IMG/VR virus record: IMGVR_UViG_3300044640_003674 | Coordinates: 4,167 to 68,166 of that record | Length of the DNA stretch: 64,000 nt | Reading direction: 5' to 3' (one strand) | DNA from: a virus | Shown here: piece after piece, positions 1 to 64,000 of the stretch | Layout of the letters: every line of letters starts with the position of its first letter | Position numbering within the stretch: the first letter of the stretch is position 1 | Position numbers and translations under genes: made by a program | Notes under the pieces: generated by a model | Told to the model about the DNA's origin: nothing | Databases searched by the model: none | The model's input: the letters and a program-made list of their open reading frames with translations, nothing else

Positions 1-745
1 GATGGTTGTTGGCCCACTCCACGATCTCCACGTTGTCTCGGATGAGGATGTAGATCGCGTCATGGATCAGTGCGATGGGCAGGATGTCGTATCGGTACTT
101 GGAGGCCCAGACCTTCTTGAAGAAGGCCACTGCAGCACGGTTGTTGAGCAAGCCATAGGACTGCCCCAGTGCATTGCCTGCAGTACGTCCCTCAGCTGCA
201 GCTTCGTAGGGCATCTTGTGTCCACCGAATACCACTTGCTTGAGCAACGGTGTCCGCACACGCAAACCAAAGGCCACCTCGACGAAGCCGTCCTTGGATG
301 CCTGCTTGAGGCGGTCCTGGACGTACTGGTCCGACACCTTGTAGAGCTCGTGGTAGTTCTCTTCAATGGCTTTGGACTTGTCCTCTGGCCAACCCAGGTT
401 GTTCATCATCCCGTGGTAGGTCCCGCCATAGGTAAGCAGGAACGTGGGGCCTTTTGAATCCTGTCGCAGCTCAGGGTGAGTCTTCTTGATGGTGTTCACC
501 GACTTGGGATCATTCAGGTCGATGTGCGGCAGCTGATCACGGAAGTAATAAGCTGCACGCAGACAGTGACCATCGAAGCCCATCAGGTAGACGTTGAGCT
601 TGTTCGGGTCCTTGGTGGTCAGTGCACTGATGTAGTCCTCAAGTGAATTGAAGTCCGCACCACCGAAGACCCACCCGGAGGGTGCCTCGAAGCACTCCTT
701 GATCAGCTTCCCGTACTCAGAACCTGCAGGCAGATTCTGGAGATT
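1..745 (-). CDS. polA: DNA polymerase family A, exon 2 (runs off window start)
   Basis: Reading minus from 745 gives NLQNLPAGSEYGKLIKECF...ADFNSLE (motif A)...RQDSKGPTFLLTYG (motif B)...IHDAI (motif C). Open to position 1. Not in the ORF track because it has no start of its own. Confidence 0.93.
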
Positions 746-1566
746 CCATGTGTTCAGGGAGGATCGCTAATCCTCCCCCGTCTTTCGACAGCTTGTAGTT
801 ACCTACAAGAGCAGACCATATCAACGCCCCATAAGGGCGATTACCGTTTCCAGCCGCTTGGCTGTACTCCCTTTCGGGATGGTCGTTAGGCATTTACTCA
901 GACAGTATTCCTGGGGCGATCATGCAGCCCCAGAGTATCCAAAATCATATTCACATGCCTTGCCGCTTCCACTTCAGAATCAAACCGCTTTTGCATGTGG
1001 TTTTTGCTTTCGTGGCGCACTACCCCGACCCATTTTTGACGGGCCTTATCCCACAGCACGTTGTGGAACTTTGAGGTGTTTCCTAGTTTGATTCCTTTAG
1101 ATGGCTCGTTATACCGAGTCCACCCATTGGAATAGGAATGTGCTTTGTTTTCCGATGAGGTTACCCATTCCAGGTTATCCACTGAGTTATCAGTCTTCTC
1201 CTGGCTTTTGTGGTTTACCTCTGGCTTATTTAGCGGGTTACTTAGAAAGTGTTCCGCCACCAGTCTGTGAATCAGTACTGATGTGCGAACACCCTCTTTC
1301 ACCAATTTTGCTGCAAGGTATCCAGAGTTAATCTGGTAGGTCTTCATGATCTTGCGGGCATTCCTGAGCCGTCCAAAATTGGAGATCTCGTATAGGCCCT
1401 CGAAGCCTTTAATAGGCACGAATACTTCTTGTCTGGGATTTAGCACGGGATTGTCCTTGGTAAGTTCTGTTAAGGTATTGTAAGCCCTTAACTAATTTAC
1501 CAGTGGGAGTTTCCCCGTTTAGGCAATTTTCGATGAGGCATTACTACCTCAAAGCCCAATATGTTT
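746..1566 (-). mobile_element. Group I intron (IA2-like, 821 nt) in DNA polymerase gene
   Basis: 5' exon ends ...GAT CCT (U at splice site) and the intron ends in G. P1 is CCU|AA-ACAUA-UUGGG with a U-G pair at the splice site. Core elements AAUUGCCUAAACGGGGAAACUC, AAUCCCGUGCUAAAU, CCUAACGACCAUC and GAUAUGGUCUG, with P7 GACCA/UGGUC. Splicing restores RLSSSDP|NLQNLP. Confidence 0.93.
898..1446 (-). CDS. Intron-encoded HNH homing endonuclease (NUMOD4 + HNH + AP2-like C-terminus)
   Basis: IKGFEGLYEISNFGRLR (NUMOD4); IHRLVAEHF...EVNHK...DNSVDNLEWVTSSEN (HNH); SKFHNVLWDKARQKW...FDSEVEAAR (AP2-like). AT-rich relative to the exons. Confidence 0.92.
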   Translation of the reverse strand: MLNPRQEVFVPIKGFEGLYEISNFGRLRNARKIMKTYQINSGYLAAKLVKEGVRTSVLIHRLVAEHFLSNPLNKPEVNHKSQEKTDNSVDNLEWVTSSENKAHSYSNGWTRYNEPSKGIKLGNTSKFHNVLWDKARQKWVGVVRHESKNHMQKRFDSEVEAARHVNMILDTLGLHDRPRNTV

Positions 1567-3276
1567 AGGATCGCTACTAGAGAGTCGGCCAGAGACAGTG
1601 CCACCGAGGTTGAAGCTCCCATGAAGCCAGACCATCCCATCAGCCTTGGCAATGGATGCCTCGAATGCTGGGATGAAGGTGGTCAGGATCTTGTTGGCTC
1701 CTGCATAGCCGATGAGCGCACTCATCAGCACCTTCTGCTCAGGCACCTGGGTGTGGTTGATCAGCTTCTCGATCGTGTCCGCACCGGTGGCTGGTTGCTT
1801 GGTGTCTGTCAGGTCGATGACAGGCAAGCCCATCACCTCGTAGAACAGACGCTGCAGCTGCGGATTGGAGTTCGGATTGAACGTCACCGAGTCGAAGGCT
1901 GAGATGTCCTTCGGCAGGATCTTGTGAGGGTTCTTGGCTTTGGAGCGTCGACCCTCGAAGTCCTTCTCCCATTCACTGATGCGCAGCAGTCCGTTGAGCT
2001 TCTGGACCAGACTGCTCTTGGCGATCGTGTCGAGATGCTTCTCGCAGATCGCAGTTAGCTTTACCCTGGCTTGCTGTACCTTGACTGGATTCAGCGGCAT
2101 GCCAGTCATCTCCAGCTGAATGATCAGCTTGAGCGAAGGCAGCATCATGTCCTGATAGATCGGGAGCTGGCAGTCCCGAACCATGATCGGGTAGTACTTC
2201 TCCTTGACGTACCAGGTCGAGAGGCTGTCCACCAGGTTGTACTGCAGTAGCTTGTCCAGTGGCTGGCGGCTGATGTCTTCGACTTCCACCGACCAGTTAC
2301 CAGCGAACTCTTGTGCCCTTGGCTTCAAGCCAAGCACATTGCCTGCTGCTGTGTTGGTGGCCAGGTAGATGATGATCTTGGTGTCATCCAGATCACGGCA
2401 CATGATGTCCAGGCCGGTGAGCAGTCCCCGTTGATCCAGCAGGTGCTGCATCCACAGGGTGAAGATGATCACGCCAACATCGTAGTCAGCCTTGTGGAAT
2501 ACGAGCTTGCCCTTGTAGTTGGTGAAGAAGTCGAGCAGCAGTGCTCGTACCTCTGGGTTGGGTACGTAGCGACCGTACCGTCCGTCTTCCTGCTTCTCAG
2601 GGAACGGCTTGTAGTCACAGGGGAATGCCAAGCCATGATGCTTGTCCCAGGCAAAGGCAATGGTGCCGATGCCAGCCTCCCAGAATCGAAGGCTGAAGGC
2701 CTCGATGTCGCAGGTGAGCTCTGGGTATTGGTGCAGCTGTTCCAGAGCCTCCTTGATGCCTTCCAGGCTCTCCGGGAAGGATGCGCTCTGGATGATGCCG
2801 CTACCTGGTGCGCTGTACGTGTCCTGCACCCGGTCTACGACCGTCTGCAGGGAGTGAGTCATCTGGCTTTGGATCTCCGGGTTGTAGATCAGCGCCTGGT
2901 GGTTGACTCCCAGGACCACTTCCATATCTTCGTAGCCCTTGATCTTGCAGGGCAGCACGTAGCCGCGGTTCACATCAGCCTTGCTGACGCCGGCGATGAC
3001 CTTGAAGAAGTTCGCATCGGCCACGTAGAGGAGCTTGGAGCCGATTTCCTTGAGGGCAGGCATCAGCTCCTCAAGGTAGGCCTTGATGTGCGCCACAGGG
3101 GCCTTTCCGGCCTCGTTGTAGGGCAGATCGAAAGCGATGATGTCGCCGAGTGGGATGCCCTTGCTACGCAGGGGCTCCACGTAGTTGACCAGCAGATCGG
3201 TCTTGTTGAATGCCGTGCCCTTGATCAGGATGGCAATGGGGTACTTGTCGGAGTGTTCGAAGATGTGGTGTCGCAT
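1567..3276 (-). CDS. polA: DNA polymerase family A, exon 1 (N-terminal domain, 3'-5' exonuclease, start of polymerase domain); N4 gp39-like
   Basis: ExoI TCDIEAF, ExoII FHKADYD, ExoIII YNLVDS; ends GTVSGRLSSSDP at the intron. Confidence 0.93.
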
Positions 3277-3288
3277 GCGCAAACCGCC

Positions 3289-3807
3289 TTAGATCAGGAG
3301 GTTGGTGACCATCCGTTGCTTCATGAGCTCGATGGGGTTCTGGTTCTTCTTCTGGAGGATGTCCACGGCTTCATCCGGCAGCTTCCTGCCCCGGCAGGGA
3401 CAGGTTGCAATCAAGGCTTCCACCGGGCCGTGCACTGCTTGTGGGAGCAGTCGGAGGTAATCGTGCAGGTCGTTGCTGGAGTTCAGCACCTGGTTGATGT
3501 ACCCCAGCACGAAGGGCATCTCTTTCTCGTTGATGTCCTTCTGCTCCTTGAGCAGATCAGCCATCTCGCCATGGAACTGGGCGTCCAAGCGATTCATCTT
3601 CCGTGGCAGAGGATTCGTGTCGCAGTTGTAGAGCACGTTCTTGAACATGAAGCTCTTGTGGCTGTAGCCACAGAACACTGCGTTGCGAATGATCAGTCCA
3701 TCGAGTCGATGCTTGAATTGCTTCTCGATGGGTGCATACAAGAAGGCGTAGATCGCCTCCTTGATCTGCTGCTTGGTTCGTGGATCGTGTTGGAGTTGTT
3801 CAGTCAT
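3289..3807 (-). CDS. Conserved N4-like hypothetical protein (gp38 position)
   Basis: 172-aa ORF with phage codon usage between helicase and polymerase, as in N4 synteny. Confidence 0.75.
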   Translation of the reverse strand: MTEQLQHDPRTKQQIKEAIYAFLYAPIEKQFKHRLDGLIIRNAVFCGYSHKSFMFKNVLYNCDTNPLPRKMNRLDAQFHGEMADLLKEQKDINEKEMPFVLGYINQVLNSSNDLHDYLRLLPQAVHGPVEALIATCPCRGRKLPDEAVDILQKKNQNPIELMKQRMVTNLLI

Positions 3808-3831
3808 GGTTTCCTGACTAGATGGATTGGG

Positions 3832-5112
3832 TTAAGCCAGGTCCCCCGTGAGGAAGACTCGGTTACGTGCACGACTGACACCGACATAGAGCAACCGAGC
3901 GATCTGATCGCCAGAGTTGCATTTGCTGATGTCATCCAGGTCGATGTAGACCTGATCGCAGGTGGAGCCCTGAGCCTTGTCGATCGTGGATGCATAGGAC
4001 GCCCGGAGGTCGATCCATTCATCCGTGATCTCACGAGCAACGCTGTACTCGTCTTCTTCACGGGCCTGCTTCAGCCGTGTGTTCTTGGCTGCGAGGAACA
4101 AGGGCATGAAGTGGGTACTTGTGCCGTTGACAGTGACCATGTGCCCCTGCACACCGTGTACCGTTATCTCACCGCCAATGGCAGTGATCTGGACTCGTTG
4201 GTCCGTCTTAAGCATGCCCTTGCTGCTCATGATTGCGCTGTTAACCAGGGCATAGTCACCGACCTGCAACTGGGGATCGCCCTTGGCATGCTGACGCACG
4301 AACTGGTTGTAGGCGATGACCTGCTTGTTGGTCCAAGCCAGAACCTTCGAGTCACGGAAGTGCCAGTCCGGACGAGTGAACTCGTTCAGCACAGCATCGT
4401 TGAAGTCATCACGATGCAGGTGCACAACGTGGTGACCATCCGGCTTGAAGTTGAAGAACTCGCCGGAGATGACGGTTTCACGGAACTTGGTGGCCAGGGC
4501 AACGATGGGGTGCACCTCTGCCAGCTCGCCTGGTTTGCCTTCCTTCTTGGGTTGGCGAACGACTTCCTTCAGGGTTGCTCCCTTGAAGCCAGCATCGAAC
4601 ACAGGAGATCCTGTGGCCTTCACCGGACGCAGCTGTGCAGGGTCGCCGATGAAGACGATCTTGCAGTTCTCGGTGAGCTCGAAGATGTACTGCAGCAAGG
4701 TCTTGTCGACGAAGCTGGACTCGTCGATGAAGATTAGTGCACCGTTCTTCTTCTCGTACTTGCGAGGGATCAGCTTCGAGTCGCCGGTCTTGTAGTCGGT
4801 GACCACACGCAGACCGAGATACGAGTGAATGGTTCGCACAGTTTGTCCGGTGATCTGACCCAGGTTTTCTGCAGCCGTATTAGTGGTGGCTGTGAGCTCC
4901 AGGTCATAGGGGGTGTAGTTGGGATCGATCAGCCGGATTGTGCGGAGGAATTCCGGCAGTTTATCGAGGAATGTCTGCACCAGAGTACTCTTGCCGCAGC
5001 CAGAGTATCCGGACAGGACGAATACCTTTTCAACCGGGTCAGTGATGAATTCGAACAGAGCATCCAGGGCATTTTGCTGGTCCTGGGTCAGAGTAATTGC
5101 TGGGGCGGCCAT
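3832..5112 (-). CDS. SF1B Dda/RecD-like DNA helicase (N4 gp37-like)
   Basis: Walker A GYSGCGKS, IFIDESS, FIGDPAQL, YASTIDKAQGST, LYVGVSRAR. Confidence 0.92.
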   Translation of the reverse strand: MAAPAITLTQDQQNALDALFEFITDPVEKVFVLSGYSGCGKSTLVQTFLDKLPEFLRTIRLIDPNYTPYDLELTATTNTAAENLGQITGQTVRTIHSYLGLRVVTDYKTGDSKLIPRKYEKKNGALIFIDESSFVDKTLLQYIFELTENCKIVFIGDPAQLRPVKATGSPVFDAGFKGATLKEVVRQPKKEGKPGELAEVHPIVALATKFRETVISGEFFNFKPDGHHVVHLHRDDFNDAVLNEFTRPDWHFRDSKVLAWTNKQVIAYNQFVRQHAKGDPQLQVGDYALVNSAIMSSKGMLKTDQRVQITAIGGEITVHGVQGHMVTVNGTSTHFMPLFLAAKNTRLKQAREEDEYSVAREITDEWIDLRASYASTIDKAQGSTCDQVYIDLDDISKCNSGDQIARLLYVGVSRARNRVFLTGDLA

Positions 5113-5118
5113 GAATAT

Positions 5119-6264
5119 TTAAACGGTGTAGTGAATCACTTTTCCAAATGGGGCAGTGAAACCTGGGTTGTTGTGGATCAGCCAGATAACATCTGTGGCT
5201 GGTGGCTGGGTAAGTCCTGACTTGTGAAAATACCCGTCAGTAAATACCAGCATGGCTTGGGGCTTGTTTTCTACAGCCCACTGCATAATCGGTTCAACGA
5301 TAGTACCCCCCCGGCCAGTGAAACTCACTGCCATGAGGTCCTGGAGGTTTTTAACCACGTCGACCGATTTGATGCAGGTATCGAATTGGATGAAAGAAAC
5401 CTTTTCGGGCTGCATCATTTTCAGGATACCGGCAATCTCGCTGACGATAGCCGTGAAGTCAGCATCAGATACTGATCCCGATGTATCTGCAGCGACTGCA
5501 ATATCCATCAGGGATTGGCCCCACAAACTCGGCAAGTGATGCTTCGGGAAGAATCTCCGATTGGGTTTCTTCCAGGAGTAATCGGTCTTGTTGTATTTGT
5601 GGAGGAACTTCTGGAGGATCGTCTGCCAGGGCAATTGGGGATTCAGCAGGGTATTGAGGAATATCTCAATTTCCCCAGGAATACTCCCTGCCTTGTCGTT
5701 GGCCATGCGAGATTGAATCTGTGCAGTGATGAGTATGTCCTCCATTTCCTTGGAGCATTCCTCTGGATCATCTGCTTCCTCGAAATCACAGTCGAGGGGG
5801 TTTTGTGGCAGAGGCATATCATCCGCGATGATTTTCTTGTATACCTCTTCGGAACTCATGCCGGCATATTTGCTGTCCAGCAGCCAGCCGTCACCGATCT
5901 TGAAACCACGCTCAGCCAACTGCCAGTTGATGACGTAATCGGTTGCGTAATTCCAATGGGGCATTTTGAATTCGCCCATGCGAGCCATATGCATATAGGC
6001 ACAGTGCATGGTTTCATGGATCAACAGAGATACTCGCAAATCTACTGAGAGATTCATGAAGTAACTCGGGTTGATTCGAATCCACCGGCCATTAGTGCAG
6101 GCGGTGGGAACCCTCGGATCAAAGATACAACGAAGGCTGAAAAGCAGAGTAGTGAAAAATACGCTGTCGGGTTTGGCCATCAAGTGAATCTTGGCCTTCG
6201 ACAGTGCAGTTTTCTCTTCTTCACTAGGCACGTATGCCTGAGTATTGATATTGGGGAGGCTCAT
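5119..6264 (-). CDS. Metallopeptidase-like + vWA domain protein (DUF2201-type, N4 gp25-like)
   Basis: TACTNG, HETMH (HExxH), WNYATDYVIN, MIDAS DTSGS, GRGGT, VFTDG. Start at 6264 has an AAGGA RBS. Confidence 0.88.
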   Translation of the reverse strand: MSLPNINTQAYVPSEEEKTALSKAKIHLMAKPDSVFFTTLLFSLRCIFDPRVPTACTNGRWIRINPSYFMNLSVDLRVSLLIHETMHCAYMHMARMGEFKMPHWNYATDYVINWQLAERGFKIGDGWLLDSKYAGMSSEEVYKKIIADDMPLPQNPLDCDFEEADDPEECSKEMEDILITAQIQSRMANDKAGSIPGEIEIFLNTLLNPQLPWQTILQKFLHKYNKTDYSWKKPNRRFFPKHHLPSLWGQSLMDIAVAADTSGSVSDADFTAIVSEIAGILKMMQPEKVSFIQFDTCIKSVDVVKNLQDLMAVSFTGRGGTIVEPIMQWAVENKPQAMLVFTDGYFHKSGLTQPPATDVIWLIHNNPGFTAPFGKVIHYTV

Positions 6265-6284
6265 GGGTTTCCTTCTTCGGAAAT

Positions 6285-6308
6285 GAAAAAGGAGGCTCAT
6301 GGCCTCCT
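6285..6308 (-). terminator. Intrinsic terminator-like hairpin
   Basis: Minus strand GGAGGC-CAUGA-GCCUCC-UUUUUC. Confidence 0.6.
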
Positions 6309-6336
6309 GTCTTGGTTGGTTTGCTGATTTATTAAG

Positions 6337-6519
6337 TCAGCGGCGATTTCGTTCAGCTTTCCACTGGGCCTTGCGTTTGCCGGTGGTGGGGTGGCTGTAG
6401 ACCTTGGCGATCAAGGGATCACGTCCTCGATGCCTGGGCTGGTCGATGGCTGGACTGACCACAGCCAGTGCAGCGATCTGAAGCACCCCCACTGAAGCCA
6501 GAAAGGTGGTCTTCTTCAT
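6337..6519 (-). CDS. Small hypothetical protein with hydrophobic N-terminus
   Basis: MKKTTFLASVGVLQIAALAVV...; ATGA overlap with the upstream stop. Confidence 0.55.
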   Translation of the reverse strand: MKKTTFLASVGVLQIAALAVVSPAIDQPRHRGRDPLIAKVYSHPTTGKRKAQWKAERNRR

Positions 6520-6977
6520 GGGGGGTTGTTTCCCGTGATGAGCATGAGAGTGCGGTAGAGCTTTCCATACGTCACCTGGTTGTCCCATGAGAGGGGTGTT
6601 GTCTTCTGATGGTGAGTCAAGATGATCTCTTTGAGCCGGGGGTGATCGTCTATAGCATCCAGGAGCAGTTCCCGGTTGACTCCTAGATCGGAGTCATAGA
6701 TCTCAAGACACTGCACCTTTCCTTCAGGAGTGAAGCGAAGATACTCGGTCCCCGATCCATAAGAGCTTCCTGCATCCCATACTTTGTCGAATGGGATGCC
6801 ATGGGCAATCAAGGAATCTTCACAGGCTAGGACAGCGTAGTTGACTTCACAGAAGGCGTAATTAACAAAGTCGTCCTCATGGTATACCTCGTCCGGGCCG
6901 CTCTTGTTAATCAGCTCTTTTGCCAAATCATCCAACTCAGAAGGAATACTTAGGGTTACGTATGTGCGGTCACCCAT
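6516..6977 (-). CDS. Hypothetical protein
   Basis: 153-aa ORF packed into the operon. Confidence 0.75.
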   Translation of the reverse strand: MGDRTYVTLSIPSELDDLAKELINKSGPDEVYHEDDFVNYAFCEVNYAVLACEDSLIAHGIPFDKVWDAGSSYGSGTEYLRFTPEGKVQCLEIYDSDLGVNRELLLDAIDDHPRLKEIILTHHQKTTPLSWDNQVTYGKLYRTLMLITGNNPP

Positions 6978-6979
6978 GA

Positions 6980-7156
6980 TTACTTCGCCATTTTGGTGAG
7001 GCGCCCAATGCCCTCGCTGTAGAACTCCACCATCTTGGCGTGGTAGGAGGCATCAGCCTGGGCTTTGAGCAGGAGACGTTGGTACTCTGCCAGTTCCTTC
7101 TTGGCGATGTCAGTTGCAGTAGGGGTACGGAAGGAATTGAGGATGCTTTGGATCAT
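6980..7156 (-). CDS. Small hypothetical protein
   Basis: MIQSILNSFRTPTATDIAKKELAEYQR...; helical, phage codon usage. Confidence 0.6.
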   Translation of the reverse strand: MIQSILNSFRTPTATDIAKKELAEYQRLLLKAQADASYHAKMVEFYSEGIGRLTKMAK

Positions 7157-7239
7157 GGGAATGAAGCGCCACCTGGTGGTGGCAAGTGGTTTGGTCACTG
7201 AAACCTCCAGGTGGCTGGTTTGATTGCGGGAAAGGTTGG

Positions 7240-8259
7240 TTAGAAGAGACTCATCGAGGACTCAGCAATCCAGGTACGGGTTGCAGGATGAGCCAACATG
7301 GCCTTGTTGCGACGAACGGTGTCCTTCAGTGTCACAACCTGGAACTCCACCGGCATACGCTTGACGAAGCGCATCAGCTTGCTGAAGTTCTCCGTTGTAG
7401 CGTTGTGGCTGATCGTGCCGCTCAGTGCGAACAGGATGCTGGGCTCACTGGGCATACGAACACTGTCCGGATTTGCCTCGATCTCTTGGGGCTTGGGCAG
7501 CTCCTTGTAGATCTTCGTGAAGCCCAGGAACTCACGAGCAACACCTTCGCTCAGGACACCTGCAAGCATGGGAAGCAGGTCCGGAGAGTCGATGTCGACG
7601 ACTTTCAGCAGATGACTGGCGAATTCCCAGGTACGAGGACAGGCGTAGGTCTTGTCCGTGTGGTTCGGCCTGAAGGTGTAGAGGTTGCCTGGCTTCCAGT
7701 TGATGTAGTCAGTGATCTTGTGATCAACACCAGACTCACTAGCCCATTGAATCCAGCTCTTGGAATCAATAGCCAGCTCAAGGTGAGCCAGACGGGACTG
7801 CATTGCAGTAGACATCGGGTTGACGATGGCTCCGTCATCTTCCTTGTTACCAGCACAGACGATGGCCACCTTAGAGTGCAGGTTGAACTGACCAATCTGT
7901 CGGTCGAGGATGACTCGATAGCCTGCAGCCTGCACTGCAGGTGATGCGGAGTTGAATTCATCCAGGAACAGCAGCCAGCCGCTGTATCCATCCGGGATAG
8001 GGTCACCTTCAATAGGGAACGTATCCATTGGAATGTAGGAAGACTTGTTCCCATTGACTGTCGGGAAGCCCAACAGGTCACACGGATCACATTGAGACAG
8101 CCTCATGTCGACCAACTTGAGGTTGTACTTGTTTGCGATCTGTTGAACGACAGAGCTCTTGCCCAAGCCAGGGGAACCCATAAGCATTGGGACGATCTTG
8201 GCCTGGATGAAGGCTGTGATCATGCTGGCTGCTTGAGTAATGTTGACAACAATGCTCAT
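7240..8259 (-). CDS. MoxR-like AAA+ ATPase (N4 gp24-like)
   Basis: GSPGLGKS, LLFLDEFN, VCAGN, AMQSR, CPRTWE. Confidence 0.9.
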   Translation of the reverse strand: MSIVVNITQAASMITAFIQAKIVPMLMGSPGLGKSSVVQQIANKYNLKLVDMRLSQCDPCDLLGFPTVNGNKSSYIPMDTFPIEGDPIPDGYSGWLLFLDEFNSASPAVQAAGYRVILDRQIGQFNLHSKVAIVCAGNKEDDGAIVNPMSTAMQSRLAHLELAIDSKSWIQWASESGVDHKITDYINWKPGNLYTFRPNHTDKTYACPRTWEFASHLLKVVDIDSPDLLPMLAGVLSEGVAREFLGFTKIYKELPKPQEIEANPDSVRMPSEPSILFALSGTISHNATTENFSKLMRFVKRMPVEFQVVTLKDTVRRNKAMLAHPATRTWIAESSMSLF

Positions 8260-8271
8260 GGTTTATTGCTT

Positions 8272-8439
8272 TCAGCTGAGATGTGCTTGAACCAACTGGT
8301 TCAGCAGGGTGTTGTGGTAGGTCGCCAGCAGGGCTGTGATGGCGTTCTCGTTGGTGATGGGGAGTTGAGACTTGGCCAGGTCGTGAACGTCCTGCAAGCT
8401 CCCCATGGTGGGGAATAGGGGTTTGGGTGCGATGGACAT
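8272..8439 (-). CDS. Small N4-like hypothetical protein
   Basis: MSIAPKPLFPTMGSLQDV...LPITNENAITALLATYHNTLL; directly upstream of the AAA ATPase. Confidence 0.6.
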   Translation of the reverse strand: MSIAPKPLFPTMGSLQDVHDLAKSQLPITNENAITALLATYHNTLLNQLVQAHLS

Positions 8440-8452
8440 ACTGCAGGGAGGG

Positions 8453-8692
8453 TCAGTCGATGTACTGCACCTTGATGGCCGGACGGTGGTGCTGGTAGAC
8501 CTGCGGATAGTCCTTCGCATTGCGGAGGTGGCTGGCATCCAGAACCACCTCTTCCGGGCCTTCAGCGCCTCGCCACCACACCTTGTCGCCTGGGTAGGCG
8601 ATACCGGTGCGGATGGTGATGGCCCCTTCTTGAGCCTTGATGCCGAAGATGCGTTCCAGTTCGGTGATCTGTTCTTCAGTGAAGAGGGGCAT
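8453..8692 (-). CDS. Small hypothetical protein
   Basis: MPLFTEEQITELERIFG...; phage codon usage. Confidence 0.6.
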   Translation of the reverse strand: MPLFTEEQITELERIFGIKAQEGAITIRTGIAYPGDKVWWRGAEGPEEVVLDASHLRNAKDYPQVYQHHRPAIKVQYID

Positions 8693-8784
8693 GACTGTCT
8701 TTCTTGGGTAATTTGGGTTGGGGTTGAGATACCGGCTCCCTACAGTCGAAAAGTTCAAAACTGAGGGAGTTGGTATATCGTTTT

Positions 8785-8834
8785 AGAACTTCTGAGAAGT
8801 TCTATAGAAGTTCTCAGGACTTCTCAGAAGTTCT
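8785..8834. repeat. Five tandem 9-bp palindromes AGAASTTCT, 10-11 bp period
   Basis: Units at 8785, 8795, 8806, 8816 (AGGACTTCT) and 8826. Confidence 0.85.
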
Positions 8835-8844
8835 GTTTGGAATG

Positions 8845-8883
8845 AAAAAAGAGAGTGGAAGACCTGTCGGTCTATCCACTCTC
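8845..8883 (-). terminator. Intrinsic terminator after the RNAP2 operon
   Basis: Minus strand GAGAGUGGA...UCCACUCUC-UUUUUUC. Confidence 0.75.
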
Positions 8884-8896
8884 CTCGTCCGTGAAA

Positions 8897-8911
8897 GCGC
8901 ACGGAGTGCGC
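8897..8911 (+). promoter_or_regulatory. GGA-triloop DNA hairpin (N4 vRNAP promoter-like)
   Basis: GCGCAC-GGA-GTGCGC; near-identical copy at 12406. Confidence 0.45.
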
Positions 8912-8915
8912 CTGT

Positions 8916-9122
8916 TTAGCTGGTCTGTTGGATTCCCAACTGCCTTTCCAAGTTCTGGTTCAGTTCGAAGATGGCCTCATCTGAGTAGGTATCCAGCATG
9001 TAATACATGAACCTCTTGATCTCGTCATAGGACACTTTCTGTTTGCTGTACTCCTCTCGCAAGCGTAGGACAGTTGCCCTGTCCTCCTCAGTGACCTGAT
9101 CCGGTTTCTTAGCAGAGGGCAT
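8916..9122 (-). CDS. Small hypothetical protein
   Basis: MPSAKKPDQVTEEDRATVLRLREEY...; overlaps the RNAP2 stop. Confidence 0.6.
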   Translation of the reverse strand: MPSAKKPDQVTEEDRATVLRLREEYSKQKVSYDEIKRFMYYMLDTYSDEAIFELNQNLERQLGIQQTS

Positions 9123-10371
9123 AGTTGCTCTTCCTGATCTGATCGCCCAGGTTGAAGCTGAGCTTGTTGAAGTTGCCAGGTACACCATGGATCTGGCTGA
9201 GCAGATCATCGAGGACATTGCTGTCAGCGATCTCTGCCAGGATCTCCTTGTAGTGCCAACGCACCCAGTTGACGTTGTTCGGATGAGCTTTGAACTCATC
9301 GTGAACAGTCACCAACGGGAAGCTCTTGTGCTTCAGCATCTCCTTACAGATCGTCAGCAGAGCTTCCAGGTGCTCGAGGTCCAGGAACTTGGTGGTGGCC
9401 AAGCTCAGCCAGGGCAGGAACACTGCCGAGGCCAGGGTCGAGCGACGGTACTGGTCGACGTAGTACTCGATCTTGGTCGGGATGTCTGCATAGGCCTGGT
9501 CGTAACCGTCAGCGCGTGCACCCAATTCGATCTCAATCGCTCGCATGGCCTGAGTCACCGCATCGGTGTCGTAGTTGCAGCGACGGTGCATCTCACGCAG
9601 GACATAGGCGTCCATGCTGTGGGTCACATTCGCTGCATTGGCTACGCCCTTGGCAGTGCCCTCGTTGATCTTGTACTCGTAGCTGAAGGTGGCGTGATCC
9701 AGCTCATCAACTTCGATGCGCGTCTCTTCCTTCTTCATCACCTTGACCAGAGCGTCATAGCCATCAGGCAGCTTCCAGGCATGCTGGAGTGCATAGGGCT
9801 GCCAGCTCGCCTTGAGGTCTTGCAGCAGTTCCCATGCACCAGGTGCCACCTGCATCGCTGCCTGGTAGAAGGCAGACAGTTGCTGGGTACCTTCACCGAA
9901 CAGAGCTTCGGGCACGGCCTTGGAGCCGTAGAAGGAGGTCATGAGCGCTTGCTTGGCATCACTACGAGAGACATCCACGCTGATGCCTTCATCCTTCAGC
10001 ACCTGGTTCATCACGTAGGTGGTGCGGGTGTAGGCATCTGCTCGCACATCAGGATCGATCAGACCAGTCTCTCGTGCACCGGAGACACAGCCAGCCATTG
10101 CAGACATGATCTGAATACCAGAGCAGGACGCATCGACACCGACCATGTGACCAATAGGTTCACCACGTTGTGCACGCCGGATGGCCTGCACAGCCTTCAG
10201 GTACAGGGGCTTGGTGTCTGCCAGGGCAGCCTTGGCTTCCAAGTAGCCTGGGCCTTGGGCGAGCATTGTTTCGGCCCACTTGATTCGCTCTTCGAAGAGC
10301 AGCTTGTCATGGCCATAGGCATTAGCAGCATCGATGAGCAGCCACTGCCAGCCGGTATAGAAAGTCATCAT
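9109..10371 (-). CDS. N4-type RNA polymerase II subunit 2 (gp16-like)
   Basis: VDASCSGIQ (motif A), RSDAKQALMTSFYGS (motif B), ANVTHSMDA, TVHDEF (motif C). Confidence 0.93.
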   Translation of the reverse strand: MMTFYTGWQWLLIDAANAYGHDKLLFEERIKWAETMLAQGPGYLEAKAALADTKPLYLKAVQAIRRAQRGEPIGHMVGVDASCSGIQIMSAMAGCVSGARETGLIDPDVRADAYTRTTYVMNQVLKDEGISVDVSRSDAKQALMTSFYGSKAVPEALFGEGTQQLSAFYQAAMQVAPGAWELLQDLKASWQPYALQHAWKLPDGYDALVKVMKKEETRIEVDELDHATFSYEYKINEGTAKGVANAANVTHSMDAYVLREMHRRCNYDTDAVTQAMRAIEIELGARADGYDQAYADIPTKIEYYVDQYRRSTLASAVFLPWLSLATTKFLDLEHLEALLTICKEMLKHKSFPLVTVHDEFKAHPNNVNWVRWHYKEILAEIADSNVLDDLLSQIHGVPGNFNKLSFNLGDQIRKSNYALC

Positions 10372-10421
10372 GAGGATCTCCTTGGTTTGATTGAATGGTG
10401 GGCACTGGTTGCCCTGACCAT

Positions 10422-10670
10422 TCAGGTCATGAGCAACACAAGGGCTTTCAGGGTGGGCGGAACGTCAGCGTCGAGCACTGGGGTGCCGTCCATACGAAAC
10501 CACCCGTGGGTTTCGAGTGAGCTTGGTAGGCCGGGTCTTTCCGAATCAATCCGGACATACGCCCCGTTGTAGATCTCTTGGTCGCAGCTGGTTCGCATGA
10601 GCTTGTACCCAGAGGTGTCGAACTGCCCATAGAGCTGATCTGCGTAGAAGACCGTGGCTTTTGCAGCCAT
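10422..10670 (-). CDS. Small hypothetical protein, paralog family member 3
   Basis: Shares [TA]YxR...W and DVPPTLKALVLL with the two adjacent ORFs. Confidence 0.7.
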   Translation of the reverse strand: MAAKATVFYADQLYGQFDTSGYKLMRTSCDQEIYNGAYVRIDSERPGLPSSLETHGWFRMDGTPVLDADVPPTLKALVLLMT

Positions 10671-10672
10671 GG

Positions 10673-10975
10673 CTACACCTTCACACCCAGCAGCAATGCG
10701 TCAGCACGCAGCTTCTTGGGGATGTGGTGAGGTGGGATGTGCTGCCAGCCGATCTTCTTGCCATTGGTGTGGCGAGTGAAGATCCGCCACACACCGTTGA
10801 GTCGGCTGTAGGTCCCACGCAGGGGTGCATCAGGCACCTTGGCGGTGTCTGTGGTCATGCCAGTCTTGGGATGCCAGACCAGCAGTGGAGGATTCCAGGG
10901 TCTGCTGGTGATTTGGTTGAGTGCTGCGGTTGAATAGGCCATAGCTTCCATTAAGTCGTCGTGTTGAGTATTCAT
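10673..10975 (-). CDS. Small hypothetical protein, paralog family member 2
   Basis: TYSRLNGVW...WQHIPPHHIPKKLRADALLLG; ATGA overlap at the start. Confidence 0.7.
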   Translation of the reverse strand: MNTQHDDLMEAMAYSTAALNQITSRPWNPPLLVWHPKTGMTTDTAKVPDAPLRGTYSRLNGVWRIFTRHTNGKKIGWQHIPPHHIPKKLRADALLLGVKV

Positions 10976-11217
10976 AGTTGGAGGCCTTGTAGAAGGGCCA
11001 GGGTCCTGAGCTCCTTCGGAAGGTCTGCCAGGTTGATGGGGAACCAGCAAGCCGGTGCGATTTGGAACCGCTTGACCGGGGTTCCGATCGCATAGCGATA
11101 CCAACACTCGCTGTCGCGCATGTAGGTGTTCAGTGGGAGTGATCGGTCAAGATTCGGTGACATGAATTCACGCTGCTGGATCTCACTGTCACCTGGCGAC
11201 CAGAGCAAATAGCTCAT
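10972..11217 (-). CDS. Small hypothetical protein, paralog family member 1
   Basis: TYMRDSECW...WFPINLADLPKELRTLALLQG; ATGA overlap with the RNAP1 stop. Confidence 0.7.
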   Translation of the reverse strand: MSYLLWSPGDSEIQQREFMSPNLDRSLPLNTYMRDSECWYRYAIGTPVKRFQIAPACWFPINLADLPKELRTLALLQGLQL

Positions 11218-12143
11218 GTCGGCACGCCTTCAACCAGCTCTTGTTCTGCGAACTCCAGCATGGCCTTCTTGAAGGGGGCACCTTGAGTGCTGATGTGATA
11301 TCCGCATGCATAGATGCGACCACGCTTGTCCACCTTGTGGGTCAGGTGGAAGCGATTGCCTTGCTGTTGCATCAGGCTGTAGAAGCGATAGCTTTGCAGC
11401 TTGAATGCGTTCCACTGCTCGATCTTGTCAGGGCTATCCAGCTCGAAGGTGGGCTCTTCTTCGACAGTGCTCAGGAAGGCCAGATCAAGGCACAGAGGCA
11501 CCTTGTTCATGGTGTTGAGTACGTCAAGGCACAGGTCACCATCATGGTGATTGCCACGTAGAACCAGGCTGTCGTTGTGAGTCAGGTAGCCTGAGCTGAA
11601 GTTGTGGGTCAACTCCAGTGGCTCACACACCATCGGTGGCAGGTATTCGCTGTCCTCGATGAAGGTGATCAGGTTGTCGCTCAGAGGGATGCATGACTGC
11701 ACCATGAGGCTGGTCTGCTTGTTCTCCTTGAAGATGTCGAAGGCATCTGTCTGGCATAGCACAGCCATGAGCTCAGCTACAGCAGTGATGGCCTCACGCT
11801 TGTCACTGAACTTCAGTCGTGCTGCCATCTGTGCACTCACCGAGGTGAACAGCTCAGGCCTCAGCACATAGGCAATGCCTACGAAGATGTCCATCACCAG
11901 AGCTGGGATGTCCATTGCACGGAGCTGCATCACTCGATCGTTCTTGGCTTGGTATGCATAGGTCTGCATCAGCCAGTGACGTACCAGATCAACGCCTTGT
12001 TCCAGCTTGGCCATCATGTCCGGGTTGTCGGTGATGGCCTTGCGGATCTTGGCGTCGATGTGTTTGCGATTGAAGCGTTCCTCGTTCATCTCTTGGAGAA
12101 CGATGTGCTTCATGGTTTCGATGTGAGGTTCATTCATGTTCAT
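11214..12143 (-). CDS. N4-type RNA polymerase II subunit 1 (gp15-like)
   Basis: YLPPMVCEP, SGYLT, HKVDKRGRIYACGYHISTQG (DxRGR motif of T7-like RNAPs). Confidence 0.92.
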   Translation of the reverse strand: MNMNEPHIETMKHIVLQEMNEERFNRKHIDAKIRKAITDNPDMMAKLEQGVDLVRHWLMQTYAYQAKNDRVMQLRAMDIPALVMDIFVGIAYVLRPELFTSVSAQMAARLKFSDKREAITAVAELMAVLCQTDAFDIFKENKQTSLMVQSCIPLSDNLITFIEDSEYLPPMVCEPLELTHNFSSGYLTHNDSLVLRGNHHDGDLCLDVLNTMNKVPLCLDLAFLSTVEEEPTFELDSPDKIEQWNAFKLQSYRFYSLMQQQGNRFHLTHKVDKRGRIYACGYHISTQGAPFKKAMLEFAEQELVEGVPT

Positions 12144-12170
12144 GTCGTTCTCCTTTGATTGGTTTGGTGA

Positions 12171-12365
12171 TCAGTACTCGCGCTTGCGTGGCACGAAGCC
12201 CATATCCACCGGCTTGTAGTAGTCATCGCCTTCGGGTGCGATGGAGTTCAAGATGTCGCAGATCTCCTGTGCCTTGTGCGGTGGCATCGGTGGCACGTTG
12301 ATCAACAGTTCGTCGTACTGGTCGCGGTCGTAGTTGGAAACACGACCAATGCGCTTGAGTGGCAT
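12171..12365 (-). CDS. Small hypothetical protein
   Basis: MPLKRIGRVSNYDRD...; AGGAG RBS. Confidence 0.65.
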   Translation of the reverse strand: MPLKRIGRVSNYDRDQYDELLINVPPMPPHKAQEICDILNSIAPEGDDYYKPVDMGFVPRKREY

Positions 12366-12405
12366 GAGTTCTCCTGGTTTGATGAGGACAAACAAAGGGG
12401 GACAA

Positions 12406-12420
12406 GTGCACGGAGTGCAC
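12406..12420 (+). promoter_or_regulatory. GGA-triloop DNA hairpin (N4 vRNAP promoter-like)
   Basis: GTGCAC-GGA-GTGCAC, flanked by AA and CTG like the 8897 copy. Confidence 0.45.
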
Positions 12421-12450
12421 CTGCCCACTGAGGGTGATGAGGATTGAGGA

Positions 12451-12816
12451 TCAGTAGCGGATGAGATGGACAGGCTTCCCAGCCTTTCGCATCGTCTCGA
12501 TCATGTGGGCTGTGCCTCGGCTCTTGCCGTCCCAGAAGGCCAGCAGACCATCAGAGAAGTCAGCCATCTGTTGGTTGCGGATAAAGCCAGCACGCTTGCC
12601 GTACTCTTCCCAGTCAGCAGGGAACTCATACAGCTTCACATCGTTCTCACGAGCGAACTTGCCACCGAGTGCATCAGCACCACGAGCCATACCACTGACG
12701 ATGCTCACTGCCCTGTCGTGATAGACAGTGTTAGCGAGCTGCATCAGTGTGTCGTGCAGGGTCTGGTAGTCATCGAAGTCACGACCACCAGCCACGATGA
12801 GTTTGAACTCTTTCAT
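12451..12816 (-). CDS. SLOG-superfamily protein (YspA/DUF2493-like)
   Basis: IVAGGRDF, IVSGMARGAD, PADW...GKRAGFIRNQQM, AFWDGKSRGT. Confidence 0.88.
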   Translation of the reverse strand: MKEFKLIVAGGRDFDDYQTLHDTLMQLANTVYHDRAVSIVSGMARGADALGGKFARENDVKLYEFPADWEEYGKRAGFIRNQQMADFSDGLLAFWDGKSRGTAHMIETMRKAGKPVHLIRY

Positions 12817-12826
12817 GGGTGTGCCC

Positions 12827-12946
12827 TCAGACGCTGGTACGAATACCGGACGCGACTTCGAGCAAGACGGTCTTGATCTCGTTCTTGCCCCAGGAGTTCT
12901 TCGTCTCCAGGATTGCGTAGAAGAGCTTGAGTTGTTCTGCTGTCAT
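12827..12946 (-). CDS. 39-aa small protein (not in ORF track)
   Basis: MTAEQLKLFYAILETKNSWGKNEIKTVLLEVASGIRTSV with AAGGAA RBS; fills the intergenic gap. Confidence 0.6.
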   Translation of the reverse strand: MTAEQLKLFYAILETKNSWGKNEIKTVLLEVASGIRTSV

Positions 12947-12969
12947 AGCGATTCCTTGGGTTGTTGATG

Positions 12970-13305
12970 TCAGGCCGGAGCCATGCCCACATAGAAGAGG
13001 ACCTTGGCTTCACGTTGACGCACGAGGTCTTCCACCTCATAGCGCAAGCCCAGGATCTTCAGCAGCATGTCGGGACCGTTGTTCTTGGTCACGTAGTCGC
13101 TGTACGCATCGAATGCACGCTGCAACAGAGGATGGCTATTGGCCACCTGCTTGAGCTGCGTCTCGTTGGCCTTGCCACTGCGATAGGCTTTCATGTCGTC
13201 AGCGTCTTCGAAGTGCCAGTCATGCTTGGCCAGGCGCTGGATGTATGCATCGAACAGGTCGATGTCCAAGCGCATGCCATTGATGACTTGAGGGATGTCT
13301 TTCAT
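12970..13305 (-). CDS. Early hypothetical protein
   Basis: 111 aa, AGGAG RBS, downstream of a hairpin promoter; contains HDWHFEDADD. Confidence 0.75.
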   Translation of the reverse strand: MKDIPQVINGMRLDIDLFDAYIQRLAKHDWHFEDADDMKAYRSGKANETQLKQVANSHPLLQRAFDAYSDYVTKNNGPDMLLKILGLRYEVEDLVRQREAKVLFYVGMAPA

Positions 13306-13366
13306 TGGGATCTCCTATGACCTATGTGAATGGGAGCAGTGCACAGCTAGTGCACGAAGCGGCTTG

Positions 13367-13391
13367 ATGCCACCACATGGCCGGTAGGCCC
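13367..13391 (+). promoter_or_regulatory. Putative vRNAP hairpin promoter (leftward transcription)
   Basis: ATGCC-ACCACAT-GGCC-GGTA-GGCC; one of four aligned copies on the template strand. Confidence 0.75.
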
Positions 13392-13437
13392 ATGACTGTC
13401 TTGGCTGAGCTCCGCTGAGGTATGTAGCAGCACAAAG

Positions 13438-13469
13438 AAAAGCACCCCTACCCCGAAGGGCAGAGGTGC
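13438..13469 (-). terminator. Intrinsic terminator after the gp2-like gene
   Basis: Minus strand GCACCUCUGCCC-UUCG-GGGUAGGGGUGC-UUUUU. Confidence 0.8.
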
Positions 13470-13493
13470 AAGGGAACAGCTAGGAGCTAGTGC

Positions 13494-13790
13494 TTAGCTC
13501 GGGATCACATCGTCCAGCGCGAAGCCGGCGTCGTTCTTGTTGACAGCTTGGTACGTGATCTTCAGCTTGGACATGATGATGGCCACACGCTCAGGGTTCT
13601 CGTTGAGCCAAGCCAGCAGTGCCTTCTCGCTGGCCTTGCTTTCACGCAGAGGGATGGCACCGAGCTTGCGATCGTTGCCAGTCTTGGCATCAGGCAGGTA
13701 CAGGTTCAGGAAGCCCTGAGCCTTCCAGGCCTCTTCACGAGAGTCGTCACGGGAAGAGTTGTTGCGGGAAGCGTTGGAATTGAAAGCCAT
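13494..13790 (-). CDS. N4 gp2-like ssDNA-binding RNAPII coactivator
   Basis: WKAQGFLNLYLP...RKLGAIPL; early position behind a hairpin promoter. Confidence 0.75.
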   Translation of the reverse strand: MAFNSNASRNNSSRDDSREEAWKAQGFLNLYLPDAKTGNDRKLGAIPLRESKASEKALLAWLNENPERVAIIMSKLKITYQAVNKNDAGFALDDVIPS

Positions 13791-13831
13791 GGTGGATCTC
13801 CAGATGAAAGGTGAATAGATGACGGCAGGAT

Positions 13832-13858
13832 TTGCCATTACTTGGCCGGTAGGCCAAG
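13832..13858 (+). promoter_or_regulatory. Putative vRNAP hairpin promoter
   Basis: TTGCC-ATTA-CTTGGCC-GGTA-GGCCAAG. Confidence 0.8.
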
Positions 13859-14034
13859 AAGGTGGCAGAACGTAGCTAGTAGAAGGGACACACCATAGGT
13901 AGAAGTATGCCTAGCGGTCTGATGTGTTTGGGAGTAGGACACACCCCCACGAATGAGGGTGTATCGGGTGAGTATCGGAATGAGTTGGGGATATGGGAGA
14001 TGTAGGTTGGGTTATGAAGCACAGGGAAAGTACT

Positions 14035-14346
14035 TCAATCACCCTTATCTCCATCATCATCACCAAACCCTGCGAAGAGTTCGACGAATGAGTTGAACGA
14101 GGTGATGGCAAACAGGATGAACCCCAGTCCAAGTGCACCAGCCAGGACTGGATGAAGGCCATGACCTTCTTCAACGTAGCTCAGACCCAGGTGGATAGCA
14201 GTAGCACCACCGAACAGGAGGAAACCGCAGATGACCAGCGCTGCCATGTATGCATTGGCCAGTCGCTTGCTGATTGCATTGCGCTTAGCTTGGGTATCGA
14301 GTTGGCCTTCAGTCAGGCCACGGATGATGTGATTGATGATAGTCAT
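14035..14346 (-). CDS. Early membrane protein (2 TM)
   Basis: Two hydrophobic segments and an acidic tail; GGAGA RBS. Confidence 0.7.
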   Translation of the reverse strand: MTIINHIIRGLTEGQLDTQAKRNAISKRLANAYMAALVICGFLLFGGATAIHLGLSYVEEGHGLHPVLAGALGLGFILFAITSFNSFVELFAGFGDDDGDKGD

Positions 14347-14382
14347 AGAGATCTCCAGAGTTGAATAGATTGATTGGATGAA

Positions 14383-14409
14383 TATCCAACTCATGGCCGG
14401 AAGGCCATG
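14383..14409 (+). promoter_or_regulatory. Putative vRNAP hairpin promoter
   Basis: TATCC-AACT-CATGGCC-GGAA-GGCCATG. Confidence 0.8.
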
Positions 14410-14464
14410 GACATCTGTACTCCTCTGTCTCTCTATAACTGTCTGTCTCCTCTGTGTAATGTGT

Positions 14465-14492
14465 AAAAGGGAAAGGTCCCCTTATGGGGACC
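14465..14492 (-). terminator. Terminator-like hairpin after the first early gene
   Basis: Minus strand GGUCCCC-AUAA-GGGGACC-UUUCCCUUUU. Confidence 0.6.
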
Positions 14493-14506
14493 GATCGTGA
14501 GAGTGA

Positions 14507-14725
14507 TTAGGCTTTAGCGATGCGCTTCTGTTGGGTAGCCAGCTTCTCGTTGAGTTCGAGGAGCTTGGTCTGACGGTTGCTGCGTGCTTCGTCCACGTAT
14601 GCACCGGAGCTTTCTTCTGCCACGGTAGCGATGTTGTCAATGGTCTTTCCGAACTTCTCGAATGCACTGAAGAACACAGCGAGGGTTGCGAAGAACTGGG
14701 TGAAGGCGAGGCTGAGTGCTTGCAT
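14507..14725 (-). CDS. First early gene (gp1 position)
   Basis: 72 aa, AGGAG RBS, immediately behind the outermost hairpin promoter. Confidence 0.75.
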   Translation of the reverse strand: MQALSLAFTQFFATLAVFFSAFEKFGKTIDNIATVAEESSGAYVDEARSNRQTKLLELNEKLATQQKRIAKA

Positions 14726-14758
14726 GATGTACTCCTGATCAGGGATGGTTATGGCGAT

Positions 14759-14782
14759 ATGCCACTACGTAGCCGGCAGGCT
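14759..14782 (+). promoter_or_regulatory. Putative vRNAP hairpin promoter (outermost)
   Basis: ATGCC-ACTACGT-AGCC-GGCA-GGCT. Confidence 0.7.
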
Positions 14783-15018
14783 TAGGGCCTTGGGAGTCCC
14801 AGAGCCCATAGGTGGGGGGGGGTGTTTCGGGTTTCGTGTGTAGACACGAGAGTCCTACCTCCGTACCCAGATTACAAATTTCCCCAAAATGCGAATCTGA
14901 ATTTCGGCCCTCTATTCGCTTCATACTCCCTACTATCCTGCTCAATATTGGGTAACTGAGGTTTAAGGTACTATATGTACCCGATACCTTGACCATTACT
15001 TAATACTGGACCGGATGA

Positions 15019-15792
15019 ATGTCAGATACTGCTGCGTCTACCGAAATTGCTACTGTGCAGACGGAATCCTCCCTTTCCACGGGCTTGGGTTTGGGTCTGA
15101 CCGTGGAACAGTTCCGTCAGGCTCTTCCCGACAAGGTGAAGAAGTCAATCAACCAGGAACTGATCGACCAGATCAACAAGACTCTCTCTGATCCAGAGAT
15201 GTTTGAGTCGTACCGAGACAATCTGCTGTCCTATACCAAGGTCATGGCAGATGGTCGATTCAAGGTGCAGGAATATGTGAATGCAGTTCGGTATGTCAGC
15301 CACAAGCTCATGGGCTGTACCAACATCGATGCGTACACCAAGACTTTCCCTGACAAGTTCACCAGGTTCACTGCTCAGGGTGTTGCTGCCAAGGACATCG
15401 CTTCGTATGTCACTGCGTACAACAAGTCCAAGCTGGTCAATCTGATCTTCGAGCAGACGCTCATCCCGAGCTATGTGCTGAACCAGGACCTGTATCAGAA
15501 GGCCTTGAATGTCCAGGCTGACCTGATGCTGACTGCCAAGAGCGAGAAGGTCCGGTGTGATGCGGCCAATTCCCTCTTGACTCAGCTCAAGATGCCCGAG
15601 GTCAAGAAGGTTGAGCTCGACATCGGGGTCAAGGAAGACAGCTCGATCAATGCGCTTCGCCAGGCAACCCTTGAGCTGGCCCGTGCTCAGCGTCTGGCTT
15701 TGCAGGCAGGCCAGGTCACTGCCGGTGAGGTGGCCAGTACTCGGGTGGTATCTGCCGAGGTGGTGGATGTCGAAGCCAGGGAGGTCCACTGA
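15019..15792 (+). CDS. N4 gp69-like protein (candidate terminase small subunit)
   Basis: YVNAVRYVSHKLMG, AYNKSKLVNLI, SEKVRCDAANSLL; upstream of the large terminase. Confidence 0.8.
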   Translation: MSDTAASTEIATVQTESSLSTGLGLGLTVEQFRQALPDKVKKSINQELIDQINKTLSDPEMFESYRDNLLSYTKVMADGRFKVQEYVNAVRYVSHKLMGCTNIDAYTKTFPDKFTRFTAQGVAAKDIASYVTAYNKSKLVNLIFEQTLIPSYVLNQDLYQKALNVQADLMLTAKSEKVRCDAANSLLTQLKMPEVKKVELDIGVKEDSSINALRQATLELARAQRLALQAGQVTAGEVASTRVVSAEVVDVEAREVH

Positions 15793-16019
15793 TGCCTTGG
15801 TATGCCATCCCTCTGGCCTTCCTGTACCTGTGCTGCCGCGCAGCCATTCCCGCCACCCTCTTCGCTGGTGCTGTCTGGTTTCTTGAACCGGTGGCCGCCC
15901 CTTGGGTGTGGATGGCCTTGTTCGCCTTCGAGCTGGGTGACACGCTGATTCGCGTGCGTATCTCGGTGGTGAGGGTCGATGAGGATGAGGATGAGGACGA
16001 TGCGGGCGGTCGTGGATGA
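15792..16019 (+). CDS. Small membrane protein with acidic tail
   Basis: Hydrophobic 75 aa; overlaps both neighbours by 1-4 nt. Confidence 0.55.
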   Translation: MPWYAIPLAFLYLCCRAAIPATLFAGAVWFLEPVAAPWVWMALFAFELGDTLIRVRISVVRVDEDEDEDDAGGRG

Positions 16020-17629
16020 CGCACGACTCCGTTGCCGAGGTCCTGGCTCCGTGGAAGGTTGAGGACTACCTCAACGCCACGAGCTATGAGGACGATCCCA
16101 ACTATGTGCCGAGCGAGTTCGCACTCGAGTTCGTCACCTTCATCAAGCTGGTGAACGGTGAGCAGGGGGAGGAGAACAAGACCCCTGTTGTCCACTACAA
16201 GATGCTGGACACGATCACCCTGGGTGGTAAGCGCATCATCAACCTGTGCCACCGAGGTATTGCCAAGACCACGGTGATGGGTGAGTACCTGTTTCTCTAC
16301 ATCGCTACCTATGGTGAGATCCCTGGCTTCGGTCGGATCGACCTGGCGCTCTATGTCTCTGACTCCATCGAGAACGGTGTCAAGAACATGCGCAAGAACC
16401 TGGAGCACCGGTGGGAGAACAGCGACTTCCTGCGTGAGTACGTTCCTGAGATCCACTTCACGGACATCCGCTGGGAGTTCAAGAACGCGGACGGGAAGAT
16501 CTTCATCGTCAAGGGCTACGGTGCCAAGACTGGTGTCCGGGGAGCCAAGGAGCTGGGCAAGCGACCGCAGCTGGCGGTGCTCGATGACCTGATCAGCGAC
16601 GAGGATGCACGGTCGACTACGGTGATTGCTGCTGTGGAAGATACGGTCTACAAGGCAGTGGACTACGCCTTGCACCCGACCCGGAACATGATCATCTGGT
16701 CGGGTACGCCTTTCAATGCGAAGGACCCACTCTACAAGGCTGTGGAGTCTGGTGCCTGGCAGGTGAATGTGTTCCCTGTGTGTGAGCAGTTCCCTTGCTC
16801 GCCTGAAGAGTTCCGTGGCTCCTGGCCCGATCGCTTCACCTATGAGTACGTGAAGAGGCAGTACGAGAACGCAGTGAAGCTGGGCAAGGTTGAGACGTTC
16901 AACCAGGAGCTGATGCTGCGAATCATGTCCGAAGAGGATCGCATGATCCAGGACTCGGACATCTCTTGGTACAAGGCCGAGACGGTCCTACGCAACAAGG
17001 GCCTGTTCAACTTCTACATCACCACTGACTTCGCTACTTCAGTGAAGCAGAAGTCCGACTTCTCGGTGATCAGTGTCTGGGCACACAACAGCAACGGTGA
17101 TTGGCTGTGGGTGGACGGTATCTGTGCACGGCAGCTGATGAACAAGAACATTGATGACTTGTTCCGCCTGGCACAGATCTACAGGCCACAGGGTGTGGGC
17201 ATTGAGGTGACTGGCCAGCAGGCTGGATTCATCCCCTGGATTCAGGAACAGATGATGATCCGGAATATCTACTTCCCATTGGCCAGTGAAGGGAATCAGA
17301 ACGCACCGGGTATTCGACCCAATACGAACAAACTGGTTCGATTCAACGTGGTGGTGCCTTTGTTCAAAGCCAAGAAGGTATTCTTCCCGGCTGAGAAAAA
17401 GCAGAGTCCTATAATGGTCGAGGCCATCAATGAACTCAGTCTTGCTTCTACTTCGGGATTCCGTAGTAAGCACGACGACTTCTTGGACACCATCTCAATG
17501 CTCGCAGTAATGCGTGCCTGGAGGCCATCCGAATCAGCCCCGATGCATGCCAACAAATCTGATGGTGGTATGTGGGAGCTGGAGGTTGAAGACGAGCCAG
17601 ATAGTCGTCTGGCTTCGTATGTGGTGTGA
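16016..17629 (+). CDS. Terminase large subunit (N4 gp68-like)
   Basis: CHRGIAKTT (Walker A), AVLDD (Walker B), WSGTP, nuclease TTDFA...SDFS...KHDDFLD. Confidence 0.93.
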   Translation: MTHDSVAEVLAPWKVEDYLNATSYEDDPNYVPSEFALEFVTFIKLVNGEQGEENKTPVVHYKMLDTITLGGKRIINLCHRGIAKTTVMGEYLFLYIATYGEIPGFGRIDLALYVSDSIENGVKNMRKNLEHRWENSDFLREYVPEIHFTDIRWEFKNADGKIFIVKGYGAKTGVRGAKELGKRPQLAVLDDLISDEDARSTTVIAAVEDTVYKAVDYALHPTRNMIIWSGTPFNAKDPLYKAVESGAWQVNVFPVCEQFPCSPEEFRGSWPDRFTYEYVKRQYENAVKLGKVETFNQELMLRIMSEEDRMIQDSDISWYKAETVLRNKGLFNFYITTDFATSVKQKSDFSVISVWAHNSNGDWLWVDGICARQLMNKNIDDLFRLAQIYRPQGVGIEVTGQQAGFIPWIQEQMMIRNIYFPLASEGNQNAPGIRPNTNKLVRFNVVVPLFKAKKVFFPAEKKQSPIMVEAINELSLASTSGFRSKHDDFLDTISMLAVMRAWRPSESAPMHANKSDGGMWELEVEDEPDSRLASYVV

Positions 17630-17638
17630 GGAGGTTTG

Positions 17639-18376
17639 ATGCTAATTCAAGAAGTATTCGATGCGCTGCGACATGGTGAGCTGAGCCAGTTGGCTATTGC
17701 CACCGGTGATGATGGCAATATCCCACGGGCCAAGTACCCTGCTCTGCTGAGTCATCTGCAGCTGGGCTTGACTGCCCTGTACCGACGCTTTCTTCTGCGT
17801 GAAGGACGCATGCGTCTGGTGATGATTCCTGGCACTACGCTGTATCAGCTGAACCGGGAATACGCCCAGTCCAATACTCGGAGCCGCAAGCCAGTGAAAT
17901 ATCTGCACGACCAGGCAGAGCCTTTCATGGATGAGCTGATGAAGCTGGAGCGGGTGCTGACGGATGCCGAGTACGAGATCAATCTCAACGTCGAGCGAGA
18001 TCCCTGGTCTGCATTCACACCGACCACGACCAGTCTGCGTCTGCCCAAGGCTCTGACTGAGCAGAAGTCTGATGTGCCTCTGCACTTGAAGACCGCGGAC
18101 TTGACTCTGGTGTACCGAGCCAATCATCCGAAGATCGATGTCGAGGACTTCGACATTGATTCGACCACGATCGATTTGCCCGAGACATATCTCGAGCCCT
18201 TGCTGTACTTCATCGCAGCCCGTGTGCACACACCGATTGGTACTCCCAATGAGGGCCAGGTCGGGATGAACTGGGTGGCTAGGTATGAGGCTGCTTGTCG
18301 AGAGCTTGAGAACCAAGGCCTGGACATTGAGCAGGGTGGTGCCAACGAGCGGCTGTATCGCAACGGCTGGGCCTGA
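17639..18376 (+). CDS. N4 gp67-like virion structural/adaptor protein
   Basis: LRHGELSQL, GLTALYRRFLLRE, C-terminal RNGW; follows terminase as in N4. Confidence 0.8.
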   Translation: MLIQEVFDALRHGELSQLAIATGDDGNIPRAKYPALLSHLQLGLTALYRRFLLREGRMRLVMIPGTTLYQLNREYAQSNTRSRKPVKYLHDQAEPFMDELMKLERVLTDAEYEINLNVERDPWSAFTPTTTSLRLPKALTEQKSDVPLHLKTADLTLVYRANHPKIDVEDFDIDSTTIDLPETYLEPLLYFIAARVHTPIGTPNEGQVGMNWVARYEAACRELENQGLDIEQGGANERLYRNGWA

Positions 18377-18391
18377 TCAGGTGCCCCAAAG

Positions 18392-18427
18392 AAAAAGCCC
18401 CCGACCGAAAGGTACGGGGGCTTTCTT
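18392..18427. terminator. Bidirectional terminator
   Basis: AAAAAGCCCCCG-ACCGAAAGGTA-CGGGGGCTTTCTT between convergent genes. Confidence 0.85.
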
Positions 18428-18438
18428 GTTGGTGGGGG

Positions 18439-18858
18439 TTACTGGCCGGTGGAGCCGAAACCACCTTCACCACGCTCAGTCTCGTCCAGGTCATCGACCA
18501 GGGCCAGTTCGACAGACGACACCGGAACGATCAGGGCTTGCAGCAGGCGATCGCCGGCTTCCCAGCGGAACGAGGCTGCGTGCTTTGTCCGGAGTGCTGC
18601 CATCCATTCACCGCGGTAATCGGAGTCGATCACTCCGCAGGTATTCGTCAGTTCCAGGCCGAACTTGGCACCAGTACTCGACCGCGGCAGCAGAAGTGCA
18701 ACGAATCCTTCAGGTACCGCGGCAGCGAAACCAAGGCCGAATACCTGGGAAACATGGCTGGCAATACCAGCTTCAGGCATATACAGATCGATAGCGCCAG
18801 CTTGGGCAGTGCCCTTTGTTGGCATAATGAAGTTAGGGTGAAGTGCTTTGATCTTCAT
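18439..18858 (-). CDS. dut: Trimeric dUTPase
   Basis: AGAIDL, PRSSTG, GVIDSDYRGE, GDRLLQ, TERGEGGFGSTG. Confidence 0.95.
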   Translation of the reverse strand: MKIKALHPNFIMPTKGTAQAGAIDLYMPEAGIASHVSQVFGLGFAAAVPEGFVALLLPRSSTGAKFGLELTNTCGVIDSDYRGEWMAALRTKHAASFRWEAGDRLLQALIVPVSSVELALVDDLDETERGEGGFGSTGQ

Positions 18859-18915
18859 ATTCAATACTCTTTGTGGTTACTAGATAACTGCACTTGTCAG
18901 GAAAGATAGCAGTCT

Positions 18916-21081
18916 ATGGTTGGAGAAACTCAGACAGCAGGCAGCTCGCTACCTCAGCTGGTTAACTGGAAAAACCCCCCTTCGGTGCGAGATCTTAAAC
19001 AAGATCTCACCGATGCACTACCAACTCATCGAGCTCAGTGCAAACTGATCGAAGATTGGCTGGACAACCTCCATATTCGCAACAAAGCGAAGATGGCGCC
19101 GTCGAAGAGTAATTCCACTGTTCAGCCGAAGCTGATTCGGAAACAAGCGGAGTGGCGGTATGCGGCACTGAGTGAGCCGTTTCTCAGCACGACTGACCTA
19201 TTCAATGTCAGTCCTGTGAGTTGGGAAGATCGCCAGGCGGCGATGCAAAACGAATTGGTGTTGAACCATCAGTTCAATACCAAGATCAAGAAGCAGACAT
19301 TCATCGACGAATACGTTCGTACTGCAGTCGATGAAGGTACTGTTGCTGTGAAGACTGGTTGGCTGTTCGAAGAGAAGGTCTTCGAGGTTGATGAGCCAGT
19401 GGTTGAGTACCGGGCCAATCCTGCACTGGCACCCATGCATGAGCAGCTTGCTCAGATGCGGGCGGAGTCGCCAAGCGAGTGGCAGACCGATGTGCCTGAA
19501 GAGCTCAAGCAGGCACATGAGATGACCATGGCAAATGGTGTGCCCATCGAGCCGGTGCTCCTCGGGACCCGCAAGGTCAAGAAGACCAAGACGGTCAAGA
19601 ACCAGCCGACCGCTGAGATCATGAGCTTCAAGAACGTGGTGCTCGACCCTACGGCTGAAGGCGATGTGAGCAAGGCCAGCTTCGCAGTGATCACCTTCGA
19701 AACCAGCCTGGCTGAGTTGAAGAAGGACAAGCGCTACAAGAACGTGGAGTACATCAACACGACCAGTGCATCACCACTGGCTCAGCCTGATCACGCTCCA
19801 TCGACTGGTCTTTCTGGCTTCAACTTCTCCGATGAGCCTCGCAAGAAGTTCGTGGTGAACGAGTACTGGGGCTACTGGGACATCCATGGCAATGGAACGG
19901 TGGAACCGATCGTGGCAGCCTGGGTTGGTGACGTGCTCATCCGCATGGAGAAGAACCCGTTCCCGGATGAAGCCATCCCACTGGTGATCGTGCAGTACCT
20001 GCCGGTACGCAAGGAGAACTACGGTGAGCCTGATGGTCATCTGCTGGAAGACAACCAGAAGATCATCGGTGCTGTCACCCGCGGTATGGTGGACATCATG
20101 GCGAAGTCGGCCAATGGTCAGACCGGCATGCGTCGAGACATGCTGGATGCCACCAACAAGCGTCGCTTCGAGCGTGGTCTGGACTACGAGTTCAATGCGA
20201 ACGTGGACCCACGAGTGGGTGTGCACATGCATACCTACCCGGAGATCCCGCAATCAGCCCAATTCATGCTGCAGCTGCAGAACATGGAGGCTGAATCCCT
20301 CACCGGTGTGAAGTCCTTCAGCCAGGGTATCTCTGGCCAGGCCTTGGGTGATGTGGCTGCTGGTGTCCGAGGTGCTCTGGACGCTGCTTCGAAGCGTGAA
20401 CTGGGCATCCTTCGACGGCTGTCCAACGGTGTGATCGAGGTGGGACGCAAGTTCATTGCGATGAACGCTGAGTTCCTGTCCGACGAGGAAGTCATCCGGG
20501 TCACCAACGATGAGTTCGTGGCTGTGAAGCGTGATGACCTGCCTGGTGAGTTCGATCTGAAGCTGTCCATCTCGACGGCAGAAGAGGACAACGCCAAGGC
20601 TCAGGATCTTGGCTTCATGTTGCAGACGATGGGACCCAGTATGGACCCTTCGATGGGTCAAATCATCCTGGCTGACATCGCTCGCTTGAAGAAGATGCCC
20701 GACCTGGCCAAGCGAATCGAGAACTATCAGCCGCAACCTGACCCGATGCAGCTGCGAATCAAGGAACTCGAGATCCTGAAACTCGAAGCCGAGATTCTCA
20801 ACCTGCGTGCACAGGGTAATCAGCGCAATGCTGCAGCGAATCTGTCTGAAATCAAGGGTGGTACTGAGGTGGCCAAGATGGAAAACCTCCAGTCCAAGAC
20901 TGATCAGCAGAATCTGGACTTTGTTGAGCAGGAATCGGGGGTTACTCAGGAGCGGGAGCTCCAGAAACAGGCTCAGCAGGGTCAAACTCAGCGTGAACTG
21001 AAGGCCCTGGACGCAGGTATTCAACGCCAAAACAATGAATTTGCGCTGGTGAAAGAGTATCTGAACAAAAAGGCAACCTAA
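18916..21081 (+). CDS. Portal protein (N4 gp59-like)
   Basis: 721 aa; VQPKLIRKQAEWRYAALSEPFL, EYWGYWDIHG, AESLTGVKSF. Confidence 0.92.
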   Translation: MVGETQTAGSSLPQLVNWKNPPSVRDLKQDLTDALPTHRAQCKLIEDWLDNLHIRNKAKMAPSKSNSTVQPKLIRKQAEWRYAALSEPFLSTTDLFNVSPVSWEDRQAAMQNELVLNHQFNTKIKKQTFIDEYVRTAVDEGTVAVKTGWLFEEKVFEVDEPVVEYRANPALAPMHEQLAQMRAESPSEWQTDVPEELKQAHEMTMANGVPIEPVLLGTRKVKKTKTVKNQPTAEIMSFKNVVLDPTAEGDVSKASFAVITFETSLAELKKDKRYKNVEYINTTSASPLAQPDHAPSTGLSGFNFSDEPRKKFVVNEYWGYWDIHGNGTVEPIVAAWVGDVLIRMEKNPFPDEAIPLVIVQYLPVRKENYGEPDGHLLEDNQKIIGAVTRGMVDIMAKSANGQTGMRRDMLDATNKRRFERGLDYEFNANVDPRVGVHMHTYPEIPQSAQFMLQLQNMEAESLTGVKSFSQGISGQALGDVAAGVRGALDAASKRELGILRRLSNGVIEVGRKFIAMNAEFLSDEEVIRVTNDEFVAVKRDDLPGEFDLKLSISTAEEDNAKAQDLGFMLQTMGPSMDPSMGQIILADIARLKKMPDLAKRIENYQPQPDPMQLRIKELEILKLEAEILNLRAQGNQRNAAANLSEIKGGTEVAKMENLQSKTDQQNLDFVEQESGVTQERELQKQAQQGQTQRELKALDAGIQRQNNEFALVKEYLNKKAT

Positions 21082-21162
21082 ATTGGTATATATTCCCGGC
21101 CAATTGGTCGGGAGTATCTGACCAATACCCTATCAACTCAACACAGCACTGGTAGATCCTCG

Positions 21163-21507
21163 ATGAGCACCCAAGCAATCCAGCAGATTGAACACAATAT
21201 CAAGCAGGCCAAGCAAGCCTTGGCATTCAACTCTGCACTGGACCGTCTTTTCGCCAACCGTGACTTCAAGCAAGTCATCCTGGACGGGTATTTCCGTGAA
21301 GAGGCCATTCGTTTGGTCCATCTGAAGGCAGACCCCAACTTCCAGACGGCTGAGCGTCAGTCGGAAATCATGGTTTCGCTGGATGCCATCGGGAATCTCA
21401 GTCGTTTCTTCGTCACCACTCGTCAACTGGCTACCCAGGCAGGGAATTCCATCACTGCCGACGAAGCCATGCTGGAAGAACTGCTGGCTGAGGAGGTCGA
21501 GCAATGA
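21163..21507 (+). CDS. N4 gp58-like hypothetical protein
   Basis: RLFANRDFKQVILDGYFREEAIRLV; synteny. Confidence 0.8.
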   Translation: MSTQAIQQIEHNIKQAKQALAFNSALDRLFANRDFKQVILDGYFREEAIRLVHLKADPNFQTAERQSEIMVSLDAIGNLSRFFVTTRQLATQAGNSITADEAMLEELLAEEVEQ

Positions 21508-22694
21508 GCGGCTCTGTGGATACCTCGGTGAATACACCGGAAGCTGGCGAAAACACCTCGGCTGTCGAGGCACCTTCGTACCTGAGCATGTCCGATGAAG
21601 AGCTGATGAACGCAGCTCCCCCGGAATTCAAGGCTCCGGCTGCACAGGTTTCCGAAGAAGCGTCGGAGACGACGCCTGCAGCCGAAACCACTGCTGAAAC
21701 TGGTGAAGAGCCTGCAGAAGAAGCGGCTGACGCCGGTGAATCGAAGGAAAAGGACCCTGCCGCCGACGCCGGCGAAGCCGCGGAGAAGGCAGAGGGCGAA
21801 GAAGCCAAGAAACCCGAGGCTGAGAAGGAAGAGCCCAAGGTTGAGCCGGTGGCCACGGACTATGAGGCGGAATACAAGCGTCTCCTGGCTCCGTTCAAGG
21901 CCAATGGCCGCGAGATTCAAGTCAAGTCGGTGGATGACGCCATCGCCTTGATGCAAATGGGCGCCAACTACAACAAGAAGATGGCTGCCCTGAAGCCGAA
22001 TCTCCAGCTGATGAAGATGCTGGAGAACAACGGTCTTCTGAGCGAAGAGAAGCTGAGCTTTTTGATCGACCTGGACAAGAAAAATCCGGATGCGATCAAC
22101 AAGCTGGTGAAGGACGCCGGTATCAATCCTCTGGATTTGGACGGCGAGAAGGCGGGCGACTACAAACCGAAAACTCACGCTGTTGATGAGCGAGAAGTCG
22201 AGCTGGATACGATTCTGGAGGAACTCCAAGAGACTCCTACGTACAACCAGCTGATTCAACTCGTCGCCAAGGAATGGGACGGTAATAGCAAGCAAGCAAT
22301 TGCTCAAGAACCTCAACTGCTGAAGGTTTTGAATGACCACATGGCTCGTGGCATTTACGACCGAATCCGTACCGAGGTCGAGAGTGAGCGCATGTTTGGC
22401 CGCTTGAGCGGCATGTCGGATCTCGAAGCCTATAAGTCTGTCGGCGATGCCATCCAGGCTCGCGGCGGGTTCAACGACCTGGTGGACAAGCCAACCTCCG
22501 AGTCGCAACCCAGCCCGAAAACCGTGGTGGAACCTCCGAAGAAAAAGGTCGAGGACCCCAAGCTGAATGAGAAAAGGCGAGCTGCCGGTCCCACAAAGAC
22601 CGCTGCCCCTAGTACCCCTGGGCTGTCGGATCTGAATCCGCTGTCCATGTCGGATGCTGACTTTGCCAAGATGGCAACGCCGGTGTACCGATAA
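21504..22694 (+). CDS. N4 gp57-like protein (probable capsid scaffold)
   Basis: Acidic E/A-rich N-terminus, PFKANG, LMQMGANY, terminal LSMSDxxF/L motifs; directly before the MCP. Confidence 0.8.
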   Translation: MSGSVDTSVNTPEAGENTSAVEAPSYLSMSDEELMNAAPPEFKAPAAQVSEEASETTPAAETTAETGEEPAEEAADAGESKEKDPAADAGEAAEKAEGEEAKKPEAEKEEPKVEPVATDYEAEYKRLLAPFKANGREIQVKSVDDAIALMQMGANYNKKMAALKPNLQLMKMLENNGLLSEEKLSFLIDLDKKNPDAINKLVKDAGINPLDLDGEKAGDYKPKTHAVDEREVELDTILEELQETPTYNQLIQLVAKEWDGNSKQAIAQEPQLLKVLNDHMARGIYDRIRTEVESERMFGRLSGMSDLEAYKSVGDAIQARGGFNDLVDKPTSESQPSPKTVVEPPKKKVEDPKLNEKRRAAGPTKTAAPSTPGLSDLNPLSMSDADFAKMATPVYR

Positions 22695-22721
22695 CCCAAC
22701 CCATTTGAAAGGAACTGAATC

Positions 22722-23885
22722 ATGACCCGTCAATACAACGACCCTGCAGGCGGTACCCCGGCCAATATCGGCCCGCAGATGAATACCTTCTACTACGAGA
22801 AGAAGGCACTCATCGAAGCAGCGAAAGAGCAGTACTTCGGCCAGCTGGCTGATGTGACCTCGATGCCCAAGAACATGGGCAAGAAGATCAAGAAGTACCA
22901 CTACCTGCCGCTGCTGGACGATCGCAACATCAACGACCAGGGCATCGACGCTGCCGGTGCAGTCATCGCCAACGGCAACCTGTACGGTTCGTCGAAGGAC
23001 ATCGGCACCATCAGCGGCAAGCTGCCGGCACTGTCGGAAAACGGTGGCCGTGTGAACCGTGTGGGCTTCAAGCGCAAGGAAATCGAAGGCACGCTGGAGA
23101 AGTTCGGCTTCTTCGATGAGTACACCCAGGAATCCCTGGACTTCGACTCGGATGCCGACCTGGAGCAGCACGTCACCCGTGAAATGGTGATGGGCGCCAA
23201 CGAGATCACGGAAGACGCCCTGCAGATCGACCTGATCACGGCAGCTGGTGTGGTGAAGTTCGCTGGCAATGCCACGAGCAACGCTTCGATGGGCGCGGAT
23301 GACCTGGTGAGCTACAGCGACCTGATGCGTCTGTCGATCGACCTGGACAACAACCGCACTCCGAAGCACACGAAGGTGATCACCGGCTCCCGCATGGTCG
23401 ACACCCGCACCATCCCGAGCGCACGTATCGCGTACATCGGCTCCGAGCTGCTGCCGACCTTCAAGGCCATGAAGGACCTGCACAACAACGAAGCCTTCAT
23501 CGCGGTGCAGAAGTACGCCTCGGCTGGCAACACGGTCAACGGTGAAGTCGGTACGGTCGACCAGGTTCGTCTGGTGGTTGTGCCCGAGATGATGAAGTGG
23601 GCCGGCGCCGGTGGTGCTGAAGTGGCTGGCTTCTACTCGACGGCTGCCAAGCTGGACATCTTCCCGATCCTGGTCGTGGGCGATGAGAGCTTCACCACCA
23701 TTGGTTTCCAGACCGATGGCAAGACGGTGAAGTTCAAGATCACCCACAAGAAGCCTGGTCCGGATACGGCTGACCGCAACGATCCGTATGGCGAGACGGG
23801 CTTCATGTCCATCAAGTGGTACTACGGCTTCATGGCTCTGCGTCCTGAGCGTATCGGCCTGATCAAGACCGTCGCCAAGATGTAA
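22722..23885 (+). CDS. Major capsid protein (N4 gp56-like)
   Basis: [55 protein letters not shown]; highly biased codons. Confidence 0.95.
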
Positions 23886-23964
23886 GTCGGTTGGGGGAGT
23901 GGGCTAGCGCCCCTCCCCCACCGGTGAGCATTCATCCATCAATTCACAGAAGAGAACCATCGCA

Positions 23965-24531
23965 ATGTCCGATCAAGACACCGACCTGACCCAAGACGAA
24001 CTGACCACGCTGAAGGCTCGTGCCGATCTGCTGGGCATCACGTATCACCCCTCGATTGGCCTGGACAAGCTGCGTGCCAAGGTGCAAGCGGCAATGGACT
24101 CCAGTGCCCCCCCGGCAGACGAAGATGAAGCAGCTGCTGCCCCGGTGCCGGCCAGCGAGACTCCCCTGGAGAAACGCAAGCGCCTGATCGCTGAAGCCAC
24201 GAAGCTGGTGCGTATTCGCCTGACTTGCATGAATCCCCTCAAGAAGGAGTGGGACGGCGAGATCATCACGGTCGGCAACGCTGCGGTTGGTTCCCTGAAG
24301 AAGTTCATCCCCTTCAACGCTGAAGACGGCTGGCATGTCCCGCACATGATGTACGAGCACCTGCGTGATCGTCAGTGCCAGACCTTCTACACGGTGACTG
24401 ACAGCCGTGGCAACAAGTCTCGTCGCGGCAAGCTGATCCGTGAATTCGCCATCGAGGTCCTGCCTCCGCTGTCGCAGGAAGAGCTGACTGAACTGGCACG
24501 TCGCCAGGCCATGTCTCACGCTGTCGGCTGA
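23965..24531 (+). CDS. N4 gp55-like protein
   Basis: LKARADLLGITYHPSIG, KLVRIRLTCMNP, FAIEVLPPLS. Confidence 0.82.
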   Translation: MSDQDTDLTQDELTTLKARADLLGITYHPSIGLDKLRAKVQAAMDSSAPPADEDEAAAAPVPASETPLEKRKRLIAEATKLVRIRLTCMNPLKKEWDGEIITVGNAAVGSLKKFIPFNAEDGWHVPHMMYEHLRDRQCQTFYTVTDSRGNKSRRGKLIREFAIEVLPPLSQEELTELARRQAMSHAVG

Positions 24532-24571
24532 TCAGCACTGACCCACAGCACTTAGCGCACCCAGATATTCC

Positions 24572-25336
24572 ATGGCAACCCTTATCGTTCCCCAAATCAA
24601 ACTCTCGGACCTGACAACCAAGGTTATCGGTGGCACCGGCGTCTTCGATGTCCTGATGGATGCCAACAAGGCACATCTGGAATCGGAGTTCACCAAGGGT
24701 CGAATCAAGGGCACCGAGTACGCCACGGTCTATCTGGGTGCACTGCAGCAGGTGCTGCAGGCCTCGCTTGAGTTCCTGCTCCGCAAGGACAAGCAGAACC
24801 TGGAAGCCGAACTGCTGATGCAGCAGATCGAGGTGGCCAAGGCTGAAGTTGAGATCGCCAAGCAGAACGCACTCAAGATCCCGAAAGAGATCGAGATCCT
24901 GGTTGCGCAGAAGGCTCAGATCACGGCTCAGACTTCTTTGACTGAGCAGCAGCGTCTTAACGCTGTCACCGAGAACACGGTGCTGGTGGCTCAGGAGTGC
25001 AAGCTGAAGGCTGAGTTCGATGTGCTGAAGAGTACCGACCTGAAGACCCAGCAGGAAACCAGTCTGCTGACTCAGAAGACTGCTACCGAGCGTGCACAGA
25101 CTCAAGCCATCGGTGTCGATGACAACTCTGTGGTGGGTCGCCAGAAGGCCTTGTATGTGGCTCAGACCAATGGCTTCGCTCGTGACGCTGAGAACAAGGT
25201 CGCCAAGATCATGATCGACACCTGGAACGTCCGTCGCACGACTGACCAAGGCACGATCGCTGACACGGTGAACAAGCTCGATGACGCAACGGTGGGTCGT
25301 GCGGTGTCCAAGATGCTCGCCGGCGTCAATGCCTGA
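24572..25336 (+). CDS. N4 gp54-like structural protein
   Basis: GTGVFDVLM...HLESEFTKGRIKGTEYA, then a coiled coil. Confidence 0.82.
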   Translation: MATLIVPQIKLSDLTTKVIGGTGVFDVLMDANKAHLESEFTKGRIKGTEYATVYLGALQQVLQASLEFLLRKDKQNLEAELLMQQIEVAKAEVEIAKQNALKIPKEIEILVAQKAQITAQTSLTEQQRLNAVTENTVLVAQECKLKAEFDVLKSTDLKTQQETSLLTQKTATERAQTQAIGVDDNSVVGRQKALYVAQTNGFARDAENKVAKIMIDTWNVRRTTDQGTIADTVNKLDDATVGRAVSKMLAGVNA

Positions 25337-25355
25337 TGTGAGCTGGCTTGGTCAG

Positions 25356-25377
25356 GAGGAGCTACGGCTCCTCTTTT
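25356..25377 (+). terminator. Intrinsic terminator
   Basis: GAGGAGC-UACG-GCUCCUC-UUUU. Confidence 0.8.
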
Positions 25378-25407
25378 CGTTTGGCTTCCTGGTTTGAGGT
25401 ACTGATC

Positions 25408-27609
25408 GTGGGCTTGTTCAGCAGCAAGTATGTGACCCAGGTGGGCACCACTGCTCAGCGTCTTGTTGAGGACAAACAGCTGCCCAATGCAGTGAAGACT
25501 GGTGTCTTCGCAGCCATCATGGGAGAAGCCAACGCCAAGGACAACGGTGTGGCTGACTTCGTGATGGAGGAGCTCTTCCGATCGATCGGCATTCGAGCAG
25601 ACAACCTCTACACCTGGGCCAAGAAGAGCTACATCTATGGCCTGCCCTCTGGCCAGTACCGAACCACCCGCACACTGCGAGCTACGGTAGAAGCCAGGCT
25701 GCCTGCACTTGTTGGCGGTGCACCTGTCATCGACTACTGTGAGGTGGGTCCCCCGAATGACCTGCACAGTGGCTGGGTGCAGCTGGTTCGTGATCATGGG
25801 TATGACCCGACCACGAATCGCATTGCGTCTCTGGAAGCCACGAAAGGCAAGCCGGTCTACCTCGATGACATGGTGATGCACGTTGCTGACACCACGCTCA
25901 GCAACCGGACATCTGTGTCGCTCCAGCAATGGGGGAATCCTCCGCGAAGCGGGGTGACCCCATTGCGGACAGCATCTGCTGGGAAGCTCTATACCTTCAG
26001 TCCACCGGTGCTCGATCCGGTGGCCACAGCCGATTACGTCCGTGTCTACTATGTCTGGGAGACTCAGGCTGCAGGTCAACCTGTGGTGCTGGCACGAGAG
26101 CACTTCGACATCAATCTGAGTGAGTGGCTCGACTCCGAGGACTACATCCAGGTTCGCTACCTCAAAGGTAGTGCGGTGTCTTACTGGACCTACCGAGTGG
26201 GTAGCGGTGACACCGAGCTGGACAAGGTGACGGGCACAACCCACGATGAAGAGCGTGGGAGCTTCTTCCCGTTCCTCTACTTCCGGTTCAACAAACAGTC
26301 CCAGTCCTCAGACCGGGCTGCTCGTGCCTACAAGGATTCCAAGAAGTTCGCCAGACAGCTTGGCTTGAACTTCGATGACATCACTGACGCGATCAACAAC
26401 AACCCAGACATCGCAGACGTTGAGCAAGCTATGCTCATGTTTGCAGTGCCGTCCGTCTCCACAGATCGAGTGGAGTGTAGGTATCTCTTCGACTTCTTCA
26501 GTGGGCTCTACAACGGCAGTGGTACTGCTGAGCTGGCTGATCCAACAACTGAGGACATGCTGCGTCGACTTGCCAAAGGTCCTGGCAACCGTGAGTCAGC
26601 AATCGTCATTGAAGACAAGCGCTTCAAGATGGTTCTGTCCAACGAAGGTATCTATCGACGCCTGGTTGCTGGCTCTATTGGGCCAATGGGCACCTTCAAG
26701 TCTGAGTTCGATCAAGCCAACAATCTCCATCACTACAGCAAGCAGCTGTCTGAGACGACATACGAGCAGATCAGTGTTCGCTTCCTGAAGTTCACCTACT
26801 TCATCTTCGGTGAGCACACCGCACTGACGGATGGTGTGGATGATGTGTTGCTGATCCCAGTCGATCGGACCATCAGCAACAAGATGTCCTTGGCTGATCG
26901 TGAGCGTCTGTACGTCAAGTCGCTGCACCTGGTGTTCAACAGTCGAGTGGTGACCAAGGTGAAGTGGTATCAGCGAGGCTGGTTCCGAGACTTCCTGTTG
27001 GTCCTGGCTATCGTGATCACCATCTCCTCCGGTGGTGCAGATGGCGGCTCACTCATTGCTGCAGTACTGGCAGGCAATACAGCGCTGATCATTCAGTTGG
27101 GTTGGGTACTGCTACAGAGAATCCTGATACGAATGCTCGTGGCTCAGGTGATCAAGTTCTTCGTCAAAGAGTTTGGTCTTGATGCTGCGTTCTTGCTGGC
27201 TGTGGTCAACATGGTTGCCTTCCAGTCATTCGATGAGGGAGCTCTGGTACTGCCTGACATCACAGACATGCTGGCTGCTACCCAGGCAGTACTGACAGCG
27301 GCCACTGAACTCACTCAAGAAAAGCTACTGAAGCTATACGAGGAAGCTGCGGAATTTAGTAAGTGGGTTGAGGCACAAACCAAGTTGGTTGAAGATGCAC
27401 AATCCCTGCTCGATACCACAAGCTCGATCAATCCACATACCCTATTCGGGGAATCTCCGGACGACTTCTATAATCGAACCGTCCACGCCGGTAACATCGG
27501 TGCACTCGGATTTGGCGCAATTTCCTCCTATGTGGATACCGCTCTGAAGCTACCTACTCTGGACGACACTTTAGGAGAATTGCAATATGAAGACGAAGTA
27601 CCTCAATAG
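25408..27609 (+). CDS. N4 gp53-like protein
   Basis: GTG start with GAGG RBS (MGLFSSK); KVKWYQRGWF followed by hydrophobic helices; synteny. Confidence 0.8.
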   Translation: MGLFSSKYVTQVGTTAQRLVEDKQLPNAVKTGVFAAIMGEANAKDNGVADFVMEELFRSIGIRADNLYTWAKKSYIYGLPSGQYRTTRTLRATVEARLPALVGGAPVIDYCEVGPPNDLHSGWVQLVRDHGYDPTTNRIASLEATKGKPVYLDDMVMHVADTTLSNRTSVSLQQWGNPPRSGVTPLRTASAGKLYTFSPPVLDPVATADYVRVYYVWETQAAGQPVVLAREHFDINLSEWLDSEDYIQVRYLKGSAVSYWTYRVGSGDTELDKVTGTTHDEERGSFFPFLYFRFNKQSQSSDRAARAYKDSKKFARQLGLNFDDITDAINNNPDIADVEQAMLMFAVPSVSTDRVECRYLFDFFSGLYNGSGTAELADPTTEDMLRRLAKGPGNRESAIVIEDKRFKMVLSNEGIYRRLVAGSIGPMGTFKSEFDQANNLHHYSKQLSETTYEQISVRFLKFTYFIFGEHTALTDGVDDVLLIPVDRTISNKMSLADRERLYVKSLHLVFNSRVVTKVKWYQRGWFRDFLLVLAIVITISSGGADGGSLIAAVLAGNTALIIQLGWVLLQRILIRMLVAQVIKFFVKEFGLDAAFLLAVVNMVAFQSFDEGALVLPDITDMLAATQAVLTAATELTQEKLLKLYEEAAEFSKWVEAQTKLVEDAQSLLDTTSSINPHTLFGESPDDFYNRTVHAGNIGALGFGAISSYVDTALKLPTLDDTLGELQYEDEVPQ

Positions 27610-28030
27610 TCTCGCAAACTATGGGCAGCCTGTTATGCCCATGAACAGTACTGCACTCACTGGAGTCGATCCGATCGACTTCTCTGCACTCACCGCACCG
27701 GGTATGTTTGCCAAGGTCCCTGGTTTGACTGAGCCTAAGCCCAAGGGCTTCCTGGCTAGCATGATCGGAAACAAGGACGATCCTGGCTGGGGTGGTATGG
27801 CCTTGGGTGGCTTGTCTGCCCTGTCCAATGCCTACTTCGGCATGAAGCAATACGGCCTGGCCAAGCAGCAGCTGGCGGAGGGTAAGCGACAGTTCAACCT
27901 GAACTTCGATGCCCAGCGAAACATGACGAACTCGCAGCTGGCTGATCGTCAGAATGCTCGTGTTGCTGCCAATCCTGGTGCCTACCAGTCGACCGCTGAC
28001 TACATGAGCCAGTACGGCATCAAGGGGTAA
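27587..28030 (+). CDS. N4 gp52-like small ejection/structural protein
   Basis: Gly-rich hydrophobic segment followed by Q/N-rich helix; synteny. Confidence 0.78.
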   Translation: MKTKYLNSLANYGQPVMPMNSTALTGVDPIDFSALTAPGMFAKVPGLTEPKPKGFLASMIGNKDDPGWGGMALGGLSALSNAYFGMKQYGLAKQQLAEGKRQFNLNFDAQRNMTNSQLADRQNARVAANPGAYQSTADYMSQYGIKG

Positions 28031-28033
28031 TCC

Positions 28034-29176
28034 ATGGCAAACCCTATCACCTGGCGTAACGTGGATGCCCCCTCGATTGGGGAAGCATCCCGAGCCATGC
28101 AGGTGGCTCAGCAGTCTTTCAATGCTGGCTTCGGTACCCTGGATCGTGTCTTGCAACAGCAGCAAGCTGCCAACCAGGGTGTGCTGGATCGCCAAGCTGC
28201 AGACAACACGCTGCGTTTCAAGGAGCTCGTGGCTGGTGCAACTCCTCAGCAGCTGGCTGCAATGCAGGCTTCGGGTCAGCTGGATCAGCTCCGTGCTGGC
28301 ATGGACATCCGCGGTCGTGAATCGGTTGTCGGAGCTGAGGAAGCCCGAGCAGAGCTGCTCAAGGCTCGTGGTCGTAGCGACATCGTGTTCGACCAGACCC
28401 AGCAACGCTTCGTCAATGAGAAGGATGGCTGGCGGCACACCGCGGCATTGCGTCCTTTGGAACTGCGCAGCAAGCAGCTCGATGTCACCGGCAAGGAGAC
28501 TGATCTGAAGCGTGGTGATGAGCGCTTCGGGTGGGAGCGGGTCAACCAGGATCAGCGTGTTGCCATGTTCCCCCTGGAGCAGAAGAAGGCAGAGGCATCG
28601 ATCCGGTCGAGCAACGCATCTGCAGCTGCTTCCTTTGCCCAGGCCGGTGAGTCTGGTGCTCGTGTGAAATACATGGCCGAAGATCGTGAATCTGCCAAGG
28701 CCGCGGCCAAAGCAGCAGCACGTACTCAGCTGCTCCGAGACGCAGGGAACATCTACGCAGAAGGTGTTCTGACTCCTGGTTCGGCCCAGGAACTCCGCAA
28801 GCTGCTGACCGAGAACAAGATCGGCGACAGCGATGCGCAGAACGCGATGATCGATGCGATCGGCAAACTGCAAGAAGTTGAGTTGGATTACGTCGATTCG
28901 AACAATCGCCTGGTCAAGAAGAAGGTGCCGGTGCCTTTGAGCGTAGCAAAGCTGGCACTCAGCTCTGCGAGCGGTGGTTTCTTGTGGAACACGGACAACG
29001 ACTGGGCACAGTCTGTGACCGAGAGCATCAAGGACCAGATGACCAAGATCATCGATCAACAGACTGCTGATGGTCGGCCATACAAGCAAAACAAGGCGGT
29101 GTTCGACTTTGCGCAGTACATGGATACGAAGGCTGCTGCTGCAGAGAACCCGCCTGTTGCTAAGCGGGGCCGGTGA
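28034..29176 (+). CDS. N4 gp51-like ejection protein
   Basis: MANPITWRNV N-terminus; A/Q-rich; upstream of vRNAP. Confidence 0.75.
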   Translation: MANPITWRNVDAPSIGEASRAMQVAQQSFNAGFGTLDRVLQQQQAANQGVLDRQAADNTLRFKELVAGATPQQLAAMQASGQLDQLRAGMDIRGRESVVGAEEARAELLKARGRSDIVFDQTQQRFVNEKDGWRHTAALRPLELRSKQLDVTGKETDLKRGDERFGWERVNQDQRVAMFPLEQKKAEASIRSSNASAAASFAQAGESGARVKYMAEDRESAKAAAKAAARTQLLRDAGNIYAEGVLTPGSAQELRKLLTENKIGDSDAQNAMIDAIGKLQEVELDYVDSNNRLVKKKVPVPLSVAKLALSSASGGFLWNTDNDWAQSVTESIKDQMTKIIDQQTADGRPYKQNKAVFDFAQYMDTKAAAAENPPVAKRGR

Positions 29177-29195
29177 GTCTGCTACATTGGCTTGC

Positions 29196-29405
29196 ATGAA
29201 GATCACACAAGCCAATCTTGAGCAGGGGCTCTACCGTCTGTACGTACTCGCCCAGACAATCTTGGTGGGTATTGCTGGGGTGGAGCTGATTCACAGACCA
29301 TCACTGCATCGCTTCACGATACTGGTGCTGTGTATTGGTATCCCGATGATCCTCGGGTATTTCATCAAGTGGATCTACCGAGGATTCTTTCCAAAATCGG
29401 ATTAG
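29196..29405 (+). CDS. Small 2-TM membrane protein (moron-like)
   Basis: 69 aa, two hydrophobic segments, ends KWIYRGF; preceded by TGCTACATT (extended -10-like). Confidence 0.6.
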   Translation: MKITQANLEQGLYRLYVLAQTILVGIAGVELIHRPSLHRFTILVLCIGIPMILGYFIKWIYRGFFPKSD

Positions 29406-29430
29406 TAACTCTCCAGAGGGTTGAAATACA

Positions 29431-29459
29431 TAAAGGGGCTTAGGCCCCTTTATTCTTTT
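29431..29459 (+). terminator. Intrinsic terminator
   Basis: TAAAGGGGC-TTAG-GCCCCTTTA-TTCTTTT. Confidence 0.8.
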
Positions 29460-29467
29460 GAGAGAGA

Positions 29468-32400
29468 ATGCGGGCAGTCAATTTACTGGCGCCCAATATG
29501 TCCGACTTCGATTCGTCCTCGTACTTCAAGAAAAAGATTGATTCGCTGAATCTCCCGAAGGGATTTGCGATTCAAGAAGCCATGCAACGAAAGGTTGCTG
29601 ATCTTCAGGAGTATCAGGTAGCAGTTGCAGCTGGACGGGCACTTACTTCCCCTGACAGGACTGTCGGGGATATTGCTGGTGATGTGGCCATTACCGCAGC
29701 CAAGAGCGCTATTGGTTTGCCGGAATCCATTGTCGGTATTGCCGACATTCCCACCGGTGGTCGTGTCGGTAAGTTCATCGAAGAGAACACTCCGATCCAG
29801 TTCAAGAAGACCAAGGAGATCTTGGACTCTGGCTTGTCTGATGCTCAGAAGGAAGCCAACCTGCGAGTGCAGCTGGCTGAGGGTTTCGGTGGCACCATCG
29901 AAGCTGCCCTGGATAACCCGAGCGTCATCGCCACCACGGTGGGCGAATCGCTTGGTTCCATGATCGGTGGTGCCGCGGCTGCTCGAAAGATTCTTGGTGT
30001 CGGTGCCAAGGCAGTCAGTGCCGGTGCAGGAGCTACTGGCCCTGTCCTGCCTGGCGTGCTTGCCCGTAAGGTGGGTACGGACCTGGCACCTGTCATTGCA
30101 GGTGCTGTGGGTGAAGGCATCCTGGGCGCAGGTTCTGCTGCTTCCCAGATCCGAGGTGAGACTGAAGACGGTCTGCTGACCCCCAAGCAAGCCTTGTCGG
30201 CTGTGGGCTCTGGTGCTGGTACTGCTGTCCTTGGCTTCGCCGGTGGCAAGCTGGCTCAGAAGCTGGGTGTGCCTGACCTGGATACGGCCTTGGCAGCTGG
30301 CACGGTGAAGAGTCCTGCTGGTTTCCTGAAGGCAGTTGTTGGTGCAGGCATCTCTGAAGGCGTCTTCGAAGAGATGCCTCAGTCTGCCCAGGAACAGGTA
30401 TGGCAGAACTACGCACTGGACAAGCCCCTGCTGGAAGGCGTGGACAAGGCCTCTGCCATGGGTTTGCTGGCTGGTGTGGCCATGGGTAGCGGTACCGGTG
30501 TTGCAGGCGCTCTGGCGCCTTCTGATGCCGCCAAGCGCAAGCGCAACGACCGGGACGAGGACCCTGCCCGTGAAGCAGTCCTGGAGACGGCCTCCAAGAC
30601 CGGCAACGTGGATGCGTTGCTGAACATCAAGAGCAAGGACTACTCGCCGGAGAACGCTGTCCTGGCTCTGCTGGCACATGCCAAGAATCCGGAAACCAGT
30701 GGAGAGCAACGTGCCACCAACCTGAGCAAGGCCCAGGAAGTGATGGCAGGTCTTGAGCGTCAGCGTGATGCTGCTCGTAGCGAGCTCGAACTGGAGTCTC
30801 CTGAAGGTCTTGCCGCCAAGCTGGGCCAGGTACAGGAAGTCATTGCCTCTGCTCCTGAAGAAGACCGTGCCCTCTACGAAGAGATGCTGGCTGAGCTGCA
30901 GGCTCGTCAGGTCGAGATGGATACCAATCCTGATCGCACCCAGGCGATCAAGGCACTGACGGATCAGATCTCCGGCTTGGATGGTCAGATCTCCAAGGCC
31001 CGACAGTCTGTTGATCAGATTGCTGGCTTGGTGTCTGCTCCTGAGCAGGTGTCTGCCGACATGGCCCTATTGAGCCAAGCAGTGAACACCCAGGACAGCG
31101 ATGCGGTGGCTGCGCAGCAGCAAGCCGCAGAGCGGATCATCAATCTCTCGATGGCCAGTCCCGATCGTGTGGATCGTGCACAAGCGCTTGCCCTGGTGAA
31201 GACCGCGGGCAACGCCTTGACCAACCAGCAGCGTGCTTACCTGCGTGCCTTCTCGGATGCCCGAGTGGCCGACAACCTGGCCAAGGATGCTGACGTGGTG
31301 AGCAGCGACATCTGGCGTGGTTCCTCCAAGGGCGCAGAGGTCAAGTACTGGGGCATCAAGCAGTACCGCCGTGAGATCGCTGCTGCCATCGCTGCCGGTG
31401 ATCAGGCCAAGGCAACTCGTCTGCTGGCTCAGATGCAGAGCTTCAACACCGACCACAGCCAGAAGGCTCGCCTGCTGAGCAAGGTCAAGGACGGCCAACA
31501 GATCATGCGTACCGACGCTGGCTGGGTGGTCAACACCGGCAAGCGCCTCACGAACGCAGAGCGTGACGCCAATGGCGCCTTCACCAAGAACTCCGATGAA
31601 GTCGTGGGGAAGATTGGTCGTGAAGCCAGTGTCCTCCGCGCCGCCACTGCCGAGCTGGCAGCTGCAGTGACTCTCAAGTTCCCAACCACCGCAGGAGACA
31701 TCAATGTCCCGAACTCTGCGCAATCCACGAACCCGAGCACCGGCCAAAGTCGAAGCACGCAAAGTGCATCGGGCCAAGCTGCAACAAGCGAGGGTCAAAG
31801 CGAGTCTGCAGGAGCTGCTGCTCCCGTCGCCGCTGGTAATGGAGTCGATTCACAGTCGACTGGAGTTGGAGTCTCCGACTCTACTCCGGTAGCTCAGAAA
31901 GCTGAGAAGACTCAGGAGACTGCAACTGAAGTTCAGTCGACTACCACTCAAGATCCAGTTGAGGTCATTGAGGAGTCTAATCAGAATGATACAGCCATCA
32001 GTGAAGCGCCGGCAGCGCCTACTCAAGATCAGTTGGCTGAGTCTGTGGAAGATGCACCGCTGGATGAGCTGAGCGCTGAGTCTGCTGAAGCCAGTTCTAC
32101 CGAGACTCAGCCGGGTACTCTGGCTGCTGTCTTGGAGAAAGGTCCTGAAGGAGCTACGTTCTTTGACAAGCGACTGGGTGACTTCGTTGCTCAGGTGGGC
32201 AAGTCTCGTCCTCTGGTTGCAGTCAAAGACTTCATGGATGAGGTCCGTGCAGGTAAGAAGAAGATCACAGACTTCCTGCCGGATACTGAGTTGTCTGATG
32301 ATCAGAAGAATGTGATTCGTCTGCTGTCTGGCAAGCTCCGTCAGTGGTCTGATCCGATCAAGAAGAATCTGCGTCCTCGTGACAAGTTCCAGCACGAAGA

Positions 32401-35400
32401 TCCCATTCGTTTCTTGACTGGTTCCGGTGACCTGGAGCAGAACGTGAAGACAGCCATGGTTGCGGCTGCATTCACCTGGCTCAATGATGAGATCCGTCGC
32501 AAGTCGAATACGGACGAGGCGATCAACGCTCTGTTGGGTCGTGACTCGGATCACCAGGTGAGCCTGGCTGAGCGCAATCTCTTCAACGAAGGCTCGTATC
32601 AGTCCACCGTGGCTGAGGCTCTGGGCCAGCGGATCATTGCTGCCCTTGGCTTCAAGGCCTTCAAGGATGCCCCGCAAGACATCCTGCCGAAGCTGAAGAT
32701 GTCCTTGGGCTCACATGCCCTGGCCCTGTTGGAGCAGCAAGGCATGGTGGAGAGCTTCACCGTCCCTGACTCTGTGATTCGTCGGATGCGTGGTGAAGAT
32801 CTCGAGGTCGCTGAGCAGGGTGGAAAGCCAGACCTGGATCACACCTTCTACAAGCTGGTGCAGGATTCCAAGGAAGTCCTGGACATCACTGACACGATGG
32901 CTGGTACGAAGGGCATCCTGGACAAGCTGTTCGGTATTGAGTCTTCACAGATTCGTCCGAGCCTGGCACCGGTGAAGGGTGTCCAGAAGACCACAGACAC
33001 CGGCATGGGCGTGCCCAATGCCTTGCAGAAGGTGGTTCGTCAGAACCAGACCAAGAACGAGCGGCACCTGAACACAGGTCCGATGGATGTCCTGGCCAAG
33101 CTGGATGAAGAGCTGGCTCTGGCGATCGCTGGTGTGGTGCGTCCTGATGAGCACACCCATGGCGCCAAGCGCCGCAGCATCGAAGCCAAGAACGATGGAC
33201 TCGCCCGTGAGTACAAGAACTTCATGGAGTTCGTCCTCGAAGACTTGGTGCAGGGTGAAGGCAAGGACAAGGGCTTCTTCTACCGCTATGACGTGTGGAA
33301 GCAGCAGCGCGTCGGTATCAAGACCAACGTGGGCAATCCGCAGACCAGCAAGATCGCACGCTGGTTGACCTACTCCAAGGCCTGGAACACGGAGATCCGC
33401 TTCGACGATACGAATCTGATGACTGGTTTCATGCTCCGAGTGGCTGAAGGCCTGGGGGTCAAGACGGAACGTGGTGCAAGCGAGCTGTCGGTGGCCAAGG
33501 CAGAAGCTGCATTGAAGCAGCCTGAGATGGTGGCCGGTGTTGCAGCTATCCGTGCAGCACTGGATGGTGCTGACCTGAGTGCTGAACAGCAGGCCGCGGT
33601 GGTTGCTGCTGTGAAGGCGGCAGGAGAAAAGATGCACAGCCTGGCCGCTCTGGTGGCCTGGGCGCAGCACCAGGCAGCCAAGGAGGCCGGGCAAGAAGCA
33701 TTCACTACCAACCTCATGGGTGAAGTCGATGGTGTGGCCAACGGCACGATGCTGAACCATGTGCTGTACGGAGCTGGCACTGATGGTCTGCTGGAGCGTG
33801 GTGGCTTCTTCACCTTGGACAGCAAGTTCCGTCAGTTCAATCTGTGGCGCGGTACTCCAGGGAACCTGGACATCTACGAAGCCACAGCCAAGAAGATCTC
33901 TCAGTACATCGCCAGCATGAGTGACCTGGGCCAGCTGACTGGGGCAATCTGGTCGGTGATCGGCAATCCGGTGGACACGGAAGGCAATGCCACCAAGGAC
34001 GGTCGCACGCTGGTGAAGAGTGCTCTGAATCCGCTGAACTATGGTTCTGGCTTCAACAGTGTGAAGCGCAACCTGGCCGGTGAGTTCATCGAGTCGATCT
34101 ACAGCGCCTTCGAGGACTTCTCTTCGGGCAAGCGCCCGAGCGTGACCAAGCCCGAGAGCCTGAATGACTTTGTGCAGCAGCTGAATGTGCTGCTGGCCCA
34201 GACCAAGAACACTCGCCTGCTCCCGATCAATGAGCCGGCCAGCTTCTACCTGGAAGCCAATGTCCTGAGCTACAAGCAGATCGATGCACTGGAGAGCGTC
34301 TACACCGGCATCGTTGGTCAGGCTGTGGAGGATGTGGTTGGTGTTGAGTTTGGTGGCTTCATGGCTTCGACCAAGCAGCTCATCAAGACCACGCAGCTGA
34401 CCTATGACCTGTTCAATGCGGTCTACCAGGCTGAGCGTGAGAAGCTGATCGCTGACCTGGGCATTCCCACTCGCAAGAAGCGTGATGCTGAAGGTGTGCC
34501 CGTTCACGATCTGACAGCAGAGCAGGAAGGTGAGCTCCGTAGTCGTCTGGCTTCGATCATGCCGCTGATGCACACGGCTATGTCGCAGCGTGATGACAAC
34601 TACCGCAATGGCATCCTGTTGGCCAAGCGTGAGCTGCAGCGTGCACCGAACAACAGCTACGAAGTTGAGGTGACCTTCGGCCAGAAGATCAAGAATGGTC
34701 AGCACACGATGACTGTTCGCCCTCAAGTGATGGGGCAGGCTGGTCCTGGTGTGTTGGCTGTGTCTGCTGGTACTCACTCGACTGACAGTGCGATCTCTCA
34801 CGACACTCAAGATGGTCGACCAATCCTGAACATCCACGACGCATTGGGTGGTGGTGTCGGTGGTCTGGCTGAGATGACCACGGCTTTCAACAAGGCAACC
34901 TTCGAGAACCTGCTGGCCTACTCTCCCCTGCGTGCTGGACACAATGCGCTGGCTCGTGTGGTGACTGGTTTGGCCAAGATGCATTCCGATGGTCAGTTGT
35001 CTGATCAGGCCCTGGCCAACATCAAGAAGGTGCTGAAGTCTGGCAAGTCCCTGGACAAGGCACTGCAGGATTCTTTCGAGGCAGCACTGCTGGCCGATCG
35101 ATCCAAGCTGGACATCATGAGCCGGTGGGCAGTGGTCGACCAGTACCCGATGGACAACAACGGGTACCAGGTGACGGATGCTGATCGCAAGCGAGTCAAC
35201 ACCCTGGCAGCCAACCTGGCTCCTGATGTTGCTCCTCTGACCCAGGCAGCAAGCGAAGTCCTGAATCAGGCTCTTGGCTTCAAGGCGGAGAAGAAGGCAC
35301 CGGCACAGAAGCCTGCTGCCAAGCAATCGAACTGGGGCACTGTCGGTACGCCTACTGCTGCACCGAACCCGCTGCTGTTGAGCCTGCTCCAGGGTAAGGG

Positions 35401-38400
35401 CAAGGTTTCTGCCAAGTCTGTGGTCGAGACTCTGCAGGGCGTGCAGTGGCGCAATCCTGGCTACAAGCTCCTGCTGGATCTGGTTGCCAAGGCTCTGCCC
35501 GACAACCTGACGGTGCAGATGGTTGATACGAGCACTCCGGTGGATCAGGTGATCGAGATGCCCAAGATGCCTTCCAAGGCCTGGATGGTGTCTGGCTCTG
35601 GTCGGAACGAGATCTACTTCCTGGGTCCTGAGTTTGCAGCCTCTGCAATGACTCCTGAGACTCTGCTGCACGAGCTCCTGCATGGTGCGCTGGCTCGCTA
35701 CCTGGTGGATCTCAGCTCCGGCAAGGTGAAAGACCCTGACGCTCAGGCCTTGGTGGCTGAGTTGGAGAAGCTGCTGGAGCGTGCTCGCAAGCATGAGCTG
35801 GCTGACAAGTACCAGGCTGCACTGAGCAACCTGGATGAGTTCATCTCCTGGGGCATGACCAATGCTGCCTTCCAGGCAGATGTGCTGACCAAGCTGCGAG
35901 TGACTCATAAGTCGAGTCAGAACAAGTGGCTGAGCGGCATGCAGGACTTCATGCGCAACCTGACCCAGCTGATGGGCAAGGCCCTGGGCCGCAAGCTCAA
36001 CGGTGAAGCTGTCAACGGTCTTGGCCTGCTGGTTGCTAATGTGACTGGTTTGGTCAAGGCAGCGGAGCAGCAAAAGGCAGGTGACCCTGCTGAAGCAACG
36101 CTGAACCTGTCGATGGCTGCGGTGGATGACTACACCACCAGCCAGATCTTCCAGGCGCTGAATGAGCCCAGCAAGCCCCTGGAGCCTGCATTCGAGTCTC
36201 AGCTGAGCCGTATGCTGGGTGGCATCGTCAACACGCTCCATGGCCCGTTTGGTGCCTTTGCCGCGGCAGTCCGGGGCTACGCCCCTGCCTCGCCGCTGGA
36301 TGCTTGGTTGGTGGCTCAGCAGAATGGCCTGGTGCCCTTCTCCAGCGAGGTGGCTGCAAACCTGCCGGCATCACAGCAAGAGCTGTTCGTGATCGAGCAG
36401 ATCGAGGCTACGGTCAAGGCAGCGCTGCAGGACAACGCAGCTCTGACCAAGGTGGCCTACAAGGAGCTGACGGAAGTGTTCTCCGAAGCACAACAGACGC
36501 TGAAGCCTTCGGACTTCAAGGACCCTGCTCACTACGACTTCATCTTCGGTGTGAAGGCTGCGGGATCTGACGGCAAGAGCGACTATCTGGCCCGGTTCGC
36601 TGCGCTGGCGCTCGCTCACCAGGGCCTGAACAAGTTGCTGCAAGTTCCGAGCAAGAAGACCCGGAACATCAGCGACGGCAAGACGCTGGCCGACAAAGTT
36701 GAGATCGCTTTCGAGAAGATCCTTGGGTTCTTCTCTCGGATGGCTACGAAGACCTTCGACGGTCAGCGACTGGACAGCAAGGTGCAGACCTTGGTGGAGC
36801 AGCTGGTCAGTATCGAAGCCAAGCAGCGTGAAGCGATCAAGGATCAGCAGGCACGCAAGGACTTCCTGGCTCCGGTCGAGGAGATGGTCAAGACTGGTCG
36901 TGATGCGGTCATGAGCAAGCTCGAAGCCGCGGCAGGTTCTGAGTTCTTCCGCAATGCCAAGAGCGGTGCGGTGCGTGGTGGTGCTGCCCTGGTTCGGACG
37001 GTGGCAATGAACCGCCAGGAAGAGTTCCTGAAGCAGTTCCAGGACTACCGCGACAACACGCTCAATGAGCGTGGTGGTTTCCTGTCTTCCATCTTGAATG
37101 AGGTGGTGGGCCAGAAGGAATTCGCAGAGAAGGCACTCCGTGTTGTGAAGCACTTCGAGAACCGTCGAAAGGGTGTCATCGACGGTACCAGCAAGATGGC
37201 TCTGGAGTCCTTCATCAACGAAGGCAAGGACCTGACGGAAGAAGCCAAGGCAGCACTGACCCGAGTGTTCATGCGGACAGGTGCACACACCCTGATGGGT
37301 CGCTATGACTTCACCCAGCTGCAGAGCATGCTGACTGATCGTGCTGCGATCTTGAAGGAAGTGGCTGCTATCGAGGCGGCATTCCCTGCCAAGCTGCGTC
37401 GGCTGTATGTTGGCCAGGCTCAGGCCCTTGGCCTACATAAGGCTACTGGTTTGGTCGAAGGCCTGGTGATGCCCAATGCTCATGTGATCGCTCGCATGCT
37501 GGGCACTCCGTATCAGCAGCAGATCGATGCTGATCAGGCCGCGGCACATGAGGATGGCGTCAAGGCACTGATCACTCTGTATGCCCTGCTGCACACGGAC
37601 AAAGCCAGCAAGACCGAAGCAGCCCAGGTCCTGGCCAAGGAGCTCGCTCGTGATGATGGCGGCAACGGTGTGGACTTCCTGCTGAAGGCTACTCGCCAGT
37701 TCGAGCAGGATTCCCTTGAGCGCCTCTTCGCCGGTAACCCGGTGCTGATGCAGCATGGCTACACCCCGGAGATCTACAACCCGCACACCGACATCAAGGT
37801 GGTGACGGCAGAGGAAGGCCAGAAGCTGGCAGCCCAGGGCTACACGGCACACTCGAAGCTGAGCGAAGACCCTGCTGATCCGGACAGCGAGAGCAAGCAG
37901 ATCTTCGTTCGAAGCGGTGCTGCACTGGCTCGCTGGGAATCGGGTGTGATGTCGCTGACGGATGTGGGTACCAAGGGCACCACGATCCACAACGGATTCA
38001 CGAACCCCAAGCATCCGGACGGTGCACAGAATGCAAGTCGTCAGGCCGCGGTGACGCAAGCCAAGATGAACCTGCTGCGTCAGCCGTTGGGCCCGCATCG
38101 AGACATGAGCAAGACAGCCAAGAGCGGTCTGGTTCCTGTCTACAACGAGCAGGGAAAAATTGTGAACTGGCGCTATCTGATGCGTGAGCAGACCAAGGAT
38201 GTGGTGCTGCAGCGGAACAATCGTTTCGAGGATGTTCTGGGTACTTACGCTGGTTCGATCTTTGACAAGACCGGTACCCCCAAGAACAACCTGGCAGCGA
38301 TCCAGGCCTTGAAGACGCAGTACGACGCAGATGGTAGCGTTCGTCGACTGAAGGGCTACCACCTGGTGGGTCCGGATAGTCCTGATGCTGAGCTGCGGAC

Positions 38401-39580
38401 CATCTGGGGTCTGCTGCCTGAGCAAGCCAAGGCTGATGTGAAGCGTATCTGGGGTCTGGACGGTATGTGGGTTCACACCGACAGCTTGGACATCATGTTC
38501 GGCTATCGGGCAGCATCTGCTGCTGAGTTCCTGCGCAAGGACAAGGAAGCCCTCAACGGTATCCAGGCTGCGATGCGTGAGTGGTTCCACGGCATGGCAA
38601 AGACCATGGGCAAGAGCGACGAAGAGGCAAACAACCTGGCCAAGAAGTGGGGCTGGCAGTTGGCCAAGGGCGAGGAAGCCTGGAAGGAGATCGTCAAGGA
38701 GATGAAGGACATCATCGTGGTGAAGTCTGGCATCGTGATGCTGAACAACATCCGATCGAACTTCACCCAGCTGGTGCTGTCAGGTGTCCCGGTGAAAGAC
38801 ATGGTTCGTCATCACCTCGTTGGTATGCGTGGTGCCATGGCCTATGAGCGGGACTTCAATGAACTGCAGCGTCTGGAGACACTGCTGGCAGTGGACTACA
38901 CCATTGAAGGTCAGGCCAACATCGAACGACAGATTGCCAAGCTCAAAGACTCTCTCGCACGTAACCCTGTGCGTGAGTTGATCGAGGCTGGCTTGATGCC
39001 GACTATTGTTGAAGACGTTGCTGCAGATGATGACCTGTACTCGTACAAGTCTGTGCTGGCTTCGAAGGTTGCTCCGCTCACTCAGCGAGTTCCTGTGCCC
39101 TTGCGAGATGCGGCCAAGACGGTCTATATGGCACATGACACCAAGCTGTATGGTGCTCTGAACCGTGTTGCTCGACTGTCTGACTTCGTGGCTCGCTATG
39201 CCTTGTATCAACACCTGACCACGCGAGCAGTTGATCAGATGACTTCGGAACAAGCTATCCAGCGTGCTTCTGAGACATTCATCAACTACGACATTCCAAT
39301 GCACCGCGGCATGCAGTACCTGGACAGCATGGGTCTGTTCATGTTCACCAAGTACTTCCTGCGTGTGCAGCGTGTTCTGGCTCGTACATTCAAGGAGAGC
39401 CCTGGTCGAGTGTTGGGAATGATTGCCGCAGACTACTTTGCGGACGTTGGCCCCAACGTGCTGGAAGGTTCTGCAGTGAACCACTTTGGTGATAACCCAT
39501 GGAGGTGGGGTGCGTTCCAGTTCCCTGGAACTCTGGACAAGCTGGCTACTGTTGCAGTGCCTATGTCGATCATCAAATGA
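29468..39580 (+). CDS. Virion-encapsidated RNA polymerase (N4 gp50-like); start may be 29498
   Basis: 3370 aa, no Cys seen; motif A EVDGVANG, motif B RTLVKSALNPLNYG, motif C NIHDA; C-terminal region with HELLH. Confidence 0.96.
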   Translation: MRAVNLLAPNMSDFDSSSYFKKKIDSLNLPKGFAIQEAMQRKVADLQEYQVAVAAGRALTSPDRTVGDIAGDVAITAAKSAIGLPESIVGIADIPTGGRVGKFIEENTPIQFKKTKEILDSGLSDAQKEANLRVQLAEGFGGTIEAALDNPSVIATTVGESLGSMIGGAAAARKILGVGAKAVSAGAGATGPVLPGVLARKVGTDLAPVIAGAVGEGILGAGSAASQIRGETEDGLLTPKQALSAVGSGAGTAVLGFAGGKLAQKLGVPDLDTALAAGTVKSPAGFLKAVVGAGISEGVFEEMPQSAQEQVWQNYALDKPLLEGVDKASAMGLLAGVAMGSGTGVAGALAPSDAAKRKRNDRDEDPAREAVLETASKTGNVDALLNIKSKDYSPENAVLALLAHAKNPETSGEQRATNLSKAQEVMAGLERQRDAARSELELESPEGLAAKLGQVQEVIASAPEEDRALYEEMLAELQARQVEMDTNPDRTQAIKALTDQISGLDGQISKARQSVDQIAGLVSAPEQVSADMALLSQAVNTQDSDAVAAQQQAAERIINLSMASPDRVDRAQALALVKTAGNALTNQQRAYLRAFSDARVADNLAKDADVVSSDIWRGSSKGAEVKYWGIKQYRREIAAAIAAGDQAKATRLLAQMQSFNTDHSQKARLLSKVKDGQQIMRTDAGWVVNTGKRLTNAERDANGAFTKNSDEVVGKIGREASVLRAATAELAAAVTLKFPTTAGDINVPNSAQSTNPSTGQSRSTQSASGQAATSEGQSESAGAAAPVAAGNGVDSQSTGVGVSDSTPVAQKAEKTQETATEVQSTTTQDPVEVIEESNQNDTAISEAPAAPTQDQLAESVEDAPLDELSAESAEASSTETQPGTLAAVLEKGPEGATFFDKRLGDFVAQVGKSRPLVAVKDFMDEVRAGKKKITDFLPDTELSDDQKNVIRLLSGKLRQWSDPIKKNLRPRDKFQHEDPIRFLTGSGDLEQNVKTAMVAAAFTWLNDEIRRKSNTDEAINALLGRDSDHQVSLAERNLFNEGSYQSTVAEALGQRIIAALGFKAFKDAPQDILPKLKMSLGSHALALLEQQGMVESFTVPDSVIRRMRGEDLEVAEQGGKPDLDHTFYKLVQDSKEVLDITDTMAGTKGILDKLFGIESSQIRPSLAPVKGVQKTTDTGMGVPNALQKVVRQNQTKNERHLNTGPMDVLAKLDEELALAIAGVVRPDEHTHGAKRRSIEAKNDGLAREYKNFMEFVLEDLVQGEGKDKGFFYRYDVWKQQRVGIKTNVGNPQTSKIARWLTYSKAWNTEIRFDDTNLMTGFMLRVAEGLGVKTERGASELSVAKAEAALKQPEMVAGVAAIRAALDGADLSAEQQAAVVAAVKAAGEKMHSLAALVAWAQHQAAKEAGQEAFTTNLMGEVDGVANGTMLNHVLYGAGTDGLLERGGFFTLDSKFRQFNLWRGTPGNLDIYEATAKKISQYIASMSDLGQLTGAIWSVIGNPVDTEGNATKDGRTLVKSALNPLNYGSGFNSVKRNLAGEFIESIYSAFEDFSSGKRPSVTKPESLNDFVQQLNVLLAQTKNTRLLPINEPASFYLEANVLSYKQIDALESVYTGIVGQAVEDVVGVEFGGFMASTKQLIKTTQLTYDLFNAVYQAEREKLIADLGIPTRKKRDAEGVPVHDLTAEQEGELRSRLASIMPLMHTAMSQRDDNYRNGILLAKRELQRAPNNSYEVEVTFGQKIKNGQHTMTVRPQVMGQAGPGVLAVSAGTHSTDSAISHDTQDGRPILNIHDALGGGVGGLAEMTTAFNKATFENLLAYSPLRAGHNALARVVTGLAKMHSDGQLSDQALANIKKVLKSGKSLDKALQDSFEAALLADRSKLDIMSRWAVVDQYPMDNNGYQVTDADRKRVNTLAANLAPDVAPLTQAASEVLNQALGFKAEKKAPAQKPAAKQSNWGTVGTPTAAPNPLLLSLLQGKGKVSAKSVVETLQGVQWRNPGYKLLLDLVAKALPDNLTVQMVDTSTPVDQVIEMPKMPSKAWMVSGSGRNEIYFLGPEFAASAMTPETLLHELLHGALARYLVDLSSGKVKDPDAQALVAELEKLLERARKHELADKYQAALSNLDEFISWGMTNAAFQADVLTKLRVTHKSSQNKWLSGMQDFMRNLTQLMGKALGRKLNGEAVNGLGLLVANVTGLVKAAEQQKAGDPAEATLNLSMAAVDDYTTSQIFQALNEPSKPLEPAFESQLSRMLGGIVNTLHGPFGAFAAAVRGYAPASPLDAWLVAQQNGLVPFSSEVAANLPASQQELFVIEQIEATVKAALQDNAALTKVAYKELTEVFSEAQQTLKPSDFKDPAHYDFIFGVKAAGSDGKSDYLARFAALALAHQGLNKLLQVPSKKTRNISDGKTLADKVEIAFEKILGFFSRMATKTFDGQRLDSKVQTLVEQLVSIEAKQREAIKDQQARKDFLAPVEEMVKTGRDAVMSKLEAAAGSEFFRNAKSGAVRGGAALVRTVAMNRQEEFLKQFQDYRDNTLNERGGFLSSILNEVVGQKEFAEKALRVVKHFENRRKGVIDGTSKMALESFINEGKDLTEEAKAALTRVFMRTGAHTLMGRYDFTQLQSMLTDRAAILKEVAAIEAAFPAKLRRLYVGQAQALGLHKATGLVEGLVMPNAHVIARMLGTPYQQQIDADQAAAHEDGVKALITLYALLHTDKASKTEAAQVLAKELARDDGGNGVDFLLKATRQFEQDSLERLFAGNPVLMQHGYTPEIYNPHTDIKVVTAEEGQKLAAQGYTAHSKLSEDPADPDSESKQIFVRSGAALARWESGVMSLTDVGTKGTTIHNGFTNPKHPDGAQNASRQAAVTQAKMNLLRQPLGPHRDMSKTAKSGLVPVYNEQGKIVNWRYLMREQTKDVVLQRNNRFEDVLGTYAGSIFDKTGTPKNNLAAIQALKTQYDADGSVRRLKGYHLVGPDSPDAELRTIWGLLPEQAKADVKRIWGLDGMWVHTDSLDIMFGYRAASAAEFLRKDKEALNGIQAAMREWFHGMAKTMGKSDEEANNLAKKWGWQLAKGEEAWKEIVKEMKDIIVVKSGIVMLNNIRSNFTQLVLSGVPVKDMVRHHLVGMRGAMAYERDFNELQRLETLLAVDYTIEGQANIERQIAKLKDSLARNPVRELIEAGLMPTIVEDVAADDDLYSYKSVLASKVAPLTQRVPVPLRDAAKTVYMAHDTKLYGALNRVARLSDFVARYALYQHLTTRAVDQMTSEQAIQRASETFINYDIPMHRGMQYLDSMGLFMFTKYFLRVQRVLARTFKESPGRVLGMIAADYFADVGPNVLEGSAVNHFGDNPWRWGAFQFPGTLDKLATVAVPMSIIK

Positions 39581-39583
39581 GTT

Positions 39584-39676
39584 TGGGCATTGAAGGTGGG
39601 GGTCGAACCCACAAGAGGTGCTTATTTCCTCCGGCCCGCTGAAGGGCCTACGGTTACCAATTTCGTCACTTCGCCC
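39584..39676 (-). tRNA. Aberrant tRNA-Leu(CAG)-like element / pseudo-tRNA
   Basis: GGGCGAAG-UG-ACG-AAAUUGGUAAC-CGU-A-GGCCC-UUCAGC-GGGCC-long variable arm-GUGGG-UUCGACC-CCCAC-CUUC-AAU-GCCCA. D and T arms intact; 6-nt anticodon loop; bulged acceptor stem. Confidence 0.6.
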
Positions 39677-39803
39677 AGGGGAGTAGCGATCCCCCCTATC
39701 CAACCTCAGTGTGCCCACTGGGGTTGAAGTCTTGTTTGTTGCCAGCTGCCGCAGTTTCATCCCGGCTGGCGCGTGATCTCATGACCGATCAGCGGCTTTC
39801 ATT

Positions 39804-39909
39804 TGATGGTGGCCGGTACTGATCTCCGGCTTGCTCCGTCTCGCAAGGCTTATTTCATCCAGGCTCGGCAGCAGGTAATCACGCGCATCAGCCTGCGCAT
39901 TCACCATCA
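39804..39909 (-). ncRNA. C4-antisense-RNA-like structured motif
   Basis: UGAUGGUG-AAU-GCGCA-GGCUGA-UGCGC...GCCGG-AGAUCAGUA-CCGGC-CACCAUCA; loop-loop complementarity GCUGAU/AUCAGU. Family assignment is from recall, not a search. Confidence 0.6.
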
Positions 39910-40019
39910 TTGAATCACCCTCGCCACATCCCCATATCCGGGGAGCTGTCTCGAACAGGGATGGTTACCTGCCGTCTAGTGTTGCTGAGCGCTCAGCACG
40001 AAGGCGATTCGATGATGGT

Positions 40020-40460
40020 CCCAGTCTTTCCTGGGTGTCAGCACTCTCTACAGACCTTGTGGCTATGCTTGCCTACCGTCACGTCCTGTAGTCGACGCCC
40101 GAGCTTTAGACGACTCATCTCGGGAAAGCTGTGTTTATGGCAGTACGTTGCCAGCCCGTCAGCGGGATAGTTGAAGGGTTCCCAGATTCGCATGCGGCAG
40201 CGTTACAGGGAGGTTGATCTGGAGATCACTACGAGGCCAAATCCGTAGTTCTAGGTCCCCTTCGAGGGTGTGGACCAATAGGGCGCCTCATTTATTCGCC
40301 CCCATTTCACCGGCTAGCACGGATAGAGGTAAGTCACTTGGCAGCTACTTGGCACAGGCCCACCTGCTCGAATGGCCTTTGTCACTCCATGCCTGGAGCG
40401 CATTTCACTGTTGCTGGCTTGATCCACACTCTCGAAGAGCCCCGTCTTTCCGGGGTGTCA
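40020..40460 (-). repeat. Two-copy motif UGACA-CCC(A/C)G-GAAAGA-C(U/G)GGG
   Basis: Copies at 40020-40040 and 40440-40460; the only two differences are compensatory within the stem. Confidence 0.85.
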
Positions 40461-40469
40461 TGAGACTTG

Positions 40470-40661
40470 TCACCCTCTCTTGCGAGAGGATCTGTCGAAG
40501 TAGTTTCTCAGGGTGATGCCGACATAGATGACAGCAACCACCCCAGAGAAGATCAGGCCTCCGACGAAGGCCACTGCCGAGAAGGCAATGGCCACCCCTA
40601 CAACTCCTGCCACGATAGCGATACCGAGCAGGATGAAGAGGATGGTCTTGAGCCAGTGCAT
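40470..40661 (-). CDS. Small 2-TM membrane protein
   Basis: Very hydrophobic 63 aa with a basic tail. Confidence 0.65.
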   Translation of the reverse strand: MHWLKTILFILLGIAIVAGVVGVAIAFSAVAFVGGLIFSGVVAVIYVGITLRNYFDRSSRKRG

Positions 40662-40666
40662 CAAGA

Positions 40667-41011
40667 TCAGTTGAAGAGGCTTGCGACAGCCTTCGGCTGA
40701 ACTTCAGCAGCTGCTTCTTCGACCTTCGACTCAGCTGCAGCAGGAGCCTCTTCTGCTTGAGGAGCAGCTTCCGGTGCAGCCGTGGCCACCACCGTCAGGG
40801 CAGGTGCCGAAGCAACTGCCGGTGCCGCGGTGTCGTCATCGCCGAACGGGATTGCCGAGTCTTCGATGCTGATGTCCGCGGTCAGGCCACCTTCCTTGCG
40901 GCCAGCAGTGAAGGTGATCTCCACTTCCTTGCCGGCCAGGTTGATGCCCTGGGTCGTGATGTACTGCTTCAGTGCAGCTTGGATTTCGACCTGCTTGAGG
41001 TTGATTTGCAT
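40667..41011 (-). CDS. N4-like conserved hypothetical protein
   Basis: MQINLKQVEIQAALKQYI...FTAGRK, Ala/Glu-rich tail, ends SLFN. Confidence 0.8.
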   Translation of the reverse strand: MQINLKQVEIQAALKQYITTQGINLAGKEVEITFTAGRKEGGLTADISIEDSAIPFGDDDTAAPAVASAPALTVVATAAPEAAPQAEEAPAAAESKVEEAAAEVQPKAVASLFN

Positions 41012-41035
41012 GGTGCTTTCTTCGGTTGGGATTGC

Positions 41036-41620
41036 TTATGCCGCCATAGGCTGTATGAACGGCAGGACTTGTTGGAACGGATTGCTGGCAATGCCGGCAT
41101 AGATTGCCGCCACTGCATCGGCCATGTGCTCTGCCTTGGCTTCACTGACCTCCTTGACACCGTTGCGGGTGTAGGTGGGCCAGTTGGCTTCAGGATGCTT
41201 GGCCACAGCCCAGCTGATCATCTGTTCCTTGGTGGCTGTCTTCTTGCCGAAGCCGGCAAGTTTCACCTCCGTTGGGGTGACCTCGAAGAACGGGACACCT
41301 GCCGCTCTCAGAGAACCGAGGACGCCCACACAGATGCCATAGGACGCCATAGCGCGGGCAGATTGACTGCCCACCGGCACTTCCACAAACACTGCGTGAG
41401 CGTCCCGCACGGTTTCGATGGTCCCTGCATAGAGCTGCAGGGCAGACTCCAGATCCAAGCTGTTCTGCCTCACCTGCTTCCCGGTTGGGAGAACAGGATG
41501 AATGCTCGACAGCTTGACGATCTGAAGCTGCCTGGTTGCGGTGTCGTAGACACCAGCAGCCAGGCCCCAGTTACGGAGACTTGGGTCGCAGCCAATGACC
41601 TTAATTCGCCGGGGCGACAT
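41036..41620 (-). CDS. RuvC-like Holliday junction resolvase (N4 gp46-like)
   Basis: IGCDPSLRNWG, FVEVP, VTPTEVK, ATKEQMI, EHMADA. Confidence 0.87.
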   Translation of the reverse strand: MSPRRIKVIGCDPSLRNWGLAAGVYDTATRQLQIVKLSSIHPVLPTGKQVRQNSLDLESALQLYAGTIETVRDAHAVFVEVPVGSQSARAMASYGICVGVLGSLRAAGVPFFEVTPTEVKLAGFGKKTATKEQMISWAVAKHPEANWPTYTRNGVKEVSEAKAEHMADAVAAIYAGIASNPFQQVLPFIQPMAA

Positions 41621-41951
41621 CAGGTGCACTGGCTTCGGGAGCCGGATCAGCTGCTTCTTCCAGCTCGGCCTTGAAAGGCAAGGTGCCCAGGTTGGTCAGG
41701 GCCAGGTTGACACCTGCCTTGAAGGCCACCAAGGCGTCACCAGTCAGTGTGATCTCGGGATCATCACCGAGCTGCATGACCATGCCATCAGGGACCGTGA
41801 GGAAGTGCTCGACAGTCTTGACCTGCTGGTTGTGCCAGCCGACCAGGAGCTTGACGAACTGATCCAGGTCCGAAACCATGAGAGTTTCAGGAGCAGGTTG
41901 AGTCTCGGGAGCTTCGGGAGTCTCAGGGGTTTTCAGGTCTTCAGGAGTCAA
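41601..41951 (-). CDS. Hypothetical protein
   Basis: 116 aa, TTG start with AAGGAA RBS; AFKAGV...LGTLPF. Confidence 0.7.
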   Translation of the reverse strand: MTPEDLKTPETPEAPETQPAPETLMVSDLDQFVKLLVGWHNQQVKTVEHFLTVPDGMVMQLGDDPEITLTGDALVAFKAGVNLALTNLGTLPFKAELEEAADPAPEASAPDVAPAN

Positions 41952-42027
41952 GGAAGTTCCTTGTGGAGTTGCGAACGGAGTTCAAGTCGGGGCAAGCATG
42001 TAGCCTGCCCCAACAGCTTGCCTGTGA

Positions 42028-42765
42028 TCAGGCGAACAGCGACTGAGCCGGCTTCTTGGTGCCAGCAGGTGCTGCTGCACGCGGAGCACCTGCAGTGCCG
42101 GTGTTGCCAGCCTTGCCGCTCTTGTCACGCACCTGGCCAGACCACTTCTTGATCCAGGTGTCGATGAAGCTGGCTTCTTCAGCCTGAGCACGGATCTCGG
42201 CCACGGTCATGCGATCGCGGGCACGGAAGAGCTTGTCGATGACGTTCTGCTCACGGGTTTCACCGGTGGGCACGTACTCGCCAGTCGATTCGTTCTTCTG
42301 GGTCTTGTCGACCTTTTCCTTGATCACACCGACCATGATGTCCTGGCCGATCAGGTCCATGACCATCTCGACCTTGGTGGGCACTTCAGCCTTAGCCTCG
42401 TAGCTGTAGACGTTGATCACCTTGGTTTCGGTGTCCAGCTCGGAGATTTCCTTGCCGACCGTCAGCAGGGCCAGCGAGTTGGCGATCAGGTAGCCCGGCA
42501 GGTAGTGCTTCTCGCCGTCCTTCTCGTAGTAGTTCTTGCAGCCCTTGGCCTTGCCGCTGGTCATCCACAGCGTTTCGCGGACTTCCTTGCCGTCGCTGGT
42601 CTTGGCGTTCAGCACCAAGCCAATGGCGCCGCTGGCTGCGCTGTTGATGTAGGCGTGCTGCACCTTGGCGGGGTAGACGTTCGATTCCAGGGGACCACCG
42701 CCACCAACGCTGTCGCGTTCATTGGCAATGGTGTCGTCGCTCTTCAGGGATTTCAGGAGACTCAT
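42028..42765 (-). CDS. N4-type SSB / late transcription activator (gp45-like)
   Basis: ETLWMTSGKAKG, NYYEKDGEKHYLPG, TGETREQNVIDK, C-terminal SLFA. Confidence 0.88.
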   Translation of the reverse strand: MSLLKSLKSDDTIANERDSVGGGGPLESNVYPAKVQHAYINSAASGAIGLVLNAKTSDGKEVRETLWMTSGKAKGCKNYYEKDGEKHYLPGYLIANSLALLTVGKEISELDTETKVINVYSYEAKAEVPTKVEMVMDLIGQDIMVGVIKEKVDKTQKNESTGEYVPTGETREQNVIDKLFRARDRMTVAEIRAQAEEASFIDTWIKKWSGQVRDKSGKAGNTGTAGAPRAAAPAGTKKPAQSLFA

Positions 42766-42839
42766 ATTGATTCCTTTGGGGTTAGGTTTGGGAAAGGGTT
42801 GGGTTCTGTCTGGGATGGGAACGAGTGGGCGCCGTTCAG

Positions 42840-43568
42840 TTAGGCGTAGTACTCGTGCAGCCGGTCCAGGACCAACTGAATGTCGTTGTCGATGAAGGTT
42901 TCCTTGGTGTCGAACATGCCCAAGGGTCCACGGATACGCTCGCCAACCGTTTCCTTGGTCAGCTTGGTTTGGTAGACGTACTTGAAGCCAAGGGCTTCTT
43001 CTTCCTGAGTGATCTTCAGCAGATCGCTGCCGTAGTCCTTCAGTGCCTTGAGGGGCACCTTCTTGGTGGAGATGACCAGGCTGAAGTAGGACTCGATGCC
43101 GTTGTTCTTCAGTGAGCCCTTGACGGGCACCGAAGTCTCGATAGCCATCTCGGCCTCGTTCACGCGATCCGCGGTGTGAGCCAGGAAGATCACGTTCTTC
43201 GTGCTCTTGGCCACCTTGTCTTGCATCAGCGTCTTGAAGTACTGGGAGAAGTCACCCCAGGCCTTCATGGTGTTGGCGCTGTTGATCACGTACAGAGACT
43301 CGTACATCTCCAGCAGGTAGGTCACCGTGTCGATCACGATCGTGTGCACATCCGGCAGCGTCTCGGCAGCATCGAAGGCTTCGAAGATCTGCAGAGGGTC
43401 GGTGATGGTGTACTGCTTGAACTTGGCTCGGAACGGCAACTTCTTGCCGGCCTCACAGTTCAGGTACATCACACCTTCGGGCTTCTTGATTCCCATGAGG
43501 GAAGCCGACTTGCCCGTTGCCGACTTGCCGGCGATGAGCACCAGGTTGTCGTTGACTTGTTGTGTCAT
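42840..43568 (-). CDS. Sak4/AAA_24-like ATPase (N4 gp44-like)
   Basis: GKSATGKS, IVIDT, IFLAH, RIRGPLGMF. Confidence 0.87.
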   Translation of the reverse strand: MTQQVNDNLVLIAGKSATGKSASLMGIKKPEGVMYLNCEAGKKLPFRAKFKQYTITDPLQIFEAFDAAETLPDVHTIVIDTVTYLLEMYESLYVINSANTMKAWGDFSQYFKTLMQDKVAKSTKNVIFLAHTADRVNEAEMAIETSVPVKGSLKNNGIESYFSLVISTKKVPLKALKDYGSDLLKITQEEEALGFKYVYQTKLTKETVGERIRGPLGMFDTKETFIDNDIQLVLDRLHEYYA

Positions 43569-43640
43569 GGTTTCTCGGTTGGTTTCGGTTCAGGCAGTGC
43601 CTGTAAGTTTTCGAAGAAGCGCCAGGATGGCGCCTGCTGT

Positions 43641-43883
43641 TTACTGAACGCTCCGGCTCTCCAGCTCGATCAAGAGCTCGATGTAGTGCTTGGCCTTCTG
43701 CAGATCGGCGATGCCGTTCTTCTCTTTCCAGCGAGTCACGTACTTGATGACGTTGCCTTCCATGAAGCCAATCTTGTTGGCATGGATGTACTCGACGGGC
43801 TGGATGGCCTTGCCCTTGTAGTGCTGGCCACCGATCTGGATGTCCAGAGCGTTCTTCTCAGGGTTGAGGAGTTTCTCGTTCAT
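43641..43883 (-). CDS. DUF3310 (T7 gp1.7-like nucleotide kinase) protein
   Basis: QIGGQHY, IQPVEYI, GNVIKYVTRW, KNGIADLQKAKHY. Confidence 0.87.
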   Translation of the reverse strand: MNEKLLNPEKNALDIQIGGQHYKGKAIQPVEYIHANKIGFMEGNVIKYVTRWKEKNGIADLQKAKHYIELLIELESRSVQ

Positions 43884-43886
43884 GAA

Positions 43887-43914
43887 ATGAAAACGGGGAC
43901 CCGAAGGTCCCCGT
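43887..43914 (-). terminator. Intrinsic terminator after primase
   Basis: ACGGGGACC-UUCG-GGUCCCCGU-UUUCAU. Confidence 0.75.
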
Positions 43915-43931
43915 GAGGTTGGTGGATCAGA

Positions 43932-46073
43932 TCAAGGCGCTCGTTTGGACAAGGCCTTGCCGACAGAGATCATGATGGTGCTCATGATCTCGACTTCATC
44001 GAGCTTGTCAGCGATCTTGTCGTTGAGCGACACGACACGCTGACGGATGCCTTCGAAGTCGAAACCAGCATCAACAAGGATCATGGCGTAGCGCATCAGC
44101 ATGTTGTTGCGATTGCCATCACCGATGTTGTTGATCACCCAGCGCTCCAGGTTGTCCATGGATTGCTGGGAATCAAGCAGCTGCTTCCGCTCTTCGTTCT
44201 TGCTGGTCTTCGGGATGAAGGGCAAGGCATCGAGCAGCATCCCGTCGTTGTACTCATGGTGACCTGGGTGGGTCATCCACTTGCGAGCACGCTGAAGGGT
44301 TGCTTTGTCGATCGGGAACGGAAGCCAGTCGGCGATGTTGCCCATGAACTCCTTGTAGTCCTTGGCGTCCATCTTCAGCTCATGACTCAGCGGCAGGATC
44401 ACACGGAAGCGGTGCTCCTCTTCCGTATGGCGCTTCGTGGTGTAGATCAAGAACTTGTAGTCCTTGAGGAGCATCTTGGCTGTGTTGATGCTCACACCGC
44501 CGTCCACGTCGAACACTGCGAGGTTGAAGCCAGGAATGGCGTTGTCCTCGTTGCGGTAGCCACCGGTGAGATGGTGGGCAACCCAGTGATGGTCGGCAAG
44601 CTGCGTCAGGCGATGCAGCTGATCGAAAGGTGCACGGACGTTCTGGTAGTCGGTGGTGATGTCAGCCGAGTAGCTGAGCACCATCTTCGACAAGTCAGTC
44701 TCCTTGAGCGTCTCACCACGCAAGAACTCGATGCCATCGCTGAAGGTCTTCTTGATGACGATGTTGTTCTTGTAGCCATAAGCCATGGCCATAGTGAGCA
44801 GCTCTTGGCGAGCACCTGCACCACCCTTGTAGAAGGGCAGATCTTCAGCCAGGTCAGCATGGGTCACATCCTGACCAACTGCAGCGATGTACTTCGCCAG
44901 CTTCACCCAGTTCTTGTCCCGTGTGAGCATCAGGGTGAAGGCCTCTCCCGAGTCTTCAGCCAGCTTGATGGCGTTGAACACATGCGCAGATGTGACTTCA
45001 GGTGCGTCGTCGATGAAGGCATAGCCTCCAGCCAACTTCAGCACCTTGAAGGCACGCTCTGCCAGCTCTCGCTTCTGGATCTCCTGGTGCTCAGGGAGCT
45101 TCTCAGCACGGTCTTCACAGTGCAGTTGATACTCATTGAGCAAGATGCAAGTTTCCTCGCTGATCACCAGCTGCTTGTTGGCATTGATGATGTCGGCCAG
45201 GTTCTCCAGTCGGTCGGCCAGCTGTTCGATGATCTTGGAGTTGGATTGACTCACACGATCGTCGTACATCTGCTTGGCTGTAGTGCGCTTGCGGTCAGCT
45301 CGACGCACATAGCCGAAGAAGCAGCGACGTGCATAGCCAGTACTGAGCATGTCCATCAGACCTTCTTCAGCACGAGCACCGTCGAACAGCTTCTGAGGCA
45401 CACCGAACATCAACAGGTTCGTCGGTGTCTTGCCCAGGATCTCTTCACTGCGAGTGTTCTCCGCAGTGTTCTTGATCAGCTTCTGTTTGATCTGGCCTTT
45501 GTCGTACAGCTCAATGAAGGTGTCGAAGACTTCCTGGTTGGCCACCAGGTTGTTGCCGACTTCATCCATGATCAGGTTGAGTGAGCCTGCATTGGCCATC
45601 AGGAGTTGATGACGCAGCTGCTTGACTGCTGGGCCGGTGCCAGAGTCGAAGCTGAACAGCGGAGGTCCGAGACGTTCGAATTCCTTGTTCAGCTTGGCGA
45701 GCTCATCGTCAGGGTCAGTGCCTTTACGAACGGCTCGCTTGTTGGCCAGCTTGGGCAGGTTCTGCTCAGCCAGCAACGGGAAGGTTTCATCGATGAAGCG
45801 GTTGCGGAACTGCTGGAGGATTTCGCCTTCCAGGACGTTCATCGATTGCGTCTTGCCGTAGCCAGACGGTGCCAGGTTCAGCACGTACATATTGACCGGC
45901 ACCTCACCCTTGTCAGGGGTAGCGATGGTGCACCGCATCTGTGCTGCTGCCAGGCAGAAGTAGTAGCCGGTCAGCAGGCGGAAGAACAGCGCGTCCTCGC
46001 GCTGGCTCTTCGCCTGCAAGATCCCCACGACCTGTTCGGACATGGGGTGGTAGGTCATCTCAGAGAAGTTCAT
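43932..46073 (-). CDS. N4 gp43-like DNA primase (Dns)
   Basis: APSGYGKT P-loop, IMDEVG, FDVDGG, YTTKRH, FRVILP, GNRNNML (PriCT-like). Confidence 0.88.
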   Translation of the reverse strand: MNFSEMTYHPMSEQVVGILQAKSQREDALFFRLLTGYYFCLAAAQMRCTIATPDKGEVPVNMYVLNLAPSGYGKTQSMNVLEGEILQQFRNRFIDETFPLLAEQNLPKLANKRAVRKGTDPDDELAKLNKEFERLGPPLFSFDSGTGPAVKQLRHQLLMANAGSLNLIMDEVGNNLVANQEVFDTFIELYDKGQIKQKLIKNTAENTRSEEILGKTPTNLLMFGVPQKLFDGARAEEGLMDMLSTGYARRCFFGYVRRADRKRTTAKQMYDDRVSQSNSKIIEQLADRLENLADIINANKQLVISEETCILLNEYQLHCEDRAEKLPEHQEIQKRELAERAFKVLKLAGGYAFIDDAPEVTSAHVFNAIKLAEDSGEAFTLMLTRDKNWVKLAKYIAAVGQDVTHADLAEDLPFYKGGAGARQELLTMAMAYGYKNNIVIKKTFSDGIEFLRGETLKETDLSKMVLSYSADITTDYQNVRAPFDQLHRLTQLADHHWVAHHLTGGYRNEDNAIPGFNLAVFDVDGGVSINTAKMLLKDYKFLIYTTKRHTEEEHRFRVILPLSHELKMDAKDYKEFMGNIADWLPFPIDKATLQRARKWMTHPGHHEYNDGMLLDALPFIPKTSKNEERKQLLDSQQSMDNLERWVINNIGDGNRNNMLMRYAMILVDAGFDFEGIRQRVVSLNDKIADKLDEVEIMSTIMISVGKALSKRAP

Positions 46074-46097
46074 GGTTTGACGGGAGTTGAAAGTTGA

Positions 46098-47099
46098 TCA
46101 GGCGCCCATGAGCAGCTCACCATTGCGGATGAGCTCATCTTTCTGGGTGCATGCCAGGAATGCAGGGCAGTACTTGCAGGCAGTGACTTGTCCGGGCACT
46201 TCCTTGATAGCGCCCAGGCCTTTGCCTTCGGTGGTCATGTAGATCACTGCGTCTTGGCGGCTGTCGAAGTTCTTCGTGGAGCGCTTCGCAGTGACATCAC
46301 CGTTCTTGTAGTACTTGAACTGAGGTTCAGAGCGCCACAGGTCTTCATCAGTGCAGGGAGGGATCTCTTCCTCCGGCGCATCGATGTAGGTTTCGATGGC
46401 GGCGATCTTGTTCTTGATGAAACGCTCGGTGTCTCCAAGGCTAAGCAAGGGGAACACCTGACGAACGAACGGCTTGGGTGGGTAGCCTGGCTCGATGCGG
46501 ACCATTCCAGCCTTCCAGTCCGTGAACAGGTAGTGGATCTCCATCTCGTTCGCTGTGATCTTCTTGGGATCGAGCCAGCGATAGATGGAGCCCTGCTGGG
46601 TGTACTTGTCTGCGTTGACCTGGTTCTTGTAGGTGAAGGTACTGGTGCTCTTGAAGTCCTGCACCTTGCCTTCACCGATGAAGTCGAACTTACCGGTGAT
46701 CGTCCACTTGCCGAGCTTGCGTTGGAGACGCTGCTCCAAGTAGACAGGGATCAGGTCCGGGTTCTTGGTCAGGAGATCTGCAGGAGGGTTGATTGCGATG
46801 CGATCGATGACACGCCTGGGATAGCCCAGGGATGTCATTGCCCTCACATAGTTGTCCTTCCAGGCACGCTCGATGGCGTCATGGATTGCGGCACCCAAGC
46901 GGTTCTTGAACTGAGCAGCCAACTCGGGCAGCCCTTCACCGGCAGGGATGCGTCCTGGCAGGATGACCTGACGCAGAGGCTTCAGCAGTGTGGTTGCACT
47001 GATGGTGAACGGATCATCGTTGTAGTCGTAGGAATCACTGGCGAGAAACACTGCCAGCGCCAGTGGGACATCAGAGACATTGGCATATGTAGCCGCCAT
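46098..47099 (-). CDS. PD-(D/E)XK exonuclease (N4 gp42-like)
   Basis: ISATTLL, G..IH, LEQR, ITGKFD...DFKST, QGSIY, CKYCPAFLAC. Confidence 0.85.
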   Translation of the reverse strand: MAATYANVSDVPLALAVFLASDSYDYNDDPFTISATTLLKPLRQVILPGRIPAGEGLPELAAQFKNRLGAAIHDAIERAWKDNYVRAMTSLGYPRRVIDRIAINPPADLLTKNPDLIPVYLEQRLQRKLGKWTITGKFDFIGEGKVQDFKSTSTFTYKNQVNADKYTQQGSIYRWLDPKKITANEMEIHYLFTDWKAGMVRIEPGYPPKPFVRQVFPLLSLGDTERFIKNKIAAIETYIDAPEEEIPPCTDEDLWRSEPQFKYYKNGDVTAKRSTKNFDSRQDAVIYMTTEGKGLGAIKEVPGQVTACKYCPAFLACTQKDELIRNGELLMGA

Positions 47100-47123
47100 G
47101 GGAATCCTTGGTTTGGTGTTGAG

Positions 47124-47441
47124 TTACTTGAGGTGCTGGTTCAGTTGAAGCCAGCGGTTCAGGCTGTTCCTGGCTTCCTCGATGTCCTGGTAATCAGGGA
47201 TTCCAGTTGAGGTTGAGCTAGACAGCAGGAGATTTCGGCTTGCGTGGTGGATGCAGCCGGATGGGTCATTGATGGCAAAGCGCTGATGTACTGAGAAGAC
47301 ATCGAACTGATTTGCATCAGGACGGGTTTCATCGGAGTCCTCTGTTGGGAACAGAGTGTTCTGCCTGCACATAGTGCAGAAGTCAGGACCTCCATCCGGT
47401 AGTAGTTCTGAACAACCGATTGACTTGCACTTGTGGACCAT
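47124..47441 (-). CDS. Hypothetical protein, N-terminal Cys cluster
   Basis: CKSIGC...CTMC, then DVFSVHQRFAINDP...HHASRNLL...QDIEEA. Confidence 0.6.
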   Translation of the reverse strand: MVHKCKSIGCSELLPDGGPDFCTMCRQNTLFPTEDSDETRPDANQFDVFSVHQRFAINDPSGCIHHASRNLLLSSSTSTGIPDYQDIEEARNSLNRWLQLNQHLK

Positions 47442-47475
47442 TTTTCTGAGAGAGAGAGTGGGACTGTGGGATTCG

Positions 47476-47499
47476 AAGAAGTGCCCCGGAGGGCACCTC
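47476..47499 (-). terminator. Hairpin after nrdJ
   Basis: GAGGUGCCC-UCCG-GGGCACUUC-UU. Confidence 0.55.
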
Positions 47500-47510
47500 T
47501 TCAGGCTGGC

Positions 47511-49451
47511 TTAAAGCGCCAGTTCACAGGCTCCAGCCGTACAGGCCAGTTCCTTCGTGTTGACCGTGGCATCAGTCGTCTCGAAGTTGGCCAGGGCATC
47601 CCAGTCGAAGCTGGGCATGCGGGCCAGGAGCGCTTCGTACTCTTCCTTGCTGCACTCGGTGTAGGGTGCTTGCTTGTAGGAGTGATCGCTGTGAGGCAGG
47701 AAGCTCACACCGGCCAGTTCATCGAAGTGCTCGAAGACCCAGGCACCAACAGCCAGCCACTCGTGATCACGCACGTAGATCGTGTTGCTCACGTTGTGCT
47801 CGCTCCAGTGACGCTGGAACATCAGGTAATGCTCCAGCTGCTGGATGGCCGTGCGGTCATTACGGAAGACTGCATGCGCAGGTGCATTGACCGGGAAGCT
47901 GAACACCGTAGTGGTTGCTTCCTTGCCGAAGGCAGGCTCATGCGGGAAGCCCTGGCTGATCATCAGCTGGGTGAGCGGGTCCTTGTTGTCGCCACGCACC
48001 GTGCGGATGTAGTACTCCGCATAGCGCTCGTGCTTACCAGAGGCAGCGTCCACCAGTTGGCTGACCGTGCCAGAAGGCTTCACCGTGGTGATTGCCGCGG
48101 CAGGGTTGATGCCCAGCTTGGCAGCCCATTCAGCGTTGACTGCGATGGCATAGGCCTTCAGCTCTTCGAGCCACTGTGAGGCTTCAGCTGTCACTTGGCT
48201 CAGAACCTCGTGGTCCATGATGCCAGTCATCGACACACCGAGCAGACGCTCTTCTTCCTGGTTTCGCTTCCAGTCATCGCGCACGTAGCGGAACTGGGTG
48301 AGCATGGACTGGTAGGTGCCCATGATCGTGGCGATTCGGACCTTCTCCTTCAGAGTGGCCAGGCTGTCACCAGCACGGACCACCACTTCAGTCAGGTTGC
48401 ACAGGCCCTTGCTTCGCAGTGCGATCTCAGCGCAAGGATTGGTACCTGCGATCAGCGAAGCAATGCGACGACCGTTCTCAGCTGCCTTCTTCTGAGCTGC
48501 CTTGCGGTTGTAGATACCACGCTCACCGGACTTGCTCTCGATCAGAGCCAGCCATTCCTTCATGAAGATCTCGGCCTGGGGACGCTCGGTGTAGACAGCC
48601 GAGTTGTTGGCCAGAGCACGTTGCGGATCAGTGTTCCACCACTGACCTGACTTGGCCACACGCATGCGGTCATCAGACAGATTGCTCAGGCTGATCAGCG
48701 CACTGCGACGGACACCACCAACAACCACGATGTCAGCGATCTTGCACACCAGGTCATGGCATTCGATCGATGTCAGGCGGCGTCCCACCGCTGCCTTGAA
48801 GGTTTCGACAGCGAAGTTGAACAGGTCCACCAGAGGTTGAGGACCAGATGCACGACCACCGAAGGTCTTCAGCTTCTCACCGGCCTTGCGAACATTGCTG
48901 ACATCCCACTTCGGGATCTTGCCGGCATACAGGTACTGCAGCAGCTCACGCAGTGCATGTGCCCAGCCACCCTTGGAGTCACGGACCACGATGGTGTGAT
49001 CCGCCTGAACCAGGTGCTCAGCCATCTCGACTTGGACCTTGCCGTCGATCAGCTTCACACCAGCACCCACGACTGGGAGCTTGGCAATGGACTGGCGTTC
49101 GACACTGAAGCCGACACCGGTGCCGCACATCAGGATGTAGAGGATCTCATCGAAGGCACGCACATCGTCGACTGCGACGAAGCTGCAGTTGAAGCCAGCG
49201 ATCGGATCACGTTCCAGTGCAGGTCCTGCGGTCATCAAGGCACGCATGCTGGGCATGGCCTTGAGATTCAGGATGGAGTCGTAGATATCAGCCTTCGGGA
49301 AGTGAGGGAACTTGTTGTCGAAGTAGTCGACGTAGCGCTGAACAGTTTCAGGCCAGGTTTCACGACGACCATCTGCTTCACGCCAGCGCGCATAGCGGCT
49401 CTTGTGAATGTATTCCTGCATCTGGGTTGGGAGGTGGGGGGTATTGCTCAT
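47511..49451 (-). CDS. nrdJ: Class II (AdoCbl-dependent) ribonucleotide reductase
   Basis: MPSMRAL, FNCS, LMCGTGVGF, VVVGGVRRSALI, TNPCAE, CNLTE, TTVKPSGT, C-terminal CTAGAC; no small-subunit gene nearby. Confidence 0.93.
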   Translation of the reverse strand: MSNTPHLPTQMQEYIHKSRYARWREADGRRETWPETVQRYVDYFDNKFPHFPKADIYDSILNLKAMPSMRALMTAGPALERDPIAGFNCSFVAVDDVRAFDEILYILMCGTGVGFSVERQSIAKLPVVGAGVKLIDGKVQVEMAEHLVQADHTIVVRDSKGGWAHALRELLQYLYAGKIPKWDVSNVRKAGEKLKTFGGRASGPQPLVDLFNFAVETFKAAVGRRLTSIECHDLVCKIADIVVVGGVRRSALISLSNLSDDRMRVAKSGQWWNTDPQRALANNSAVYTERPQAEIFMKEWLALIESKSGERGIYNRKAAQKKAAENGRRIASLIAGTNPCAEIALRSKGLCNLTEVVVRAGDSLATLKEKVRIATIMGTYQSMLTQFRYVRDDWKRNQEEERLLGVSMTGIMDHEVLSQVTAEASQWLEELKAYAIAVNAEWAAKLGINPAAAITTVKPSGTVSQLVDAASGKHERYAEYYIRTVRGDNKDPLTQLMISQGFPHEPAFGKEATTTVFSFPVNAPAHAVFRNDRTAIQQLEHYLMFQRHWSEHNVSNTIYVRDHEWLAVGAWVFEHFDELAGVSFLPHSDHSYKQAPYTECSKEEYEALLARMPSFDWDALANFETTDATVNTKELACTAGACELAL

Positions 49452-49473
49452 TGGTTTGAAAAGCTCCTGGTGA

Positions 49474-49507
49474 CAAAAAAAGCCAGTACCTCTGTAGAAG
49501 TACTGGC
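49474..49507 (-). terminator. Intrinsic terminator between thyX and nrdJ
   Basis: GCCAGUAC...GUACUGGC-UUUUUUU. Confidence 0.75.
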
Positions 49508-49589
49508 CCGATCCTTATGGATTCCATGAAGCAACCCGGAGGGTTGTTGGAATCTATTCGGGGAACTGAGTTTACTGAATATCAGTTAC

Positions 49590-50348
49590 TCAGTATTCCC
49601 CGCGAGTCAAAGCTGCCCAGGAAACTGGGAACAAAGGAGCAATGATTTCATCGACCTGGCGAGCCAGCTCTTGAATCTCCTTCTGAGCGTGAGAGTCAGC
49701 CCGTTGGTTGTAGAAATTGGCGATGGCATACAGAGAGCCAGTCCAAACCCAGTTGACTTCACAGCCCTGGGGTAGGACGAAACGTGCCTGCTCAGGACAG
49801 ATACCATCAGCCAGCATGTCCTCGTACATCTGGATTGCCTTCTCGCAGCGGACCATGTAGGCATCCCTCCAGTGATTGCTGGAATGGTGAATATCACCAG
49901 AACCCTGCTTCACGTTCGCTGCCTTGGCTCGGAAGTACTCGGGCAGGTAGTAATCCGGCCTGGTCGAGATATAGCGACGGGATTCCTCGCTCTCAGTGAA
50001 TCCGATCTTGTGTTTAAAAGCCTGGACCCGAATTGGGATTGGTGCCTGCATCCGCAAGGTGATGTGCGGGTGTGAAAACGGGACCCAGTGCTCGGGGATC
50101 TTGCGCAGGTAGGTGGCCAGTTCTTTGGCTTTCTCCCGTTCGTTAGGCTCACCGGGTGTCGCTCCCAGGTCTAGGAGTCGATTGATTAGGTATTCCCAAT
50201 CCCCGCTCTGCATACCGCGAGCCAGGAACTGGATCAGCTTGTTGTTCTGGTCTTCAGTGAAGTTCTCTGCCAGCTTGGCAAAACTCTGTCGAGCAAAGTT
50301 GGCAACATCACGGTCAGACAGGTAGTGATTCTCGTAAAGAGCTTTCAT
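49590..50348 (-). CDS. thyX: Flavin-dependent thymidylate synthase
   Basis: VANFARQSF, HWVPFSH, KHKIGFTESEESRRY (variant RHRx7S), EQARFVLP, HAQKEI. Confidence 0.92.
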   Translation of the reverse strand: MKALYENHYLSDRDVANFARQSFAKLAENFTEDQNNKLIQFLARGMQSGDWEYLINRLLDLGATPGEPNEREKAKELATYLRKIPEHWVPFSHPHITLRMQAPIPIRVQAFKHKIGFTESEESRRYISTRPDYYLPEYFRAKAANVKQGSGDIHHSSNHWRDAYMVRCEKAIQMYEDMLADGICPEQARFVLPQGCEVNWVWTGSLYAIANFYNQRADSHAQKEIQELARQVDEIIAPLFPVSWAALTRGEY

Positions 50349-50482
50349 GTACTGGTTTCAATTGGGTTGGTTTAAGGGATACAGGTATTCAACTCCTGTA
50401 TAGTGATAACCAAGACTGAATAGTCAAGGTATTCGAGAAAACGGCGGAGCCGTATTAAGTCTCAATATTCATCTGAGGACGA

Positions 50483-50890
50483 ATGAAAACTTATAGCGTC
50501 ACCCGCAAGTCGGACGGCCAGAAGGTCTACGAGTACAGCCACACCGAGCCGCTTGACATGACGGGCTTCGAGTTCGCCACCCATGAGCATCTGGAGAAAG
50601 CCGACTCACCTGCGCCAGTTGCGCCACGCGGCCCGCGTCGTCTGACCAAGCAGCAGTTCATTGACCGCATGGGCGGACCAGCTCACAAAGCCATTCTGCA
50701 AATGGCTGATGTGAATCTGGATGTCCGGGCGTTCGTTCATCGGTTTGAGAATTTGACGCCCGATCCGGATGGCACCAGCGTCGACTTGGATGACCCGCGC
50801 ACTATTGCCGGTGTGATCGCTATTGGCCCGGCTCTGGTCGCTGCAGGTGTGGTTTCTTCGGACTGGGCCGAGGGGGTGCTGAATGGCTGA
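50483..50890 (+). CDS. Putative tail-fibre assembly chaperone-like protein
   Basis: RRLTKQQFIDRM...VDLDDPRTIAGV; resembles 61616..61927. Confidence 0.6.
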   Translation: MKTYSVTRKSDGQKVYEYSHTEPLDMTGFEFATHEHLEKADSPAPVAPRGPRRLTKQQFIDRMGGPAHKAILQMADVNLDVRAFVHRFENLTPDPDGTSVDLDDPRTIAGVIAIGPALVAAGVVSSDWAEGVLNG

Positions 50891-53054
50891 GCGCTGGTGC
50901 GATCACGGCGCCTACACCGGAGGCGCTTTTACTGGCTCGATCAGCGGCGCGACGCTGACCGTCACTGCGGTGACTTCGGGGCTTGTGTGTGTTGGCTCAT
51001 GTCTTGTCGGCGCGGGAATCCTTGAAGACACGCTAATCACCGGGGCAGGAACCGGGACAGGCGGGGTGGGAACCTACACGCTCAATCGCTCATATACGCT
51101 GGCAAGCCGCGCCATGACGGCGGAAAACGGGGTGCCGTGGAGCACGCCTACTTGGGGCGTTGCGCAAGACGGTGATGGTCAGGCCAAGGGCTTGGCGACC
51201 AGTGCCACTGTAAGCATTAACCTGAGCGCCGCTACAGCGGCAGCGGGGGCAACGTTCATCGTCATGGGAGCCGTGCTGACATGTGTGGCTTCTGGTGCTG
51301 GCGCCAATCAGTTCAACGCGGGTTCGGGTGCCACGTTGGTTGCGAACTTGGTGGCGGCTATCAACCGGACCAACAACACAGTCACTTGTGCGGCACAAGC
51401 TACTGACTGGAATACCAACAATCCTGTACAGAACGTGGTTTTTGCGCGTGTTGGTACGCCGACAACTACGCTGCAGATCATGACCCGTGCAGGCTCTGCG
51501 CAGTACAACACGAGCCAGATCACCACGACCGGATTCACCGGGGGCACCTACGGTCCGTACACCTTCGCGGGCGGCGCAAGCGGCTGCTGGGGCCAGGTTA
51601 TGAACCTTGCGGCGACGATCTGGCCGAGCGGGGCAGCGCGTGCCACTTACGGACTGTTCCCAGGGCGCCTGCTTGCTGGAACCCCAGGGGGGCCGAGCGG
51701 GGGGCACTTCACGCATACGCGATCTGGCAAACGCCTTTTTGTGCATGGGACATCTGGCATCCCAGGGGTGCAAGAACTTTCTGGCACGCCAAACAGCTAC
51801 GCGGTTGTCAGGATTGACGATGGGACTCAATGGCCGGATGGCAGTGAGCCCGTGCTGACCATTTCAATAGCCAGCTCAGTCAACTCTTTTATCTTTGGTT
51901 TTGGAATGGCCTACGCCAGCATCCAGGGTCAAAAGTACCTGTCAGGCAAGCACAGCATCCGAGTCATTCCTTCTACGGCTTGGGGAGATTTCCCAGCGGG
52001 CTCTGCGACTCTCGGGGTTAACACCCGCACGGTTGTCGCGGGACTGGACTTCGATATGTCCGGACTTGTGACAAACACGAACACGAACATCCGGTTCAAC
52101 TGGGGCAGCTCAGGGCACCCCGGCGTCCTGCGTGACGTGACTTTCAGGTGCCGATCCACAAACCCATTTGTGACAGCTGACGGTAGTGCAGGGACGGTCT
52201 ATTTCGACGGTCTGACTCTTGACTCAACGGGAGCAGTGGCGCCGAACCCCCGCGTGATGGACATGCGAAGTGCTACCAATGGCGCAACGTACATCCTTCG
52301 CGGGGCGAGGATGGTTGGCTTCCTCCCAACTTCCTCGGCATTCGGTGCAGGTGACACTGTGGCGAATGAAAGCATAGTGATGATTTTCGAGGATACGCAG
52401 TGGGGCAACGTCAGTGGCCGATCAGTGCTGGTTCGCAGCATGCAAGATGGGCGCCCCTTCGGAACGTTCCTAAGCACCTTTTCCAATGGGCCGCTCAAAG
52501 AGTTTTCTCTGAATTTGGGCCACGGCTACTGCGACTGGGACGCCTCCCTGAGCTTCCCCACCTGCAATGCCCGACTTCTTGATGGCGTTACGCCCTGGTC
52601 GATCAGGGTGGCAATGTCAGTGTCAGCGCTTGCGTCAACAACCCGACCTTATGAGTTGCCGCGCTTCGCCAAGGTGAACAGCCTGCCAGACGGGGTGCGA
52701 ACCCTCTCTGTCGAGATGGCGATTGAGGACTCAATTCTGGCTACTGCTGACCGCACCGACCGCGTGTCGATGACGGTGACGTACACACAGACTGACGGCT
52801 CGACGCGGACCATTTCATCATTCAATTGGGCTGGTGCACCGCTGACGCCATCGACCGCAACGTGGTCCGCTGAGAGCGGGGGCAAAGTCGTTTTCAACCC
52901 AGGCAACATCCAGCACACAAAACGCAAGCTGTCGGTCACGACCCCGACTGCAATCAAGTCCGGCACAGAAATCGGCATTGTTGTCGGCTTCCACTTCAAC
53001 AGCAGCACGACGATGCAGACCATCTTCGTGGACCCAGAAATCACGGTGGCGTGA
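50883..53054 (+). CDS. Putative receptor-binding / tail spike protein
   Basis: 723 aa, G/T/S/A-rich, beta-rich; FTGSISGATLTVTAV...GTGTGGVGTY fibre module; atypical codon usage. Confidence 0.7.
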   Translation: MAERWCDHGAYTGGAFTGSISGATLTVTAVTSGLVCVGSCLVGAGILEDTLITGAGTGTGGVGTYTLNRSYTLASRAMTAENGVPWSTPTWGVAQDGDGQAKGLATSATVSINLSAATAAAGATFIVMGAVLTCVASGAGANQFNAGSGATLVANLVAAINRTNNTVTCAAQATDWNTNNPVQNVVFARVGTPTTTLQIMTRAGSAQYNTSQITTTGFTGGTYGPYTFAGGASGCWGQVMNLAATIWPSGAARATYGLFPGRLLAGTPGGPSGGHFTHTRSGKRLFVHGTSGIPGVQELSGTPNSYAVVRIDDGTQWPDGSEPVLTISIASSVNSFIFGFGMAYASIQGQKYLSGKHSIRVIPSTAWGDFPAGSATLGVNTRTVVAGLDFDMSGLVTNTNTNIRFNWGSSGHPGVLRDVTFRCRSTNPFVTADGSAGTVYFDGLTLDSTGAVAPNPRVMDMRSATNGATYILRGARMVGFLPTSSAFGAGDTVANESIVMIFEDTQWGNVSGRSVLVRSMQDGRPFGTFLSTFSNGPLKEFSLNLGHGYCDWDASLSFPTCNARLLDGVTPWSIRVAMSVSALASTTRPYELPRFAKVNSLPDGVRTLSVEMAIEDSILATADRTDRVSMTVTYTQTDGSTRTISSFNWAGAPLTPSTATWSAESGGKVVFNPGNIQHTKRKLSVTTPTAIKSGTEIGIVVGFHFNSSTTMQTIFVDPEITVA

Positions 53055-53458
53055 TGGGGGCAGTCTTTCGTACTCTGCTTGGGGCTGGGCTCGCTGTCGC
53101 CGACTATCCGGCAGATAGAGGGCGCATAGCGCCGGGTGTTAACGCGATCATCTCCCGTCAGTCACTACCTACGGACCCATCAGGTGTCGCAACCGTGACA
53201 TTCGCAGGCGTTCAGGCCGGCAGTGAGATCCGCGTCTACCTACCTGACTCGACAGAGGTTGCGGGTGTTGAAGGCTGCCCAGCCAACCCAACGCTTGTTT
53301 GGCCCGCCTACGTGGCCGGCTCGCCGAACAACAACGTCTACATCACGATCATCAAGCGGGGCCAGCGCTGGCTGCGCTTCAACTACACGACCACGCCAGG
53401 TGCCAAGGAGATCCCGATCTTCCAGCAGCCTGATCTGGGCTACAGCAACCCGACATAA
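53054..53458 (+). CDS. Putative virion protein
   Basis: GVQAGSEIRVY, C-terminal QQPDLGYSNP. Confidence 0.65.
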   Translation: MGAVFRTLLGAGLAVADYPADRGRIAPGVNAIISRQSLPTDPSGVATVTFAGVQAGSEIRVYLPDSTEVAGVEGCPANPTLVWPAYVAGSPNNNVYITIIKRGQRWLRFNYTTTPGAKEIPIFQQPDLGYSNPT

Positions 53459-53467
53459 GGAAATGAC

Positions 53468-54826
53468 ATGCCACTGATCACTGATCCCGATAAGCTCGTA
53501 GTCGGTACTGAGCTGACGATTGATACCGCGGCCAAGACCTTTGCTCTGAATGCTGGCGGCAACCTCGTGGCCAAGGATGGTGTCACGGGTCAGGCTCTCT
53601 ACTCAAAGTTCATCGAGCTCTGGGAAACCGCGGCCTACAACAAGTTCGACTTCCCCGGCTACGTGATCGGGGATCCTCGTGCTGGCATGTTCGTATGGGG
53701 CTATGACGGTGCTAACTACAACGGCTGGAAGCCAGCCAATGACGCTACCCGTCAGATGATTCGCAACGTTGGCTGGTCGGAGTTCTCCGCAGCTGGTGTG
53801 CTGAATCGCCAGTACGTTGGTATCGTGGTGGGTGCCTCCGGTGCACCTGCTGGTGCTCAGTTCTACTACCAGCGAGTGGCTGGTGGTCCTGCGGTCAACT
53901 TCACCTTCACGGATGCGCCCAATGAGGCGATCCAAGTGTTCGGTGATGCGACAAACGGCAACTTCGACACACGGAGTTTCTTCCGTGTCTTCTGCCGTCA
54001 GTACAACTTCAGCTATGACGACACCTCGCTGGCTGATGTGTTCGAGACTGAGACTGGTGCCTACAAGATCCCGGTGCCTATCACGGTGCTGGCAGAAACC
54101 AAGATCACTGCGAACGACGCAGCGATGGCTGCAGGTATCTACACCGGCATCACGGTGGGCTACTTTGCTGCAGGGCAGGCTCGATCGATCGGTGGGACGA
54201 ATCGCACCTTCAGTCGGATCATCCAAGGCAACAACGCTACGGCTGAGCAGATCTACACCAAGGCCCAGTTCCTGCTGCGTCAGGATGCCAACATCAACAC
54301 CGGTGGTACTGCTGGTGCTGTGAACGGCAAGACTGCTGCTCCTCTGATGTGGTTCGTCGGTGACACGCTCTATGTGAACGGCTTCATCGACAACTTCAAC
54401 GCTAACGACATCAACCGCATCGTGTTCGTTGACGATGGTGGTGTGAACCGGACCTTCCCTTTCACTGCAGCTGGTTCGCTGGTGTTCGATCCGTCCTTCG
54501 TTGGTGGTGTGTTCCGCTTGTTCTTTGCTTCGGGCGCTGCTGCTGGCAACAACTTCGGTGAAGCCAATGCACTGACGGTGAAGCGTGCTGATGGTGTGGC
54601 TGATCTGGCTGGTTCGATCACGAGTGCCTCGATGTCCTTCGACTACGCCTACGACAGCAACGTGCAGCGTGGTGCAGGTACTGCCGGTACGGATGTGGTG
54701 CTCAAGGGCTTCGCTCTGAAGAAGGGCTCTACCAAGCCTCGATTCGTGACCTACACGCTGACCCGCTCTGTGGGCCAGAACATCAGCTTTGCTGCTGAAG
54801 CGGATCGCGGCTACGTCAATCCTTGA
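53468..54826 (+). CDS. Putative virion structural protein
   Basis: 452 aa, high-expression codon bias, AAGGA RBS; DGVTGQALYSK; ends ADRGYVNP. Confidence 0.7.
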   Translation: MPLITDPDKLVVGTELTIDTAAKTFALNAGGNLVAKDGVTGQALYSKFIELWETAAYNKFDFPGYVIGDPRAGMFVWGYDGANYNGWKPANDATRQMIRNVGWSEFSAAGVLNRQYVGIVVGASGAPAGAQFYYQRVAGGPAVNFTFTDAPNEAIQVFGDATNGNFDTRSFFRVFCRQYNFSYDDTSLADVFETETGAYKIPVPITVLAETKITANDAAMAAGIYTGITVGYFAAGQARSIGGTNRTFSRIIQGNNATAEQIYTKAQFLLRQDANINTGGTAGAVNGKTAAPLMWFVGDTLYVNGFIDNFNANDINRIVFVDDGGVNRTFPFTAAGSLVFDPSFVGGVFRLFFASGAAAGNNFGEANALTVKRADGVADLAGSITSASMSFDYAYDSNVQRGAGTAGTDVVLKGFALKKGSTKPRFVTYTLTRSVGQNISFAAEADRGYVNP

Positions 54827-54835
54827 GGTCCATAG

Positions 54836-55501
54836 ATGCCCTACGCATTTGACGGTGCAGCGAAGACGATCACCTTCTCGGGGTCGTCAACGCTGTCTGT
54901 CCGCGAGATGTGGACAGCCCACATTGACTGGCTTGCTGCAGGTGACAACAGCAAGTGGGGTGACATGCTGTTCACGGTTGGTCGTGACACTGCAGACATC
55001 CCGCTGTACGTCTTCCTAGCCAACGGCGTCACCCTGGTCATTGCTGGGGTGACTTCGCCTGTCTCGGTGGTGGATGGGGTACTGAAGACCTATGACAACC
55101 GAGATCCATTCGGTGGCGCTGTTGTGAACGTTCGCTACCAGGCCCCTGGGATTGCGATCGGATACAGCGCCACCGGTGGAACCGGTGGTGCGGGTGCATC
55201 TGGTTCTGAGGTTGCTGCTGCTGTGCGGTCTGAGCTCAGTCCTGAGTTGGCCGCAGTACTGTTGCTGGCTACTCGACCAGCTGCACCTGGTACCAATGCT
55301 ATTGCTGAAGCTGTGTGGGCTCATGTGGCCCGCACACTGACTTCCACTGGTGGTACGGGTGGAGGAAGCAACACGACTGTCGAAGATCTGCTGGCAGCTT
55401 TGCGAGCCACCACGATTCCTGTGGATGTTCAGAAGATGAACGGCTTCGATGTGATCGGTAATGGCTCGACCACAGACAAGTGGAGGGGCACAGGTGTTTG
55501 A
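54836..55501 (+). CDS. Putative virion protein
   Basis: 221 aa; IAEAVW...RTLT module, C-terminal VIGNGSTTDKWRG. Confidence 0.65.
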   Translation: MPYAFDGAAKTITFSGSSTLSVREMWTAHIDWLAAGDNSKWGDMLFTVGRDTADIPLYVFLANGVTLVIAGVTSPVSVVDGVLKTYDNRDPFGGAVVNVRYQAPGIAIGYSATGGTGGAGASGSEVAAAVRSELSPELAAVLLLATRPAAPGTNAIAEAVWAHVARTLTSTGGTGGGSNTTVEDLLAALRATTIPVDVQKMNGFDVIGNGSTTDKWRGTGV

Positions 55502-57488
55502 AACCAAGAGCTTTGAGACGGGTACGTCTGGCACCGGTGGTTCCTGCAACACCGGTTCTGGCTACTGCGGTACTGGTGGTTGGACGGGTCCCAAGCCAGG
55601 AGATCCGAGCAACAACTCGCTGCTGACTGCTACGCCGGCGTTCGGTGGTATCGATGTGACGTGGACGATGCCCACGACATATCCACATGCCATTGCGTTC
55701 ACCAAGCTCTACCGCGGCATCGCTGAGAACTTCGATTCGGCCCTGGTGCTGAGTGAGGTTGGCGGCAACTTCCATTACGACAAGGTGGCAGTGGGTACGA
55801 CCTACTACTACTGGATTCGTCATGTGTCGGTGAACGGCACTGAGCTGGATCTGATTGGCCCTGCTTCTGCTACGGCCAAGCCGATGATCGAGGACATCCT
55901 CGAGATGCTCCGAAACCAGATCAATGAGAGTGATCTGGCTATTGCTCTGCGGGAGAAGATCCAGAGCATCACCACGCTGGACAACAGCCTGGCTCTGGAG
56001 ATCAATCGTCGACTGGAAGCAAACACTTTGCTTCAGCAGTTGCTGACGAATGTTCGTGGTGAGGTTGATCAGTACAAGGCTCTGCTGCTGCAGGAAGTAC
56101 GGGTTCGTGAAGAGGCTGACATGGCCTCCATCACTGCTGTGGATGCCATCGCTGTTGGTGTGAACAACAACGCTGCTGTGATCTCCTCGGAGCGTCAGGC
56201 TCGCATTGACGGTGACGCTGCTCTCGCAACGCAGAAGGACATCCTGTTCACCAAGTTCGCAGAGAACAAGGCAGCGATCCTCACTGAAGCGGCAGCACGA
56301 GCAGATGCAGACTCTGCTCAAGTGCAGCGGTATGACGCACTGCTGGCTCAGACTCAAGCCAATGCCGCAGCCATTGCAACTGAGCAGACTGTACGTAGTC
56401 AGGCTGATGGTGCGCTCGCTCAGCGAGTTGACTCTGTTCAAGCCACGTCCAATGCAGCCTACGGAGAAGCCATGGCTGTGGCTGCTGCTATTCAGACCGA
56501 GCAGACTGCACGGATCGATGGTGACAGCGCCAATGCCCTGGCAACCCAGCAGGTTGAGTCTCGGGTGAATGCTTCACTGGCTCAAGTCCGGACGGACATG
56601 GGTGCGGTGGTGAATGACATGGGCGTTGCCAAGTCGTTCTACTACGTGCGGCTGAATGCCAACGGCTTGGCCGGTGGCTTCGGTATCTGGAACAACGGTG
56701 CCCAGGTGGATGCTGGCTTCGATGTCGATCGCTTCTGGGTCGGTAGCGGTGCCACCAACAAGATCAAGCCGTTCATCGTCGACCAAGATACGGTCTACAT
56801 CAACCAGGCGGTGATCAAGGACGGCACGATCAGCAATGCCAAGATCGCTGACGAGATCCGATCGCTGGACTACAGCTCGGGCAATACCGGCTGGCGAATC
56901 ACCAAGAGTGGCAACGCAGAGTTCAACAACGCTGTGTTCCGGGGCACCTTGGCGGGTGCCAGCGGTACGTTCTCCGGATCTCTGAATGCTGCAACTGGTT
57001 CCTTCGCCGGAGCCTTGAGTGCTGCATCGGGCACCTTCACCGGTGATCTGGTTGGTGCTCGTGGTACGTTCTCTGGCTCGCTGACTGCCAGTGCGATCAA
57101 CGCAGTGAACACCTTGAACATCGCTGGAAATGCGGTGACTGTGGTGGCAGCGGGTTACTCACCTGGGTATTCGGGTACCGCGGTAACGGTGAGCGTCAGT
57201 GCGAATGACCTGGCAGGTGGTCCGATCCCTATTCTGGTCATGGCAACCATGACCATGGAATTCGGTACGGTCTTCGATATTGGTGTGAACCAGGCCTGGA
57301 ATGAGGCAGGTAATCTGCGTCGAGAAACTCTTGCTGCAGGTTGCTGGGCTATTTCGTTGGTGCACACGGTGAGTTCGGTTGGTTCCTATACCTTCGCCTG
57401 CTACAACGGTAATGCCTCCGGGGCGTCCTCGTTTACTGCAAACTCTGGTCTGCGCCCCTCAATTGCTGTGACTATTGCCAAGCGATGA
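55494..57488 (+). CDS. Host-specificity / central tail fibre J-like protein (DUF1983-like)
   Basis: Fn3-like YYYWIRHVSVNG, coiled coil with ARxxxD repeats, VDRFWV...PFIV...VYINQAVIKDGTISNAKI, GWRITKSGNAEFN; GGAGG RBS before GTG. Confidence 0.8.
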   Translation: MFETKSFETGTSGTGGSCNTGSGYCGTGGWTGPKPGDPSNNSLLTATPAFGGIDVTWTMPTTYPHAIAFTKLYRGIAENFDSALVLSEVGGNFHYDKVAVGTTYYYWIRHVSVNGTELDLIGPASATAKPMIEDILEMLRNQINESDLAIALREKIQSITTLDNSLALEINRRLEANTLLQQLLTNVRGEVDQYKALLLQEVRVREEADMASITAVDAIAVGVNNNAAVISSERQARIDGDAALATQKDILFTKFAENKAAILTEAAARADADSAQVQRYDALLAQTQANAAAIATEQTVRSQADGALAQRVDSVQATSNAAYGEAMAVAAAIQTEQTARIDGDSANALATQQVESRVNASLAQVRTDMGAVVNDMGVAKSFYYVRLNANGLAGGFGIWNNGAQVDAGFDVDRFWVGSGATNKIKPFIVDQDTVYINQAVIKDGTISNAKIADEIRSLDYSSGNTGWRITKSGNAEFNNAVFRGTLAGASGTFSGSLNAATGSFAGALSAASGTFTGDLVGARGTFSGSLTASAINAVNTLNIAGNAVTVVAAGYSPGYSGTAVTVSVSANDLAGGPIPILVMATMTMEFGTVFDIGVNQAWNEAGNLRRETLAAGCWAISLVHTVSSVGSYTFACYNGNASGASSFTANSGLRPSIAVTIAKR

Positions 57489-58099
57489 TTTCGAACTACG
57501 TCCTCTATAACCCCAGTACCGGTGAGATTCAGCAGTCTGGGTATTCCCCTGTGGGTATGGAGACTCAGCTCCAGGGCTTGAGTCTTCTTCGTCTGGCTTC
57601 AGAGAGTGAAGTCAGTATGCTGACTCACCATGTGGTGGATGGGGCTCTGGTGGCCTATTCACCGGCTCAGCAAGCCGAGAAGGCTCGACAACCCAGGGGT
57701 GCTTGGGCATGGTCGAACCAAGAGATGGCCTGGCAGGATCTGCGCTCTCTCGATGAGAAGCGGGCTGCTAAGTGGGCAGAGATCAAGGCTGCACGAGACG
57801 CTGCAGAGTTCGGCGGCTTCTCTGTGAATGGCTGGGTCTACGACAGTGACGCGATCAGTCAAAGTCGTATCCAGGGTGCTGTTCAATTGGCTGGCTTGGC
57901 CAAGGCAGCAAATGGTCCTTTCTTCATCAACTGGACCCTTGCCAACAACAGTGTGACCAGTCTTGATACTGATGGCATGTTGGCTGTGGGTACTGCTCTG
58001 GCCCAGCATGTGAGTTCTGTGCACAACAAAGCACGGAACCTTCGGATGAGGATAAATGGGGCCAGCACTCCGGCTGAACTGGATTCAGTGAGCTGGTAG
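57485..58099 (+). CDS. Tail assembly protein (DUF4376-like)
   Basis: KWAEIKAARD, YDSDAISQSRI, WTLANN, INGASTPAELDSVSW. Confidence 0.8.
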   Translation: MISNYVLYNPSTGEIQQSGYSPVGMETQLQGLSLLRLASESEVSMLTHHVVDGALVAYSPAQQAEKARQPRGAWAWSNQEMAWQDLRSLDEKRAAKWAEIKAARDAAEFGGFSVNGWVYDSDAISQSRIQGAVQLAGLAKAANGPFFINWTLANNSVTSLDTDGMLAVGTALAQHVSSVHNKARNLRMRINGASTPAELDSVSW

Positions 58100-58229
58100 G
58101 GATACTCGGCAAATATTGTGTGAGACAATAATTCTCAACGGATGGCTGAGTACTCCAGGAACTTCCGAAACCTGATACGTGAATCCTCCCATGAGGATTC
58201 ATACGGGAATCAATTTCGGAGCTCCTGTA

Positions 58230-58556
58230 ATGAACGAGAAAATCAAACTCGTAGCCAACGATACCCGGCCTCAGCTGCGGCTGACTCTCTCTGATGAAAC
58301 CACCAATCAGCCTATTGATCTGACTGGTTCGGCTGTTCGTCTGTACTTCCGCCAGGTTGGTACTGAAACCATCCTGGATACCCTCAGCGGTGTGGTGACC
58401 AATCCCCTCGGTGGGGAGGTCATCTTCATGTGGAAGTCTGGGACGCTGGCTGTTCCTGCCGGTGACTATGAGGGTGAGGTCGAGATCACTGATCCTCTGG
58501 GCGGTACCCAGACGATGTATGAGCTCCTGAAGTTCAAGGTCCGCGAGGACTTCTAA
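58230..58556 (+). CDS. BppU-N-like virion protein
   Basis: NDTRPQL, IDLTGSAVRL, GDYEGEVEIT...FKVREDF. Confidence 0.7.
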   Translation: MNEKIKLVANDTRPQLRLTLSDETTNQPIDLTGSAVRLYFRQVGTETILDTLSGVVTNPLGGEVIFMWKSGTLAVPAGDYEGEVEITDPLGGTQTMYELLKFKVREDF

Positions 58557-58564
58557 GGACTTCA

Positions 58565-59557
58565 GTGAAGATCAACCTGCGCACTGTGCGGCTCCAGGCC
58601 GCTACGACATACACCAAGTTGAAGGCAGCATCTGCTGCCCAACAGGTGTCTGCGCAGGTGTCTGCAACCTATCTGGCTGCACAGGTTGCCCTGGGTATGT
58701 TCTTGGAGATGCTCCAGGCAGACGATGATCTGGTGAGCACTTCTGATCAGCACGTCCTCTCGCTGCACAAGCAGCTGCTGGACATCAGCCTGGCCACCGA
58801 TGAGTTGATCAGGGAGATGGGCAAGAGTCTGAGTGATCAGGCTTCTGCTGGTGACGACACCCCTCGCCTCTCGTTGCTCCGCAACATCGGCGAGCTGGTG
58901 TCTACCTCGGATGTGCTGGCAAGGCAGATGAGCAAGGCTGGCTTGGCGGATACATCTCTTGCTCTCGATGAGGTCCGCAAGCTGATCTCCAAGGGCTTTG
59001 ATGACGGTGTACGTACTGCAGACGGCTTGGGTCCCAAGACCATCGGCAAAGGCCTTGTGGAGCAGCCACGGGCTCTGGATACCTTCACTCGCACCGTGTC
59101 TTACCAGCGCACGTATGCCGATGGCTTCGTGGCTGGTGACTCGATTGGCAAGACGCTTCAGCGCTCTGTGAGCGATTCGATCCGTGCTGCGGATTCGGTA
59201 GCCACGCAGTACATGCCTGGTCGTGTGATGACACCGGACTTCTCTCGACTCGGTGATCAGATCAATACCAAGGGTGTGGGCAAGGCACTGGCTGACACAG
59301 CTCGTGTCACATATGGCTTCACCGGCAGCTTGTCCAAGCCTGTCTCTGACACCGCTCGTGCCACCTACCTTAGATCGAACACGCTGACCAAGCCGCGGTC
59401 TTCTACGGCTAGGGCACTGGATCAGTGGCAACGGTCGGTCAACAAAGCTATTCCCGATCAAGCCAGGGCTACTGACTCTGGAACCGTGTTTCTCCACAAC
59501 TACTCAAGCCAGGACTACTTCGCTGAGGACTACGTGGGAAGCATCACCAACTTCTAA
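58565..59557 (+). CDS. Repetitive putative virion fibre protein
   Basis: ~13 imperfect 18-20-aa repeats [KR]x[LV]xDxxxxxD; ends YFAEDYVG. Confidence 0.7.
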   Translation: MKINLRTVRLQAATTYTKLKAASAAQQVSAQVSATYLAAQVALGMFLEMLQADDDLVSTSDQHVLSLHKQLLDISLATDELIREMGKSLSDQASAGDDTPRLSLLRNIGELVSTSDVLARQMSKAGLADTSLALDEVRKLISKGFDDGVRTADGLGPKTIGKGLVEQPRALDTFTRTVSYQRTYADGFVAGDSIGKTLQRSVSDSIRAADSVATQYMPGRVMTPDFSRLGDQINTKGVGKALADTARVTYGFTGSLSKPVSDTARATYLRSNTLTKPRSSTARALDQWQRSVNKAIPDQARATDSGTVFLHNYSSQDYFAEDYVGSITNF

Positions 59558-59574
59558 CCAAGACGAGGAAAACT

Positions 59575-60021
59575 ATGAACTACTCTGAAACACTCCAAGC
59601 CCGTGGCGATGTCTCTATCGTCCTGACTGGTCCTGACGGCAAGGTCAAGGATCAGCGTGAGATCAAGAACCTGGTGGTCACTGCCGGTCTGGCACACATT
59701 GCCAGCCGGATCGTTGGCACTGCCCAGGGTGTGATGTCTCACATGGCTCTGGGCTCCAACAACGTGGCTGCGGCTGCAGGCAATACGGCGCTTGGTAATG
59801 AACTGGGTCGTGTTGCACTGACTGGTGCAGTCCCTACCGGTGCATCGATCGCCTTCACTGCAACCTTCGGTGCAGGCAGCGGTACCGGCTCCGTGACTGA
59901 GGCTGGTTTGTTCAATGCGGCTGCTGCTGGAACGATGCTGGCCCGCACGACTTTCGGTGTGGTGACCAAGGAGTCGGGAGACACCCTGGCTATCACCTGG
60001 ACCGTGACGATCAGCGTCTAA
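59575..60021 (+). CDS. Putative virion structural protein
   Basis: KNLVVTAG, MALGS, TEAGLFNA...MLART, DTLAITWT (baseplate/tail-collar-like). Confidence 0.75.
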   Translation: MNYSETLQARGDVSIVLTGPDGKVKDQREIKNLVVTAGLAHIASRIVGTAQGVMSHMALGSNNVAAAAGNTALGNELGRVALTGAVPTGASIAFTATFGAGSGTGSVTEAGLFNAAAAGTMLARTTFGVVTKESGDTLAITWTVTISV

Positions 60022-60036
60022 GCCAGGAGCTGAGAG

Positions 60037-60432
60037 ATGGCAACCTCAGTCACTCTGCGAGCCACCAAAGGCTCTGCACTGACGAATGCGGAGATCGATG
60101 CGAACTTCGCCAATCTGCGTGATGCGGCTGATGCTGCAGCAGCTGGGCTGAAGGTTGTCTTCTCTGCTGACGCTACTTACCAGGCAAAGGCCGGTGAGTT
60201 CGTTGTCATGACTCTGGCTACTGCAGCCAAGGTCATGACTCCGATCAACCCAGCATCAGGCACCGAGTTCGGCTTCTGGTTTACCAATGGCCTGAACACC
60301 AATGAGATCGGTTGGGATGGAACCAATCAGATCGACGGTGCCAGTGATGACGTTGGTGTTGATGTGGGCCACAAGGTCCCTCATCGCATGCGCTACATCG
60401 ATTCCACCTACGACTGGCGGCACTTCGTATGA
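60037..60432 (+). CDS. Putative tail fibre adaptor
   Basis: LRATKGSALTNAEIDANFANL N-terminal module typical of fibre anchors. Confidence 0.65.
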   Translation: MATSVTLRATKGSALTNAEIDANFANLRDAADAAAAGLKVVFSADATYQAKAGEFVVMTLATAAKVMTPINPASGTEFGFWFTNGLNTNEIGWDGTNQIDGASDDVGVDVGHKVPHRMRYIDSTYDWRHFV

Positions 60433-61616
60433 CTACTTCTCTGTCTTCTCTCATCGGTGGCGGTGGTGGCCTGCCTATTGGTGCTTCTATCCTGGCTCAA
60501 GGTGGCCAGGACCTGATGACCTTCGGGGATGGAAGCGTCTGGCTTCGTGCTGGTGTTCTTGCCCTTGCCTCGCTCTATCCTGAAGCAGCCAAGCTCTCTC
60601 ATCTTGGGGCCCATGGATTCACACCCATCGCTGCAGGATCTCCTGTTGGTAGCGGTAATCGACGTATGGCCACGAATGGCTCTGGTCGATACATGCTTGC
60701 CGACCGAGACAACAGCCTTGTCCGGATGTCCAACGACTACGGCAAGACCTGGACTAACGTAGGGCATGGCCTTGGTGTCAATGCCAGCGACATCATCTGC
60801 GTTGGTACTACGTGGATTGTGGTCGGCAACAACGACGCTGCCGTCTACGCAGCTATCAGCACGAACGGTACTTCCTTCGGTGCGCGTATCACGGTTGCCA
60901 ATATCAGTGAGGGTGCGGAAACCACTGCTCAGATTGCTCACTCGGGCACGCTGTACTACATCGCTGTCGCTATGCCCTCCACCAACTCGGTGTGGTCATC
61001 TTCTACCGGCGCTAGCGGTACCTGGGCAGGCCTCTCGCTGGCCTCAGGAATCAGCGGGCAGGCCTTCGCGTTGAGTGCTGGTAATGGTCGTGCTCTGGTG
61101 ACTATTGGTAATCAATTCTCTGCTCAGCGAATTGTTGGTAGCGGTAACGCTGTCAGCGTGAGCATCTCCCCAGCACTTGCTGCTGGGTGGCGCCATGCGT
61201 ACTTCAAAGGGAAGTTCTACCTCTTCTCCAATTCCGGCCAGTACACCACCTCGACTGATCTCACGACTTTCTCAGGAACTATCGGCCTCCCTACACAGAC
61301 TAATGTGGCAGGAAATGTCTGGACCATTGCAGACGGTCGACTGATCTATGCAGGTAACGGGACCAGTGGCTTTGTTTCCACCACTGATGGTGAGTCGTGG
61401 AACTACCAGTCCTCCAATCTCGGGTCATGGTCGAACGTCGCTAGTACAGCGTTTGCTGGCGATGCCACCGGACTCGTTCTGTCTGGTTCAGCTGCTACTT
61501 CCGTCCATCGGGCAGAGAGCACCTTCGCAGCACCCAACTATGTGGGTCGAGCTGTCGAAGCCTACTCCTCTGGAAGCCAGATGGTGAGCCCTGTTCTCTA
61601 CTACCGGGTCAAGTAA
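60429..61616 (+). CDS. Putative tail fibre / receptor-binding protein
   Basis: 395 aa, S/G/T/A-rich; SNDYGKTW and TTDGESW BNR-like motifs (beta-propeller). Confidence 0.7.
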   Translation: MTTSLSSLIGGGGGLPIGASILAQGGQDLMTFGDGSVWLRAGVLALASLYPEAAKLSHLGAHGFTPIAAGSPVGSGNRRMATNGSGRYMLADRDNSLVRMSNDYGKTWTNVGHGLGVNASDIICVGTTWIVVGNNDAAVYAAISTNGTSFGARITVANISEGAETTAQIAHSGTLYYIAVAMPSTNSVWSSSTGASGTWAGLSLASGISGQAFALSAGNGRALVTIGNQFSAQRIVGSGNAVSVSISPALAAGWRHAYFKGKFYLFSNSGQYTTSTDLTTFSGTIGLPTQTNVAGNVWTIADGRLIYAGNGTSGFVSTTDGESWNYQSSNLGSWSNVASTAFAGDATGLVLSGSAATSVHRAESTFAAPNYVGRAVEAYSSGSQMVSPVLYYRVK

Positions 61617-61927
61617 TGACACTGCCGAACTACATCGTCATCCCAGCAGCAGTGCCTGCTAATCGAATCATCACTCCGTACGCTTTCCGGACTCGTGTCA
61701 CCGATGAACTGGTGGCACAGATGGAGCTGGATGCTATGCACAACCCAGCAGATCCGGAACCGGTGCAGAAGGCGAAAGCACTTGCTCGTGCACGTATGGC
61801 ACGGGTCTTTGCTGCCAGCGTTATCGATCTGGAGAACCCTGAGTTGGTGGCTGGCTTTGCTGGTGCACCGCAGGAAGTCAGGGACCGGATCTTCGTTGCT
61901 CCTGTGTTGGATACGGAGCGTCCATGA
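61616..61927 (+). CDS. Putative tail-fibre chaperone-like protein
   Basis: RIITPYAFRTRVT...IDLENPELVAG...ERP. Confidence 0.65.
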   Translation: MTLPNYIVIPAAVPANRIITPYAFRTRVTDELVAQMELDAMHNPADPEPVQKAKALARARMARVFAASVIDLENPELVAGFAGAPQEVRDRIFVAPVLDTERP

Positions 61928-62223
61928 ACTGGCACCTGGAACCAGTTCAGTTGGTGGCCAGGGGATTTGAGACAGGCAAGAGCTTTGATGAGGGTGACGA
62001 CTACTCGGCAGTCATCTCGATCAACTTGATGGGACCAGGCCTGGCCTGGGCCTTTGCAGCAAACAGCAGAGACGGTATGGATCTGAATCCAAGGGACTTC
62101 AAGGCCCTGGCTCAGCAGCTTCACCGGGAGTACGGCATCACCCAATTGATGGCCAGACGAGGAGGCAAGGTGGTGACTTACGACTTGACAAGGTACGCAG
62201 GCAACAAGGAGGTAAGCCAATGA
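61924..62223 (+). CDS. Hypothetical protein
   Basis: 99 aa, ATGA overlaps at both ends. Confidence 0.65.
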   Translation: MNWHLEPVQLVARGFETGKSFDEGDDYSAVISINLMGPGLAWAFAANSRDGMDLNPRDFKALAQQLHREYGITQLMARRGGKVVTYDLTRYAGNKEVSQ

Positions 62224-62735
62224 AGGTGGCGCACTACATCGGTGATCACGAGGACGACTCGTGGCTGGTTCGTAAGGGCTGGGATCTGGTTCGCTGGGGT
62301 CAGAAGGGTCCCTTCGATCATGTGACTCATACCGAGGCCATCTTGCAAGAGTACCCGGATGGCAGTGTCCTGATCGGTAGCTCAACACTCCGCAAGGAGT
62401 TCAAGGGTCGCTCCGGTGTCCGGATCAAGCATGTGAGGCTGAAGCCCAGTGACTGGATGATCACCGAGGTCAAGAGCTTCAATCGCCACACAGCTCTCGA
62501 CTGGTTTGCGGACAACGAAGGTAGTCGTTATGACGTTCGAGGTGTCCTGGCCACTCTGCTGCCTGGTTCTGAACAGTCTGAGCGCTATCACTGCACAGGT
62601 GCAGTGGCAGCTTCGGTGGGGTTCCTGACCCCAGATTACTGGACGCCTGCTCAGTGGGCTTCCATTTGCATGTCCTTGGGAAAGGACGTGACTGCGCAGC
62701 ATTTCAACAAGACGAGTCGGTGGGGTACGGTGTGA
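62220..62735 (+). CDS. Permuted papain-like (NlpC/P60) enzyme, putative
   Basis: His before Cys: VTHTE...GVR...GSRYD...YHCTGAVA...TP. Confidence 0.65.
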   Translation: MKVAHYIGDHEDDSWLVRKGWDLVRWGQKGPFDHVTHTEAILQEYPDGSVLIGSSTLRKEFKGRSGVRIKHVRLKPSDWMITEVKSFNRHTALDWFADNEGSRYDVRGVLATLLPGSEQSERYHCTGAVAASVGFLTPDYWTPAQWASICMSLGKDVTAQHFNKTSRWGTV

Positions 62736-62998
62736 CGGTTACAACTCAAGTTCAAGAAGCGGTGGCGGGTGCAGCAGTCCAGAAGGTTGCTGTGGTTGCG
62801 CAATATGGCGGCAGCGCAGGTGCTGTGCTCTTTGGCTTGACTGCCAATGAGTTCGCTGCAGTGGCTGGTGTGCTGATAGCTTTCCTGGGCCTGGTCACCA
62901 ATATCGCGGTGACGGTCTACTTCAAGCACCAGCACCTGAAGCTGGCCAAGCAGCGCCATCGTGATGGTCCGGACTCGCGCCTGGAACATGATGAATAA
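62732..62998 (+). CDS. Holin (class II-like)
   Basis: Hydrophobic segments, GLTANE, YFK plus charged tail; immediately before the endolysin. Confidence 0.75.
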   Translation: MTVTTQVQEAVAGAAVQKVAVVAQYGGSAGAVLFGLTANEFAAVAGVLIAFLGLVTNIAVTVYFKHQHLKLAKQRHRDGPDSRLEHDE

Positions 62999-63521
62999 GG
63001 CGCAGTGGATTCGTCTTCCGATCGCAGCACTGGCCTTGTCAGCCAGTGCATTCGTCGGGTTGAAGGTGTCTGAGGGCTACTCGGACACCGCCATCATTCC
63101 TGTGCCCGGTGACGTTCCAACCATCGGGTTTGGAACGACTGAGGGTGTGCAGATGGGCGACAGGACCACGCCTGTCAAGGCGGTGGTCCGGGCGCTGCAG
63201 GATGTGAGCAAGTTTGAAGGTGCACTCAAGCAGTGTGTCTCTGCTCCGCTGCACCAGCATGAGTACGACGCCTACATCTCCCTGGCCTACAACGTGGGCT
63301 CAGGTGCTTTCTGTGGGAGCTCTATTCCGAGGAAGCTAAGTGCGGGAGAGTACGAGGCAGCCTGCAAGACCATCCTGGACTTCAACAAGATGAAGGACTG
63401 CACCAAGCCAAAGGTGTGGAACCCCAGGACCCAACGCATGGAATGTCCCTTGGTCGAGATCCGCGGCCTGACACTGAGGCGTCAGAAGGAGTTCAACCAG
63501 TGCATGGGTACGCCAGGATGA
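62991..63521 (+). CDS. SAR endolysin (GH24 lysozyme)
   Basis: N-terminal hydrophobic IAALALSASAFVGL, then EG...DVPTIGFGTT, YDAYISLAYNVG, GLTLRRQKE. Confidence 0.92.
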   Translation: MNKAQWIRLPIAALALSASAFVGLKVSEGYSDTAIIPVPGDVPTIGFGTTEGVQMGDRTTPVKAVVRALQDVSKFEGALKQCVSAPLHQHEYDAYISLAYNVGSGAFCGSSIPRKLSAGEYEAACKTILDFNKMKDCTKPKVWNPRTQRMECPLVEIRGLTLRRQKEFNQCMGTPG

Positions 63522-64000
63522 GGGCTCGGCTGATTGCTTCGCTTCTCTTGCTGGCTTCTCTCGGTGGCGCAGCCTGGTTGGGGTATCTGCAAGGCACTTC
63601 AGTTGAGCGTGCTGTCTGGCACACCAAGCAAGCCAAGATCAACAAGGACAACAGGGATACGGAGCTCGAGCTTCGGGTCCGTAACCAGAAGCTGGAGATT
63701 CGTTATGAAGAGCTCAAGGAAGACCACCAACAGTCTGTTGCTGCTACTCGCACTGAGCTTGATCGGGTGCGCTTCCTCCTCTCGAAAAGAGGAAAGCCTG
63801 TACCAGGTGAAGCCAGTGCAAATACCAGCACCGGACCCACAGTTGATGAAGCCCCCATCCCAGTCGAGCGGGAGCTATTCGGACAATGTGCGGCAGCTCT
63901 TGTTGACCTGGCAGAAGAGGCTGACGGACTGAAGCTGCAGCTGACTGGCTTGCAGTTCTACGTCAACGAGGTGGTCTTTAGGAAGCCAGCACATGAGTGA
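63518..64000 (+). CDS. Rz-like i-spanin
   Basis: N-terminal TM followed by coiled coil; ATGA overlap with the endolysin; stop at 63998-64000. Confidence 0.82.
   Translation: MRARLIASLLLLASLGGAAWLGYLQGTSVERAVWHTKQAKINKDNRDTELELRVRNQKLEIRYEELKEDHQQSVAATRTELDRVRFLLSKRGKPVPGEASANTSTGPTVDEAPIPVERELFGQCAAALVDLAEEADGLKLQLTGLQFYVNEVVFRKPAHE
63705..63932 (+). CDS. Rz1-like o-spanin lipoprotein embedded in Rz
   Basis: GGAG RBS, MKSSRK...LLLLLALSLIGC lipobox, Pro-rich; +1 frame. Confidence 0.85.
   Translation: MKSSRKTTNSLLLLLALSLIGCASSSRKEESLYQVKPVQIPAPDPQLMKPPSQSSGSYSDNVRQLLLTWQKRLTD

What the first reader, a model, noticed from the sequence alone, without database searches (positions are those of the whole stretch)
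39584..40460. Candidate undescribed ~880-nt ornate phage ncRNA (or multi-RNA precursor) at the vRNAP / middle-operon junction
Seen: the longest non-coding gap in a tightly packed genome is almost wholly base-paired when read on the minus strand. It has two ~20-bp stems (40419-40437 with 40260-40278; 39999-40019 with 39903-39923), a run of more than ten short hairpins, a three-way C4-like domain and a tRNA-like 3' end. There are long-range complements GCUGCCGCA/UGCGGCAGC (40193-40201 with 39745-39753) and CGGCAGGUAA/UUACCUGCUG (39965-39974 with 39869-39878). Short motifs recur: GUGAAAUG (40303, 40401), GAAAUAAGC (39620, 39848) and GCUGGCAAC (39738, 40147). Most stem imperfections are G-U on the minus strand. 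Known: large tRNA-associated phage ncRNAs such as GOLLD and ROOL exist, but I do not recognise this as either. Inference: one large functional RNA, or a cassette processed into several RNAs, possibly acting as decoy, scaffold or anti-defence factor.
Basis: partly seen in the sequence, partly recalled or inferred. Interest (0 to 1): 0.88.

Follow-up and report, generated by a model that had tools for sequence, protein, structure and literature searches.

The report
Phage cassette of tRNA-like RNAs
The long gap beside this phage's giant RNA polymerase gene most likely holds a string of smaller folded RNAs rather than one giant RNA, among them a tRNA-shaped RNA that is common in phages yet missing from the RNA catalogue searched.

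Summary
The gap 39584-40460 is real. It lies between the convergent vRNAP gene and the replication operon of an N4-like phage, and no ORF in it has support. It is not one ornate RNA. On the minus strand it is a cassette of separately conserved modules:

- Two copies of a 21-nt hairpin (UGACAC + 5-bp stem + GARAGA loop), each followed at once by a ~20-bp duplex.
- One tRNA-shaped RNA, "family C" (39915-39798). It has a 7-bp acceptor-like stem, D-like and T-like hairpins joined by a covarying loop-loop pairing, and a hypervariable centre.
- A degenerate tRNA-like element (39676-39585).

Family C also occurs in 132 isolate phage records and 560 of 5426 E. coli genomes. In HK620 and one E. coli prophage it sits in the tRNA slot between Q and the holin gene. 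Rfam 15 has no match.

G-U versus A-C counts (50 vs 12) put the duplexes in RNA of this strand.

A 214-nt stretch folds no better than shuffles, and the claimed long-range complements are at chance level.

Processing by RNase P and RNase III and a tRNA-mimic role are inferred. No RNA data were found.

The parts
40440..40460 (-). Leader hairpin copy 1 (P0-A): UGACAC + CCCCG/CGGGG stem + GAAAGA loop. It starts 9 nt after the stop codon of the 64-aa membrane-protein gene.
   Evidence: Exact pattern match. There are 2 copies in the window against 0.03 expected. The same 21-nt pattern was fully paired in 128 of 128 instances from the IMG/VR scan, with 20 stem variants across all 136 viral instances including the N4 relatives and the window.
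40257..40439 (-). Domain A: long duplex (arms 40437-40419 and 40278-40260) that begins right after the hairpin and encloses about 140 nt. The insert holds two 'GUGAAAUG + GC-rich hairpin' units that resemble the 5' start of family C.
   Evidence: Inverted repeat I3, 19 nt, 89%. z = -3.4. Motif positions. Outside near-identical metagenome contigs no homolog was found. Model R1 does not recognise a family C copy here.
40041..40256 (-). Spacer between A and B. It shows no excess folding and no relatives. It contains an unsupported 51-aa ORF (40193-40038) whose stop codon is the UGA of hairpin copy 2.
   Evidence: z = +0.5/+0.4. No Pfam or PHROG match. No homolog among proteins of 28-90 aa.
40020..40040 (-). 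Leader hairpin copy 2 (P0-B): UGACAC + CCCAG/CUGGG stem + GAAAGA loop.
   Evidence: (D1).
39903..40019 (-). Domain B: leader-trailer duplex X1:Y (arms 40019-39999 and 39923-39903; 18 Watson-Crick, 2 G-U, 1 A-C) enclosing 75 nt with three small hairpins. One of them has a T-loop-like UUCGAGA.
   Evidence: I2; z = -6.2. The same layout (hairpin, then a duplex starting at +0 or +1) is seen in 34 of 216 motif instances at >=15 of 16 pairs, where the shuffle maximum was 14. In the N4-like relatives it occurs in L002, L003, L005, L006 and L007.
39798..39915 (-). Family C, a tRNA-shaped RNA. Acceptor-like stem 39908-39902 with 39811-39805. Linker AAU. H1 (D-like) 39898-39883. Variable centre 39882-39831. 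H3 (T-like) 39830-39812. H1 loop GCUGA pairs with H3 loop UCAGU. The 5' acceptor strand is the 3' end of B's trailer Y.
   Evidence: Model R1: 87.4 bits, E = 6e-21, the only copy in the window. Pair counts. Compensatory loop-loop variants in L192, L164/L241, L191 and L062. The piece 39803-39832 and a piece starting at 39882 (to 39905, 39906 or 39921) are shared with other metagenome contigs at other spacings.
39677..39797 (-). Spacer between C and the tRNA-like element, with several hairpins. On the + strand 39701-39726 is a terminator-like hairpin that could end vRNAP-gene transcripts.
   Evidence: z = -2.1. Terminator-like site. Blocks 39699-39736 and 39760-39800 recur in contigs of one other run.
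39585..39676 (-). Degenerate tRNA-like element (TLS). It has an acceptor stem with a conserved AAU bulge, a true T-loop (UUCGACC), a long variable arm and a 6-nt 'anticodon' loop. No CCA is encoded.
   Evidence: One homolog in relative L002 (74% identity over 98 nt). The T-stem changed on both sides (GUGGG/CCCAC to GCAGG/CCUGC), the loop sequence differs (UUCAGC vs GUAGUG) and the bulge is the same. Two pattern scans of IMG/VR found no other carrier.

Best explanation
The gap is a minus-strand stable-RNA cassette at the tail of the replication operon, not a single RNA. It occupies the kind of slot where other phages keep tRNA genes.

It is built from reusable modules:
1. A 21-nt leader hairpin (UGACAC, 5-bp stem, GARAGA loop). 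In many phages it sits a fixed 4-10 nt before a tRNA or directly on a long helix.
2. Leader-trailer duplexes of about 20 bp (A and B) that enclose tRNA-like inserts, much like rRNA processing stalks.
3. Family C, a tRNA-shaped RNA in which only the parts that give a tRNA its outline are conserved: a 7-bp acceptor stem, an adjoining 5-bp T-like arm, a D-like arm and a base-paired 'elbow'. The middle is free to vary.
4. A degenerate type-II-like tRNA mimic.

Most likely mechanism (inferred, not shown): the cassette is read through from the replication operon. The duplexes are cut by RNase III, and the acceptor-like stems by RNase P and the 3' trimming enzymes. This frees Y to pair with X2 and yields several stable small tRNA mimics. 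Their role would be either to punctuate and protect the ends of flanking transcripts, or to act as tRNA decoys or scaffolds.
For: SHOWN
- Leader hairpin. It was fully paired in 128 of 128 instances from the IMG/VR scan, where chance pairing would be about 21%. There are 20 stem variants across all 136 viral instances. A tRNA starts 4-10 nt after it in 12 of 136 viral and 12 of 95 genomic instances. All tRNAs in the viral flanks, and all but one in the genomic flanks, are on its strand.
- Long duplex after the hairpin. 34 of 216 instances reach >=15 of 16 pairs; shuffles never exceed 14. With strand-neutral selection, 43 non-redundant stems hold 50 G-U against 12 A-C, p = 1e-6.
- Family C, 50 sequences. 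Pairs 8-132, 9-131 and 10-130 changed on both sides in 18, 25 and 13 sequences while staying paired in 45, 49 and 50 of 50. Pairing stops after 7 bp (the next pair forms in 29 of 50). Covariation score is 0.186 against 0.075 for shuffles (0 of 500 reach it), and all slid controls are <=0.091. The loop-loop pairing shows 8 G-C to G-U changes, and compensatory variants exist in divergent members.
- Family C tail. A at the discriminator place in 32 of 50; CCA next in 8 of 50, against 1.9 expected.
- Family C distribution. At least 120 IMG/VR contigs, 132 isolate phage records and 560 of 5426 E. coli genomes.
- Family C position. In HK620 and one E. coli prophage it lies between Q/pR'/qut and the holin gene, where phage L and Sf6 carry tRNAs (PMC8022706, passages read). 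In KlebP_265 it lies 345 nt upstream of three tRNAs on the same strand. 12 of 12 tRNAs near family C are co-oriented.
- Modularity. In relative L002 the order is C, hairpin, B, TLS. L003 has two hairpin-plus-duplex units. L004, L008 and L009 have only a plain terminator at this junction.
- Precedent. LUZ7, another N4-like phage, makes abundant RNAs shorter than 250 nt from the orf69-orf70 spacer near the end of the same operon (PMC9163698, section 3.2.4 read; synteny).

INFERRED: cleavage by RNase P and RNase III, read-through transcription, and any function.
Against: - No RNA evidence at all. No RNA run holding the stretch was listed.
- Folding z-scores do not separate strands or beat all coding controls.
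- Family C members were collected with sequence patterns for H1 and H3. Those two helices are therefore nearly invariant by ascertainment, and their covariation rests on a few divergent members.
- Domain A and the TLS have almost no relatives. Their function rests on analogy.
- Y can pair with X1 or with X2, and both covary. Which fold exists in the cell is unknown.
- The hairpin also occurs before ORFs, before terminators, in rRNA spacers of CPR bacteria and inside tmRNAs of Acidimicrobiia. No single role explains all of these.
- ARAGORN finds true tRNAs near only 10 of 95 family C copies.
Confidence: 0.55

Rival explanations
1. One large ornate RNA of about 880 nt, of the GOLLD/ROOL kind, that works as a single folded particle.
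For: The gap has no supported ORF. It is structured over about three quarters of its length. It is tRNA-associated, as GOLLD and ROOL are said to be (that association is recalled, not tested).
Against: - No Rfam hit even at E <= 10.
- The modules occur alone, in other orders and in other phage families.
- The 214-nt middle part folds like shuffled sequence and has no relatives.
- The claimed long-range pairings are at chance level and not conserved.
Confidence: 0.06
2. The conserved features act on DNA or on transcription rather than as stable RNAs. The hairpin would be a hairpin promoter for an N4-type polymerase (or another start or stop signal). The long inverted repeats would be terminators or cruciforms that separate the convergent operons.
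For: - LUZ7 early and middle promoters are GC-rich hairpins with the start 13-15 nt from the hairpin centre (PMC9163698, passages read). A tRNA 5' end 6-7 nt after this hairpin gives the same geometry.
- A start at that place would remove the part of X1 that competes with X2.
- LUZ7 sRNA1 and sRNA2 have their own start site (same paper).
- Relatives L004, L008 and L009 have a plain bidirectional terminator at this junction.
- Copy 2 also scores 9 of 12 as a sigma-70-like site.
Against: - The loop is 6 nt, not 3-4.
- There are only 2 copies in this genome, both in the gap, and none before early or middle genes. Five other, larger virus records carry one copy each.
- The motif also lies inside rRNA operons and tmRNAs of bacteria.
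- There is no G preference at +6 to +8; the six bases after the hairpin are G-poor.
- A sigma-70 start would fall inside the tRNA.
- G-U excess of 50 to 12 shows the long stems are selected as RNA of one strand.
- There is no U-run after the minus-strand hairpins.
Confidence: 0.13
3. A decaying tRNA-gene island: remnants of former tRNA genes and their flanks with no present function.
For: - The TLS has a 6-nt anticodon loop, a bulged acceptor stem and only one known relative.
- The inserts of A and B have only partial tRNA features.
- The A-to-B spacer looks like random sequence.
- The phage has no canonical tRNA.
Against: - Family C keeps a 7-bp stem through 13-25 double changes per pair. Its loop-loop pairing is kept by compensatory changes across phages of Enterobacteria and Betaproteobacteria.
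- The hairpin is paired in 128 of 128 instances.
- The TLS changed both sides of its T-stem while keeping its bulge.
- Decay would not preserve these features.
Confidence: 0.1
4. The gap hides one or more small protein genes, for example the 51-aa ORF 40193-40038 with a Cys/His-rich tail.
For: An ATG-started 51-aa frame fills the otherwise unstructured A-to-B spacer. Its stop codon is the UGA of hairpin copy 2.
Against: No Shine-Dalgarno-like sequence is seen before it (read). No Pfam or PHROG match at E <= 0.1. No homolog among proteins of 28-90 aa (longer and shorter classes were not searched). No relative carries it.
Confidence: 0.04

Closest known systems
tRNA genes and tRNA-like processing signals (plant-mitochondrial 't-elements'; tRNA slots in phage late operons)
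   Same: Family C has a 7-bp acceptor stem next to a 5-bp T-like arm, a D-like arm, an elbow contact, a purine at the discriminator place and often CC(A). It sits among or in place of tRNA genes and on their strand.
   Different: It has no anticodon arm. The T-loop lacks the UUCRA consensus, and the elbow is a Watson-Crick loop-loop helix. The centre varies from 7 to 167 nt. Neither ARAGORN nor Rfam's tRNA model finds it. I saw the t-element paper (PMC1920247) only in a search listing; the analogy is recalled.
Bacterial Y RNAs (YrlA)
   Same: Both are tRNA-mimicking non-coding RNAs with T- and D-like arms plus a long stem, and both are found in phages as well (PMC4201824, passages read).
   Different: YrlA lies within 4 kb of a Ro60/TROVE gene on the same strand, and its arms are permuted (T before D). 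This genome has no TROVE domain, and family C has the tRNA order. The GNCGAAN0-1G motif was not seen on reading the sequence.
LUZ7 intergenic sRNA hotspot (orf69-orf70)
   Same: It lies in the same neighbourhood of an N4-like genome, near the end of the exonuclease-primase-Sak4-SSB operon and just before the convergent vRNAP gene. It yields several small non-coding RNAs, one apparently made by processing (PMC9163698, section 3.2.4). The spacer also holds ~20-bp stems.
   Different: There is no sequence or model homology: no hairpin motif, no family C (best R1 match 11.8 bits), no tRNA. Three small ORFs separate it from the vRNAP gene. Strand and coordinates of the LUZ7 RNAs are in a figure and supplements that I could not see.
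rRNA-operon processing stalks (RNase III substrates)
   Same: Duplexes A and B pair a leader with a trailer around a structured insert. In two CPR or Spiroplasmataceae-labelled MAG rRNA operons the same 21-nt hairpin sits directly 5' of the strand that pairs with the 16S leader.
   Different: The inserts are 75-140 nt, not a 1.5-kb rRNA. RNase III cleavage is not shown. The trailer doubles as the acceptor strand of the next RNA.
GOLLD and ROOL large phage RNAs
   Same: They are phage-borne, tRNA-associated and non-coding (recalled).
   Different: No Rfam match. Here the unit of conservation is 20-150 nt, not 500-800 nt.

Membership tests
tRNA (Rfam tRNA clan; ARAGORN) | Scores above the family's gathering threshold or is called as a tRNA with a 7-nt anticodon loop | tested here: not met
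   TLS: 18.8 bits against 47 for tRNA-Sec; ARAGORN calls 'tRNA-???' with a 2-nt anticodon. Family C: no tRNA-clan hit at E <= 10 and no ARAGORN call.
tRNA (shape only) | 7-bp acceptor stem directly followed by the T-arm, with a contact between the D and T loops | tested here: met
   Family C: exactly 7 covarying pairs, a 5-bp H3 abutting the 3' strand, and a covarying H1-H3 loop pairing.
GOLLD / ROOL | Match to the Rfam covariance model | tested here: not met
   No hit at gathering score in the window or at E <= 10 in 39400-40700.
C4 antisense RNA (P1/P7 type) | Match to the Rfam model | tested here: not met
   The only hits at E <= 10 were tRNA-Sec and a chance CPEB3 match. That Rfam holds a C4 family is recalled.
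YrlA / bacterial Y RNA | Ro60 (TROVE) gene nearby on the same strand | tested here: not met
   No TROVE match in the 68-kb genome; the controls found it in 2 of 14 named genomes.
tmRNA (one-piece or permuted) | Call by ARAGORN or an Rfam tmRNA model | tested here: not met
   None in the window. By contrast locus L019 carries a permuted beta-type tmRNA about 320 nt after its hairpin.
N4-type hairpin promoter | GC-rich stem with a 3-4-nt loop, present before early or middle genes | tested here: not met
   The loop is 6 nt. There are two copies only, both in the gap. Criteria taken from PMC9163698 passages.
N4-type hairpin promoter | Start site 13-15 nt from the hairpin centre | tested here: inconclusive
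   tRNA 5' ends lie at that distance in 24 instances, but no start site has been mapped.
Intrinsic terminator | GC-rich hairpin followed by a U-run | tested here: not met
   No terminator-like site on the minus strand of 39300-40800; two on the + strand.
Retron / DGR non-coding RNA | Reverse transcriptase gene in the element | tested here: not met
   No RVT_1 match in the genome.
   87.4 bits, E = 6e-21, model positions 1-121. The window copy was one of the 50 training rows, so the match holds partly by construction. Independent support: its 3' piece and H1 piece match other contigs.

The most novel reading that the evidence does not exclude
Two unrecognised RNA classes are at work.

1. Family C would be a natural 'tRNA chassis'. 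Phages of at least Gamma- and Betaproteobacteria keep only the outline that RNase P, the CCA-adding enzyme and other tRNA-binding proteins read. They load a fast-changing central cargo into it; in one case the cargo is a whole tRNA (L310). The purpose would be a decoy against tRNA-targeting defences or a carrier for regulatory RNA.

2. The UGACAC/GARAGA hairpin would be a universal boundary signal for stable-RNA maturation. It is shared by phages and by rRNA operons of CPR bacteria, and may be read by a conserved host factor or fold into a small self-contained motif.
Probability: 0.2. Interest if true: 0.85.

Novelty: new variant of a known kind. Interest (0 to 1): 0.68.

Why it matters
tRNA mimics are a known theme. 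A tRNA-shaped RNA that is present in about a tenth of complete E. coli genomes, in classic phages such as HK620 and in N4-like phages, yet has no Rfam family and no annotation, would be a sizeable blind spot.

- Phage tRNAs are reported to counter defences that cut or modify tRNAs (recalled, not checked here). A conserved chassis with a hypervariable centre is a plausible player in that contest.
- It is directly testable in E. coli phages.
- The 21-nt hairpin gives a sequence handle for finding stable-RNA cassettes in metagenomes.
- The hairpin links phage RNA islands to rRNA-operon architecture in CPR bacteria.

For this window specifically, the result replaces 'one giant ornate RNA' with a parts list that can be probed piece by piece.

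Tried and rejected
- Rfam. Gathering search on the window. E <= 10 on the gap. Gathering on 55 loci. E <= 10 on the HK620 late leader. No family covers the hairpin, the duplexes or family C.
- BLAST of the whole gap against isolate phages: one 100-nt hit only, which is family C in KlebP_265.
- RNA evidence: no RNA holder was listed for the stretch. Contigs of four DNA runs were laid on it. They gave conserved pieces but no usable variation, and parts without cover say nothing.
- Shared neighbouring protein for the hairpin: clustering ORFs within 5 kb of the hairpin loci gave no universal family. The largest cluster covers 16 loci of one phage lineage.
- Sigma-70 promoter reading of the hairpin: rejected, because the -10 region is poorly conserved and a start would fall inside the tRNAs.
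- Self-cleaving ribozymes, the lambda boxB/nut site, CsrA sites, a K-turn, a mimic of the 23S A2058 region (GGAAAGAC is shared; listing) and a CRISPR repeat were considered from memory. None has support from a call.
- Y RNA, retron or DGR and tmRNA: rejected.
- A second family C copy after domain A was suspected on reading the sequence. Model R1 does not find it.
- TLS relatives: pattern scans found only the L002 contig and one chance coding match.
- Literature: six searches found no description of these elements. Pas sRNAs lie next to holin genes in lambdoid prophages (bioRxiv 10.64898/2026.05.13.724894, passages read). I could not compare sequences, so identity with family C is neither shown nor excluded.
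- Supplementary tables of PMC9163698 (LUZ7 start and stop sites) and of the Pas preprint were not available and may bear on this.
Full report
SETTING

The window is 64 kb of a 68-kb IMG/VR virus record. The + strand ORF 29468-39580 (3370 aa) is a virion RNA polymerase (phrog_2206, 1774 bits). The minus-strand genes from 50348 down to 40470 are the N4-type replication module: thymidylate synthase, ribonucleotide reductase, exonuclease, primase, Sak4, SSB, a RuvC-like resolvase, a 114-aa protein and a 64-aa hydrophobic protein. The finding is therefore the spacer between two convergent transcription units. It is the longest stretch without a sizeable ORF that I see in the ORF map. Its small ORFs have no Pfam or PHROG match. 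The only ATG-started one of note (51 aa, 40193-40038) has no homolog among proteins of 28-90 aa.

CHECK OF THE OBSERVATION

A tRNA-like element ends the gap. It is not a normal tRNA: ARAGORN reports a 2-nt anticodon, and Rfam's best match is tRNA-Sec at 18.8 bits, well under its threshold of 47.

The statement that the gap is almost wholly base-paired does not hold as a departure from chance. The whole gap folds better than shuffles on both strands (z = -4.7 minus, -3.3 plus). Split into parts, the excess comes from the two long inverted repeats (A -3.4, B -6.2). The 214 nt between them score +0.5, and one coding control reached -4.65. The 9-10-nt long-range complements are what chance gives: 2 perfect 9-mers seen, 1.5 expected. 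One of them fails a conservation test in 50 relatives.

THE REPEATED HAIRPIN

Both long stems are preceded, with no spacer, by the same 21-nt element: UGACAC, a 5-bp stem and a GAAAGA loop.

- In relatives. Eight N4-like relatives were found through the vRNAP C-terminus (40-52% identity). Five carry the element downstream of the same small membrane-protein gene, again followed by a long stem. L003 has two units and L005 has a second, variant unit. The other three relatives have a plain intrinsic terminator at that place.
- In IMG/VR. All 128 instances from that scan have a fully paired stem, where about a fifth would by chance. Across all 136 viral instances, including the N4 relatives and the window, there are 20 stem variants and two loops, GAAAGA (93) and GAGAGA (43).
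- Extent of conservation. It is confined to the 21 nt plus a G-poor ACYWUY just after it.
- Copy number. One per genome in five other, larger virus records, two in this genome.
- What follows it. A tRNA starts 4-10 nt after it (mode 7) in 12 of 136 viral and 12 of 95 genomic instances. All tRNAs in the viral flanks, and all but one in the genomic flanks, lie on its strand. Elsewhere it is followed by a long stem, by an ORF start or by a terminator.
- In bacterial contigs. The pattern is near its chance frequency (my estimate is about 140 for the whole collection; the scan stopped at 120 rows). Yet 95 of 122 instances are fully paired.
- Other contexts. Four rRNA operons (MAGs labelled Spiroplasmataceae or Patescibacteria/Zambryskibacteria) have the hairpin about 130 nt after the 16S gene. 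In the two that I folded (L131, L207) it sits directly 5' of the strand that pairs with the 16S leader. Several Acidimicrobiia tmRNAs contain it internally, some with an imperfect stem. Two instances lie in type I-E CRISPR spacers.

THE LONG STEMS ARE RNA OF THE MINUS STRAND

Of 216 distinct hairpin instances, 34 are followed within one base by 15 or 16 of 16 pairs; shuffled flanks never exceed 14. I then chose stems by Watson-Crick pairs only, so that neither strand was favoured. In that set, 43 non-redundant stems hold 50 G-U and 12 A-C oppositions (p = 1e-6). DNA cruciforms or two-strand symmetry would give equal numbers. The hairpin's fixed orientation towards tRNAs says the same.

FAMILY C

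Downstream of stem B, several relatives share GGUGAAUGCGCAGGCUGAUGCGC and, 50-100 nt later, GCCGGAGAUCAGCACCGGCCACC followed by the complement of the bases before GGUG.

- Distribution. BLAST found the enterobacterial variant in 132 isolate phage records and 560 of 5426 complete E. coli genomes, unannotated in all ten E. coli rows listed and in most of the 30 phage rows listed.
- Pair counts. In an alignment of 50 diverse members (A1) the closing stem is exactly 7 bp. Three of its pairs changed on both sides in 13-25 sequences and stayed paired in 45-50 of 50. The next pair outward forms in only 29 of 50. The observed covariation score exceeds all 500 shuffles and all slid controls.
- Caveat. 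The two hairpins are nearly invariant here because I collected members by their sequence.
- Loop-loop pairing. Members found with the model show the H1 and H3 loops pairing through compensatory variants: GCUGAU/AUCAGC, GCCGAU/AUCGGC, GGUGAU/AUCACC, UGAUGA/UCAUCA and GCCAA/UUGGC.
- The 3' tail. The base after the stem is A in 32 of 50, and CCA follows in 8 of 50 against 1.9 expected.
- Overall shape. A 7-bp acceptor stem, a 3-nt linker (AAU in 44 of 50), a D-like arm, a centre of 7-167 nt with no conservation, a 5-bp T-like arm abutting the acceptor strand, and a base-paired elbow.
- In the window. The copy (39915-39798) scores 87.4 bits and is the only one.
- In Rfam. No family matches it, in the window or in HK620.

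WHERE FAMILY C LIVES

- In HK620 it lies between pR'/qut and the annotated late terminator, ahead of the holin gene. In an E. coli prophage it lies between the Q gene and the holin gene. That is the slot where phage L and Sf6 carry tRNA genes (PMC8022706, passages read).
- In Klebsiella phage KlebP_265 it is 345 nt upstream of tRNA-Ser, -Arg and -Met on their strand.
- In phage SBP it sits alone in a 560-nt spacer, antisense to the tail genes.
- ARAGORN tRNAs lie within 400 nt upstream or 300 nt downstream of 10 of 95 copies, and all 12 are co-oriented. One tRNA-Pro lies inside the variable centre of a copy (L310).

HOW THE MODULES ARE JOINED

The 5' acceptor strand of family C is the 3' end of trailer Y of duplex B. 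Y therefore pairs either with leader X1 (16-21 bp) or, over its last 7-9 nt, with X2. Both partners covary with it: AUGAUGGUG with ACCAUCAU and CACCAUCA; UUGUUGGUG with CCAACAA and CACCAACAA; UUGAGAGUG with CACUCUC.

Of 104 family C copies with enough upstream sequence, 63 have such an X1 within 300 nt. Of those 63, 41 have a hairpin abutting X1: 18 of the UGAC/GARAGA type, 6 with a CGUAA-type loop, 16 of other kinds and 1 terminator-like. Some B inserts end in a good T-arm right before Y (L075, L124, L097). B thus looks like a tRNA-like insert whose acceptor stem is lengthened by leader-trailer pairing.

Domain A has the same outline. Its insert carries two 'GUGAAAUG + hairpin' units like the start of family C, but it has no relatives and no R1 match.

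THE TLS

It has one relative (L002). The acceptor stem and its AAU bulge are identical, the T-stem changed on both sides, the variable-arm loop is similar (AAAUAAGCA vs AGAUAAACG), and the 6-nt loop differs. It is not a decoding tRNA.

INTERPRETATION

What is shown is a parts list and a strand. What I infer is the following.

- The cassette is co-transcribed with, or just after, the replication operon.
- It is matured by the host enzymes that recognise exactly the features under selection: RNase III for ~20-bp duplexes, and RNase P and the 3' trimming enzymes for a 7-bp acceptor stem, a T-arm and an elbow.
- The G-poor six bases after the hairpin fit a tRNA leader that must not pair with CCA (the RNase P rule is recalled).
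- Conservation of outline without an anticodon domain is what one expects of a processing signal or a protein-binding tRNA mimic, not of a decoder.
- I cannot tell whether the products punctuate and stabilise neighbouring transcripts, act as decoys for tRNA-directed defences, or carry the variable centre as cargo.
- The hairpin's own role is the weakest point. A boundary or insulator element for stable-RNA maturation is my best guess. A hairpin promoter of the LUZ7 kind is the main rival (PMC9163698, passages), weakened by the loop size, the copy number and its presence in bacterial rRNA operons.

PRECEDENT AND NOVELTY

LUZ7 produces several small non-coding RNAs late in infection from the orf69-orf70 spacer (PMC9163698, section 3.2.4). 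By its annotation this spacer lies after the same exonuclease-primase-Sak4-SSB genes and three small ORFs before the convergent vRNAP gene. That spacer has long stems but none of the elements described here.

An RNA hotspot at this junction is therefore not new. The specific families are new as far as Rfam 15 and six full-text searches show. Pas sRNAs next to holin genes in lambdoid prophages (bioRxiv 10.64898/2026.05.13.724894, passages) could overlap family C, and I could not compare sequences.

I rate the finding as a new variant of a known kind (tRNA-like RNAs). It is of good interest because of its breadth and testability, with function unproven.

Noticed in passing
L230 and L242 (bacterial contigs): The 21-nt hairpin lies at the end of a spacer that directly abuts a type I-E-like CRISPR repeat. 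Hosts have therefore taken spacers from this conserved phage element.
   Followed up: no
L019:941-1273 (-): A 58-kb viral contig encodes a permuted, beta-type tmRNA (133 and 122 bits) and a tRNA about 320 nt downstream of its hairpin-plus-long-stem unit.
   Followed up: partly
L131, L207, L162, L225 (rRNA operons of MAGs labelled Spiroplasmataceae or Patescibacteria/Zambryskibacteria): The same hairpin sits about 130 nt after the 16S gene in all four. In the two that I folded (L131, L207) it is immediately 5' of the strand complementary to the 16S leader, that is, at the foot of the processing stem.
   Followed up: partly
L146, L183, L193, L208, L249 and others (Acidimicrobiia): tmRNA genes contain the hairpin internally, often preceded by a second GGAAAGAC a few bases upstream. 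This may be convergence or a shared small structural motif.
   Followed up: no
L310 (viral contig), variable centre of its family C copy: ARAGORN calls a tRNA-Pro nested inside the 167-nt variable centre of a family C RNA.
   Followed up: no
window 40038-40193 (-): A 51-aa ATG-started ORF with a Cys/His-rich C-terminus fills the unstructured spacer. Its stop codon is the UGA of hairpin copy 2. No homolog or family was found.
   Followed up: yes
window 39701-39726 (+): An 11-bp terminator-like hairpin with a U-rich tail lies 120 nt after the vRNAP stop codon. It is a likely end of late transcripts, which would then run antisense through the tRNA-like element.
   Followed up: no
window 44000-44240 (primase gene): This coding control folds far better than its shuffles on the minus strand (z = -4.65). 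It is a reminder that z-scores alone mislead here, or it may hide a structure inside the gene.
   Followed up: no
G000 (whole record): IMG/VR classes this N4-like genome as a 'provirus' (93% complete). That is unexpected for a phage type known as strictly lytic (recalled). The 4.2 kb outside the window were not examined.
   Followed up: no
L084 and L229: Two degenerate tandem copies of the hairpin unit about 44 nt apart (caagacc-UGACNN-hairpin), which suggests the unit can multiply locally.
   Followed up: no
window 39620-39632 and 39848-39860: A 13-nt repeat (GGAGGAAAUAAGC / GGAUGAAAUAAGC on the minus strand) lies in the TLS variable-arm loop and in the variable centre of family C. L002's TLS has a similar loop. 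The pair alone is near chance (about 0.2 expected by my estimate).
   Followed up: partly

Follow-up and report, generated by a model that had tools for sequence, protein, structure and literature searches.

A conserved GARAGA-loop hairpin and a tRNA-shaped RNA domain in a non-coding gap of an N4-like phage

The window analysed here is a 64,000-nucleotide stretch of an IMG/VR virus record (IMGVR_UViG_3300044640_003674, positions 4,167 to 68,166). It derives from an N4-like phage, whose virion RNA polymerase (vRNAP) matches PHROG 2206 at 1,774 bits and whose SSB, RuvC and Sak4 genes adjoin the vRNAP gene. An 889-nt gap (39581-40469) separates the SSB/RuvC operon from the vRNAP gene, the flanking genes being convergent, and this gap is non-coding. 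Reading TGA as tryptophan extends the operon's last ORF (64 aa) to just 116 aa, and the other frames that then cross the gap amount to 165 aa (minus strand), 223 aa (plus strand) and a 3,503-aa read-through of vRNAP (plus strand). We rejected TGA-sense recoding of the gap after judging by eye that the crossing frames are composition-biased or are frame-shifted read-throughs of the flanking genes. Searches for homologues of the gap matched one part alone in cultured phages (domain R1, below, in Klebsiella phage KlebP_265) and a single 27-nt piece in 2 of 5,426 E. coli genomes; the equivalent place in LUZ7 is coding and gave no lead. The best antisense matches that the gap RNA has in the window are 13-mers (E = 0.7), and the phage encodes neither an RNase III gene nor an RtcB gene.

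Two copies of a small hairpin, here called hp1, lie in the gap on the minus strand and were seen both in the sequence and in minimum-free-energy (MFE) folds. Copy hp1-a (40440-40460) consists of UGACA, a CCCCG/CGGGG stem and a GAAAGA loop; copy hp1-b (40020-40040) has the same pentamer and loop on a CCCAG/CUGGG stem. The first-pass annotation had described two such copies spaced exactly 420 nt apart and differing by one compensatory pair, and we confirm both their positions and their sole difference, a C-G pair replaced by A-U. The bases directly 3' of the hairpins are CUCUUCG (hp1-a) and ACCAUCA (hp1-b), and hp1-a starts 9 nt past the TGA stop codon (40472-40470) of the operon's last ORF. These are the only GAAAGA-loop hairpins with a stem of at least four pairs in the 64-kb window. 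With up to one mismatch allowed, TGACANNNNNGAAAGA has three matches in the window against 1.55 expected, which is weak taken alone; the observation is strong because the motif and its stem pairing recur in genomes outside the window, not because of the window count.

Each hp1 abuts the 5' arm of a long stem, with a gap of 0 nt both times. Long stem 1, with 144 nt of hairpin-rich cargo, occupies 40258-40439 (minus strand) and pairs 40439-40421 with 40276-40258 over 19 positions, giving 18 pairs (two of them G-U) and an A-C mismatch at position 10. Long stem 2, with 75 nt of cargo, occupies 39903-40019 (minus strand) and pairs 40019-39999 with 39923-39903 over 21 positions, giving 20 pairs (again two G-U) and a C-A mismatch at position 9; its 5' arm begins ACCAUCAUCG and its 3' arm finishes AAUGAUGGU. 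The abutting arms, the stem lengths, the single A-C-type mismatch in each stem and the two cargo sizes are as first described. MFE folds contain both hairpins and both stems, and folding energies are low for module 1 (z = -3.03) and for module 2 taken with the domain that follows it (z = -3.94), no shuffle out of 200 being as stable in either case. Helices of about 19-21 pairs are of RNase III substrate size, and both stems form a helix of about two turns, as such substrates do. The arm ends of stem 2, ACCAUCA at the 5' side and UGAUGGU at the 3' side, recur in other loci (L027, L048, L130, L166, L174 and L176). None of the sequencing runs listed as carrying the locus is an RNA run, and contigs from four DNA runs yielded no variant information for the stems. 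Between the two modules lies a structured spacer (40041-40257, minus strand) for which no homologue was found and which the R1 model does not match.

Stem 2 runs into a domain that we term R1 (39803-39910, minus strand), defined by alignment, pair counts and a covariance model. R1 is closed by a helix of 8 bp (39909-39902 with 39811-39804). Next come AAU, the D-like hairpin hpX (39898-39883) and a variable middle; the last element, the T-like hairpin hpY (39830-39812), lies directly against the 3' strand of that helix. The loops of hpX and hpY pair with one another, CUGAU with AUCAG; closing helix, D-like and T-like arms and loop contact together make up a tRNA-like fold. Bases 39909-39903 belong both to the 5' strand of the closing helix and to the 3' arm of stem 2. 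Of 36 modules, 14 have, 30-300 nt downstream, a 7-mer perfectly complementary to the 3' arm (0.86 expected), and in 9 modules a hairpin directly precedes this 7-mer (0.12 expected).

R1 is a new tRNA-shaped domain, and covariation supports it. In the alignment 97.1% of cells are paired, against at most 53.6% in slid controls; 7 of 23 pairs are changed on both sides, and the covariation score was reached by 0 of 500 shuffles. The kissing helix is 100% paired, with one pair changed on both sides and one on one side. The covariance model scores the window at 95.5 bits (E = 6e-24), the window being one of its 12 training rows, and yields 24 matches at E < 1e-4 in 18 of 175 sources, 12 of the 24 being training rows. 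Two more copies adjoin three tRNAs in Klebsiella phage KlebP_265, which is also an example of an R1 array that lacks hp1. Other lake phage contigs match the two conserved ends of R1 only, with 71 or 104 letters between them versus 49-51. Rfam, including the tRNA model RF00005, has no match to R1.

Downstream of R1 comes a linker with further hairpins, among them GCCAGC...GCUGGC (39676-39802, minus strand), and the gap then holds an aberrant tRNA-like gene of 90 nt (39586-39675, minus strand; ARAGORN and Rfam), whose 3' end and the vRNAP stop codon of the opposite strand are 6 nt apart. Compared by eye, the linker resembles one of about 60 nt ahead of the next hp1 in locus L057. The tRNA-like gene has a canonical T-arm, a long variable arm, a bulged acceptor stem and a 6-nt anticodon loop, UUCAGC. 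ARAGORN labels it tRNA-???, with a 2-nt 'anticodon' because the anticodon loop has 6 nt, and its best Rfam match, tRNA-Sec at 18.8 bits, falls under the gathering score of 47.

The exact hp1 21-mer occurs in at least 117 IMG/VR loci. Among the IMG/VR matches listed, 118 usable occurrences gave 76 unique contexts, in which the upstream sequence is not conserved, and the loci formed 64 unrelated groups. A further 55 GTDB genome contigs from many phyla carry one match each, where we estimate a chance expectation of about 4 (19 fixed bases, 596 Gb). Searching with the hairpin only returned at least 119 loci, and exact TGACA is absent from 39 of those listed: 34 have a one-letter variant (GGACA 12, TGGCA 8, AGACA 7, TGACG 5, TGACT 1, CGACA 1), 2 have two changes and 3 have an unrelated pentamer. 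The 5' pentamer is coupled to the hairpin. Stems covary (CCCCG, CCCAG, CCCTG/CAGGG, GCCGG, GCCCG, TGCGG, GCCG and others), and the loop variant GAGAGA occurs. The general form of hp1 is NGACA, a 4-5-bp G/C stem and a GARAGA hexaloop, an RNA-level signal in phages across phyla. G-U pairs of the stems are found on the motif strand (for example CCCTG...CGGGG and CCTCG...CGGGG), and downstream tRNAs and RBS-plus-start sites share that strand; from the covariation, the strand of the G-U pairs and these same-strand features, we therefore take hp1 to be an RNA hairpin, here on the minus strand. By naive ORF placement, which is noisy, about 70% of hp1 copies are co-oriented with genes. A role for the motif's TGA as a stop codon was rejected, there being no bias relative to the other frames (long ORFs end at this TGA in 8 of 76 contexts, versus 7 and 4 in the other two frames).

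Position and sequence could also suggest a transcription signal, either an intrinsic terminator or a sigma-70-type promoter in which the hairpin would space a -35 element cTGACA from a -10 element CATCAT, but we regard this as highly improbable. A consensus scan does flag hp1-b alone (CTGACA-18-CATCAT, 9 of 12 positions), yet a -10 hexamer with A2 and T6 at 16-18 nt past the -35 element is present in 4 of 76 contexts versus 0-5 in displaced control windows, and on that equal frequency the promoter was rejected. A spacer, moreover, needs no compensatory base pairs, and tRNAs that begin 2-8 nt past hp1 would contain the start site. Of 76 contexts, 6 have the U-run expected of a terminator after hp1 (L033, L035 and L040 among them); the other 70 lack it, both window copies included, and termination was rejected as a general role.

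What follows hp1 elsewhere bears on the module as a whole. An association between motif and long stem had been named beforehand as the refutation test, and it is present: a stem of at least 14 pairs begins 0-3 nt past hp1 in 22 of 73 unique contexts versus 5 of 365 control positions within the same loci. The recurrence of motif and stem pairing in other genomes bears out the repeated module that the first-pass annotation had proposed, a signal and closing stem around unrelated structured cargo. The commonest stem lengths are 19-21 pairs, found in 19 of 38 distinct modules, and single-mismatch stems have the mismatch at positions 3-10 in 17 of 21 cases, a loose constraint. The cargo is a real tRNA or bears a T-arm in L027, L048, L008 and L166, and a same-strand tRNA begins 2-8 nt past hp1 in 11 of 136 contexts. 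Simple tests found no long stem, tRNA, U-run or RBS directly after hp1 in about 30 of 76 contexts. A helix enclosing hp1 between its upstream and downstream flanks was rejected, helices of at least six pairs being seen in 8 contexts versus 7.1 expected. In hundreds of unrelated phages, hp1 usually precedes tRNAs or folded small RNAs.

The cargo after hp1 is unrelated between loci, which would also suit a role in DNA or recombination, with hp1 as a shared 21-bp sequence or a single-strand hairpin for module exchange or cassette insertion. hp1 indeed coincides with mosaic break points: of the downstream clusters, 11 are each joined to 2 different upstream clusters, 8 upstream clusters are joined to 2-3 downstream ones, and one-sided pairs number 26 against 45 two-sided, although identity was scored ungapped and indels inflate the one-sided count. 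We nevertheless consider such a role very unlikely. Phage break points are expected at gene and module borders anyway, the long arms vary by locus and so provide no shared terminal repeats for a transposase, no recombinase is common to the loci among ORFs of at least 70 aa in the fetched flanks, and the one-strand G-U covariation and tRNA co-orientation point to RNA. Mimicry of CRISPR repeats and IS200/IS605-type ends were dropped as candidates, the 55 contigs having single copies and the one CRISPR case having hp1 in a spacer, not a repeat.

The explanation that we favour, tentatively and from sequence, is that the gap specifies a co-transcribed array of stable structured RNAs in which hp1 would mark the 5' edge for host nucleases, RNase III or RNase P. 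The array would be transcribed from the minus strand at the 3' end of the replication/recombination operon and would comprise two cassettes (each hp1, a stem of about 20 bp and variable cargo), R1 and the terminal aberrant tRNA-like gene. hp1 would mark the 5' foot of a helix joining both ends of a structured RNA, be it a long stem, a tRNA or a tRNA-like domain. Host endonucleases would excise the units, RNase III cutting inside the helices of about 20 bp and RNase P at the 5' edge of the tRNA or R1. Cutting or melting of the long stem would free its 3' arm, which could then close R1 by pairing with a downstream copy of the 5' arm (A2), and hp1 would remain on the upstream RNA as its last hairpin, at the 3' terminus. 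Further possible roles of hp1 are those of a fixed point of reference and of a surface to which a conserved factor binds. The choice of pairing among three segments provides a directly testable model of ordered RNA maturation.

RNase III is no more plausible than processing of the tRNA type by RNase P, because stem 2 and R1 have the 3' arm of the stem in common and the motif elsewhere stands 2-8 nt before ordinary tRNAs. The RNase P protein binds the leader of tRNA precursors, and an hp1 at 2-8 nt from the cleavage site could hinder the enzyme rather than help it. Also counting against the favoured explanation are the bare contexts (about 30 of 76), the R1 arrays without hp1, the loose mismatch position and the near-invariance of GARAGA and NGACA across phyla, a constancy that a hairpin serving as nothing but a boundary or cap would not require.

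Several known systems share parts of this arrangement. In T7 early RNA and rRNA operons, as here, imperfect helices of about 20 bp arise from sequences on either side of a unit in a polycistronic RNA, and RNase III processing leaves a hairpin on the upstream product. Unlike known RNase III sites, the array has a conserved foot hairpin with an invariant loop, and stem 2 has one strand in common with R1; cleavage in this case is what we infer. The array lies among or near tRNA genes, as in punctuation by tRNA and tRNA-like elements, of which the stable RNAs of the T4 tRNA cluster and the tRNA-like ends that RNase P processes are examples. R1 resembles tRNA in its 8-bp closing helix, in the T-like arm of 5 bp next to the 3' strand and in its contact between D-like and T-like loops, but this contact is a 5-bp Watson-Crick kiss rather than the tRNA elbow, the loops have no tRNA consensus, the middle is variable at 50-100 nt and CCA is not encoded. 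The bacterial Y RNA YrlA (PMC4201824) has an end-to-end long stem with a tRNA-like domain in the order T arm, acceptor-like stem-loop, D arm; the order hp1, long stem, hpX corresponds to this, although neither hp1 nor hpX carries the loop sequence of a T or D arm. Ro60/TROVE (PF05731) had no match in the 68-kb virus record, whereas controls matched, and without a Ro60 gene or an Rfam match in any scan (Rfam may hold no YrlA model) a Y RNA or YrlA was rejected.

Like the ornate RNAs GOLLD and ROOL and the HDV-like theta ribozymes, the array is phage-borne structured RNA linked with tRNA genes, but it matches none of the GOLLD, ROOL, HDV-like or hammerhead models of Rfam. Theta ribozymes lie 3' of tRNAs, whereas hp1 sits 5' of them. 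The theta ribozyme cleavage site is adjacent to phage tRNAs according to an excerpt that does not give the side (PMC10879173). Rfam searches across the gap at E <= 10 returned no self-cleaving ribozyme (hammerhead, twister, pistol, hatchet or HDV-like), and other loci gave no ribozyme at the gathering score (12 loci) or at E <= 1 (4 loci). The conserved unpaired bases of hp1 are fewer than the core of a known ribozyme would require.

A nearly invariant loop and 5' pentamer on a stem of varying sequence is typical of protein or tertiary recognition. hp1 could accordingly be a boxB-like binding site for a conserved RNA-binding protein, from the host or encoded elsewhere in the phage, that protects the array from Rho or nucleases or loads a factor on adjacent RNA; we judge this somewhat unlikely. 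The purine-rich boxB hairpins of lambdoid phages recruit N/Nus factors, and we take hp1 to be similar to the boxB of lambda nut in its 5-bp G/C stem, GA-rich loop and transcribed leader, a likeness of shape that we count in favour of a protein site. Tandem GAAAGA hairpins occur directly 5' of UGACA in L131, L146, L151 and L028/L052, and hp1-a marks the very point at which translation stops and some 870 nt of untranslated RNA start. Unlike boxB, however, hp1 has a hexaloop and a conserved 5' NGACA and occurs in unrelated phages of many phyla, whereas N-like proteins are lineage-specific. No boxA-like element or N protein was identified with hp1, and its distance to any upstream signal is not fixed. 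No protein family is common to the hp1 neighbourhoods, none occurring in more than 9 of 64 groups when naive ORFs of at least 70 aa in the fetched flanks were clustered, so that small or distant partners may still exist.

Cross-phylum conservation without a conserved protein would fit a universal RNA target such as tRNA. hp1 would then be a self-contained tertiary module that stacks on the adjacent helix and nucleates or locks the neighbouring fold, or docks on a tRNA elbow as do the paired, interdigitating T-loop pentamers of T-box stem I, RNase P and the L1 stalk, which we find distinctly unlikely. The 0-nt distance from hp1 to the stem permits coaxial stacking, and hp1 is associated with tRNAs and tRNA-like RNAs. 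UGACA presumably fits the U-N-N-N-A outline of a T-loop and was counted in favour, but a G-C-closed 6-nt loop departs from the 5 + 2 nt that T-loop hairpins usually have. AGAGA, present in the loop variant GAGAGA, is a sequence resemblance to the T-box AG bulge, whose form in Clostridium tetani glyS is AGAGAG in an excerpt of PMC11404447 and likewise contains AGAGA. The two pentamers are, however, in the reverse of the T-box order, and no conserved partner exists for the loop of hp1; within R1, D-like and T-like loops pair with each other and not with hp1.

A more far-reaching proposal, which we hold to be unlikely, is that hp1 would be a hitherto undescribed, protein-independent RNA device universal among phages, stacked on the terminal helix of a tRNA or tRNA-like RNA and positioning a universal host ribonuclease, either as a ruler or by docking on elbow and helix. 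Combined with R1, such a device would establish a new class of tRNA-scaffolded cargo RNAs, matured in an order set by three-way pairing among 5' arm, 3' arm and A2, and phages might employ this class for the delivery of fast-evolving small RNAs.

Regardless of function, hp1 is an RNA signal of 21-28 nt whose letters hardly differ among phages and prophages that are unrelated to one another and belong to many bacterial phyla, and R1 is a covariation-backed tRNA-shaped domain that shares a strand with the preceding stem. If hp1 is a processing or recognition signal, as our favoured explanation would have it, it could serve as a simple handle to find phage-encoded small RNAs in metagenomes and as a portable part for stable RNA expression in bacteria. 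Both hp1 and R1 are absent from Rfam 15. String searches of the literature, supplementary files aside, returned no description of hp1 or R1, and the supplements to PMC10879173 and PMC4201824 could hold related motifs. The deposited genomes of Xanthomonas phage FoX2 and of KlebP_265 show either small hypothetical proteins or no annotation at all in these regions.

The non-coding gap at 39581-40469 separates convergent genes in this 68-kb virus record of an N4-like phage: the virion RNA polymerase ORF on the plus strand (29468-39580, 3370 aa, family match 1774 bits) and a minus-strand set encoding a Sak4-like annealing protein, an SSB, a RuvC-like resolvase and two small ORFs. The last minus-strand ORF has its stop codon 9 nt before the start of hp1-a, the first of two copies of hp1, a GAAAGA-loop hairpin on a short stem preceded by UGACA. 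The first-pass annotation had described two such hairpins 420 nt apart, each followed directly by a long stem with a single A-C mismatch around ~140 or ~75 nt of cargo, and all of these elements are present on the minus strand. With 0 nt between, hp1-a (40460..40440; UGACA-CCCCG-GAAAGA-CGGGG, read from the sequence) abuts the 5' arm of stem 1 (40439-40421 with 40276-40258; A-C mismatch at position 10, two G-U pairs, 144-nt cargo), and hp1-b (40040..40020; UGACA-CCCAG-GAAAGA-CUGGG, 420 nt downstream of hp1-a) abuts that of stem 2 (40019-39999 with 39923-39903; C-A mismatch at position 9, two G-U pairs, 75-nt cargo). Minimum free energy folds hold all four helices (z = -3.03 and -3.94), and none of 200 shuffles folded as well as the native sequence in either case. 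Read on the opposite strand, each stem has two mismatches and one wobble pair, which mildly favours the minus strand. No further GAAAGA-loop hairpin with a stem of at least 4 pairs was found across the 64-kb window.

Beyond the window, hp1 is widespread. A 21-mer query in which the fourth stem pair could vary recovered at least 117 IMG/VR stretches, and GTDB (one genome per species) yielded at least 55 contigs with a single copy each, including carriers from Burkholderiales, Cyanobacteria, Bacteroidales, Clostridia, Patescibacteria, Spirochaetes and Acidimicrobiia, where ~4 would be expected by chance by our own arithmetic (19 fixed bases, 596 Gb, equal base frequencies assumed). Among the matches listed, 76 of 118 usable IMG/VR occurrences had unrelated flanks; in these 76 contexts information content was about zero just upstream of hp1, and downstream there was a weak A-C-Y-W-W-C-A and nothing else. 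Protein clustering split the loci into 64 groups in which, on naive ORF calls, the most widely shared family was present in at most 9 and no family held a fixed position relative to hp1. Across all IMG/VR and GTDB occurrences, hp1 often lay exactly at mosaic break points, with each of 11 downstream clusters joined there to two different upstream clusters and each of 8 upstream clusters to 2-3 downstream clusters, a count that may be inflated because the comparison was ungapped.

Secondary copies in the fetched loci comprised 23 distinct variants, with stems such as GCCGG, GCCCG, UGCGG, GCCG, ACGG, GCGU and GUCG and loops GAAAGA, GAGAGA or, rarely, GAACAGA, a pattern of free covariation in the stem with a retained loop and closing G-C pair. 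A hairpin-only search returned at least 119 stretches, and 39 of those listed lacked exact TGACA (34 with one-letter variants, 2 with two changes, 3 unrelated); these pentamer and hairpin variants together define hp1 as NGACA + 4-5 bp + GARAGA. G-U pairs, for example CCCUG/CGGGG and CCUCG/CGGGG, were confined to the hp1 strand, and hp1 would function as an RNA encoded by the strand that carries the downstream genes. In L131, L146, L151 and L028/L052 one or two extra GAAAGA-loop hairpins lie directly 5' of UGACA, which makes the pentamer a linker there. Searches of article texts returned no description of hp1 or R1 (a tRNA-shaped domain discussed below); hp1 may resemble boxB, T-loops and Rnt1p-type rulers.

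The proposed association between motif and long stem holds in other genomes, so the refuting outcome named in the first-pass annotation, its absence there, was not what we observed. A stem of at least 14 pairs with at most one mismatch, sought by a finder that takes no bulges, began 0-3 nt past hp1 in 22 of 73 unique contexts versus 5 of 365 control positions from the same loci. Over all loci we counted 38 distinct modules (hp1, adjoining stem and cargo), with stem lengths peaking at 19-21 pairs (8, 7 and 4 modules) and a single mismatch in 21, at positions 3-10 from hp1 in 17 of these. In L027 the cargo is a genuine tRNA, with 9 bp added to its acceptor stem, and in L048, L166 and L008 it carries a T-arm. 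Directly after hp1, 2-8 nt away, a tRNA begins in 11 of 136 unique contexts (ARAGORN, same strand only examined). By simple tests, the 76-context set divides into stems of at least 12 pairs (27), adjacent tRNAs (5), U-runs (6) and an RBS with start codon (6), the remaining contexts falling into no class.

Other roles for hp1 fared poorly. As a promoter, it met the criteria in 4 of 76 contexts, no more than control windows, and tRNAs start too close; as a terminator, it should precede a U-run, found in the same 6 of 76. A helix enclosing hp1 occurred 8 times against 7.1 expected. The UGA of hp1-a is in frame with the stop of the last minus-strand ORF (64 aa) three codons away (40470-40460, minus), probably by chance, since no such frame bias exists over the 76 contexts; this test and a reading with TGA as Trp led us to reject a stop-codon or recoding signal, and the latter reading brought out no convincing gene across the gap. 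Rfam scans gave no match to known ribozymes, GOLLD or ROOL, and the phage lacks the TROVE gene that would accompany a Y RNA.

Rfam 15 gave no match at gathering score over the whole window. Across the gap, at E up to 10, it gave a sub-threshold tRNA-Sec match to the 90-nt aberrant tRNA-like gene at 39586-39675 (minus), the sole ARAGORN call, with its amino acid unnamed; the three other matches (E 2.9-8.1), all in flanking coding sequence, are by chance. In this element the T-arm is canonical, the variable arm is long, the acceptor stem is bulged, and the anticodon loop (UUCAGC, with UCA inside it) has 6 nt. Three other loci have tRNAs with odd anticodon loops: L034 ('tc'; the tRNA directly follows hp1), L053 ('aata'; near hp1) and L134 ('cgga').

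In the window and many other loci, the 3' arm of the long stem (...UGAUGGU) is followed by G-AAU, a D-like hairpin (hpX, GCGCA-GGCUGA-UGCGC), 50-100 variable nt, a T-like hairpin (hpY, GCCGG-AGAUCAGYA-CCGGC), C and A2 (ACCAUCA), a downstream copy of the 5' arm. A2 can pair with the 3' arm, which gives the segment a tRNA-like fold, R1: an 8-bp helix closes it, one arm is D-like, and a T-like arm abuts the 3' strand. Its two loops pair through CUGAU/AUCAG, replaced by GGUGAU/AUCACC in L132 and L161 and UGAUGA/UCAUCA in L142. When 12 sequences are aligned, 97.1% of cells pair, and both sides changed in 7 of 23 pairs. Row selection and structure drawing were done by eye on these same sequences, which biases the figures somewhat towards the structure; the compensatory changes are independent of that selection and drawing. 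No covariation score as high came from any of 500 shuffles, and with slid partners pairing reached 53.6% of cells at most. More generally, 14 of 36 modules (0.86 expected) contain, 30-300 nt downstream, a 7-mer perfectly complementary to the outer 3' arm, and in 9 (0.12 expected) a hairpin immediately precedes this 7-mer.

The R1 covariance model gave 24 matches at E <1e-4, spread over 18 of 175 sources, and the training rows make up 12 of these matches; the window holds one copy (39803-39910, minus) and some loci hold two. Klebsiella phage KlebP_265 (L216, PQ480913), which has no hp1, carries a tandem pair at 2497-2606 and 2688-2803 (77.6 and 66.6 bits), ~140 nt ahead of its tRNA-Ser, Arg and Met genes; in its record the two copies are overlain by small hypothetical proteins. 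Other lake metagenome contigs match R1 at its two conserved ends only, with middles differing in length. No Rfam model, that of tRNA included, matches R1. About 110 nt after R1 lies a 24-codon conserved ORF (MLE/DxxVRFxEELxD...) with an RBS, seen in an IMG/VR contig (L027, ~11960-12035) and an Achromobacter chromosome (L130, ~6095-6170).

Comparison between loci shows hp1, the long stems and R1 to be conserved RNA structures of the minus strand, oriented like the tRNAs and placed in non-coding DNA where an operon ends. The 3' arm has two possible partners, the 5' arm (~20 bp) or A2 (8 bp). The array may be transcribed with the operon and then cut into stable pieces, with RNase III (by helix length) and RNase P (by tRNA and tRNA-like ends) as candidate host enzymes; the phage encodes neither RtcB nor RNase III. 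Cutting the long stem would free the 3' arm to close R1 and leave hp1 as the 3' hairpin of the upstream RNA. We hold this whole model, from operon-linked transcript to host-enzyme cuts, R1 closure and hp1 left upstream, tentatively, at somewhat less than an even chance. No antisense target of the gap RNA was found in the phage. The near-invariant GARAGA and NGACA fall outside what this model explains and point to a specific partner; a protein and an RNA surface are both kept as rival candidates.

Few cultured phages carry the exact motif (Xanthomonas phages FoX2 and FoX5, and Phage zth2-2); two uncultured phage records from the Manatee Spring metagenome also have it. In FoX2 (L118) it lies in a non-coding stretch after tail genes, with a 19-pair stem at 0 nt. 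Three annotated 29-35-aa 'hypothetical proteins' (2154-2653) overlie this module and degenerate hp1 copies, which lie at 2248 and 2867; the short ORFs probably represent non-coding RNA wrongly annotated as protein-coding. Close to the FoX2 hp1 is a tRNA-Leu gene that has an insertion and measures 91-99 nt. In a GTDB MAG contig (L158, 165-185), the 21-mer is part of a spacer, with repeats on either side, in a type I-E-like CRISPR array, implying that the host gained immunity against an hp1-bearing phage at this site.
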